This document shows positions 1 through 64,000 of a stretch of 64,000 nucleotides of DNA, one piece after another. The stretch lies in NCBI GenBank assembly GCA_951406725.2, contig OX597826.1, forward strand, positions 77,686,001 through 77,750,000. Reading direction: 5' to 3'. The translations under genes and the position numbers were made by a program. Below the pieces are notes generated by a model, which was not told where the DNA came from, did not search any database, and saw nothing but the letters and a program-made list of their open reading frames with translations. This DNA is from Octopus vulgaris (Eukaryota). Position 1 is the first letter of the stretch, and each line of letters begins with the position of its first letter.

Positions 1-164
1 TTTTTTATTATTTCGCGTGCCATTTACAAAGTGCCGCAGACCCACTATGCGACCTTGGACATCAGAGCGGAAACGAAATTTCCTTAGGGTGTGTAAACCC
101 CTAGTACAACCCAAGATGTTCGTTTTCATTGTCCACACCCACCCTAACAATAACTTTTAGCGGG

Positions 165-490
165 TGCACTTGCATTCCCTGTTCCCGAGACTACGGTCTC
201 GGGTTCAGTCCCACAGCATGACACTGCAGGCAAGTGGGGGTCTCCTGTTATTATTGCACCGAGCCGACCGTAGTTTTGCGAGTGGATTTGGTAGAAGGAA
301 ACTGCACGGAAGCCTATCGTGTACGTGTCTTGACAGCCGGTGCTGGTTTGTTTGCGTTCCCGTAACTTAACGATTTGGTATAAAACAACGATAGACTTGA
401 AAAAAAAAAGCGCCGGTCTTGAAATAAAAGTATTGATTCTTTCAACTAAAACCCTTCAAAGCCTTTCCAATGACTAAAACAGGTAAAAAA
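165..490 (+). mobile_element. Degenerate tRNA-derived SINE, family B
   Basis: GGGTTCAGTCCCAC B-box-like segment, ggcaagtg, gagtggatttggtagaaggaaactg and a tail matching the fuller copies at 27502 and 32613. Confidence 0.7.
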
Positions 491-973
491 AAAATATTTC
501 GAAACCCTTCAAATAATGTAGGTAACGATTATATCGGAATTTAACGTAAGAGAAAAAAAAAAAATGATGGGCGTGGACACACACACACACACACACACGC
601 ATCGAATAATTCTTTTCAAAATCTCGACTTTCCCTTCTTAGATAGAACTACAATCATGTAAGCAATCCAAGCTATCGGCAGAATGAACTTTATGTTACTT
701 GTGGTGATTATTCTCGCCAAACAGCATTTGCCAGTCGTCGTTATTCGAATATTTGAAATATAGCGTCGTTAGTTACGTCTGCAGTAGGTCAATTACTGGT
801 TCACTACATTCGTGATGGAGGTCACGACAAGGAGGTAATGGGTAAGCTCTAACAGGACAAATATTGTACGAGGTATTTTTATTCCAAAACACCGGTTTAT
901 TGATTTCACACATCCACACAAACGTGTGTGTGCAGATACACGAGGGCAGCGGAGTGTATTTTGTGTGTGTATA

Positions 974-1166
974 GGTACTATTTAAGAAGAGTGGTCCCGG
1001 TGCGCGCACTCGCATAGTTGCGCATCCGCGCTAGCTAGTCGTGACTAGTCGATCCTTATTTTGTGTTTTCGTGTTTTCTTTACTTTGGTAGGTAGTCGTT
1101 ATAGGATCGACTAGTTACGACTAAGCGCGAGTGCGCGCACCGGGACCACTCTTCTTAAATAGTACC
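974..1166. mobile_element. 193-bp MITE, probably PIF/Harbinger-like
   Basis: Perfect 40-bp TIR ggtactatttaagaagagtggtcccggtgcgcgcactcgc, a second internal inverted pair, GG...CC termini and flanking ATA/ATA. Confidence 0.85.
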
Positions 1167-1530
1167 ATATATATATATATATATATATAAAATTTCATCT
1201 AGCATTATCAAATTGTCCCAGTAATTTATCGGTTTACTAAAACTTCTTTTTATCGATCTCGAAAGGATATAATTAAAATTAACCTCGGCAGAATTCGAAC
1301 TCAGAATGTAAAAGGTAACTAATAAATTTGGACCCACATTCTAACGGTTTTGCCAACCCATCACCATATAAAGGTATCTACCACAGACGTAACACTGCGT
1401 GCCCTTGCACAATTCCGTTCGCTAAATTCCACTCACAACGAAAGGTATTCGTCCGTCAGCCGAGATGGTTACCGAATTCTTCATAGGATGTTCCAAAGTC
1501 AACTTGAATTAACAATTCTTTAGGGTAGTT

Positions 1531-1564
<34 letters not shown>

Positions 1565-1679
1565 GCCTGTCTGACTGTCTACCTATCCTTTCTTTCGTTC
1601 TTTCACCCTAACTTCCTTTCTGTCGTTCTTCCTTCTGTATTGTACCTATTATGCAAAGGATCGGCATTGTGAACCTTTT

Positions 1680-1830
1680 CTATTCTACTCTCGGTACAGA
1701 GCCCGAAATTTTGGGGGAGGAGGCGGAGCCAGTCGATTAGATCGACCCCAGTACGCAAATTTATCCACCCCGAAAGGATGAAAGGCAAAATCGACCTCGG
1801 AGAAATTTGAACTCAACGTAATGACAGACA
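1680..1830 (-). mobile_element. tRNA-derived SINE family A, partial
   Basis: accccgaaaggatgaaaggcaaa...tcgacctcggagaaatttgaactca matches the other family A copies. Confidence 0.8.
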
Positions 1831-2164
1831 AACCTTGTCGACCCGACCTTTGCGTCATGTTGGTTCGACTAACTGGGTGTGTGTGTATAAGGGTGCGACC
1901 CGCAAACTGGCCCTGCTGCCATCTATAGGCTGTAGCTTGCATAATAGAACAGGTGCTTTTAAGGGCATATTCAAAACGTTTCCCATAAATGAACTTAAAG
2001 GATATTTGTATGTTTATGTATTTGGTGATTAGATAAGTGTTAATGCATGAAAATCTCAGTCCTTGAGTCACTCTGTTACTTCTGCTAAATATTAATATAT
2101 GTCCCAGTATTGATGTTATACATCGCCAGTCACAATGCACTTCTCACAGTTTCAGCTTTTGAAA

Positions 2165-2460
2165 GATGCCACCCTGCCTGGCTAGACGAGCAGTCCAACA
2201 TTCCCCCGACCGGGTGGTCATTCTGTCACAGGGTTCTCTCCGTTTACTACTGAGTGGACAGGAGCAGTGTGAAATGGAGTGTTTTGCTCAAGAATACTAT
2301 GTGATGTCCAGTCCAGGAATTGAACCAGCGATCTAGTAATTGTGAGTGCAACACATTAATCGCTAGGTCATGGGTTCAATTCCTGTAGCAGGCAGTGACT
2401 TGTATCTTTGATCAAAACACTCCATCTATGTTGCTCCAGTCCACTCAGCATCTTATTGCA
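2165..2460 (-). mobile_element. Degenerate SINE family C fragments
   Basis: tgagtggacaggagcagtgtgaaatggagtgttttgctcaag matches the copy at 50350-50680; an oppositely oriented piece follows at about 2370-2460. Confidence 0.6.
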
Positions 2461-2689
2461 GATGGACATATGCCTGCGTGTCCACGTGCGTATATACCTA
2501 TGCTGACACTATCAGCCTGCTGTGAGTGTATGCGTGTATGCATGGTTACGCAAATATGTATGCATATTTACTGTGAAGGTGTAATCAACCAACTTTAACT
2601 ATGACTGCTATATCCCGTCCCCTTGGCGGCGAGCTGGCAGACATGTCAGCGCACCAGGTGAAATGCTTAGCGGTATCAACATCTAATCA

Positions 2690-3285
2690 ACATCATGGTG
2701 TTTGGAGTGATCACTAGTGGTGCAACATTATGTCTCCATTCATCTTCCCACAAGACCTCAGACTCAACATGGAAGCCTACATCAAGTGCTTGGAGGAGGT
2801 AGTGCTACCCTGGATCAAGAGGGTGGCTGCTGGAAGACCCTATATCTGGCAACAGGACGCTGCGCCATGCCACACAAGCAGGAGAACCCAGTCATGGCTG
2901 TCAAGACAGTTTCTGAAACCACATCACCCCTAACATCTGACCACCTAACTCTCCAGACTGCAACCCTTTTGATTATTATGTGTGGGGGCACAGTTGAGTG
3001 GGAAACCAACAAAAGTCCTTGTAATACCAAAGATGAACTGGAGGCAAGGATTATGGCAGCATTCACCAACTTAAACAACAAGGAGACCATTCAGAAGAAT
3101 TTCAGGAGATTCTGAAGTCATCTGGAGGCTGTGGTTGAAGTGAATGGCAATTTTATTGAATAAATTTACTCTTTAGTATTTCAAGATATTTTTTATGTAA
3201 TTTTGCTAAATATATGTTGAAATGAGATGTCAGTGTTACTTTCATTTTTGCGTAATTTAGATGACAATTTATTCATCACACCCTG
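2690..3285 (+). mobile_element. Tc1/mariner DD37D (maT-type) transposon 3' relic with pseudogenised transposase
   Basis: YIWQQDAAPCHTSRRTQSWL, then after a frameshift ...PPNSPDCNPFDYYVWG; 37 codons between the 2nd and 3rd catalytic Asp; in-frame stops; ends CACCCTG followed by TA. Confidence 0.88.
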
Positions 3286-3342
3286 TATATAAGGTATGTA
3301 TGAAGGCATGTGGCAGGGGTTATGTGGCTTGGTATGTAAGAA

Positions 3343-3555
3343 ACGTTAGCACACCGGGCGAAATGCTTAGCGGTATTGCATCTGTCGTTGCGTTCTGAGT
3401 TCAAATTCCGCCGAGGTCGACTTTGCCTTTCATCCTTTCAGGGTCGATAAATTAAGTACCAGTTACGCACTGGGGTCGATGTAATCGACTTAATCCCTTT
3501 GTCTGTCCTTGTTTGTCCCCTCTATGTTTAGCTCCTTGTAGGTAATAAAGAAATA
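3343..3555 (+). mobile_element. tRNA-derived SINE family A with 12-bp TSD
   Basis: B box GAGTTCAAATTCC; central GCCTTTCATCCTTTCAGGGTCGATAAATTAAGTACCAG (resembles the MetaSINE domain, from recall); TSD ggtatgtaagaa at 3331-3342 and 3556-3567. Confidence 0.9.
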
Positions 3556-3574
3556 GGTATGTAAGAAGATCATT

Positions 3575-4300
3575 GGTAAAAACTGCATGTGTTGTAGTAC
3601 CCAGTGCAAGCTTTGGACACAACCGGTGCAGCAGTATCAAAGGAAAGTTAGCTGAGAAGATAGTCTTTGTGTGTGCTGAATGTGCAAGAACAGTAAGCAC
3701 TAAAAATATACAGACAACAGGCTCCCTCAAATGCTCAGGTAGAAGTATTAGAATTTTTCTGTTACCTAGGAGGCCAAATTAGCAGGGGTGGAGGTACTGG
3801 AAGTGTAGTTGCTAAGATAAGAACAGGCTGGGCAAAGTTCAGAGAGCTTCTACTTTTGTTAGTAACTAAGGGCCTTTTGCTCAGAGTGAAAGACAGAGTA
3901 TGTTTTTGTACCTGTGTATGTACAGCTATGATACATGGCAATGAAACATGGGCTTTGATGACAGAGGACTTGTGAAGGCTTGAAAGAAATGAAGCTAGCA
4001 TGCTCTGCTGGATGGGTAATGTCAGTGTGCATTCACGGCAGAGTGTAAATGAATTTAAGACGAAAACTGGGTATAAGAGGCATCAGATGTGTGGAAGGGA
4101 GAAGAGTGTGCTGGTTTGGTCATGAGATGTGTATGGATGAGGACAGCTTCATAAACAAGTGCCATGCTCTAATTGCAGAGGAAACCTGTGGAAGGGGTAG
4201 ACCCAGGAAGTAGTGAGAAAGGATCTTTGGGTACTGAGCCTCACTGAGGAAATAACAAGGGACCAGGAGATGAGGAAATTTGCTGTACTTGATAAGACAC
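3575..4300 (+). mobile_element. RTE-clade LINE, decayed 3' part of the ORF
   Basis: Fragments CYLG, IRTGWAKFRELL, MIHGNETW, RLERNEASML, WFGH and GRGRPRK, with stops and frameshifts. Confidence 0.88.
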
Positions 4301-4399
4301 GTCAAACTAAGCAAAATTGCTGTCTTCCACACTTCTCCTTTCAGGGACTGGTGCCACTTCAAAAGCATGCTTGCTGGTGCTGTGTTAACACACCCATGT

Positions 4400-4925
4400 C
4401 AGTGCTGCATAAATTCACCGATGCCAGTGGCACATGAGGAGCACCCAGCACATTCTGTGAGGTGGTTGACATTAGGAAGGGCATCTAGCCATAGAAACCA
4501 TGCCTCAACAGATAATCGGAGTTTGTACAGATCCACAGCTGACCAGTTCCATGTCAAACCATCCAACCCATGCCAGCATGGACAGTAGACATTAAATCAT
4601 CATCATCGTCGTCGTCGTCGTTTAGCATCCGCTTTCCATGCTGGCATGGGTTGGATGGTTTGACTGAGGACTGGGAAGCCAGAAGGCTACGCAGGGCACC
4701 AGTTTGATCTGGCAAGGTTTCTACAGCTGGAGGCCCTTCCTAATGCCAACCACTCCGAGAGTGTAGTGGGTGCTTTTTACATACCTTTCGCACAGGGGCT
4801 AGTCAGGCAGTACTGGCATCGACCACACCTGAACGGTGCTTTTTACGTGCCACCAATACAGAAGCTGGTCAGGTGGCACAGGCAATGACCATGCTTTTTA
4901 CATGCTACTGGCACAGGAGCCAGGA
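4400..4925. mobile_element. Two RTE-3'UTR-type repeats (family D), tail to tail
   Basis: + copy 4400-4600 (ttaggaagggcatctagcc...ccatccaacccatgccagcatgg) and - copy 4600-4925 (ccatgctggcatgggttggatgg...gcccttcctaatgccaaccac). Confidence 0.75.
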
Positions 4926-6120
4926 AATAGTAATAATAATAATAACAATAATAATAATAATAATAACAATAATAATAATAATTATTATAAGGAGAAGAAG
5001 AAGAAAAAAGAAGAGTGATATGTTTATCTGTTTAGCTGAACATGCTTAGGCCACTTAAAATAAACTGATTGTCAGTATGTTTTATTAAGAACAATGAGTT
5101 TGACAAAATGCTTTTTGTTTCAACAGGTGAATATACACACACACACATATATATAAATATATACATACATATATATACATATATATATATATATATACAT
5201 ATACAAATTTATATATATATATACATATACAAATTTATATATATATATACATTAATTTAGAGATAGTATACCCCTACTTCTCACCAAATAAAAAGAATTT
5301 TTATTTTTATTTTAAATACCTACTGTATATATGTATGTGTATATATAATATATATATATATATATACATACATATATGTATATATGCATATGTATATACA
5401 TGTGTGTTTATATGTATATATTTGCATATGTCTATGTAAATATATATATACGAAATACATAGGTACACACACACTCACATATATTCAGAATTACAATAGG
5501 AATATTTAAAACTGGAATAATAGAATATATTAAAATGGAAATGTTTCATGATTTTAATAAGATATGCCTCTGAGGAAATATGTTCCCTGTATTCAGAATT
5601 TTTCGTTCTATATATCGGTGGTGGCGGCGGTGGCAGTGGTGGTGGTGGTGGTAGTGGTGGTGTGGTGGTGGTGGTGGTGGTGGTATTGGCAGCAGTGATG
5701 CGGGTGGTGGTTTTATTCTCTTTTGCTGGGTTATGTGCTTGACTACATATAGCGGCTTAATCTTGTGAATATATTGATTTCAAACAATATCAAAGGAATC
5801 CAAAAAAAAAAAAAAAGGAAAATAGAAAGGTAAAATAAACTAAGTACAAAACAACATAGAGTACATCTTTATAAACTTCCTTTGAACGGCAATTTCAGTT
5901 TGTTTTTTGTTGGGTTTTTTTGTGTGTATGTATTTTGTTTCTTTAAATGTGTTCTGAATTTGATCTAAAATGATGTTACAGTTATTTAGGAATATTAATC
6001 TTAGCAGAAGTGTTTGATTGGTGACAGAAAGTATTCCGAGTCCTGTTTGCTTGACGGGGCTATTAGGATTTATTTCTGCAGATGTTACTAAGCTCTTTCG
6101 ATGACAAGACACGATAATCT

Positions 6121-6270
6121 ATTTCTATTTCTTAGCTACCCACAAGGGGCTAAACACAGAAGGGACAAACAAGGACAGACAAACGGATTAAGTCGATTAC
6201 ATCGAGCCCAGTGCATAACTGGTACTTAATTTATCGATCCCAAAAGGATGAAAGGCAAAGTCGACCTCGG
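6121..6270 (-). mobile_element. SINE family A, 5'-truncated
   Basis: Family A body and tail, flanked by the direct repeat gataatct. Confidence 0.85.
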
Positions 6271-6429
6271 ATAATCTGTTATGAATCAAAGGTATCTAAC
6301 CTCCAAGCTGAAAACTGGTACCAGGGGATCGTTTGGTACCAGGACACACGAAAAAGAATAAATTTTAAAATTATATTTCTATTTCATTGACCATCATGAT
6401 CTGCAGGGTGTCTTTGCATTATATATATG

Positions 6430-6476
<47 letters not shown>

Positions 6477-6703
6477 CACCATATTTTAACGACTATAAGG
6501 AACCCACTAATTTTGTGGGCTTAAAATTTGGAAAAAAAGGTTTTGTAAGGGATTATAATACTATCCATGTATAAGAAACTCCCGTATTTTTTTAACCTAA
6601 TTTTTGATGAAAAAGGGTTCTACAGTTCTGTATTTAAGGCATCATGTACATTACTTACATTATTTACATTTGACGGATATTTGTCCTCATCTTGTTTGTT
6701 GTT

Positions 6704-6749
6704 GACACAACGTTTCAGCTGATATACCCTCCAGCCTTCATCAGGTGTC
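6704..6749 (-). ncRNA. Minimal type I hammerhead ribozyme
   Basis: GACAC-CUGAUGA-A-GGCUG-GAGGGUAUAU-CAGCU-GAAACGUU-GUGUC: stem I GACAC/GUGUC, stem II GGCUG/CAGCU, palindromic ACGU in place of stem III. Confidence 0.85.
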
Positions 6750-6906
6750 TTGGGGAAATTTCGAACCTGGGTTCTCATTCCTAAGGTATTTTTCAATGTT
6801 GTTATTGTTATTATTATTATTCAGGTCACTGCCTGGAATCGAACTCGGAATCTTGGGGTTAGTAGCCTGCACTCTTAACCACTACACCATAATAATAATA
6901 ATAATC

Positions 6907-6939
<33 letters not shown>

Positions 6940-6986
6940 TTGAAAAATACCTTAGGAATGAGAACCCAGGTTCAAACTTTCTCCAA

Positions 6987-7032
6987 GACACCTGATGAAG
7001 ACTGGAGGGTATATCAGCTGAAACATTGTGTG
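6987..7032 (+). ncRNA. Hammerhead ribozyme motif, decayed copy in the inverted arm
   Basis: gacacCTGATGAagactggagggtatatcagctGAAAcattgtgt, with substitutions in stem II and in the ACGT palindrome. Confidence 0.65.
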
Positions 7033-7274
7033 TTAACAACAAACAAGATGAAGACAAATATCCATGAAATATAAATAATGTAAATAATTAAAAAGGGTTC
7101 CTTATACACATTAAAATACGGTATGCCACAAAACCTCCTAAAATTGGACACCAATATCTAAGCGTTGTCCAAGACTAATTAGGGTTAGGGTTAGGGTTAT
7201 GAAGGAAACCAAACAGTACCAAAGCATGCAATCTCCACAAACTATGAATCCACAAACACTTTCCATATGTATTC

Positions 7275-7895
7275 TTTTCTATTCTTTGCACAAGGCCCTA
7301 AATTTTGGGGGCGGGGTCCATTCGATTAGATCAACCCCAATGCGAAACTGGTACTTAATTTATCGACCCCAAAAGGAGGAAAGGCAAAGTTGACCTTGAT
7401 GGAATTTGAACTCAGAACATAAAGACAGACGGAATACCGCTAAGCATTTCGCCTGGCGTGCTAACATTTCTTTACTCTGGGGACAAAGCCCAAAATTTGG
7501 GGAGAAGGGACCTGTCAATTAGATCGACCCCAGTACACAACTGGTATTTAATTTTTTGACCTCGAAAGGATGAAAGGTAAAGTCGACCTCAGTGGAATTT
7601 GAACTCAGAAATACTGCTAAGCATTTCGCCTGGCTTACTAAAATTTCTGCTAGCTCGCCACATTGTTTTGAACTTAATCTTTTCTACTCTAGGCACAAGG
7701 CCTGAAATTTTGGGTGAGTGGGGGGCCGGTCAATTAGATCAACCCAGTATGCAGCTGGTACTTAATTTATCAACGCCAAAAGGACAAAAGGCACAGTTGA
7801 ACTCGGCAGAATTAAAACTCAGAATGTAAAGACAGCTGAAATACTGCTAAGCATTTTGCACATCATGCTAACATTTCTACCTGCGCACCACCTTA
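7275..7895 (-). mobile_element. Cluster of three tandem SINE family A copies
   Basis: Repeated ttagatcgaccccagt...aaaggatgaaaggcaaagtcgacc...gaatttgaactcagaa blocks. Confidence 0.85.
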
Positions 7896-8504
7896 CTCTC
7901 CATCTGTATCATATAAATGGAATATCTAAATTATATATTGTGTACATTATTGTGTTCTGTTCTGTATGTTATCCGTTTGTGGGAAAATTGTCTTTCATGA
8001 TGTTGCGTGGCAGTGCTAAACATTTGATATCGATCAATAGTATAAAAGTATAAAAGCAAATGGCACATAGAACTCCACAACATCTGATATTAGTCAATGG
8101 TATTTGCTAGTGTTCTAAGTATAGTAGTCATATCAGATGTCATATGGTGCCATAACATTTGATATCATTTAGTAGTATATGCTCTTACTTTGTTGTATAA
8201 TAATGATATCAAATAATGCAGAACTTTTTGCAAAGTGGTTAGCGTTATGAAGGGCATCTGGCTGTAGAAACCATGGCAAAGCAGACAGCAGCTCTTGGCA
8301 CAGTCTTCTGACTTGTTAGCCTCCATCCAAACCATCCAATCCATGCTGGCATGGGAACCCAACGTGAAAGGATGACGACGATGATGATAGTGATGACAGC
8401 AGTGGCAACAGCGATGGTGACCACAACAAAGACTCCATAAAATCTGAAATGATTCAGCAGTGTTTAATCAGCTGATGTTTAATTGTTCACATAAAAGTGA
8501 ATTC

Positions 8505-8684
8505 TTTTACTTGTTTCAGTCATTTGACTGTGGCCATGCTGGAGCACCACTTTTAGTCAAGCAAATCGATCCCTAGTACTTATTCTAACGGACTCTTTTG
8601 CAGAACAGGGACGTAAGCACACCAGCATCAGTTGTCAAGCGATGGTGGGGGGACAAACACACACACAGACACAGACACACACAC

Positions 8685-8719
<35 letters not shown>

Positions 8720-8875
8720 CGATGGGCTTCTTTCAGTTTCCGTCTACCAAATCTACTAACAAGGCTTTGATCAGCCTGAGGTTATAGTAGAAGACACTCG
8801 CCCAAGGTGCTGCACAGTAGGACTGAACCCGGAACCATGTGGTTCGTTAGCAAGCTACTTGCCACACAACCACAG
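8505..8875 (-). mobile_element. SINE family B
   Basis: Reverse complement of the head, ccttgggc, internal microsatellite and tail seen at 27502. Confidence 0.85.
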
Positions 8876-9919
8876 TTTATGAATTGCTCAGAAAGCTAAC
8901 AAGACACAGGAAATAGTTAACATTATTTGGTTGGATTCAATGAAAACATGGAAACTTGACAATTCCATATTTCTGAGATGAGGAATTTTTATATTCTGTA
9001 TGAGTCTGAATGGTGCCTTCATCTTGGTTGTTGCTTTCACTACATTCCAGTTGTTGTATACTCCAGCCTTCTTCAGGTGTCTTGTGGTTCACGATAATGC
9101 CTTACCTGAGATTGAATTCAGAATCTCTAGGTGACTGCACTGCATTAACCAACACCTTAAAATTGTATTAAAAGTACAGGTGTGATTAGAATGTCCAGGT
9201 ACTTACATGCTAATTCCATGATAACTGAATACTCATTGCTAAAGCCAGCAGGGCTCCATTGCCTGTTATTACACAGGATCCGGCTGTGGGGCTCATTAAT
9301 AAATGATACCACATAGTGTTAATGACTTGTGGGGGGCAAAGTTATTTTGTTATGCAACCATAATATATTGGGCCCATGAGAAAAACGAACCCTCACACCT
9401 GGGTCGTCCAAGCGCTTGCCAGTGTACCCAGCTGGAAACGAGTACTTAGCCCTTCTCAGGGCCACAGCACATGTCACGGCAGTGCTATAAACTAGGGAAA
9501 ACAATCCCACCTAAGGCGTATGAAAACAGACAGCAGGTGGTCATTTGGGAGTCATGACTCAGATGTGGTCTGACCCCCACCTCCCCCTTAGTGTTAAGAG
9601 TTAAGGACCGAAACACTTGCCTAAAGGTGGTTTGTCCTCTGAGGATCACCTGCTGTTATGCTCTCCCCGAGTTTCTTTCCACCTATATTAAAAATTTTTT
9701 ATAAGTCAGTACCATGTCCTTCTGTGTTAGCAGTGCACTGCCATAACAAATATCAGTGCTGGGTTTAATTTCTGTAGAATATCTGTAGAGACATCTTCAA
9801 CAAGTGGCCCCATAGTGTGTTCCTGACATTTCACTCAGTCACTCCACTCATGTCTAAAAGTGATGTCTTTTGCCTGAAGAGACAAAGAAGATTCGTTAAG
9901 GACTGGTGTGGTTCATTAA

Positions 9920-10325
9920 CCCTTTTGCATTCAGACTTCTTTTGTCAAACATAATCCTTATTAATTCACATTGTTTGGAATCAATCACAAATTATCTTGT
10001 AGCTTCAAGATTTCAAAGGATGTGATTGCTTATTTCTAGAATGACATTGTAGGGCAGGTGTGAGAGATTGGATCTGGCCAGTTTTAACATAAAATAGGGA
10101 GAATGTGGACCACAGAAACAATATTAACCCCTTAGAATTCAGATTTCTTTGTCAAATTTTATGCTTTTTTTAATTTATATTGTCTTGAATTAATCTTGAA
10201 TTAATCTCATAGCTTCAAGATTTCAAAGGATGTGATTGCTTATTTCTAGAATGACATTGTAGGGCAGGTGTGAGAGATTGGATCAGGCCAGTTTTAACAT
10301 AAAGCAGGGAGAATATTTGAGCCAG
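9920..10325. mobile_element. Two tandem truncated piggyBac-like MITE copies
   Basis: Each begins TTAA-CCC (9916, 10124); about 100 bp are nearly identical between them; the same family occurs inverted at 19711-19920. Confidence 0.7.
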
Positions 10326-10369
10326 TTATCATCATCATCATCATCATCATCATTATCATCATCATCGTC

Positions 10370-10610
10370 GTCGTCATTTAACGTCCGTTTTCCATGGTAG
10401 CATGGGTTGGATGGTTCGACTGGGGTCTGGGAAGCCAGGAGGCTGCACCAAGCTCCAGTCTGATATGGCAGAGTTTCTACAGCTGGATACCCTTCCTAAT
10501 GCCAACCACTCCATGATTGTAGTGGGTGCTTTTTACATGCCACCAGCACAGGGGCCAGAGGAGGCTGGCAACAGCCTCAATCGGTTGGTGCCTTTTACGT
10601 GTCACAACCA
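10370..10610 (-). mobile_element. Family D RTE-tail repeat
   Basis: tttaacgtccgttttccatg...agtttctacagctggatacccttcctaatgccaaccac preceded by a (CAT)n tail. Confidence 0.8.
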
Positions 10611-11359
10611 GATTAAATGCTAAAGACTTAAACTACACTCATTTCTGTCTGTGACAGCTTTTTGTTTTTTTAGTGCCAGACCACAAATACATAAAAGAAG
10701 GACTGGAATTGGTCCAGTGGTGCTTCTTTACTGTTTGCAGAATCTTCAGCATATTGGACACAATGGTAAGTGGCATTTCTTCTTGCAACTTTCATTCTGA
10801 GTTCAAAATCTGATGAGGGCAACTGTCTTTCATTCTTTTGGAGGGTCAATAAAAAAAAATACCAGTTAATTACTAAAACCAAGTTAATTGATTTGTCCCA
10901 CTGTCTAAAATATTGCTGGCTTTGTGCCAAAATTTTAACCCATTATATAAGGTGGTAAGATGGCAGAATAATTGCCACATCCAACAAAATGGTAAGTTCA
11001 GATTCTGCCAAGGACAATTTTGTCATTCCTCCTTTCAAGATCATTAGAATGTGTACCAGTAAAACGCTAGGGTCAATGTAATTGATTTGACCTCCTTCAT
11101 TGAAAATTGCTGACTCGATATCAAAATTTGAAAGGGTTTTGTCGTTCAAACTACAGTTGTTGTTATTGATGCTGTTGTTTGTCATGATGTTGTTGTTGTT
11201 GTTAACTAAATGTTGCTATATCCTGTTTTAATAGAAAAAAAGCAAACATTTGAAAGAGGTAAAAGAAATAGCAAAAATGGAAAACAACCTGGCGATGGGA
11301 CAAAGCTGGAAACGGAAGGAAGGATGCAAACTAAACAAAACAAAATAAATGTGTTCACA

Positions 11360-14760
<3,401 letters not shown>

Positions 14761-15414
14761 CCTTGATTATGAGTCACTATAGGAACCTTTATGCGAACTC
14801 TGTACCTGTAAGTTATAGCAGCCAAATCTCCCTCAAACCATATTCCCACTTGGCAAGAATTGGAAAAGTGCATTCAATAATTCTTTCCATCGTTCCCTGA
14901 GTCCTCGACTGCTGAAGAAATCCCATGGCACTTTGACGACATTTGGTGTGTCTTTGAGTATTTTTATATGAAGGGAAACCCAACCTTTGCCATTGAGTTT
15001 CTTCCAGATAAAACGAAAGACAACAAGAAAACAAGAGAGAAGGCTAGTCAGGCTCAGTTCTTAAACAGCATTTTACCAATCCCGAAAGGATAAAAGTCAA
15101 AGGTGACTTTAGCTGGGAGCTGGAATCGTCACCAGAAGACATCGTAACCAATGCTTTTAATGATTCCACAAATATTTGCCTATTTATTGGATAATGTATC
15201 CGTACATACTCTAGGTAGTGGATATCACATTCTCTGGTAAACAAGTGGAATTTTTCAGACCAAAATTTGCACCAAAAAAAGTTTGGTGAACTTATATATG
15301 AAGATGACTTCAAAAGACCAAAAGTTCCATGCGAAATGCACCAGGATTTGGTAAAATAGGGATGATCTTTGAATGTTTATGCTACATACTATGTTGACTT
15401 GCATTCCAGAAAAT

Positions 15415-15870
15415 ATGTTTAACGTCCGCTTTTCCATGCTAGCATGGGTTGGACGATTTTGACTGAGGTCTGGCGAACCAGATGGCTGCACCAGGCCCCA
15501 ATCTTGATCCGGCAGAGTTTCTACAGCTGGATGCCCTTCCTAACGCCACCACTCCGAGAGTGTAGTGGGTGCTTTTTACATGCCACCGGCACAGGGGCCA
15601 GTCAGGCGGTACTGGCAATGACCTCGCTCGAATCTTTTTACACATGCCACCTGCACAGAAGCCAGTTACTGCTCAGGCAACGATCATGCTCGGATAGTGC
15701 TCTTGGCACCCTACTAGCACATGCACAAGTGCCAGTAAGGCAACGCTGGTAATGATCACACTCGAATGGTGCCCTTTTATGTGCCACTGGCACAGAAGCC
15801 GGTTAGCTGCTCTGTCAACGATTACACTCGTATGGTGCTCTTTGCACCCTGCAAGCACAGACGCCAGTCG
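15415..15870 (-). mobile_element. Family D RTE-tail repeat with internal tandem subrepeats
   Basis: Same 3' end as 4600 and 10370, followed by repeated tgccaccggcacag...gctcg blocks. Confidence 0.8.
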
Positions 15871-16109
15871 TCGAATTTGATTTTGATTTTGATTTTATAC
15901 ATACATATATTTATGTATGTATAAAATGGGCTTCTTTTGGTGTCCGTCTTCCAAATCCACTTACAAGGTTTTGGTTGGCCTAGGGCTAGACTAGAAGACA
16001 TTTGACCAAGGTGCCATGCAGTGGGATTGAACCCAAGATCACACAGTTAATCATCACTGATATATCATCAATGCTGTTATCACCATCACCATCAACATCA
16101 TTATCTCAG

Positions 16110-16620
16110 TGATGTTAGTAGATGATGATGCATTTATTGAGTCAAAGAAAGAAGAAATAGTGATTTATGATAGGATGACATGCAAGGCAACTGGCAGCTT
16201 CTTTGAGAAAGCTTCTGTTGGAAGCTACAAACCTGATCTTTAAATGGCTGAGGTTTCCACCAGAAAGAAGGTGACGTGGAATGGTGGAATGGTTTAGTAG
16301 ACAAAGCTATAAAAGTTAAGAAACAGATTTGGAAAGAACGGGATTCAATTTCAGGTGAGTAAAAGACAAGTTAGACATTAGGTGAACTTTGTGAGTAGAG
16401 AAGGAGAAGATAAGAGGTTTGCAAGTGTTGTGTAGGATGTGGAGCAAAGACATCGGGCATCCAAGATTGCAAGGTAAGATGTTGCTGCGAATCAGGCCAT
16501 CCCTGGTGAAAAGTGGGAATGTAATAATGATGTGGTTGCAAAGTGTGTGTATGATGGGGTTTTTTTCTACAAAGTGTGATGAGGCAAAGAAGAGTAATGT
16601 AAGCCATGAAAGTGGAAGAT
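16110..16620 (+). mobile_element. RTE LINE fragment (endonuclease-RT linker region)
   Basis: RKKVTW / WWNGLVDKAIKVKKQIWKE matches the RTE linker motif WWNxxVxxAIxxKK. Confidence 0.7.
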
Positions 16621-16648
16621 GTACAAAACCCTATCCAAACTATTGCTG

Positions 16649-16693
<45 letters not shown>

Positions 16694-16837
16694 TAAGTGC
16701 TGCTGCACAGCCTAATTTTAATTTTTTTTCACCTTCTCTTCCTCATCCCCTCCTCCTTCTCTGCCTTTTTCCCATCATCATCATCATTTTCATCATCATC
16801 ATTATCATCATTATCATCATCATCATCATCATCATCA

Positions 16838-17075
16838 AGAAATGAGGCAAGCATGCTGCAGTCTGTGTGTTTGAATGACATTTGAATTGAAAGAGAATGT
16901 GGCTATAAGGGGAATTGGATGGAGAGAGGAGCAGAAGTGAAGACTGGGATGGTACAGACATATGATGGCTTTGGAAGATGACGGATGGTTAAAGAAATGC
17001 TAAATAATCCAAGAGGAGAAAATCTCTGGTAGACGAAGATTGAATAAGATATGGGAAGAAAGGGTTGAAATCTGT
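16838..17075 (+). mobile_element. RTE LINE fragment (C-terminal)
   Basis: RNEASML...RLGWYRHMMALEDDGWLKKC, homologous to 3990-4200. Confidence 0.72.
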
Positions 17076-18300
17076 TACCTCATATAAAATAACAGTAATA
17101 TATTACTTTCAAATTTAGGCACAAGGCCAGCAATTTCAGGGGAAGGGTTTAGTCGATTACATTGACACCAGTGTGCAACTAATTCTATCGACCCAAAAAG
17201 GATGAAAGTCAAAGGTGACCTCTGCAGAATTTGAACTCGGGATGTAAAGACAAATGCCCGATGTACTAATAATTCTGCCAGCTCATCACCTTAGAAGTAA
17301 CAGTAATATATTGGGGGATTTAGTTAATGATATTTGCCCTCATCTATGATCTTGTGCAACTATTTTGAAATAGGTTGGTTGACTGCAACTTGAAAACCAA
17401 AGGTCAGAAATGGTAACCTCCTGTTCGGTTTGTTCTGTTTTTCTTCTCTTCAAAATCTAAAATTATTTTACAAGATCAAATAAAATTGACCTTTTGGTAA
17501 ACAGCCTTTAACCTGGATGTTTAGATAGGTTACATTTCAACAACTTCCAGGCTTAAATATCTAGATCAAAACCAGTGACCTCCAATTCATTTCTGTTATT
17601 GAAGAAACCTAACAAGAGAACTGATGTGATATTAGGCTACCAGCTTGCTGGTTTTAGGTTCAAATCCAGAGCAGGTTTTTGTTCTTTTTTTTTTCTATTA
17701 TGTATTTATGAAGTAGAAGTGATTCTGTATGGATTATGTGTCCAAAACTGGTGCTTGTATTCTGTTGCTATTTAACTCCAAATCAATCTTGATCAAGTAA
17801 ACCTACAGTCAAAGATAGTTCATCCATGCCCATCCTGTCTTGTTTTCAGATATAGTTATATATGACTATATTATTCAAGATCTTATCTTTTTAAAATAGC
17901 TGGTTGTGATTTTAAGAAGATTTAGCTGCTATTTCTAGCAGGCTTTAGGAACCCACCAGGCTATTTGGAAATGTTCCATAAATACACATCTTGTCCAGTA
18001 AGGGGTTTACCCCAAGTTTGCTTAATGCCATGAAGCAGAGACCAAATACCCACACTGAAGAATTTATCTCCTGACACAGGAAACATTAAACTTCTTCATA
18101 TGGAACATTTAATTCTACATATCACAGTTGACCGAATTGTTGAAAATAGTTACAGAATCATCTGAAGAATATTCACTGAGTTGGAGTGGTGTCTTATCCA
18201 GGAAGAGATTTGACTGTCTTAATTTAACATCATGAAATCACAGCAAAACATTGGCCCTTAAGGATTTCTGAGGACAGTCTTAAGGGAACATTGTATTTCT

Positions 18301-18665
18301 TACATTTGTATCACCATTTTTGTTACATTGGTATTAGCATTGCTTTTATGCTACATGTGGTATATCACATGTGGGTACATTTGTATCACATTTTTATTAC
18401 ATTGGTATTAGCATTGCTTTTATGCTACATGTGATATATCACATGTGGATACATTTGAATCACATTTTTGTTGCATTAGTATTAGCATTGCTTTTATGCT
18501 ACATGTGATATATATATCACATGTGGATACATTTGTATCACATTTTTGTTACATCGGTATTAGCATTGCTTTTATGCTACATGTGGTATATCACATGTGG
18601 ATACATTTGTATCACATTTTTGTTACATTGGTATTAGCATTGCTTTTGGGCTACATGTGGTATGT
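18301..18665. repeat. Minisatellite, about 74-bp unit x5
   Basis: Unit starts at about 18301, 18376, 18450, 18528 and 18602 (tacatttgtatcacatttttgttacattggtattagcattgcttttatgctacatgtggtatatcacatgtgga). Confidence 0.95.
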
Positions 18666-19153
18666 TTGGGTTACATTTATCTTTTATCTTTTACTTGTTT
18701 CAGTCATTAGACTGCAGCCACCTTCAAGGTTTAGTCAAACAAATCAAATTCTAGTATTTTCAGAAAGAAAAATAAAAAAAACTACAATCAGAGAATTGAT
18801 TTCTTACAAATATTAATGAAGGAATAATTTCAAAGATCGAATCCAGCAATCTTTATCTTGTCAGTTGGGATCAATTATTTTCAAAGATCAAATTTATTGA
18901 CCTTTCACTTCACATGTCACTCTGATGAATCAAATAATCTCAAAAATCAAATTCTTTAATCTTTGGTGTGTTCTTCAAGAGGATCTATAATTTTAAAAAG
19001 TTAACACCACTGATATTCAATATATTACTCACAAAAACTAATTACATTCGTAGTTCAAATTAAGTGACCTGTGTCATATTACTTCCTTCAGTCATATATT
19101 TCCAAAGAGCAAACCCAGTAACCTTTAGTATCATATTACCCAACATACAAGTC

Positions 19154-19272
19154 AGTGTAGCACATGGTGGAAACATGTAGTGCAAACATGTGTAAACATG
19201 AAGTGGAAACATGTAGTGTAGCACATGGTGGAAACATGTAGTGCAAACATGTGTAAACATGAAGTGTAAACA
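19154..19272. repeat. Tandem duplication of about 61 bp built from short acatg-containing subunits
   Basis: agtgtagcacatggtggaaacatgtagtgcaaacatgtgtaaacatgaagtg occurs twice. Confidence 0.9.
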
Positions 19273-19710
19273 TTCAAATATAGTCACTATTTTTCCAAAT
19301 CCAGTTGTATTTCACTTAGAACTTTTGGTCCTTCAAAGTCATCTTCATGTATAATTCCTCCTACCTATTTTTGGCCATAAATTTTGACCTGAAAAATTCC
19401 ATTTGTATCCTGGAAAATATAGTATTTTACTCTTGCAAATTAAGTGTTTCTGAAGGTCAGATCCAGTGTCCATTTCTTTTGTACTTCAGCAAATCAAATA
19501 TTTCCAGAGAGCAAATCGAGTGACCTTGGTATGTTTCTCAAGAACATATAAATATTTTCGAAGGTCAAATCCAGTGACATTTGGTATTTAAGTTGAATGA
19601 AACATATTCAAAGTCAAATCCAGTGACATTTGTTATGGAACTCAAGAGGATAAACTGCTTCCAAAGGTTAAACTCTGTCACTTTGTTATGTTATTCTAAG
19701 AAATCCGATG

Positions 19711-19920
19711 ACCCTTTAGCATTCAATCCGGCCAGATCTGACCCAAATATTCTCCCTATTTTATGTTCAAACAGACTCTCGCACCTACCCAACAATGTCA
19801 TTCTAAAAATAAACAATCACATTATCAGAATCTCAAACCTGCAAGATAATGCATAATTAATTCTAAACATTGTGAATTAATAAGCATTACATTTCTCAGA
19901 ATAATCTGCATGCTAAAGTG
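19711..19920. mobile_element. piggyBac-like MITE, same family as 9920
   Basis: Termini ccctttagcattca...tgcatgctaaagtg; body is the reverse complement of 9920-10100. Confidence 0.65.
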
Positions 19921-20009
19921 AAAAAGGTCAACCCCTGCAACCATTTGTAGGTTATCCTAATAACAAATATTTTCAAAAATTAAATCCTGTGACCTATGAT
20001 ATTCAAGAG

Positions 20010-20513
20010 AAGGGATTCCCAACCATGGTGGGGGGTGGGAGGGTGGACCAGTACTGGGGCCGTGGGCCTTATAGTACTGTCCACATAGGAAAAATGAATT
20101 TTATTTCTATTTTATGGCTTATGTTATATCTTTAGACAGACATTAGATTCTCAAACCCATTTCATGTGATTATGGGATAAGGAATGAAGGCCTGGAGAAT
20201 TTAGTGGTGACCAGAAAGATTGAAAAGAAAAGAAGCAGAGAAAGGAGGAGGAGGAGGAGGATGTGGATGTCCAGTTTGAGGAACTGGTTGGAAGAAAGCG
20301 GCATCAAACATCAGGAAGTGGAACTGATACAGAAAACAGAGAATTGTGGCAGAACATGATTGCCTATGTCCTACATTCTGGACATGGCACTTAAAGAAAT
20401 AAAATATCATATCTTATGCACTTTATTATGTTTTGTTATGCATGTTATCTTCTGGTCCATGGAAATATTGTCTTGCATGGAACTTGTGGTACAAAAAGGG
20501 TTGGGTATGTCTG
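20010..20513. mobile_element. Possible decayed hAT-Charlie-like MITE
   Basis: agggattcccaacc at the left and aaaaagggttgggtatgtctg at the right resemble degenerate CAGGGGTCCCCAACC TIRs. Confidence 0.4.
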
Positions 20514-20813
20514 ATGTTGAGAATCAAATGATTTCAATGGTTAGAACCAGTGACTCTTGGATTGTTCCTCTTGTGAAGATCAAATCCAAATAACCTTTGA
20601 GATGGCATTATCCCAGTTATTTCTAAGTTGTTAAGTAAATATTTTAAAAACTGTTATTGGGTCAAATATTTACAAATGACTCCAGGTTGTTCCTATATCA
20701 AGTATTTATGAAGGTCACCAGTACTGACCAAAGACTAAAAGGTTTGAAAGTCAAGGCTGCACATCAAATGATCTGAGATTCCAACAAATTATTTGGTCAA
20801 ATATTTACTATCA

Positions 20814-20985
20814 CAATTGCAGCTTGGAAGGTGTTTATAAGCCATTTAAGAAACACACAAAAACTGTTAGGTTCACTTCAACATTTAAATTTAATTTGTC
20901 AAAATACTTTCGTCGCTTTGAGACCGTGATCTTTTCACTGACAGAACTTCGTGCTGCATCTCTTGCTATGTAAGTACATCTCCGT
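20814..20985 (-). mobile_element. 172-bp insertion with 14-bp TSD carrying a hammerhead-like fold
   Basis: TSD aatatttactatca at 20800-20813 and 20986-20999; hammerhead-like motif at 20897-20943 (-). Confidence 0.7.
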
Positions 20986-21149
20986 AATATTTACTATCAA
21001 TTTATCATAAACAATCAGAGTGTGAGCTGAATATTGCTGAGTCAGTAAAGGTAGACATAGGAGCAACCTATTGTAAAGGTAAGTCAATGAGGGACCCTTT
21101 AGATGGATAATAAACAAGCTAGATATAGCAGCCAAACTTCCTTCATACT

Positions 21150-21480
21150 TTTCCATCCATCCATCCATCTTGTCTGGCCACTACTCCTGAAAGGGCCTTT
21201 GGGATAGAGTCCCCAAGCAACTCCACCAGGGGGTCATATCAGAAGCAATCATCAATAGACTTTCCAGCTGGATTCTCAAGCTTAGCCACTTAAATCTATG
21301 GATGTTATCTAGCCATTTCATTCTTGGTCTACCCTTTAGGTCTCTTGTTGGCTCAGCTGGGTGAATCTGCCTTGCTACTAATACCAGTAATGTCTTAATC
21401 ACACATCTGCAGAACCTAAGCTATGACCTTTCAGTGAGGAGAAATTTGTTGCTCAATTTGGAGGGGACACCCTGATCTCC
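21150..21480 (-). mobile_element. RTE LINE 3' end (Expander/Rex3-like)
   Basis: KGRPRMKWLDNI...WLSLRIQLESLLMIASD...QRP followed by a (GGAT)n tail. Confidence 0.8.
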
Positions 21481-21759
21481 TGAGACTTTTTTGGTGGGGA
21501 ACCCAATTTCAGCTGCTTGTATTTGTTATTACCCAACATTCATGATCATAGTCAATCATACTTTTAAGTCTTAAAATAAGGACACATCAGATCATGCAAG
21601 CTCTGTGTATACAAAACAAAGGATAAGCTTGTCATTTTGGATTAACTCCAATCAGAGGTCTGCCTAAACAGAGAGAGAGACAAGATCATTAAGTTATGAG
21701 ATGCCATTTCTCAGGTCCATATCCATTTAAGTTCAACTTGACATTTTAACTGTACAACA

Positions 21760-21874
21760 TCAATCATCATCATCATCATCATCACCACCATCATCATCAT
21801 CACCACCACTATCACCATCACCATCATCATCATCAATATCATCATCATCGTCGTAATCATCATCATCATCATCG

Positions 21875-21907
<33 letters not shown>

Positions 21908-22085
21908 CCATCATCACCACCACCATCATTATCATCACCACCACTATCACCATCACCATCATCATCATCATCATCAATATCATCATCATCGTCATCGTCA
22001 TCATCATCATCATCATTGTCATCATCATCAATATCATCATCATCATCATCATCATCATCATTGTCATCATCATCAACATCATCAA

Positions 22086-22130
<45 letters not shown>

Positions 22131-22155
22131 TATTATCATCATCATCATCATAATC
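21760..22155. repeat. (CAT)n microsatellite at the tail of a family D repeat (22160-22400, -)
   Basis: Directly visible. Confidence 0.9.
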
Positions 22156-22492
22156 ACCATTTAATGTCTGCTTTCCATGCTGGCATCGGTTGGGCGGTTT
22201 CACAAGAGCTGACAAGGTCAGAAGCTGCACCAGATTCCATTGTCTGTTTGGCACATTTTCCACAGATGGAGGGATGCCTTTCCTAATGCCAACCACTTTA
22301 TCGAGTGTACGGGGTGCTTTTTTTTTGTTAACATGACACCAGCACTAGTGCTATTTTATGTGGCACCATCACCAGTGCCTCTTACATGGCACAGAACATA
22401 AAGATAGAACTATAATATATTCTATGAGCAAGTGCTCCCTTTTGGATACCAAAAATTCATTATTAAATAAAAAGTTAATAAATGAAAACTAG

Positions 22493-22677
22493 AGTTCTAT
22501 ATTTAAGGAATGAGGATTTATGTACATTATTTACTTTATCTACATTGCATTGATATTTGTCCTCATCTTGTTTGTTGGTAACACAATGCTTTGGCTGATA
22601 TACCCTCCAGCCTTCATCAAGTGTCTTGGGGAAATTTTGAATCTGGGTTCTCATACCCAAAGTATTTTTTGATGTTG

Positions 22678-22733
<56 letters not shown>

Positions 22734-23046
22734 GGGTCACTGCCCAGAATCAAACTCAGAATCTTGGGGTTAGTAGCCTGTGGTCTTAACCACGGGCATA
22801 TGGTGTTAACAGCATGGGCTACTAACCCCAAGATTCCGAGTTTGATTCCAAGCAGTGATCTGAATAATAATAATAATAACAACAACAACAACAACAACAA
22901 TATCGAAAAATACCTTAGGTATGAAAACCCAGGTTCGAAATTTCCCCCAGACACCTGATGAAGGCTGGAGGGTATATCAGCCGAAATGTTGTGTCAACAA
23001 CAAACAAGATGAGGACAAATATCAGTCAAATGTAAATAATGTAAAT
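22493..23046 (-). mobile_element. Palindromic tRNA-headed, hammerhead-bearing element, copy 2
   Basis: Inverted arms of about 250 bp centred near 22797, both with the tRNA-like segment; flanking aatgaaaactag (22481-22492) and aatgaagactag (23047-23058). Confidence 0.85.
22950..22995 (+). ncRNA. Minimal type I hammerhead ribozyme
   Basis: GACAC-CUGAUGA-A-GGCUG-GAGGGUAUAU-CAGCC-GAAAUGUU-GUGUC, with perfect stems I and II and ACGU changed to AUGU. Confidence 0.8.
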
Positions 23047-23479
23047 AATGAAGACTAGTGGTATTTTTGTCTACTGCTTCTGTGGTCAGCATTTGAAAGT
23101 ATTTGTACTTCTATTTTAACCACCATTAACTATGATAGCCGTTAGTAAATACTAAAGCTATTAGTAACAACGATAGCTACATCAATTACTACTATAACTC
23201 TCTGAAGCTACCATAGTCTCCAATAGTCACTCTTTTAGCTGTCAATATCTGAAAGAAATTACGTTGATGTGTAGTTAAGTGTCTAAACGTATTTCTATTG
23301 CGTTCGGTTTTTACAAATAATCACTAAGTCACTCACCGTGTAACATATTGAATAGATTGTGGATAAAATTAAAATATAAAATTCAAATATATAAAATAGA
23401 CTTACAAAAGAAAAACAGAGCAAATTTTAAAAAGCAAATTATTTTTTTTTGTGTTTGTGATATCAACATTGGATAAAAG

Positions 23480-23519
<40 letters not shown>

Positions 23520-23939
23520 TGGAATTCCTTGTGTGTGTGTGTATTGGAATTCCTTGTGTGTGTGTGTATTGGAATTCCTTGCTTCAGTAAATTTTTGAGA
23601 TAAATACGCAAGAATTGAAGCAAATAATAGATCATCAAGCCCTGATGCTTGGATGCCTTGGCAAGAATTTCTTTGTATAAAATATTCCGGTCAGGTCTTC
23701 TGTCTTATAACGCCAATCTTTCTCCCACCAGTCTTGAAGGCACAAGGAATGGTTATGGATGTACTCTCCTGCCTCTTACTAAATCATGTAAAGAATTTTA
23801 AAAATACCAACCAACATCCCCAAACACTGTAGAATATAAATATTTGGGAGGGGAAAATTAGAATAATGGAAAACAATATTGGAATGGAAATAAAAGACTG
23901 CAAACCCTACAAGAAGTGTTAGTTGGGAAGAAGTAGGTT

Positions 23940-24108
23940 AGGCCATGTGGTAAGAAGCTTGCTTCCCAACCACATGGTTCAGAGTTCAGTTCCACTGTAT
24001 GGCTATTGGGGCAAGTGTCTTCTATTATAGCCCCAGGCCAACCAAAGCCTTGTGAGTGGATTTGGTAGACGGAAGCTGAAAGAAGACTGTTGTTTATGTA
24101 TGTGCATG

Positions 24109-24144
<36 letters not shown>

Positions 24145-24370
24145 TCTTCTTGCATTCACGTCATGTGGCAGCTGTAAACGAGTGCCACCATCACACAAGC
24201 AATATCCTTTGCTTGCAATCTTCCATCAAAACATGTCTGGCCATGGGAAAATATTACCTTTGCTTGGAAACGGATGAGGGTTGATGACAGGAAAGGCATC
24301 CGACCATGAAAAATTTCACCTTAACAAATTCCGTCCGACCCAAGCAAGCATCGAAGTAGGAATGTGAAAA
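23940..24370 (+). mobile_element. SINE with family B head and an RTE-type tail ending in (GAT)n
   Basis: Family B head, then gggttgatgacaggaaaggcatccgacc...gcaagcatcgaa, then (GAT)n to about 24670. Confidence 0.7.
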
Positions 24371-24463
24371 TGGTAGCAACAATGACAATAATGATGATGA
24401 TGATGATGGTGGTGATGACGATGATGATAATGGTGATGATGATGATGATGATGATGATAATGA

Positions 24464-24494
<31 letters not shown>

Positions 24495-25689
24495 AATGAT
24501 GAGAATGATGATGATGACAATGATGATGATGATGATGATGATGATAAACATGATGATGATGATGGTGATGATGATGATGAAGATGATGACGATGATAATG
24601 ATGAGGATAACGATGATGATTATGATGAAGATGATGATAATGATGATGGTGATGACGATGATGATGAAGCTTAAGTAATTTTGACATAGTGTGTGTGTGT
24701 GTTGATTGAAATAGAATAGGAACACCAGGGATCTAGTATTCATATTCTAAAACCAGAATATTCACAATAAATACAGAATCATCATCATCATCATCATCAT
24801 TTAATGTCTGTGTTCCATGCTGGCTTAGGAATGGTAAATAATATCAGGTCTACTAAAACAACAACAACAAAAAAGAATAAAGTAGGTGTGTGTGAGCATT
24901 GGGTGGGGTGAAACGGATTATCTGTTTGTTGTAATAGTTGGCTATCTCACAGAGAGAGATTCAGTTGCTATTTCTAGCAGGTGAAGCAACCATCTAAAGG
25001 CTTCTTTGTTAACACACAGCAATGTTATTGTGTTTCAAAGAGGTGGTGGCGGGGGAGGCGTTGGCACCAACTGAAACGGTTACTCGTCTGTTACTCGAAG
25101 GAAAGGGAAAGTTTGTCGGAATCTAAGTTGACACATTAATAGCAATAAATCGATCAATCAATCAATCAATTAATTAATCACCCTGAACTTCAGTCAATAC
25201 ATATTTAAACAGAATGTCGGGTTATAGGAGAGATAGATGCAAAGACGCAAGCCAGTGATCACTCTGCTGGATGTCCAATATCCTATTGATCGGCCATCTA
25301 CTGATAGTCGCTTCCATTGTGTGGTGGGAACGAGTCTACTTCGCTAATTTGCTATTAACGATGGTGGATTAGCAAAGTCATTAGAGCTTCAAATAGAAAG
25401 ACTTGCAATATTCGTTTGGGGTTGATAAAAATAGTACCAGTCCAGGGCAGCGGCAGATTGGTAGAATTGCTAAAGCATCAGATGTGGTGCCTTACCATGT
25501 CTGTTCTCATTCTAAATGTTCTGATAGTAATACTAATACCAACCGTATCAGCTTGTATTGGCCACTGTCTTTCCTTTGCACAAATTTGGTGATGTGAAAA
25601 GAGACTTTGGACCAGGCCTGCATATCAGAAAAAACATTTCCCTAGTATGGCTGAGTGGTCATACAAGACATACAGAGGCCTCAAATTAA

Positions 25690-25903
25690 CCCTTTTGTTA
25701 CTGTATTTATTTTGAGATGCTTTGTGTTTCTTTCAATTACTTTAAATATAACAAAATATTTAGTAAAATAACTTAGTTACCATTCAGCTAGTGTTATGAA
25801 CATAAATTGTGACTAAGGTTTGGTGGAAGATTTTAATTCAAAACTTATGAAAACAAGATATTTGTACTCAGAGCCAGTTTCAGCCGGGTTGGTAGCGAAA
25901 GGG
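25690..25903. mobile_element. piggyBac MITE, 214 bp
   Basis: TTAA|cccttttgttac...gtagcgaaaggg|TTAA. Confidence 0.85.
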
Positions 25904-26314
25904 TTAAACTACATAAGTCAATGAGTACCACTACATGGTTATTCAAACTGCTAGAAACAGCATTCAATCATCATCATCATCATTATCATTTAACGTCCAC
26001 TTTCAAGAAGAAAGACTCTAGATCTGCTAGATATAGCAGCTACATCTCTTTCAATTTATACCCAAAAGTCTTGGGAAAAGATGGTTGCATTGGAAAATGT
26101 CTCCTTTGTACATTGTTTGCAAAAACCTGATCTAATGTGTCAGTCTTGAGAAGAAATTCAACCACAGAAAAGCATTGGTAAAACTTGCTTCCTAACCAAA
26201 ACGAAGGCTTCATCTACATTTCTAAGCAATTTTCAAGCTGCCAAAAGATCTTTGGTTCAAGGTTCCTCTTGGTTAATTTAACCATTTTGTTACTCACAGA
26301 CACATTATATTTGT

Positions 26315-26760
26315 TTCAAATTTTGGCTTAAGGCCAGCAAGTTCAAGTGGGGTCGGGGTAAGTCACATACAGTGACCCTCTAGTTTTCAACTGGTATTTA
26401 TTTTATCGACACCAAAAGGATGAAGGGCAAGGTCCAACCCACCTGAATTTGAACTCAGAACATAAAGACAGGTGAAATGCTGCTAAGCAGTTTACCTGGT
26501 CTGCTAACGATTCTGCCAGCTCATTACCTTAACTTGCTCTGAATATTGGCTTCAAATTTTGGTTCAAGACCTGAAATTTGGGGGCAGGGGTCAAGTTGAC
26601 TGCATCGTCCCCTCTGCTCGGCTGGCACCTATTTCACCCAACCTGAAAAGGTGAAAAGCGAAGTCAAACCTTGGTCAGATTTGAATTCAGAACCTAAAGA
26701 CAGACAAAATTCAATGAAACATTTTGTCCAGAACAGCAAAGATTCTGCCAGTTCATGAGC
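26315..26760 (-). mobile_element. Two degenerate SINE family A copies
   Basis: aaaaggatgaagggcaaggtc...gaatttgaactcagaa...ttctgccagctc occurs twice. Confidence 0.75.
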
Positions 26761-27410
26761 CTTGGATTTTCTAAATATTAAGCACTGGGTTTGTGGCTTG
26801 AACCTGGTTCTTTGATCTGGTTACAAAAGCGCTGCTGGTTCATGATTAATCTGATATTGCACCATCACCACCATCACCATCACCATTGCCAACACACCAA
26901 CACTACCACCACCATCGCCATCGCTACCACCACCACCATCACCCTTGCCACCACCAACACCACCACCACCAACACCACCATCGCCATCGCCACCACCACC
27001 ACCACCATCACCCTTGCCACCACCACCACCACCATTGCCATCATCTCCACCACCATCACCATCGCCACAACTACCACCGCCGCCACTGCCGCCACCATCA
27101 CTACCACCACCATAGTTGTTTGTTAAAATAATAGAAAGACATTTCTTATTCTCCCACTAATCGTATTAATACCTATTTTTAGCGAAAAACTCTTACCATA
27201 AAGGTTAATAAAATATTTAATGGCTTAATTACACCTAACTGATTCCGAAATTTATTTATTGACATAGGATCTGGGATGGGAACGGGAGCAGAACTAAAAC
27301 AGGAACTGGACAGGGAACAGGATAGGACATGGAACAGTGTAAGGGGAACAGGAACTGGAAATAACCCCCACTTTTCCAGGTATTACTGGGTAATTCAGCT
27401 AGTGTATATA

Positions 27411-27463
<53 letters not shown>

Positions 27464-27501
27464 ATGTATAAGTATATGAATGTAGATATATATATATATA
27501 T

Positions 27502-27901
27502 AGGAGTGGCTGTGTGGTAAGTAGCTTGCTTACCAACCACATGGTTCCGGGATCATTCCCACTGCGTGGCACCTTGGGCAAGTGTCTTCTACTATAACCT
27601 CGGGTCGACCAAAGCCTTGTGCATGGATTTGGTAGACGGAAACTGAAAGAAGCCTGTTGTATATATGTATATATACATGTGTGTGTGTGTGTTTGTGTTT
27701 CTGTGTTTGTCCCCCCAACATCGCTTGACAACTGATGCTGGTGTGTTTATGTCCCTGTAACTTAGTGGTTCGGCAAAAGAGACTGATAGAATAAGTACTA
27801 GGCTTACAAAGAATAAGTCCTGGAGTCGATTTGCTCGACTAAAAGGTGGTGCTCCAGCATGGCCGCAGTCAAAATGACTGAAAGAAGTAAAAGAGTAAAA
27901 G

Positions 27902-27902
<1 letters not shown>
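27502..27902 (+). mobile_element. Full-length tRNA-derived SINE family B (CORE-like centre)
   Basis: A box TGGCTGTGTGG, B-box-like segment, CCTTGGGCAAGT as in CORE-SINEs, internal (AT)/(GT) tract, aagtaaaagagtaaaagag tail. Confidence 0.88.
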
Positions 27903-27936
<34 letters not shown>

Positions 27937-28399
27937 ATCTATGTGTATCTCTTTGTGTCTGTGTTTGTCCCCCACCAGTGCTTGACAAACTGGTGTTGGT
28001 TTGTTTATGTCCCCATTACTTAGTGGTTCAGCAAAAGAGATTGATTGAATAAGCACCAGGTTTAGGGGGGGGGGAAGACTGATTGGGTTGATTCATTTGA
28101 TTAAAGAATTCTTCACGGTGGTGCCCCAGCATGGCCACAGTCGAATGAGCGAAACAAGTAAGAGGTAAAAAGTAACAACAAATGATTCCCATTTTTTTAC
28201 CATTCCGCAGACTGATTATTCTAGAATCCGGTTGATATGTCTGTAGAACAATATTTCATGCAGTTCATTACTTGCCCACAGTTAATTATGATTAATTACA
28301 AGAGGAATAAATGGAACAGACAAAGAAACAACAACAACATCAACAACAACAACACCACCACCAAAATACAGACACAGATTAGTAACTCATCTCCAGACA

Positions 28400-28675
28400 C
28401 ACGCACACACTGGTGTGATGCATACACGCATATGCTGCTTGGTGCACAAGTGTATGCACATGCATACACACACATGCACATACACATGCATACACATAGC
28501 TGCACGTGCAGGGTAGAACGGAAATAGTCAAACATACAAAAACAACAAATACAATTCAAAGAATACAAATGGTTCCATCTTCTTTGATTGAACACCAAAC
28601 CATCACCACCGTCTTTTCTGCAACCACTATTTCCATCACTGCCAAAACCATAAATGCTGCTGCAGAAACACACAT

Positions 28676-28710
<35 letters not shown>

Positions 28711-28917
28711 TAGATATATGCACGCACACAACACACACACACACACACATGCACACACACACACACACACGCACACACACGCACGCACACACAACACGCA
28801 CACACATATGCAAGCACACAACACACATACACATACACACACACACACACCATACACATACACACACACGCACACACACACACACACACGCACACACATG
28901 CACAAACACACACACAT
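28400..28917. repeat. Imperfect (CA)n microsatellites
   Basis: Directly visible. Confidence 0.9.
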
Positions 28918-28999
28918 TAAATAATGAACTCATTACTTCAGGCAATTTATATTATTATAAATAACTTTCTTTTGTAGTCTATCTATGGCTTCTTCCAGA

Positions 29000-29315
29000 C
29001 TGTGGCCATGCTGGGGCACCACCTTGTGGAATTTTTAAATCCAGTCTCTTTTTGCCGAACCGCTAATTTACGTGGACATAAACACACCATCACTGGTTAT
29101 CAAGCAATGGTTGGGGATAAACACAGACATAAAGACATGCATGCATGCACACGCACACACACATACACATGCACATATAATGGGCTTCTTTCAGTTTCTA
29201 TCTAGCATATCCTGAGGCTATATTAGAAGACACTTGCCCAAGGTGCCACACAGAAGGACTGAACCCAGAGTCATGTGGTTGGGAAGCAAACTTCTTACCA
29301 CAAAGCCACACCCGT
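29000..29315 (-). mobile_element. SINE family B
   Basis: gacacttgcccaaggtgccac...ggactgaaccc...cttaccac. Confidence 0.8.
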
Positions 29316-29422
29316 GCCTACTGAATAACTGTCTTATGAATGGCTGACTAAGTTACAAAATTATTATTTCATTTCAACCTATATATACAATCATATATAT
29401 ATATAATCATAAACATGTTATA

Positions 29423-30330
29423 TACACCAGGTATGTGAATGACATATTGATTGTAATGGCCATACAGGAATGGGATTGAGAAGTAAAGGAAGAACCAGAC
29501 AACAACCAGCCCCCGACTGAAATTCAAAAATCTCAAACAATACAAATAACATTTCTAGAACTACAATAACTGTATTTTCTAGACATAAACATTCAGGTAG
29601 AAAATAACAGGTGCACCAAAGACACAAAGAAATCCCTATATTTACATGAAGACGGTGAATGGCTGCATCGATGTAAAATAATACCAGCAGTAAAATCCAT
29701 ATTCGAAGAGCATTGAGGGTCTCTTCTACAGAGAAGCACCAAATGAAATAATGCACGGAATAAATAAACGGTTCTCAACAAGAGGGAATTCTTCCAACAA
29801 ACTGATAGATTAAGTCATAGAAAAATACAATGCATTGAATGCATTAGGTGTTGCACCTATTAAAAATATGCAATCAACACGTAAATAGTGTGATATGAAT
29901 CAAATGGTTACTAACGATGAAATGGTGGAACACATCATCGAAACCTCGTTAACAGAATACAAACTGCATTACACCAAATGATGAATTAAAATGCATAATA
30001 GACAAAAATTAACCGAAACCCTCCTTATCGGTAACATCCCACAAGCAACTAAACCCATGAACAAACTGCTGATGCACAATCGGATTTATAAAGTTGATTG
30101 TAAACATCAAAGTTGTAAACGTGTAACTACTATATTATTAATACAAATATGACCCCCCACCGGTTATTTATAACAGGGGGGCTATTGCAGTGTGAGGCAT
30201 TGTGCAACACAAAACCAAACGAGATGGGAAAACATTAGCAGACAACACATCTATGCTCAACGGAATCCTTCACAAAAATGGATAATCAATTACAGAAGAA
30301 ATGATGGTAATGTGGCACCATGTTATGGTA
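29423..30330 (+). mobile_element. Decayed Penelope-like retroelement (RT C-terminus plus GIY-YIG endonuclease)
   Basis: Ordered motifs YTRYVNDILIV, YFLDINI, KDTKKSLYLH, IRRALRVSS and RIYKVDCKHQSC, with stops and frameshifts. Confidence 0.72.
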
Positions 30331-30769
30331 AATACTGACAGAGTATACACCATCATCGTTTTAATGTCCTCTTTTCCATGCTGGCATGGGTCAGACAGAG
30401 TTTTATCGAGGCAGATATTTCTCTGGTTGGATACTCATCCTGTTGCTAACCTGAAATGAGGAGCAGATAGACAGACAACAACTGTTTTCCATTTGTTTCT
30501 CTCATTGTTTGCATTTTGAACTCATTTGTTTTCGTATTTCATGTTGTCTACTGTTGGTGACATCCTGTACCCATATATGTATATGTATATATATATGTAA
30601 ATATATATATATATATATATAAAGTTAATCCAAACAAGAAAGCACAAAAAAACACAACGCGAGGACGTGGAACAAATATAGTATATTGGACGCTCAGGAA
30701 AGAAGGAGGGTTTAACGTTTATGTATATATATATGCAAATATAGATATTGTTTATAGTATTCTTTTATT

Positions 30770-31140
30770 TTTTTACTTGTTGCAGTCATTTGACAGCAGC
30801 CATGCTGGAGCACCACCTTTTAGTCGAGCAAATCGACCAGGACTTGTTCTTTGTAAACCTAGTCTCTTTTTGCCGAACTGCTAGGTTACGGGGATGTAAA
30901 CACACCAGGATCACATGTCAAGTGATGTTGTGGTAGACAAACACAGACACACAAACACATACATATATATATATATATATGCACACATATATATGATGAG
31001 CTTCTTTCAGTTTCTGTCTACCAAATCCAATCACAAGGTTTTGGTTAGTCCCAGGCTATAGTAGAAGACACTCGCCCAAGGTACCATGCAGTGGGACTGA
31101 ACTTGGAACCATGTGACTGGTAAGCAAGCTACTTACCACA
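30770..31140 (-). mobile_element. SINE family B
   Basis: Reverse complement of the 27502 copy. Confidence 0.85.
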
Positions 31141-31220
31141 TATATATTTACCTATATATATTTTCACTTATATATGTTTATATATATATATATATATGTA
31201 TATGTCTGTGTTTATATATA

Positions 31221-31261
<41 letters not shown>

Positions 31262-31281
31262 GTGTGTGTGTTTGTGTGTAT

Positions 31282-31316
<35 letters not shown>

Positions 31317-31573
31317 AATGTATATATAAACATATATACGTATATGTGTGTGTGTGTGTGTGTGTCTACTTTTTAGTACTCATTTATCCTCTTCAATAGC
31401 ACCGCACATGGCACTCTACTGAGAATTTCCTTAATAAATTTACATTAAATACTTTGTCACACATTCCATGACCTCTTCACATGAAATATTTGTTTCAACT
31501 GTCATAAGTCATTGCTTTTTTTTGTGGCTTGTTAAGTGTTGTCAAGTATTTCTGTGTGATGCTATGGTACTTA

Positions 31574-31604
<31 letters not shown>

Positions 31605-31619
31605 TACACACACACATAC

Positions 31620-31677
<58 letters not shown>

Positions 31678-31788
31678 GTATATACATATATGTATATATA
31701 CATATACATATATGTATATTTATACATACACACACACATTTACACACATGCATATATACACACATATTTATATATATATATATACACA

Positions 31789-31820
<32 letters not shown>

Positions 31821-31824
31821 AGTA

Positions 31825-31865
<41 letters not shown>

Positions 31866-32331
31866 GTGTATGTATGTGTGTATGTATGTATGTATGTATG
31901 TATGTATGTATGTGTGTATGTATGTATGTATGTATGTATGTATGTGTGTGTGTGTGTGCATGTGTGTGTTTAGGTGTATACATTTATGTGTTTTTCTATG
32001 TGCATGTATGTACATATATATATATATATGTATATATATATATGTATACATGTATGTATGTGTATGTCTGTGTCTGTGCATATATGTGTGTTTAGGTGTA
32101 TACACGTATGTGTTTTTTATGTGCATGTGTGCATGTGTGTGGGTAGATCTGTAAAGTGTGTGTGTGTGTGTGTGTGTGTGCAAGCGTCTCTGTGTCTTGT
32201 TTTTTTTTCTAGTTGACAAATGAAATATAGGTTTGCTTGGTTTCCTAATTTTGATTTCTCACTTGTTCAGTTTTTATTCCTGCAATACACATATACATAC
32301 ATACACACTCTCACACACACACACACACACA

Positions 32332-32368
<37 letters not shown>

Positions 32369-32385
32369 TATATATATATATAATT
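31140..32385. repeat. Compound (AT)n/(GT)n/(ATGT)n microsatellites
   Basis: Directly visible. Confidence 0.92.
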
Positions 32386-32612
32386 TAAGACTTATTATAA
32401 CGATGGTTTCAACCTCGTGTTTTCCAAGTGTAAAATATATTTCACACTTGCAAAAAAAAGTCTAAGAACAAAAAAAAAAAAATTAAGAACTGATCATAAC
32501 GGTAAATCTTAAATCAGAACTATAAAACCTCTAAATTTGTAGCCTGTATTGAGTACATTATTTACAGGAAGTTTCCTTTGATTGCAAAAAAAAAAAAAGA
32601 AAAAGCATGTTT

Positions 32613-33010
32613 AGGAGTGGCTGTGTGGTAAGTAGCTTGCTAACCAACCACATGGTTCCGGGTTCAGTCCCACTGTGTGGCAACTTGGGCAAGTGTCTTC
32701 TACTATAGCCTTGGGCCGACCAAAGCCTTGTGAGTGGATTTGGTAAACGGAAACTGAAAGAAGCCCTTGGTATATATGTATATATATATATATATGTGTG
32801 TGTGTGTTTGTGTGTCTGTGTTTGTCCCCCTAGCATTGCTTGACAACCGATGCTGGTGTGTTTATGTCCCCATCAGTTAGCGGTTCGGCAAAAGAGACCG
32901 CTAGAATAAGTACTGGGCTTACAAAGAATAAGTCCCGGGGTCGAGTTGCTCGATTAAAGGCGGTGCACCAGCATGGCCACAGTCAAAATGACTGAAACAA
33001 GTAAAAAGAG
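32613..33010 (+). mobile_element. Full-length SINE family B
   Basis: aggagtggctgtgtggtaagtagcttgc...ggttcagtcccac...tail, highly similar to 27502. Confidence 0.9.
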
Positions 33011-33394
33011 AAAAAGAGAGATAAGTGCAGCCATAGGTGTGTGTGGTAAAGTGGTTTGTTTCCAAACTCTGTGGTTTAAGGTTCATTCCCAAGATATGGA
33101 CACTGTTGACTGGTAGCTTTTGCTAAGTCTGTGATATAACCAGAGTTTCGTGAATGGAATTTGGCAAAAAGAACCTGAAGAAGCCCATCATATTTATTTT
33201 TTTTTATTCTTTTATTTCTTTCAATCATTAGACTGTGGCCATGCTGGGGCACCACCTTGATGGTTTTACTCGAACAAATCAACCCATGATTTTTTATTCT
33301 TTTTAAGCATAGTACTTGCTCTACCAATCTGTCTTTGCCAAACTACAAAGTTATGGGGATGTAAGCAAACCAACAACGGTTGTTAAACAGTAGT

Positions 33395-33437
<43 letters not shown>

Positions 33438-33856
33438 ACACACACACACATACATGCACAACACACAAAGAGGCACACATACATATTTTTATGCATATTA
33501 TTTTAGATGGCTGATAAGACACATGTTGAAACACCAGTGTCCCAGAATGCTTTGCACCAATGAGCTAAGAATGTTGAAGACAATGTCATCATAAAATAGA
33601 GGAGTCCTTCCATGACCAACACTACAGTATCCAACATTTTTTTTGTCTACAAGTATTAAGAATGATAAGCAAATAACTATTTTTCTTTTGTCAATCTCAT
33701 TTTATGTATTTCAGCTTAAAAGATATGTCCATGCTGGAGCACAGGCATTTTCTTGAACTCTCCAATGGCCATTCTTAAGTGGTTGGCTTTCGCTGAATAA
33801 GGAAATTTGATATTGTTGTCCTCGTTTGAGCCTCTTGCCACACACAAACACACACA

Positions 33857-34280
33857 CAGCCGGATTAAGACCCATTGAGGCCCTTAAAAGCACTTAAAAA
33901 GATTTTGGTGCCGCCATAAAAGATTATGTAATTCAAAATATAAACAATAACAAACCATGAAATAAATTTCTATTTTCGAAAACGAAACAAAACAGTAAAA
34001 GGGAAAATAATGTTTATTTTTGTCTACTTCCACTTTATTTATATTTGAAAAAGTTTCTTCCTACTTTTTTGAATTGCAAAGTCTTTGGTCAGATCCTCAA
34101 AATTAATCTTAGGTAACACATCCACATCTATACTCAGTAGAGACAAAGGCATCCCGAACATTATTTTAGCAAGTTTAAAGTGATTTCTTTTGTGCCGTAG
34201 ACCATTTACCATTTCTGTGGGGCCCCCTCCTTGGTGCCCTAAGCACATGCTTAATTTGCTTAATCGTTAATCTAGTGCTG
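33857..34280 (-). mobile_element. hAT (Tip100-like) internal-deletion derivative
   Basis: CAG...CTG ends with GATTAA subterminal match; 8-bp flanks cacacaca/cacacgca; LSLLSIDVDVLPKINFEDLTKDFAIQKSRK resembles the hAT C-terminal dimerisation region. Confidence 0.75.
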
Positions 34281-34686
34281 CACACGCACACACAAACACA
34301 CACACAAACACACACACACACATATTGTTTGTGTGTGTGTGTGTGTTAAGTGACTGTACTAAAAGTACTGTGAAAGAGAACGCCAACCTTCCCCTCTTAG
34401 TGCAAAGAAGAGCTGTCATTGAGTGAATGAGTATCTCAGTGACTTAGTGGGTGTGTTAGAGAGGCTAGGTCATGGTGACGATGGCAGTGGTAGTGGTGGT
34501 GGCGACGAAGATGGCAGCGGTGGTGGTGGTAGTGTCTCCCCTGTGGTGTCAGTGGGAGGCAACCACAGAAGGACAGTCAGCAAAGAACATTGGTGTGTGG
34601 CAGGGGAGGATTGCATTATTAAAGATTGCCTGCTGGCATTGATGGAAAATATTGGTATCTGTCAAAATACAAGACTCAAGTGAACA

Positions 34687-34760
34687 ATGCCAACTAAAAC
34701 AAGCAATGAAGAAATGTTCCTTGACATCTCACCAAAAATAATGACAGTTTTTTCAGGCAG
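34687..34760 (+). CDS. Possible initial coding exon of an unknown gene
   Basis: acaATG, 24 codons ([24 protein letters not shown]) then consensus donor CAG|GTAAGT in non-repetitive sequence; no homology recognised. Confidence 0.2.
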
Positions 34761-34809
34761 GTAAGTTTTGATAGCTTGATTGAAGATGTAAGTCAATGCT
34801 AGATTTACG

Positions 34810-34874
34810 TGTGTGTGTGTATGATAGTCATATATATATATGTCCTCTATTATGTTTGTGTTCCATTTATATAT

Positions 34875-34918
<44 letters not shown>

Positions 34919-34921
34919 GTG

Positions 34922-34963
<42 letters not shown>

Positions 34964-35087
34964 TATATATACATACATATATAGATATATACATATAATA
35001 TATATAAAGCCATTTGTACTGAAAGCATATATATATATATGTACATATATACATATATATATATACACACACTCACATATATATATA

Positions 35088-35174
<87 letters not shown>

Positions 35175-35262
35175 ATACATATATATATGTGTCTGTACAT
35201 GTAACGTATATATGCATATCTATACATGTATACATATATATGCATATGTAAGTATATATGTA

Positions 35263-35294
<32 letters not shown>

Positions 35295-35688
35295 GCACAC
35301 ACATATATACATATACAGGTATATAAAAACATATATATTAATACACACACACACGCACATACACTCACATACACTCACACGTACGTATGTATTTCGTAAC
35401 GGTGTTAGAAAGACGGGAATATATTAATCTCAACCATTTTCTATACGCGAAGAATAGATACTAATGCATCGGTAGCATTTGAATGAGTCTCTCTAAGCTG
35501 ACTTCCTGCAACTGTTGTCTCAGAGAATCTACAGATATGACCATCATCATGTTGCAAAGGGAGTCGGGGGGGGGGGGGTGGATGGTAGTGGTAGCTTGTT
35601 GGTTTGGCAAGAATATTTTATTCAATGCCATATCATCTCGCATTGGTTATATCTACAAAAGAGAATCTCCCTTAGAAATATTCTACAT

Positions 35689-35743
<55 letters not shown>

Positions 35744-36083
35744 GTCTTTGTCTCTTTCTTTCTTTCGTTCTCTCTCTATTGTATAAAATAATTAAATATA
35801 ATTAAAAATAATTAAAAGCAACATTTTATTTTTGATATTTTCATTATTTTCAGCATTTATCTTTTCGGTAATCACAGAAACATTGTTTCAAAAATTCCAT
35901 TTTTCTTATCAGTACAAAATGGCTGTAGAAGCAAATGAAAATAATTGAAAGAGTTTATGAAAGAATATCTGAAAATATTGATGAAATTTTTCCCCCCCTT
36001 TTTTATAGATAAGAATAAAATAGGCATTTAATGTTCCTTGTGTATATTTATTCTTAATAATTTTTAAAATAAAGGAGAGAGAC

Positions 36084-36146
<63 letters not shown>

Positions 36147-36237
36147 GCAGTACAGAACACTTCCAACTAAAGTTCTCCCTTGCAAAGAATAACCAATGAG
36201 AGATAAATACCTGTATATGCATGTATGTGTGGGTATG

Positions 36238-36288
<51 letters not shown>

Positions 36289-36289
36289 C

Positions 36290-36342
<53 letters not shown>

Positions 36343-36481
36343 ACACACATATATACATACACACATATATATATATACATATATATATATACACATACAT
36401 ACATATATATATGCATATATGCATATATATATAAATATATATATACATGCATATTTATATATATATATATGCATATACACA

Positions 36482-36540
<59 letters not shown>
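34810..36540. repeat. Microsatellite field: (AT)n, (CT)n, (AG)n, (TATC)n, (CA)n
   Basis: Directly visible. Confidence 0.92.
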
Positions 36541-37269
36541 ATTTCCTGATAGGGACATTGTACTTCATTTAACAACCATAACATACTACCAATATTATCT
36601 TTTTGTGTTAGCAATGTGACTTAATCACTTTGAGTTATCTCTGCAGTTATTCGGCAGAATTTAGAGCCAGCATGATGTCTTATTTATGGATATATCTATG
36701 TAAACCACACAACTGAAGTTAGAAAAATAGGTGATGGGTGTACATACACATTTCTGGAATCATTGCTTCTTCCTCAGTACCAGATATGCATATGCCTCCA
36801 TTACCTGTTTTTCTATCTTCCATCACATCATTTACATTGATGCTTTCTTTGAATATGAAACATTATGACGTTCACTTGAATTGCTAGGTATATCAACCAA
36901 ATCTTCATCAGATCGCATTCTAACATCTTAAAAGATAAAGATTTGATGCTTTTTAGCAGACAGTAGAGCTTGGCACGGTCTTCTGACTCGTCAGCTCCTG
37001 TTAAACCACCCAGACCATGCCAACATAGAAAACAGGTTATAATGACAATGATGCTGATGGTGATGATGATGATGGTGGTGGTGGTGGTGGTGGTGGTGGT
37101 AGTGGTGAGGATGATGCTATATCAAGGGTGTTTGATTTCAAGTTCTCTTTCAATGATTTGACAAGCTACTACCTCCCAAACATGGCCATCTCTCACCACC
37201 AGCATATTACCATTACTACAGCTACCACAACCATTAATATATTCTTCAGTCACTCCTCCAAATGCCATA

Positions 37270-37505
37270 TCTATTTCTTCACTACCCACAAGGGGCTAAA
37301 CACAGAGAGGACAAACAAGGACAGACACACGGATTAAGTCGATTACATCGACACCAGTGCGTAACCGGTACTTGATTTATTGACCCTGAAAGGATGAAAG
37401 GCAATGTCGACCTCAGCGGAATTTGAACTCAGAATGTAACGGCAGACGAAATATGGCTACGCATTTCACCTGGTGTGTTAACATTTCTGCCAGCTTGCCG
37501 CCTTA
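37270..37505 (-). mobile_element. Full-length SINE family A
   Basis: ctatttc tail through ...ctgccagcttgccgcc head. Confidence 0.88.
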
Positions 37506-38679
37506 AAATACCATTACACTCCTCCAAATACCATTACCATTACCTCTGCAACAAGACCCCTGCTTCTGTCCCCTTATTTCATTCTCTAACTTCTCATCAC
37601 CTACAATAAAACCGCCTCCCTCTATACTCCACTCCCCACTCGGTCAAAGGTTTTTGTTATTGTGAGTGACACAGTGACCTCACTGGTGCTGGTGTCACAT
37701 AAAAAGCAGCCAGTATTGTATGTAAAATGGTAGGCATCAGGAAGGGCATCCAGTTGTCGAAACCATGCTAAAGCAGATATTGGAGGCTTGGTACAAGTCT
37801 TTTAGCTCACCAAATCCTGCTAAACCATCCAACCCAACTCATTCTGATGTTCTACACCAAGGAAAAATATTTGAAAGAAAGAAAGAAAAAAAAACCTGAA
37901 AGAGATTTGAACAAGATAAATGTTTTGCTGTGAATGAAGTATTTTCATCATTGACTGAAGCCATCTCCACCACCACCACCACCACCACCAAAACCACCAC
38001 CACCACCACCACTACCATCGGTTTGGGTTTGATGATGTCTGTAGCCAGAGACCTTCATTTCATGCTTCTTTTGTTTTTACACTTTTCCATAATTGCTCTC
38101 CCTCACTCTCCCTCTCTCTCTCTCTCTTTCTTTCTCTCTCTCTTTCTTTCTCTCTCTCTTTCTCTTTTGATTTATGTGTGTGAGTGTTTATGGATGAGAG
38201 GTAATCTGTGTGTAGTCTTCTTGTGTGTGTGTGTGTGTGTGTGCGTGTATGCATGTGTGGGCGTATGTGTGCGTGTGTGCATGTATGTCTGTGTGTGTGT
38301 GTGTGCATATATGTATGTGTGTGCGTGTATGTGCATTTGTGTGTGTGTGTAGATGTATGTATGTATGTATGTGTGTGTGCTTGTTTGTGTGTGTATACTC
38401 TCAAACACGAACACACACACACACACACAGACATGTCTGTATCTGTATAAGAATTTCGGTATCTGACTCTGCCTACCTGTTTGCGTGTGTTTGTCTATGT
38501 CTATGCTTCTGTATGTGAGGGTGCGTGCGCATATGCGTGTGTGTGTGTGTGTGTGTGTGTTAGTGTGCGCGTGAGAGTGTGTTTGCGCATGCGTGTGCAG
38601 TGTGCTTTGTTGTATTATGTGGATGTTGATGGATTTTTATTTTGTTGATGTGTCTCTGGGAGAAGCAATTTCATCGCCG

Positions 38680-38866
38680 TCCTCACCACCACCACCACCA
38701 CCACCACCATCATCATCATCGCTATCATCATCATCATCGCCAAGCGTAACAACACCATCCTCATTATCTTCAAAGCAAAACAGCAACAACAACAACAACA
38801 GCAACACAACAGGAACAACGGTAAACATAAAAGGCAACAATACCAACAACAACTGCAACAACCATG

Positions 38867-38898
<32 letters not shown>

Positions 38899-39259
38899 GT
38901 TATCATCATCATTATCATCATTGTCATGATTATTATCAATATCATAATCATCAACATCATCAGCAGCAGCAGCAGCATCCTGTTCATTGTTGTCTAACTC
39001 ATCATCACGACCACGACCACCACCATCATCGTCGTCGTCGTTGTCATCATCGTCAGAATCATCATCATCGTTGTCATCATCATTGTTATCATCATCATCG
39101 TCATCACCATCATCATCATCATCATCATCGTTAGCTTCACCATCATCATCATTATAGTTATCATCATCATCATCGTTAGCTTCACCATCATCATCATTAT
39201 CATTATTGTTATTCTCGTCGTTATTGTTATCATCCTCATCATCCTCATCATCATCGTCG

Positions 39260-39312
<53 letters not shown>

Positions 39313-39370
39313 GTCATCTTCATCATCATCATCCTCATCATCATTATTGTTATCCTCATCATCATCGTTG

Positions 39371-39415
<45 letters not shown>

Positions 39416-39926
39416 CTATCATCATCATCGTCATCTTCATCATCATCATTATTGTTATCGTCATCATCATCGTCGTCGTCGTCATCGTCAGTGGTACCGA
39501 CAATACAACGGCAGCCTCGCCGTCGCTCCAGCAACGCTGAATCATGGAACCGAAGCCACAATAAGAACAAAAGCACCAACAACAACAACAACCTCGACAA
39601 CGAAACCGCCAACAATGCCAATAACAAGATCACGCCAACAGCAATGTATCATCAATAGCTGCAAACTCTATATCAACAACAACAACAACAACAACAACAA
39701 AGCATCTATAACAAGAACATCAATGTTGATTTTGAAATGATGAAGTGTCAAAGAATGGCCTGCAACAGTCAGGTAGCTGTTATGGAATGGTTGACCCCTG
39801 ACACCCGGGACACGGCACAGCAACAACAACAACAACAATAATAATGATGATGATAATAATAATAATAACAATAATAATAATAATAATAACAACAACAAAA
39901 ATAATGATAATGATAATGATAATAAT

Positions 39927-39982
<56 letters not shown>

Positions 39983-40040
39983 CAACAAAAATAATGATAA
40001 TGATAATTATAATTATAATAATAATAATAATGATAATAAT

Positions 40041-40084
<44 letters not shown>

Positions 40085-40211
40085 TAATAATAACAATAAT
40101 AATAATAATAATAACAACAACAAAAATAATGATAATGATAATTATAATTATAATAATAATAATAATAATAATAATGATAATAATAATAATAATAACAATA
40201 ATAATAATAAC

Positions 40212-40246
<35 letters not shown>

Positions 40247-40470
40247 TAATAATAATAATAGTAAGAAAGATAATTATTATGTTCATAGAAAGTGGATTTG
40301 ATGATGGTGGTGATGATGGTGATGATGTTGATGATGGTGGTGATGATGATGATTGTGGTAGTGGTGGTGGTGATGATGATGATGATGGTGGTGGTGATGA
40401 TGATGATGATGATGGTGGTGGTGATGAATTTAGTAGTTTGTGATGGCGGTGGTGCTGGTGGTGACGGTGG
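38680..40470. repeat. Trinucleotide field: (CAT)n, (AAC)n, (AAT)n, (GAT/GGT)n
   Basis: Directly visible; source of the poly-D, poly-S, poly-I and poly-M ORFs. Confidence 0.95.
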
Positions 40471-40661
40471 TTAATTTATCGTAGGTGGCGTTGGCGTAGG
40501 TGGTGGTAGTAAAAAACTTGATTAGTTAAACTGCTTCAAACAAGAACAAAAGAGTTGGGGGCCATGGCATGGAAAGATTGGATAAATAAAGTGGTTACCA
40601 CTACACACCCGCCCCTCCACCTCCACCTCCACCGCACGCAAACACACGCACATATATAGCG

Positions 40662-40713
<52 letters not shown>

Positions 40714-40778
40714 GTCTGTCTGTCTGTCCTCTTACCTATCTAACTATCTATCTGTCTGTCTGTCTGTCCGTCCGTCCG

Positions 40779-40836
<58 letters not shown>

Positions 40837-41589
40837 AATCTGTCTATATGTCTGTCTACCTGTCTGTTTATCTATCTATCTGTCTTGTCTATCTATCTCT
40901 CCCTCTCTCTCTCTCTCTCTCTCTCCATATACAGAGCCTCCCACTGATGATTTCCAGTCAAATGAAATCACATGATGTGGATGGCCATGACAGACGATTC
41001 TCGTCTTCTACGACCTACGTCCGTGCTTTTATGCACCAAACTCTCAAAAAGCAAAAAAACAGTGACTGATCGTTTGGACGCTTAATTCTAAGTGGTATGA
41101 CAACCTACAACTTCTAAATAAAATTGATTGTTATAGGATGAGGAGTGAAACTAGATTTTATAGGATGGTTTTTGATTACATGACGGAACCAATATCTTGG
41201 TAACTGCCGTGCGTGCGTCTATGTGTTTGCATGTGTGATAATATGACTTACACGGACTCATTAGTGGATACATTTAATTTTCATTGTAGCGTAACTGACA
41301 AAAAGGGTTCAACGGAAAATTCTAGGGAATTACAGATATTTTAATGCTGCGATATTTGTCTGTAACGGATACCAAAACAAAAAGAACTTTTCTATGTAAT
41401 TAGTATCATCTCACAGTATTATTATTGTTTTTCTTTTTGTAACAAATAAGTATTTTTTCTTTGTATATTCTGTGACTTTTTTTTGGGTGGGGGTTTTAAT
41501 TCTGCCAAAAACTTTTCACACCTGTTACTCTGAGCAAATCATATTTTACCTGTTGGAAGACCTTCGATAAAATGTATATTCCTCAGAGG

Positions 41590-41835
41590 CCATCCATCAA
41601 TCTTCTCTACCAGCAATTATTGGGAGAGTAGAGTCACAAAGGGAGAGTTCTCAAGCCCCTCCTGTGTCCTTTTAGACCTTCTGGATGGATTTCCAAGCAT
41701 GACTGAATATCAGTGAGACTGGATATCAGCCAACCATATCGTTCTTGGTCTACTCCTACGACTCTTGCTTTTCCGCTTGGCTTGAAGAATTCGCCTTACG
41801 ATTCTTTTCTGCAACATTCTAATCACATGTTTTTT
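41590..41835 (-). mobile_element. RTE LINE 3' end (same family as 21150 and 56555)
   Basis: HVIRM...RIVRRILQA...RSRPRTIWL. Confidence 0.75.
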
Positions 41836-41983
41836 GTAGTACTGGAACTGTAACCTCCCGAAGCAGAGAAATAACGGTTCGGCCTGGAGAGACTCACTGA
41901 TCCCTTCCAAGTAACGTTACCCCTGAGGTCCTTAAGAGGACCCCCGTTACAACTGCTTCTATTTACAACTGTATTCTTTTGGC

Positions 41984-42215
41984 CCGGCGAGCTGGCAGGA
42001 ACGTTAGCACGCCGGGCGAAATACGTAGCCGTATTTCGTCTGTCGTTTATGTTCTGAGTTCAAATTTCGCCGAGGTCGACTTTGCCTTTCATCCTTTCGG
42101 GGTCGATAAATAAAGTACCAGTTTCCCACTGGGGTCGATGTGTAATCGACTTAATCCCTTTGTCTGTTCTTGTTTGTCCCTTCTATGTTTAGCTCCTTGT
42201 GAGCAGTAAAGAAAT
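41984..42215 (+). mobile_element. Full-length SINE family A
   Basis: cggcgagctggcaggaacgttagcacgccgggcgaaat...gagttcaaatttcgccgagg... with CpGs intact. Confidence 0.9.
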
Positions 42216-42284
42216 ACATTATCCTATACTTCCTGACCTCAGATGCATGTATTAAAAATACTACTACTATTACTACTACTGCTG

Positions 42285-42327
<43 letters not shown>

Positions 42328-42959
42328 ACACACACACACACACATAGATCTCTTGGTTGTTAAGTAACAGTTGTAAGTTTGTTTCTTCTGTTCCACCATA
42401 TTCGGCTCTCCTCTTTCCCACGGCTCCCCTGTCTTCCTAATTGGAAATTTGTACGTAATTGAAATAATTGGACCTGCTTGTTAGGATTTATTGTTTATAT
42501 AAGAGAAATGAACCAACGCAGCCGTCGAATACATTTAAAGTACGAAAGAATTTATTTCACTTGCCGTCCATAATAAATTATCTCTAATTGCCAGATGCTT
42601 CCCTGTCGTTTAACGTTGCACCTCATCATATTAATTTTCTTCTTTTGGCATCTAAAAAGCTGATCCAACTATTTCAACTACATGCAAACGTCCATTTGGC
42701 CAAATGAGACGGGGGTATAGAAAAGAAGGGAGAGATAGGGAATTTAGCCTGGTTATTGGGGGGAAAAAGAAGAAAAATGGCTTCCGCTATAAAACATCCT
42801 GATCGTTTGAAGGAGATTTCGATGCTGGAAAAGAAGTCGAACGCTACGAAACTCCATATTTACACAAGCAAAATTTAAACAATTATTTATTGAAATGAGT
42901 AAAAATAAATATTCTTATTCCATATATGCATCTGTTTGTGTACCTACCAGCCAACCAAC

Positions 42960-43027
<68 letters not shown>

Positions 43028-43047
43028 TTGGCCTTCTGTCTGTCTGC

Positions 43048-43122
<75 letters not shown>

Positions 43123-43939
43123 CCTTTGATGGCGCTGGTATAATATAAGGTTTTATCTTCTTTCCAAATCAGTTGTGCTCTTCCCCGTTGTTTCCAGAAT
43201 CTAGTGATTCGGCAAAATAGACTGATAGAATAAATACTAGGCTTTCTGGGGTCGATTTGTTCGACTAAAGGTGGTGCTCCAGCACGGCCACTGTCAAATG
43301 ACTGAAACATGTAAAAGAGAGTAAAAGAGACTACACACACACACACACACGACCAGGCTTTAGTTCAATGCTATATCCTTCTAGAGAATTCCCTTGGGAA
43401 TTTTACGGTCCTTTGTTCTTGTTTTGAGAAGAAACCTAAATTCAAGCAACTTTTTATAGATCAATTTTTAGACACTATTTCCTAAACTTGGTAAAGTATG
43501 TAGGGGGAATTTGCACCCGCTAAAAGTTTCAGGGGGTGCGTTTGCACCCCTTGCACCCCCAGTTCCCGGACGTAAGCTTAAATGATAAACCGCAATATGG
43601 CGGAGGATTATTGTATATTCCTCATGTCGAATGGCAAAAACACTGCAGACTCAGAGTGAATTCGTGAATCTTGAAATGCTAAAAGATTATCCGAAGATGT
43701 TTTATGTCCGTTTGTTGCTTCGACTACGGTGAAGAACGACGAAGTTTAGAAGATGTACTTTTATGCAAGTTGATCGTCCAAAGAATTTGTGTCAATATTG
43801 TTTTGCAAATTTTGACGATAAAGTTCGGTTGATTTAATATATTGATTGAATATATCCTGTTCCTAACAATTAAAAATTTCGTTTGACATTTACAGTTTGT
43901 CGTAATTGAACAATAGTGAATATATATATTTATCTAGTG

Positions 43940-44497
43940 AAGACGCGTCACTTAGTGATTACGGCATTCGGTTCACGCATCGTAAGTTTGCGAGTTCGAT
44001 TCCCGGCGGCGCGTTGAGTCCTTGGATAAGACACTTTATTTTCACGTTGCTCCCGTCCACTCAGCTGGCAAAAATGAGTAGTACCTATTTCTTTACTACC
44101 CACAGGGGGCTAAACACAGAGGGTATAAACAAGGACAGACGAACGGATTAAGTCGATTACATCGACCCCAGTACGTAACTGGTGCTTAATTTATCGACCC
44201 CGAAAGGATGAAAGGCAAAGTCGACCTCGGCGGAATTTGAACTCAGAAGGTAACGGCAGACGAAATACGGGTACGCATTTCACCCGGCGCGCTAACGATT
44301 CTGCCAGCTCGCAAGTACCGGTGGCTCAAAGAAGCCAGCTTCGTCACACTCTGTGTCACGCTGAATCTTCCTGAGAACTACGTTAAGGGTATGCGTGTCT
44401 GTGGAGTGCTCAGCCGCTTACACATCAACTTCACGAGCAGACTGTACCGTTGACCGGATCAACTGGGAAGCCCATCGTCGTAACCGATGGAATGCTA
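43940..44497 (+). mobile_element. SINE family C interrupted by a family A copy (44087-44312, -)
   Basis: B box GAGTTCGATTCCC; the body resumes after the insert; agtacc is duplicated around the insert. Confidence 0.8.
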
Positions 44498-44570
44498 GTA
44501 TATAGTCATCAATTAGAAATAATATATTTCTAAATCTCTCAGACAGATTTATGCAGTAGCAGCACGATAA

Positions 44571-44749
44571 AGTGTCGGTATGTTGTCAACTTAATGTCGC
44601 AGTCCCATGAAAGGGAAGAATGCTACTGTTATTTAGCCCTGGGAAAATATGTCAAGTCCAACAAGAAACGGTGTTTCCTAGGGCTAAATAACAGTAGCAA
44701 TCTTCCCTTTCATGGAACTGTCACATTAAGTTGACAACATGCTATCACT
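44571..44749. mobile_element. 179-bp foldback MITE, Harbinger-like
   Basis: Imperfect inverted arms of about 75 bp; TAA on both sides (44568-44570 and 44750-44752). Confidence 0.75.
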
Positions 44750-44972
44750 TAATATTCATCAATGTTATTAACAAATTCTTGTGCTTTTTCTCTGGCAATA
44801 ATTTATCAATTTGTGTTCATTTTCTCCCTAAAAGGGTCGCCTATTCGTGAATATATCGTCTGGGTAATTTTGGCGAAGGGTCACTCGTATATATGTAGGT
44901 ATGTACATATGTGTATGCAATATGCATATATTTATATATTATATAATATATATATATATATATTTATATACA

Positions 44973-45039
<67 letters not shown>

Positions 45040-46841
45040 GTATATATTTGTGTGTGTGTCTGTTCTTGTCCCCCATCATCGCTTGACAACTGATGCTGGT
45101 GTGTTTACGTCCCCGTAACTTAGCGGTTCGGCAAAAGAGACCGATAGAATAAGTACTAGGCTTTCGACTAAAGGCAATGCTCAAGCATGGCCGCATTCCA
45201 CACGGTTTCCATAGACCAAATTCATTTGACAAGGCATTCATCAACCCCTTTACATGGATAAAACAGTTGGCAAAGTGCCGCGCAATGGAACTGAACTCGA
45301 AACTACGTGGTTGCGAAGTGAACTTGTAAACCATACAGTCATCCTCACCTCTCTTTTTGTTTGTCTAACTTGTGAAACCATTTGAATATATCGACTGGAT
45401 AAGTCCACCTTCAAATAATAAGATGGGGAGATAGAACCGGTGAAATAAATACCAAATCTAAAACGATGAATGAATCGACTCAATGAATATGCTAAAAGTG
45501 GGCAAAAAATTGTGTAGAAGAACATAAGGTTCTCACTGAAATGATTTTATGGACGGAAATATATGGAAATACAAGGAAATGGTTGTGCTTGCTATGTACG
45601 GAAACATTTGTACATTTGTAAATGTAAATGTTAATTGACTGAATCTAACTTTGAAAATATATTTAGACAACACGTATACATTTTCCAACTGAAATTATTT
45701 GCATTTTCAATTTGAGATAATAATCGACCAGTTTTCATTAGAGCTTTGACGATGTTCCAAATGAATAAATAAATAAATATATTCAAAATGTTCCAATGAC
45801 AGAATATTTTAAAACATATAAAATTTCTACTATTTAGAATTTAAGTTTAAAAGTATTTCCAATAGAAACAACAGTTGATCATTTTAAAATTACGATATAA
45901 CATATTTCAGAATTTCATCTGTAATCATTTCTGTTTGAGTTCCTTTAGAATAATGGTCAAATCGTTTCATTTAGAAGATAAAACCTTTGCAGATGAAAAA
46001 TTATGCAATTATTTGTCTCATTTCTTGATATTTTCCAGTAAAATATATCGAAGAGCGATATTTTCGTTGAGAAATATATTTGGTATAAATTCTATAGAAT
46101 ATTGACGCCTAACACTGACTTAAGACCACACATTTTTGGAGAGGGTTTAAGAAATTAAATCTACCCTGGTATTGGACTAGCATTTTATTTTATAGAAGCT
46201 GGAAGGATGAAAGCTAATAATAACCTCGGCAGCATTAGTATTCACCATAGTGAGGGCCGTAACCAGGTAGCTTAAAGCATTTGTCCGACTATCGAACGAT
46301 TCTTGAGAATTGGCCGCCATTAAACTATATAGAATATTAATTACTAAAATGTGATCTTTGACTCTTTGGATTAATTTTAAAAGAAAGAGGGATCACATTC
46401 ATCTTCTCTTGGTCAATTTCTCATCTCGTTTCATCTCTGTCCGCTCTCTATCTCTGAAACCATCATTGTTAGTGAAGACAATAGTTAATAATTAAAGAGA
46501 TAGTAGTCTTTGATGTTGCATTCAGGCAAATGAACTAAAGTGTCTCTATTAGATATGCACATGGAGACACTGTTGCCATGGAAGCCGAATCATTTGCTGG
46601 TGAAAAACTATCTACACCGTTACATATTACCATTGAGTGTCAACAGTGGTTATTATAACTGGGAATATTTCAAACTAGAGAATTGGTCCACTTTACAGAG
46701 TTTCTGAATTCCTTTTCAAAACATTTGTATCTCGTCTAACAACAATCACTGCCAAATTATTCAATCTTAACCGTTCCAAGAAATTCAGGCGGAATACAAC
46801 GAAACAAATGATGGCTCATAGAATGGTCTGAGATGAATCCT

Positions 46842-47073
46842 ATTTCTTTACTAGCCACAAGGGGCTAAACACAGAGAGGACAAACAAGGACAGACATAGG
46901 TATTAAGTCGATTATATCGACCCCAGTACGTAACTGGTACTTATTTAATTGACCTCGGCAGGATGAAAGGCAAAGTCGACCTCGGCGGAATTTGAACTCA
47001 GCTCGTAGCGGCAGACGAAATACTGCTAAGCATTTCGCCCGGTGTGCTAACGATTCTGCCAGCTCACCGCCTT
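46842..47073 (-). mobile_element. Full-length SINE family A with TSD
   Basis: Flanked by atgaatcct on both sides. Confidence 0.9.
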
Positions 47074-47754
47074 ATGAATCCTGTTCAATGATGCCAGCCA
47101 GAGACGAAGATGTCCTTAATCATTTCAGTTCTGTATTACTTCCTGGTTGCTATGTCTTAACCCAGGGAGTATCAGACCCGATTGGAACAGCTGCTCTTCT
47201 GTTTATTGTTGGTAGAGAATATTGCTTCAATCAAAAAAGACCAAGTACTACCAGGATCCATTCTGGATGGATGCCTGGAATGTTGTAGATATTGGTACCC
47301 AACTATGTGATAAAGTTGCTGAATCTAAAGAGATTTTTCTGAAGGACGAGCTCTATGCGGTCGTCTTTTCTCGTATATATTCTCCAAAACAATTTTTAAA
47401 AAAATATGGCGGACAAAGCTAACAGAACTGACAAGACATTTCTTCCAGATCACCCCCTCACATAACGGTATACCACCCTTATTATATAAATAGACATACC
47501 TGATTCGAGTCCAGTCCTGTTCTATGTATATATCCTCTATTTGTCAATCCCCTAAGTTAAGGCGCATAAACATAAACACGGACACACATGCAAACACACT
47601 TGCACACACATATATATATATGATGGGCTTCCGTACAGTTTCCGCATTTATTTAAAAGGCATTAGTCGACTCGAGATTACAGTAGAAGACATTTCTCCAA
47701 ACTATAATATATGATTACCAATGAAAGTTCTTAACCAAAATAACATAAAAATAT

Positions 47755-48030
47755 TTTTCTACCCAAGGCACAAGGCTCGAAATTTTGGGGGAGGGGCCAG
47801 TCAATTAGATCGACCTCAGTATGCAACTGGTACTTAATTTATCGACCCCAAAAGGATGACAGGCAAAGTCGATCTCATAACATGAAAATATTCTTTTCTG
47901 GTCTAGGCACAAGGCCCTAAATTTTGGGGAAGGGTGCCAGTGGAATAGATCAGCCCCAGCATGCAACTGGTACTTAATTTATAGGCCCCGAAAGGTTGAA
48001 AGGCAAAGTCGACCTCATAACATGAAAATA
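47755..48030 (-). mobile_element. Tandem pair of truncated family A copies
   Basis: Both end aaagtcgayctcataacatgaaaatatt, which indicates local duplication. Confidence 0.8.
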
Positions 48031-48104
48031 TTAATAAAAGTGAAAACGTCAATAAAGCAAAAATGTGAAAAGCCAGAAAAAAATCTTATTATTTCAGATA
48101 TTTA

Positions 48105-48475
48105 TCTTTTATCTTTTGCTTGTTTCAGTCATTAGACTGCGACCATGCTGGGGCACCACCTTGAGGAATTTTTAGTCTAATGAATCGACGACCCCAGGAC
48201 TCATTTTTATTTAAAACTCTTTTGTCGAACCGCTAAGTTACGCGGACATAAACACACCAACGCTGGTCGTCAAGCGGTGGTGCGGACAAACACAGAAAAA
48301 CATACATACACACACACAAACATACGACGGGATTCTTTCAGTTTCCTTCTAGCAAATCGACTCACAAAGCTCTAGTCGGCCCGAGGCTTTAGTAGAAGGC
48401 ATTTGCTCAAGGTGCCACGCAGGGATTGAATCCGGAACCATGAGATTGGGAAACAAACTTCCTACCATACAACCA
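48105..48475 (-). mobile_element. SINE family B
   Basis: Tail ttgtttcagtcattagactgcg through head ggaaccatg...cttcctacca. Confidence 0.8.
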
Positions 48476-49010
48476 AGGAAAATCTGGTTGCAACTTCTTT
48501 CTAAGTACGTCGTAAGAGGACGATGACAGGGAGTTGGTCCCTTGTTGGTTCGTGTCTAATATGGTAGCAGGACAAACACCAGAATTATCAGAACAATGGT
48601 AACAGGACAAATATCAGAATTATTTTGTCGTCAACAGTTTGAACTTTTATAATCAGCCTGTTTATGACAATAACGAAGTTTTGGCTGGAGTTTTGTAGAG
48701 TTATCTCACCGATGATGATGACGACGAAACTATATATTCTTCTTCTTCTTCTTCAGTGGCACTGACTTCTTGAATTCCTGGAGATAGAGGGAAGGAAGTG
48801 GAACAGGAAAAATAAGAGAAAAACAAATAAAAACAGAACTCTTTATCCTCCCATCCCATTGCAGAACTCGGAAATTGTATGCTTGCTTTGAGGCAGATGT
48901 CTACTGCAGATGATGGATCCCTCTACGCACGCGTAGCGCTGCTTAATTATAGGTTGCCTGTCTGAGAGTATGTATATAGGTCTATGAAAATGTATATGTA
49001 TATACATACA

Positions 49011-49131
<121 letters not shown>

Positions 49132-49204
49132 ATATATGTATGTATGTATAATATATACATACGTGTGTATATACATATATATATATATCTACAAACATGT
49201 ATAC

Positions 49205-49262
<58 letters not shown>

Positions 49263-50104
49263 GCATATGCAAATATATACTTATGTGTATCTATACATAT
49301 ATACCTACATACATATGAATACCTCTATGTGTGTGTGTATGTATATTTGTATATATGTATATATATATATATAAAACATATATGCATATTTATGTGTGTT
49401 TATGTGTGTATATATAAATGTATATATATATATGTATGCGCATATACTAGTTTGTATGTGTGTGTGTGTATACTTACACACATTTTTTTTTGTCTTCTGC
49501 ACATCACAAGTAATTTGAACAATCTCCCGTGACACTAAATATATGTTATCGCACACTCATACGTCAATATTGACAGGAAACTCTGCCTGCCACCACAGCT
49601 ATTGTTAATTTCCCGAGCAAATGATAATTGTGTAGCAACTAATTCATTATTAATTGCTCTCTACCTCTGTCCCTAGACACGACTCCATTGCCAGTTTTGA
49701 AACTCTTATTTAAATATAGGAAAACACAAACAGAACACAGGCTGAAAAATCGTTACAGTGGTTAATTGGTGTGGAGATTGTTGGTTTAGTGATGGTGAGG
49801 GAACGAGTTCAAGCTATGATACATCCGTGACGGTTAATCAAGCAGAAAGAAATAAAAGTTCAACAAAAGAACGAACGATCAGTCTTGTTATTTCTCTAAT
49901 TCGTATCAGGTGCAACGAACAAAGTGCTAAGGTACGAACCGCTAATTACTGGTTCACAGCTGTACTCTGTCTTCTTATTGATCTTTGATATCGCTACCAC
50001 ACTGGTTACTGGTTCTTGGAACTGGCTGCCCTTGCGCATCGCCACTCCTATATTCACAACTCGTCCGATTCCTCTTGTTGACACCCATCGCTACAGGCTA
50101 CACG

Positions 50105-50325
50105 CTAGTAGAATCGTTAGCACGCTGGGCGAAATGTGTAGCCGTATTTCACCTGCCGTTACGTTCTGTGTTCAAATTCCGCCGAGGTCGACTTTGCCTT
50201 TCATGCTTTCGGGGTCGATAAATTAAGTACCCGTTATGCAATGGGGTCGATGTAATCGACTTAATCCGTTTGTCTGTCTTTGTTTGTCCCCTCTGTGTTT
50301 AGCTCCTAGTGGGCAGTAAAGAAAT
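50105..50325 (+). mobile_element. SINE family A
   Basis: gaatcgttagcacgctgggcgaaat...gttcaaattccgccgaggtcgac. Confidence 0.88.
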
Positions 50326-50349
50326 ATACGCTCTTAGTACTACAACCAG

Positions 50350-50682
50350 CCCTTAACTGACACTTGGTCAGTTACGATGACCAAGTTTCAAGTTGGTTCG
50401 ATCATCAGAACAGCCTGCTCGTGAAACTAACGTATAAGTGGTTGAGCACTCCACAGACACGCGTAACCCATAACGTAGTTCTCAGGGAGATTCGGCGCAT
50501 TACAGAAAGTGACAGGGCTGGCCCTATCGAATTACTGGTACAACTAATTTTTGCCAGTTGAGTGGACTGGAGCAACGTGAAATAAAAGTGTTTTGCTCAA
50601 AGAAATAAGGCGCTGCCAGGAATCGAACTCATACCGTTACTATCGCGAGCCGAATACCTTAACCACTTAGCCACGCGTCTTC
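50350..50682 (-). mobile_element. SINE family C
   Basis: Reverse complement of the 43940-44497 element. Confidence 0.82.
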
Positions 50683-50929
50683 ATATCCAATCCTTACTCG
50701 CACAGGACGTCGACCCTCTAGAATTTAATTCCTGCTCGTGCTTTTCGTGTGGCCGCCAACTCGAAATTCTCAACAGAAGCGTTATCTATATCGATCTTGA
50801 TCTCTCGGTGGGCTCGTGGGGTGGGTGTGGGGGCTGCAAGGGCCACGTGTACAGCCCATTCCTTCAAACCAAAAAAGACTAAAAAACGGTCGAATGGTGC
50901 TAGAAGATCGGCTGACCACTTGGTCCATA

Positions 50930-51604
50930 CGTACATAATACATGCATACATGCAATCATACATACATACATACTTACATACATACATACATACATGCATG
51001 CATGCAATCATACATACATACATACATACATACATACATACATACATACATACATACATACATACATACATACACACATACATTCATACATACATACATA
51101 CATACATACATACATACATACATTCATACATACATACATACATACATACATACATACAAACATACATACATACATACATGCATGCAATCATACATACATA
51201 CATACATACATACATACATACATACATACATACATACATACATACATACATACATTCATACATACATACATACATACATACATACATACATACATACATA
51301 CATCATACATACATACATACATACATACATACATACAAACATACATACATACATACATACATACATACATACATACATACATACATACATACATACATAC
51401 ATACATACATACATACATACATACATACATACATACATACATACATACATACATACATACATACATACATACATACATACATACAAGCATACATACATAC
51501 ATACATACATACATACATACATACATACATACATACAAGCATACATACATACATACATACATACATACATACATACATACATACATACATACATACATAC
51601 ATAC
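50930..51604. repeat. Long (ATAC)n microsatellite, about 670 bp
   Basis: Directly visible; explains the IHTY and MYVC ORFs. Confidence 0.98.
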
Positions 51605-52271
51605 AAAAAATACTCTGTTGTTGATGTTGAACTTCCAATCAAAGAGCCTTGAATCTAGGTTAGAAACCGGATCCTTCTGTATGGGCAAGAAATCTTCTAA
51701 TAAAACTGAACAATGACATACATACATACAGACAGACAGACAGACAGACAGAGAGACCTTTGATCGTACATCAGAGAAGACGATAAATTTACTAAATTAA
51801 TTAGCACGTCAATTTATAGGTTTTAGAATAAAATAATGAAGTGAACTTTGAAATGGGGAGAAAGGAAGAATTAGGGAGAAGAAAACAGGAAATGAAAGAT
51901 GAGAGGAAAAAACAAAACAAAACAAAACAAAAACAAAACGAAAAAACTCCAAAGAAAATAGGAAATAGAAAGAAGGAAAGAAAGAAGAAACTAGATATGT
52001 GCATATCATGGTGAAGGTACCCACGGAAATCGGGGATGATCCGCGAGGATCTGCAGGAATATGAGGTAAGTTGATCTAGAAGATGTTAGGGCAAGTAATT
52101 AACTTTGTGATTCTGTGGCCCCTGGAGGGGGAAATTCGTAGAAGAAAGCAATTTCTTTTTTGGGTGGGGGTATTGATGGTCCAGTTAAGAGTTCAGTGTC
52201 TGATTTGGTGGAAACCTTTGCATAAATAGAAACTGGGGTCACGCTGATGATCAAAAATGGGCTGTGAAACT

Positions 52272-52328
<57 letters not shown>

Positions 52329-52339
52329 ATGATAATTGT

Positions 52340-52780
52340 CCTTTCTGCTGAAGGCACAAGGCCTGAAATTTGGGGCAGGGAGACAATCGATTACATCGAC
52401 CCCAGTACTCTACTGGTACTTAATTTTACCGACCCCGAAAGGATGAAATGCAAAGACGGCCTTGGTGGAATTTGAACTCAGAACGTAAAACCGGAAGGAA
52501 TTTTGTCAACGATTCTTGCCCAGCCCACCAATTGGAACAACAGCAGCAATATCAACCACAACAATAAGGCAGCAAGCTGGCGGAATCGGTAACCCGGCGG
52601 GTAAAATGCTTAGCGGCACCTCATCCGCCTTTACGTTCTCAGTTCAAATTCCTATTGGGGTTGTCTTTACCGTTCCTCCTTTCGGGGTCGATAAAAAAAG
52701 TACGAGTTGAACTCTGGGGGGTCGATGTAATCAACTTGTTCCTCTCCGGAAATTGCTGGCCTTGAGCCAAAATTTGAAAT
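52340..52780. mobile_element. Head-to-head pair of family A SINEs
   Basis: - copy at 52340-52520 and + copy at 52565-52780. Confidence 0.75.
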
Positions 52781-52804
52781 TATTATTAACAACAATAATA
52801 AAAA

Positions 52805-53192
52805 CTAGCAGTATCGCCCGGCGTTGCTCGGGTTTGTTTCGACCCTTTAGAATTGGAATTTTTGAAAAGTAAAAATTTGGCATTAGGTAGCTTGTTATTC
52901 TCTTTAAGTGAACATTTTTCTGGTTGAAATACACTGAAAAATGGCGACACAGCAGTCAAAAAATCGTAAAAAATAAGGATTTTCATAGAAAAAAAGCACC
53001 TTCATGATGTAAATAATTTTTGGTGTTAACATGGTCTGATTTGAATTTTTTCTTCTACGGAAGGAAGAACCTTCTTCTATCATACTCTCAGTTTTGGTCA
53101 ACTTGCGGCGCAGGATCTCGGAGGAGATAGTGTTAGTTGAAGGCTACCAAACCTGCCATACACAGACAACTTCAGCTTTATATAGAGAGAGA
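52805..53192 (-). mobile_element. Non-autonomous Helitron
   Basis: Minus strand reads A|TCTCTCTCTATATAAAGC...CCCGAGCAACGCCGGG hairpin...CTAG|T, with no TSD. Confidence 0.85.
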
Positions 53193-55029
53193 TAATAATA
53201 GTAATAATAATGGTTGTTGTTATTATTTGCTCAATATATAACGATTGTCAGAACAAAAAAAGTGATTGGACACAATGAAAACTATAAACGTCTTTAGACA
53301 TGTTAATGATTACAAGGTATAAATTTGTTTAAACAGACATTCGGCCAATAATGAGCTAATGAGAGAACTCGTTGTTGTTGTTGTTGGTGGTGGTGGTGAT
53401 GCCGGCGGCGGTCAGGGAGACTATAGTCTCCCAGCCCTCCTTACACTTGATGTTACCGATAATAGAAAGGCTGTGTGTCGAGACGTAGTTGATGATAGAA
53501 CAAGGATGTCTTTGAAAGATTCTTTGGAATGATTGACTAAACTGAAATGATGGTGTTTAATTAAACACGAGTATAAATAGATGGAATAAAAAAAAAAAAC
53601 AAAGACGAAAGAATACAGATTGTTGTGTGATGTGCCCGCTGCTGCTACCGCCACCACCACCACCGCTACCTTTACCACCACCACTCCTGCTACCATCACT
53701 ACCGTCATCCCTACCTGGCCAGTGGCTCCACTCAACTGCAAATATTCGGATCAGAACTCTGATCTGAGAATAACTTACAACCTCATCTTTCCAGGCACCG
53801 GTCACCGAAGTTCTGCAAAAATAAAGAAAGCTAAAGGTTTTACCCTTCTTCTCTGACCTTTCTTTCCTCCTTTAATGTAGAACTGAATTCTCTTTATTTC
53901 CCTTATGTCTTTATCTCGTGAGTAAATGTATGAATACACAGAGCAAGAACACACGCGAAGACGGAAAGTGTCGCTGAGGAGGTCACAGATGTGTGACGAA
54001 AGATTTCCAGACAATGGACATGAGTTAGAATAAGAACAGTAATAAACGAGTGAAGAGCGAATATACAGTGCGTGTGTTTATTTGGCCAAAAAGAAAACAT
54101 GATCGTCCCGAAATACAACAATATGTATTTCGACATACGATTTCACATAAGGAATCTTGCAACACACACACACACACACACACACACACGCGCGCACGCA
54201 TACACATCGTTCCTCATACGGTCTACACGGTCTGACTATCTGAGCCAATGTTTAGCGATGGTAGCCTCGAAGCTGTTGGCTAGAGCTTTCTCAAAGACTG
54301 CAAACTAGTTCTGTTGAATTCTCATGATTAACCAAGCTTAGCAGAAGTCAAGTTACCTTATCGCTGAACATTTCGGCGTTATAAAGATCGACTGAAACGG
54401 ACAGCGAAGACCAATATCAGCCAGAAAATCAAACAAGAACAAATGAAATCGCAGACTTTGGTGTCAAACCATTCTGACTACTGAACTATTTAAATAAGAG
54501 AGTCGCAAAAAATAGCCAAACTTTAAGGACGAAAATCTTACCAACGTAAACTGCGTTCACCTCAGCCTATTAAATACAATTTGTCTCCACAAATTTTCGT
54601 GGAAACTTCAGTCAGAATTTTCTGTGAATTGTGCTAACACTATTAGGAAGGCATTAAATTTTATTTTTATTCGAGATTTCCAATTCCTTGCTTAGATTAT
54701 TTCCCAAAGAACAATCTAACAATCCGATATTGCCCCCAAATCATTGTTCGGATGAGTCGAGAAATAATGTAAAAATTTGATACAGACTTAAAAAAAAAGA
54801 AAAAAAGAGAAGAAAGAAAATTTATATCTCATATGTTGCAAACATACTCTATATGGTCGCTTGACCTGTTAGAAATAGCAGCCGAACTTTCCTCAAATTA
54901 TCGTACATTGTATTGAGAAAATGAGAAGATGTATAGGGTAAGATATAATTAGTCTGAATAAACGAATAGAGAGAATCGAGATGGTCATGAGTGGAATGGT
55001 CATGAGACATTTTACATAAAACAATATCA

Positions 55030-55091
55030 ACACACCACCACCACCACCAGCACTAGCAACAACAACAATAATTTCTACTATTACTACCACC

Positions 55092-55161
<70 letters not shown>

Positions 55162-55162
55162 A

Positions 55163-55198
<36 letters not shown>

Positions 55199-55323
55199 AA
55201 CTACTACCACCATCACCACCACCACCACTACTACTACCACCACCACCACCACCACCACCACCACTACCACCAGTTGTCGTCATCGTCGTCGTAGTTGTAG
55301 AAGTAGTCTCACTATATTTACAT

Positions 55324-55377
<54 letters not shown>

Positions 55378-55909
55378 CATTACTACAACCCTCACCGCAT
55401 CACAAGAATATCATAACCACCTCCAGTACCACTACCCAAACCACTAGCACCAAGTCAACGAAGGAACGATCTACTTCAACCACCACCACCACCACCACCA
55501 CCACCACAACTACTGCAACTACTAATAATTCTACCCCCACAACCCTCCCTCTTCACCACAATCCTGCCACGACCACCACCACCACCACTTTTGGTGAGTT
55601 TATTTCTAATTACAATTTTAGTGTTTGCAGCTGGCTTAGTTTACATAATGTTGTTGTTGTTGTTGTTGTTGTTGTACTTCTTATGATTATTTCTGTTGTC
55701 TTTGCAACCGTTGGTGTTGTTGTTGCTGTTGTTGTTGTTGGTCTTTGTTTCTGTTTTTCTTTCTGTGTGCAGTTAATTATCGCTGCTGCTGCTGCTGCTG
55801 CTACTGCTGCTACTCTCGTTGTTGTGGTGATGGTGGTAGTGATAACGGCGTTGGCCGCAGTGAGATGATGATGATGATGATGATGACGCCGACGACGACG
55901 GCGGCGATG

Positions 55910-55964
<55 letters not shown>

Positions 55965-55987
55965 CGCCGACGACGACGGCGGCGATG

Positions 55988-56051
<64 letters not shown>

Positions 56052-56074
56052 CGCCGACGACGACGGCGGCGATG

Positions 56075-56105
<31 letters not shown>

Positions 56106-56336
56106 CGCCGACGACGACGATGATCACGATGGCGATGATGATGCTGAGGATGATGACGATGATGATGATGATGATGATGACGTCGACGACGACGACGGCG
56201 ATGATGATGACAATGATGATGATGACGATGACGACGACAACGGCGATGATGATGATGATGACGATCATGATGATGATTATAGTAACGATGATTCTTGTGG
56301 CGGTAATATGGCGGCAACAAAAACAACAGCTGCAGC

Positions 56337-56380
<44 letters not shown>

Positions 56381-56390
56381 AAACAACAAT
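55030..56390. repeat. Trinucleotide field: (CTA)n, (CCA)n, (GTT)n, (GAT)n, (CAA)n
   Basis: Directly visible. Confidence 0.95.
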
Positions 56391-56554
56391 AAAAATGTAA
56401 CACTGAATTAAAAGGTAGCGAACGAACATGCTAATAAAGGAGAAGGAAAGAGATTATTGGTTGGTTACACAGTCAAACTGATAAACAGATAATTAATTCT
56501 CGCTTCCAACTCCGTTTGGACAATTGGCCCCAAGAAACAGTTGAATAGCTAAGG

Positions 56555-56840
56555 TCATCCATCCATTCCTCCATCCGCCCCATCCATCCACCTTCTTCGT
56601 CCTCTATACTTGGAAAGGTCGTTGGGGGACATGGTCCTCACGCGTCTCATCCACGGGGTCCCATCAGATGCAACGTCAGAAAACTTTCTAGCTGGATCCC
56701 CAAGCGTGATCAACAGAGATCATAGGTCCTATCCAGCCATTTCGTTCTTAGTTTAGCCTGAGATCTTTTACCTGGTTGGCTCGGCTTGAAGAATCGTTCT
56801 TGCGATTCTTTCCGGAGACATTCTGTATACATGTCCACAG
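56555..56840 (-). mobile_element. RTE LINE 3' end (Expander/Rex3-like)
   Basis: HVYRMSPERIARTILQAEP followed by a (GGAT)n-like tail. Confidence 0.8.
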
Positions 56841-57121
56841 TCCGGTAAAATCAGGAATTAGAGAAAAAACAAACAAACAAGCAAGCAAAATAACTGGTGA
56901 TAGTCTGAATTTGTAAGAATGAATCAATAAGAGAATTCAAAGAAACGTTCAGTTGTATAGTTGCCGAGAAGAATGTGCAGAATGTGACGTTTCGGATTAT
57001 TGTTCTTCATCGAAAAGTGAGTAGGAGGAAGAGAAGGAAGAGAGAGAAAGGAAATAGCGTTGGTATTTGGGTTGTTGGCAAGTAAATGAGATTGAGCTGA
57101 TGTAGGTGAAAGGTAAAGTTG

Positions 57122-57159
<38 letters not shown>

Positions 57160-57162
<3 letters not shown>

Positions 57163-57350
57163 GCCATGATTGACCGCTAAATTCACAAGTTTTTTTTAAA
57201 TTCTCTGTCTGTTTATTTCTTTGTGTTCCTTTCTGTCGAAGAGTGTAAGCTTGAAACGTAAAATACTTTCGCACCTTCCCGAGCGTCAAACTAATACACC
57301 TGCTTGTTGTTTATACACCTCTCTTCGTTTTTTGTTTTTTTACAAATTTC
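57160..57350 (+). mobile_element. Putative Penelope pLTR-like fragment with hammerhead-like motif
   Basis: ttt-CTGTCGA-a-gagt-gtaa-gctt-GAAACGTA-aaa at 57230-57263. Confidence 0.45.
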
Positions 57351-58841
57351 AACCACACACACACACGCGCACACACACATATATACATATATATATGCAC
57401 GCACATTTATCTCGTATTTACTGACGTACAATATTCGCGTATAAGATACCCCTGATTTAGAGTAGGAAATTTGGCAAAAAAAAATTATTATAGTTAAATT
57501 GAAGATAATAATTTGTTACATTAATTTTTTAAAATAATGAATTTTTATGGCATGAAGGTATTAGAAGAAACAACATCTGTGGGGAAAATATCGGGGTATC
57601 AGAATTTGGGAGAAATCATATTAACAGTAAAATTCACTTAAACAGAACATTATAAGAACTATACAGAAGAAAAAATATATATATAACTGTTGCGAAATAA
57701 ATATAAAAAAGAAACGAACATTCTAGCAAATTGTTTATCTTTGGTATATTGGAAATTATAAGTTCAAGGATATGTAGTTAATTAGCGACATAAACAAGTA
57801 ATTAGCTGTGTAATCAAGCGAATTTCAAAGCCTCACAGAAATATATAAATTTTAGTAAGGTAGGACCCTTCACCCTGAGAAGATGACATTTTTATTGAAA
57901 CATTTAAGAGATAAACACACACACACACACACACACATACACACACACACATGCCTATCTACATATACATCAGAAAATATATCCACAATATAGATTTATA
58001 AAAGAACAAAACAAGGAACACCAACACGCATCATTCTTTGATTGGCGCGTGGAAGAACAGCTGAGGATTGTGGGTTAAGATGATGGGGCTACGTGGATGC
58101 AACGAAAACCCAGAAGTAGCTGAGGTTTATATTCCTACGTTGCGCAGAAGAGGTCCCCAGGTTTAAAATTAAATGCTTTTGTCCCATACGCCTGCAGGAG
58201 TTAGATAATCTATAGCACGGGAAAATACCTAGTTTAGGAGATGCTGGCCAGTAAGTAGAGCCGGATAAGTTAAAGTGACGGGTTACAGTATTTGAGGAAT
58301 CGCTCGACGTTGTAATTGACATTAAGGAAATGCTCACGGGACCGGTCACCCAAAAGGCACCTCATCTCATCTATTCATCGTGCAGTGCAGAGTCTATATA
58401 TTATGTTATATATTATACTTTACACCCAGCACAAACGCACGCATACATATATACATACATACACACACACAAAGTTAACAACGAAAATAATTCGAAAAAC
58501 AAGATACTTATTAAATTTAGGCTTACAGAAAGAAAAGGAAACAAGAGTTTGTGAGTTTTCGAGCTGAAGATCTTTGCTAGAAAGACACCGAGAGGAAAAG
58601 TCTGGGGGAAAATAGCCAGAAATGAAACGGCAAATAAGAGAAAAATCGGTTATAGACTATGTTAAGCCTCGTTAGAACTGGACGGAAGTTAGAAATGACC
58701 GGAAGTTAAAGTGAACGAAAGAGGTTTCATACAAACAAGAGCAACAGTGGATGAAATTATACATGTGTGCGTGTGTGTGTGTATGTCTTTGTGTGTGTGT
58801 GTGTATGTGTTTGTGTGTGTGTGTGCGTTTGTGTGTGTAAA

Positions 58842-59072
58842 GGCGGCGAGCTGGCAGAATCGTTAGCATGCCGGGCGAAATGCTTAGTGGTATTTCGTCT
58901 GCGTTACGTTGTGAGTTCAAATTCCGCCGAGGTCGACTTTGCCTTTCATCCTTTCGGGGTCGATAAATTAAGTACCAGTTACGCACTGGGGTCGATGTAA
59001 TCGACTTAACATCTATGTCTGTCCTTGTTTGTCCCCTCTGTGTTTAGCCCCTTGCGGGTAGTAAAGAAATAG
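58842..59072 (+). mobile_element. Full-length SINE family A
   Basis: ggcggcgagctggcagaatcgttagc...aaagaaatagg. Confidence 0.92.
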
Positions 59073-59529
59073 GTATGTGCAGTTAATTTCCTGGTTTTAT
59101 GCTCACAAAATTTCCCTCGGTTTTATTGCTCGACTTGATTCTAAGGTAGCAGAACGAAAGGGTTACAAGGGGCACAGCCATAACTGTGAGATTGGCGGAA
59201 AGGAAAAACGAGGGAGAAGAAGAAGAAGAAGACAAGAAGCTGGGGTGAAATAAGGTTCTAGGGAAAGGGAGAGAGAGAGCGAGGCCGAGAGAGTAAGAGA
59301 AGTTAAGATGGGGAAGAAAAAAGAAGAGTCGAGAAGAGAAAAAAACGACAAATATTACGAGGAATAGAGACGTACAATGTTTGCGAAAGACAACGGGGGA
59401 GAGAAAGGAGGAAGAGGAAGAGCGAGCGAGAGAGAGAGAGAGAAGAAGCGAGAGTGTATGTTATTGAATCCCATAAAGGGGAAAAGATAGAGTGAAACAC
59501 ACACACACACACACATACACACATACACA

Positions 59530-59589
<60 letters not shown>

Positions 59590-59698
59590 ACATAGTGAGT
59601 GAGGGCGGGTGAAAAGAGCAAGATAGATAGAAAAGCAGACAGACAAAACGAAGTAGAAAATCAGCGACTGTGAATAGTGGAGAGAAAGAGTGGCAAGG

Positions 59699-59731
<33 letters not shown>

Positions 59732-60242
59732 AGAGAAAGGGGAGAGAGAGAAAAGAAATCGAAAATATTTAAATCTAATTAAAGAACTTTATCGATCCCG
59801 GATCGATTAAAAGCAAAATCGATTCCGTCGGGATTTGAACCCATAACAAGGCATTTAGTGCAAGCGATGTCTGTTTTTGCAGTAGACACTACGCACACGC
59901 ACACACACACACATACACACACGTACACACACATACACACACGCACACATGGCCATATATGTACGTACATTTGTGTGTGTGTGTGTGTGTGTACAACGAA
60001 GCTTCATAAACCGAATGAAACTAAGCATCAGTGATGTAGGGGCTATAATCCCAAGCCTACTGGTTCGGCTGGGCACTGCAAATCCGCCGATCATACTACA
60101 TTCATCAAACCATCTATCTCTCTGTACGTCTGTGTTTCTGTCCGTACACACACGCACACAAACACACACACACACACGTATATAAGTGTATGTGCGTGCG
60201 TGTGCGTATGTGTGTATATATATATCGAGATAGATAGATAGG

Positions 60243-60306
<64 letters not shown>

Positions 60307-60385
60307 GGGATAGAAAGAGAGATAGAGAGATGCATAGATAGATAGATGGATGGATAGATAGAGGGATAGACAGATAGATAGATAG

Positions 60386-60540
60386 GCGGCGAGCTGGCAG
60401 AAACGTTAGCACGCCGGGCGAAATACTTTGTGGCATTTCGTCCACCGCTACGTTCTGAGTTCAAATTCCGCCGAGGTCGACTTTGCCTTTCATCCTTTCA
60501 GGGTCGATAAATTAAGTACCAGTTACGCACTGGGGTCGAC
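60386..60540 (+). mobile_element. SINE family A, 3'-truncated
   Basis: Head, B box and central domain are intact. Confidence 0.9.
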
Positions 60541-61479
60541 AACTCACCCTCAATTTCGTTCAGGTGTGATGCACATAATCGATGTTTCACCATTTATGTA
60601 TTTTTGTGCCTTATCAACATCACATACCCGGACTGAATCCGAGTGAACTGAATCACTGGCGTCTGAGACTATACATATAGAGTAAAAACCATTTGTTAAT
60701 GATGAAACATCGATGTCCATCACCCCTGAATAGGATTTGGGGCGAATTGTACCACCTGTCTATGACTTCCAGCTGTTTTAGCAGGCAGCACCTTGAGGGA
60801 GGCATCGCCACTGCGCTAATTCGCAGCCTATCGGCGAACAAGCAGGACACATCAATTAAGTATGTGTGGTCGATAAAGTCTATAACACTAGCGCTGCTTC
60901 TGATTCGTATTTGAATACACACACACACATCATATACATGTATTTGTGCATATTCGTAGTGTTACTTATTGTTTAGATTCATGTAGTTACTGATCGAATA
61001 CATTTATATTCAGGGATTTTTCAGCAGTGACCACTCCGCCCTATTTAGGACTATGCGTAGTTCCTTTATCTAATGTGTCCTTACTTTTTAAAATATACTT
61101 TGTGGGAGATTTTTGATTGCTATTTTTAGTTGAAGTTATCCCGTTGGCTGTTGATACCAGTGATCTACTGTGGTACCTTCACTGAACCACAGTTCTAGTC
61201 CAAAGCTGATTTCCTGTTGTTTATCTTTTATAAGAAACCAATATTACTTTGAGTCAACAATTGTGAGGTTGCGCAGCTTTGGATTGAATGTCATCAGACC
61301 AGTGGGTTTTTAATGGTATCGATATATCCAGAGAGAGTAGCAGTGGATTATGTGAAACTGATAACAGTGATGCTGATGATGATGGTGGTGTTGATGGTGG
61401 TGATGGAGATGTAGAGAGATGGAATCCGATATTGAATGCGAAAACTGGCCGGAAATTAACAATGTGTGATATGTCACAG

Positions 61480-62135
61480 TTGCTGTTGTTGTTGTTGCTG
61501 CTGCTGCTGCTACTGCTGCTGCCAGAGTTTCTATGCTTGCTGTTGCTGCTGTTGTCATTATTGTTGTTGTTGTTGTCGTTCTTCCATTGCTATTATTATT
61601 GTTGTCGTTGTCGCTTTTGTCCTTATATTGTTGCTATTTTTGTTCTGTATTATTATTATTATTATCCCTATTTTTGCTGCTACTGCTGCTGCTGCTACTA
61701 CAGTTGCTGCAATTGTTGCTGTTGCTGTTGTTGTTGTTGTTGTTGTTGTTGTCGTTGTTGTTGTAGTTACAGTTCCTGTCTATATCAGTCGGGAGATTGC
61801 TCTTCAATCTGGGGTAAATTGTTTAATGTTTTTCGAGCCGACACCCCACCCCGCTTCCTCCGCCACCAACTTTTTTCCCCGCCTCGCATCTGTCAAGTAA
61901 TTGACATTTCTCATGACCACCACTGTCAAAACCGCCGCTACCACCACCACCAGCACCAGCACCAACACAGACACCAGTATCGCCGCAACTACGACCACCA
62001 CTACTACCAAGATCACTATAACCACCACCACCACCACCACCACCACTACGAATACTCCCACCGACTTTTTTCATCGTTCCCCCACTCCCGCCTGTACCTC
62101 CCACAAATCTCCATCATTCAAATAGTTATCAGCGT

Positions 62136-62173
<38 letters not shown>

Positions 62174-62380
62174 TTCCAACTACTGCTGCTGCTGCTGCTA
62201 CTGGTGCTGCTACTACTACTGTTGATGATGATGATAATGATTGTGATGATGATGATGATGATGATGATGACGGCTATAATGATGATGATGGTGATGATGA
62301 AGGGGGGAGGGTGATGATGAGGATGAGATTGATATTACTACCACTACCACCACAACTACAACTACTACTACCACCACAAA

Positions 62381-62420
<40 letters not shown>

Positions 62421-62552
62421 GCTAAATGCGTACACATGTTTGTAAGCCCAAATTGCTAAAAACGCTTCACGTCCGTATGGCATAGCAGCTTCACACCTAG
62501 ACACACACGCACCCATACACAGCTCTGCATACAATCATACACGCATACACAT

Positions 62553-62604
<52 letters not shown>

Positions 62605-62802
62605 CGCCCGCACATACATACAAGCATACTCACGGATGCATGGAAACAAATCTTAATTGATAGACATACGCATATACACTGCACTCTACGTACATGCGTA
62701 CACTATACATACACATATATAAAGTAGTACATACACATGTACGGACTTACACATGCAAATACATACATACATACGCATACATACGCGTGTATATACATAT
62801 AT

Positions 62803-62872
<70 letters not shown>

Positions 62873-63545
62873 TTGTACATGCACACATAAATACTTATGT
62901 ATACCGGTGTCCGATATACTTGCATGTACACATATACACTGGTATACCGCCACACACACACGCACACACATGCTTTCTTTCTCACACACGCACACATACA
63001 TAACACATATACGGACCAATACACACAGTCATTCACATACACACTCTCGAAGGCAAAAAGTGCACACACCCATGTGCAAATGCATACAGGTCACATATAC
63101 ACGCATGGACACACACAAGCACACACATAGATATTAGAAAACTCACGCATACACACAAAATCCAGACGTTAGTCCACATGCACGCACGCACGCACGCATG
63201 CATTTCATACATATACAGACATTGCACAAACACGGACACGCAACCATACCATCGTATGCATATCACACACACACACACACGTGTACACACATGCACAATC
63301 AAACTGACAGATACATACAAAACAGGTAAGCACACATACACACACACTGTATTTGTGAACTGGCGCATATATATATATATATCGTATATACAAGCATACA
63401 CGTCTACAAGCATTCGCTGGCTCGCACATACTCGCAAAGCACGTCAGCATGCTACATATGCAGGCAATGCACATGTATACACTCACTCACACACATACAC
63501 ACACAGATACGTTATGCGTGCATGACCATGCATATATACACACGC
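61480..63545. repeat. Degenerate trinucleotide and (CA)/(AT) microsatellite field
   Basis: Directly visible. Confidence 0.88.
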
Positions 63546-64000
63546 ATCGTGCGTGCACTTAACAAATTATTTCTTCTAATGCTTTTGCCTCGAAAAGCAA
63601 GCAATAAAGAGATGATTGTGTCACAAAATACACTGACCTTCTATTTCACAAATTACTTGCAGAACCTCTTCATTTTAACTGCTTCTATTTAGTGTTGTCG
63701 TTCTTGTTGTTGTTGTTGTTGTGGTGGTGGTGGTTGTTGTTGTTCTTGTTGTTTAGCTAGCTTTGATTTTACGGGCCTATGATCAAAGGCGTTCCATTTG
63801 TGGCCGTCTAGAATTTTTCGATTGTTCGCACTACCATAAGCAATGTGTCTGCATTTTTGTGTGTGGTTAGAAGGGTGTTTTGGCTGTTATTTCTAGCAGG
63901 TTGGGCGACTATGTAGATGTTCCTTCATTAACTTTATTTTACAACAGCAACAGTTGTTGTTGCTGTTGCTTTATTGTAGGTTAACCTTGATTCAGCAGAA

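Follow-up and report, generated by a model that had tools for sequence, protein, structure and literature searches.

A palindromic insert with tRNA-like segments in the Octopus vulgaris genome and its probable origin from a protein-coding Penelope/Poseidon element

Anatomy of the insert and its hammerhead motifs

The window, that is, the whole 64,000-nt stretch of Octopus vulgaris DNA that was analysed (genome size 2.8 Gb), contains an insert at positions 22493–23046. The insert was found to be a real palindrome, in which two arms are placed head to head inside a 12-bp target duplication. In both arms, the tRNA-like head is followed by an (AAT)n spacer and then by a core of 150 nt that contains the minimal hammerhead motif, and a 32-nt tail is attached to the left arm only. 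The left arm occupies 22493–22793 on the minus strand and the right arm 22792–23050 on the plus strand, and the two cores are identical at 130 of 149 positions. The copies of the target duplication, AATGAAAACTAG on the left and AATGAAGACTAG on the right, differ by one mismatch, and the first 4 nt of the right copy are also compatible with the arm end. At the centre, the heads are joined via a 4-nt microhomology, CCAC. The imperfect 12-bp duplication, the one-sided tail, and the tRNA-like segments standing head to head in both arms were all seen as described in the original prediction, except that neither tRNA-like segment is complete. In the left segment, the first 16 nt are missing and with them most of the A box; in the right segment, the A box has a 6-nt deletion; and the B boxes of both arms carry a C-to-T change. 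Another copy with matching architecture at a different target, also claimed earlier, was confirmed within the window; its design is identical, and its 11-bp duplication is perfect. The coordinates of all features are summarized in Table 1.

Table 1. Features of the insert and of related copies in the window
Feature	Position	Strand
Left target-site duplication, 12 bp	22481–22492	+
Penelope tail, left arm only; continues into the ORF in tandem copies	22493–22524	−
Left pLTR core, first ORF codons	22525–22675	−
Left minimal type I hammerhead motif, mutated catalytic core	22580–22625	−
Left (AAT)n spacer	22676–22734	−
Left tRNA-like segment, truncated in the A box (77-nt head, positions 17–75)	22735–22793	−
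Centre junction, 4-nt microhomology CCAC	22790–22793	none
Right tRNA-like segment from position 1; A box with 6-nt deletion, B box with C-to-T change	22792–22862	+
Right (AAT)n(AAC)n spacer	22863–22899	+
Right pLTR core up to the end without tail; 43 codons starting with the ATG at 22921 match a Penelope N-terminus	22900–23050	+
Right minimal type I hammerhead motif, intact core, putative ribozyme	22950–22995	+
Right target-site duplication, one mismatch	23047–23058	+
Another inverted pair of the insert's family, with the tail on its left arm and an 11-bp duplication	6610–7100	
Mini-element of an older related family, with an internal deletion; has a hammerhead motif, a tail, and a diverged tRNA-like head	8958–9160	−

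It had also been proposed that transcription in either direction would yield one ribozyme, and this did not hold. The left motif was altered at C3, G12, and the A15.1 region (CCTGATGA to CTTGATGA; GAAACGTT to AAAGCATT), and the catalytic core was kept only by the right motif, leaving one intact motif. Rfam gave 0 matches at the gathering score within the window, and neither a tRNA nor a hammerhead was returned up to E 5 in five other copies. Stem II of the hammerhead showed no compensatory change between the younger family, to which the insert belongs, and the older one. For a read-through RNA over the insert, a fold of −317 kcal/mol (z −31) was predicted, and such an RNA would form one long hairpin burying the remaining hammerhead motif.

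Minimal hammerheads are thought to act as dimers (PMC4209133), and the placement of the two motifs on opposite strands of the insert had been regarded as a puzzle for this reason. The puzzle dissolves because tandem copies carry two hammerhead motifs on one strand and because the Penelope hammerhead was dispensable for insertion in vitro (PMC11167929). A recurrent internal deletion, which fuses the ORF start with the following core at core position 9, was observed at four loci in the C29 and C13 regions (L427, L431, L432, and L440) and resulted in tandem hammerhead units of the younger family.

The parent element and the tRNA-like head

What the earlier reading had overlooked is the nature of the repeated unit, a pLTR belonging to an autonomous Penelope element. 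Judged from sequence comparison, each arm is the pLTR of an endonuclease-bearing (EN+) Penelope-like element of the Penelope/Poseidon type. In longer copies, the head was directly observed to be preceded by RT and GIY-YIG-type coding DNA. Among 30 loci found via the ORF DNA, three of which are segmental duplicates, the head lay directly behind the ORF in 29 and the core in 28. Similarly, all 30 loci found via a lizard Penelope protein aligned to the insert's family, 27 of them with the head behind the ORF. The core corresponds to the ORF start, with which the minimal hammerhead overlaps within the pLTR, and window positions 22921–23049 matched the N-terminus of P0011 (E 8e-5). The parent unit is approximately 2.7 kb, and in two loci (L433 and L450) the copy starts at position 1 of the head and continues across the pLTR as far as the ORF start.

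The RT of the parent was recognized by RVT_1 (E 3e-8) and has DKG and YVDD-type motifs. The C-terminus was 56% identical to P0011 and 30% to P0091 of Anolis, and one of the parent's relatives, an Anolis protein, is 44% identical. With P0011 and P0091 as alignment references, the C-terminal region was identified as a GIY-YIG-type endonuclease with a CCHH-like motif, while Pfam returned no GIY-YIG match on two fragments of the endonuclease region. The linker between RT and endonuclease, read against that of the Neptune-type L082, has no Neptune-type zinc finger. No intact ORF was present among the copies read, and metagenome contigs scanned with a single protein gave no matches. A hunt for the parent with the Pfam GIY-YIG profile recovered only other Penelope families, mostly of Neptune type, and the true parent was found flanking the pattern matches. 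As a separate observation, a young Neptune-type Penelope family (L077, L082, and others) contains numerous open frames of 781 aa along with a variant hammerhead-like motif, and this family was likely active recently.

Compared with a tRNA-Arg(ACG) gene of the host, the head was identical at 48 of 73 positions without a gap (z 9.9), the isotype being tentative as the comparison covered Arg-ACG and one odd tRNA. No tRNA was called by ARAGORN anywhere in the window, and neither ARAGORN nor Rfam recognized the head. The A box was intact in 39 and the B box in 42 of 69 arms. In inserted copies, the two boxes decay no slower than the remaining head, which is expected because inserted copies are dead. 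Directly upstream of the head in one copy (L266), a 17-nt stretch looks like a degraded inverted repeat of the head's beginning. This stretch may stem from an ancient fold-back that became fixed in the master, and it could conceal the A box of a read-through RNA. In the host genome, a tandem cluster with approximately 19 tRNA-Arg(ACG) pattern matches, some of them approximately 206 nt apart, was observed at 211.89–211.91 Mb of C2 (L280–L282).

The older family, represented in the window at 8958–9160, has its ORF start joined straight to the 3' UTR, and its units are approximately 290 nt long. Among the loci of this family (L101–L125), L117 and L123 have tandem units, others are inverted pairs, and 0 of 25 matched any of three ORF peptides. 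The head of the older family keeps the A and B boxes, while its middle differs by a 10-nt indel, which suggests an early origin of the boxes within this Penelope lineage. The copy in the window is a retrozyme-like, internally deleted mini-Penelope of the insert's lineage.

Pairing of the arms and origin of the inversion

The exact hammerhead-core pattern matched the genome 5,420 times, compared with 0 for the control. A fixed-position sample of 400 kb outside the window contained 8 matches (one of just 25 nt), and 3 of the 8 were inverted pairs; this sample suggests that the insertions number some tens of thousands. For the pair census, the first 92 of 100 matches listed on contig C1 were used, and the merging of close partners left 89 entries. 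Because the sample was selected on an intact hammerhead and either arm recruits a locus, pairs were favoured by up to approximately twofold in the resulting 48 head-to-head pairs, 38 solo copies, and 3 copies with an inverted head only. The solo class includes three segmental duplicates and both arms of one long pair (L187). A same-strand second core was present in 3 of the 89 entries and a convergent one in 1. Three loci on C1 at 7.9–9.05 Mb (L185, L186, and L187) were approximately 99% alike with a common flank, apparently owing to a recent segmental duplication, and one pair (L151) has a (CTT)n tract at its centre in place of (AAT)n and head.

The tail was present on exactly one arm in 45 of the 48 pairs, on both arms in none, and on neither in 3, two of which have tail remnants. 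The 38 solo copies comprised 18 tailed, 18 tail-less, and 2 other copies. Duplications scoring at least 9 enclosed 30 of the 48 pairs and 2 of 139 mismatched controls. Derived non-CpG variants common to paired arms numbered 25, compared with 4.5 ± 2.0 expected, and this number was reached in 0 of 1000 shuffles (39 pairs with enough sites, both window copies included); the arms of the insert at 22493–23046 have two variants in common. When the reach of the arms was compared in the 45 one-tail pairs, the tailed arm was longer in 14, the tail-less arm was longer in 17, and both fell into the same class in 14. Since neither is regularly longer, neither arm is a simple copy of the other.

A pile-up of 5' ends was directly observed at the head start. 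Among 47 arms reaching it, 30 stopped within −7 to +8, corresponding to 0.059 per nt, compared with 0.003–0.005 elsewhere. Genome-wide, there were 3,685 exact head matches, among them 250 that extend 12 nt into the ORF side and 408 exact matches to a perfect fold-back junction, where both strands of one junction can count; longer match patterns lose more copies to mutation. When 27 independent heads were sorted by eye, 11 showed a fold-back at a micro-palindrome, 4 ran into the ORF, and 12 had other junctions. Regarding orthologous loci, no empty site was seen. The contigs of organisms A and D span both junctions, and thus the insert is shared with these organisms. In organisms E and B, the right flank (approximately 4–5% different) adjoins 23 arm-like bases, followed by other sequence.

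We consider it quite probable that the insert consists of two 5'-shortened pLTR copies of a protein-coding Penelope/Poseidon element, placed head to head in one duplication, likely by a single event and from one source. In the proposed course of events, the GIY-YIG endonuclease of the element would nick both strands approximately 12 bp apart, and reverse transcription would proceed from each nick, with one start at the tail end and the other approximately 35 nt further in. Both cDNAs would stop early, and their inner ends would be joined via short homologies, often preceded by a fold-back of a few bases at a micro-palindrome at the head start. Double priming, the polymerase, and any ribozyme activity are parts of this proposal that we infer. 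In comparison, PAc, the protein of Poseidon_Ac, cuts and extends both strands, and its RT starts at two sites bracketing the tail (PMC11167929). One tail per pair, the shared variants, and the symmetric reach of the arms provide genomic support for two-start priming on both strands, matching the in vitro findings of that source. Such a palindrome is not unusual for Penelope elements, whose known signatures include the asymmetry seen here. The variants shared by the arms could alternatively have come from gene conversion between them.

On the origin of the inversion, the original prediction had preferred the integration mechanism or a palindromic master to chance adjacency. The first part stood, as 45 of 48 pairs have one tail, none has two, and the arms share private variants. 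Two independent side-by-side insertions would be favoured by the abundance of the family, with its thousands of exact hammerhead-core matches. However, a single duplication encloses both arms, an inverted neighbour within 700 nt is expected by chance at approximately 0.007, and no double-tailed pair occurred among 47 (P 1e-6 if the arms were independent); with the variants shared between arms, this account is almost certainly wrong. The palindromic master did not stand. Copying of such a master as a unit would explain why the outer ends recur and why 15 loci match the junction of the insert, but the centres differ widely among the 48 pairs, and the 15 matches compare with 3,685 intact heads genome-wide. 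Moreover, the junction lies on a microhomology that can recur, and the longer head is found on either arm, all of which makes a master highly improbable.

The next account is a fold-back of one cDNA. Here, a single cDNA would fold on a short inverted match and copy itself, and later central deletions would vary the junctions. The 408 perfect junctions, the 11 of 27 heads that fold back, and the variants common to both arms are in line with this course, the junction of the insert is derivable by a 16-nt deletion between two CCAC, and self-priming was proposed for the Penelope of Adineta (PMC3846280). However, the tail-less arm reached further 5' in 17 of 45 pairs, so that each arm has sequence that the other lacks, and the tail-less ends are confined to a narrow zone, in which 18 of the 38 solo copies end as well. 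A fold-back origin could be obscured by central deletions that followed insertion, and we regard such an origin as unlikely. The possibility that a separate tRNA-headed SINE borrowed a Penelope 3' end and spread independently was considered as well. The build of tRNA head, microsatellite, and Penelope end is SINE-like, just 250 of the 3,685 exact heads run 12 nt into the ORF side, and one copy (L182) begins at head position 1 with the duplication on both sides. Nevertheless, an A/B-box head was found without a separate lineage whose head is absent from the partner; the head belongs to the autonomous element, and short copies (35 arms) and ORF-linked copies (34) have the same polymorphic sites, with 1 of 21 listed sites at p 0.02. 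An independent SINE is therefore very unlikely, and the short copies may derive from short Pol III transcripts without forming a lineage of their own.

T-run depletion, possible Pol III transcription, and comparison with known systems

The lack of T-runs was directly observed on the sense strand, where TTTT occurred 0 times in the head and core and 0 times in a 2,280-nt majority sequence of the ORF body, the first 600 nt of which are thinly covered. In 2,280 nt, 6.2 TTTT were expected (P 0.002, compared with same-clade families of similar T content). Aged copies had 0.43 (18 in 42,117 nt), 0.18 (5 in 27,262 nt), and 0.18 (2 in 10,912 nt) TTTT per kb. Among eight other Penelope families of the genome, seven had 2.7–9.0 per kb, and the eighth (454 nt) had none. 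None of 47 same-clade families from metagenome contigs was at zero, and the 26 of similar T content had a median of 3.0 per kb, with one at 0.43; the controls in this set, for which 73 of 80 loci were long enough, are single copies. Of the same-clade families, 23 had a 3' end that could be read, and the A+B box was found in 0 of them. In L347, a same-clade Penelope on a metagenome contig, TTTT occurs once in 2,346 nt, and no A+B box match lies downstream. Under shuffles keeping the dinucleotides of the element itself, zero TTTT had a P of 0.09, and a codon shuffle, which is not a valid test on a majority sequence with frame breaks, gave a P of 0.15. The T-run analysis covers one lineage, and TTTTT is too rare to test.

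The tRNA-derived A/B-box segment at the start of the pLTR likely acts as a Pol III promoter that would set many template 5' ends. The 5'-end pile-up does not need Pol III, as 11 of the 27 heads fold back at the micro-palindrome, which could by itself produce the pile-up, and palindromes at the pLTR 5' end are known without a Pol III promoter (PMC3846280). Considered together, the A/B boxes, the pile-up, and the lack of TTTT point to Pol III transcription, possibly of the protein-coding element. A further reading is an autonomous retrotransposon that makes full-length Pol III RNA from a captured tRNA promoter in its pLTR, with a sense strand purged of terminators and intact repeats serving as SINE-like units; this reading is conceivable but rather doubtful. 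If Pol III transcription were true, it would contradict the view, expressed for LTR elements in PMC10886601, that Pol II is required by autonomous retrotransposons, the translation of an uncapped RNA would become a question, and a route would exist by which SINE-like RNA arises inside an autonomous element. In addition, the thousands of inverted pairs are potential long double-stranded RNAs. No report of a tRNA- or Pol III-bearing Penelope was among the papers listed by the literature searches, and the repeat library of PMC13282606 may contain the insert's family.

The insert resembles described EN+ Penelope/Poseidon elements. An inverted 5'-truncated copy, a tail of 30–40 bp at one end, and a short duplication are typical of these elements, as are a palindrome at the pLTR 5' end and RT followed by GIY-YIG (PMC8557442, PMC3846280). 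A pLTR with a hammerhead and the first ORF codons is likewise described for Poseidon_Ac (PMC11167929), for Pen2a of Adineta (PMC3846280), and in PMC8557442. Unlike the elements in the available descriptions, the octopus pLTR starts with a tRNA-derived A/B-box segment and (AAT)n, and its sense strand is without T-runs. Those descriptions (PMC11167929, PMC3846280, PMC8557442) give as promoter either a TATA/Inr-like motif or an internal promoter that overlaps an intron in the 5' UTR. A Pol III promoter derived from a small RNA and located in a terminal repeat, proposed as the source of templates, is shared with the TRIMp3 elements Cassandra, Helenus, and Ajax (PMC10886601). However, these are non-autonomous LTR elements of <1.3 kb, whose autonomous partners were argued to need Pol II (PMC10886601), whereas the octopus box sits in the repeat of a protein-coding Penelope.

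Short pLTR-derived units with type I hammerheads are also known from non-LTR retrozymes (10.64898/2026.07.22.740005; PMC7229834). The family at 8958–9160 and the tandems with the internal deletion fit non-LTR retrozymes as Penelope derivatives (10.64898/2026.07.22.740005), while the insert differs from them in being an inverted pair with a target duplication and no tandem array of units each with a hammerhead. As for SINE-like elements, octopus tRNA SINEs were reportedly described by Ohshima and Okada in 1994, and the SM-alpha elements of Schistosoma have a tRNA-like head. By description, SM-alpha resembles the insert in its short repeat, type I hammerhead, and SINE-like build, and no link to an autonomous Penelope ORF is described in the available part of the source (PMC8490949). 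Compared with these systems, the pair design is already described, and what is unusual is the tRNA-type promoter segment together with the near absence of Pol III stop signals.
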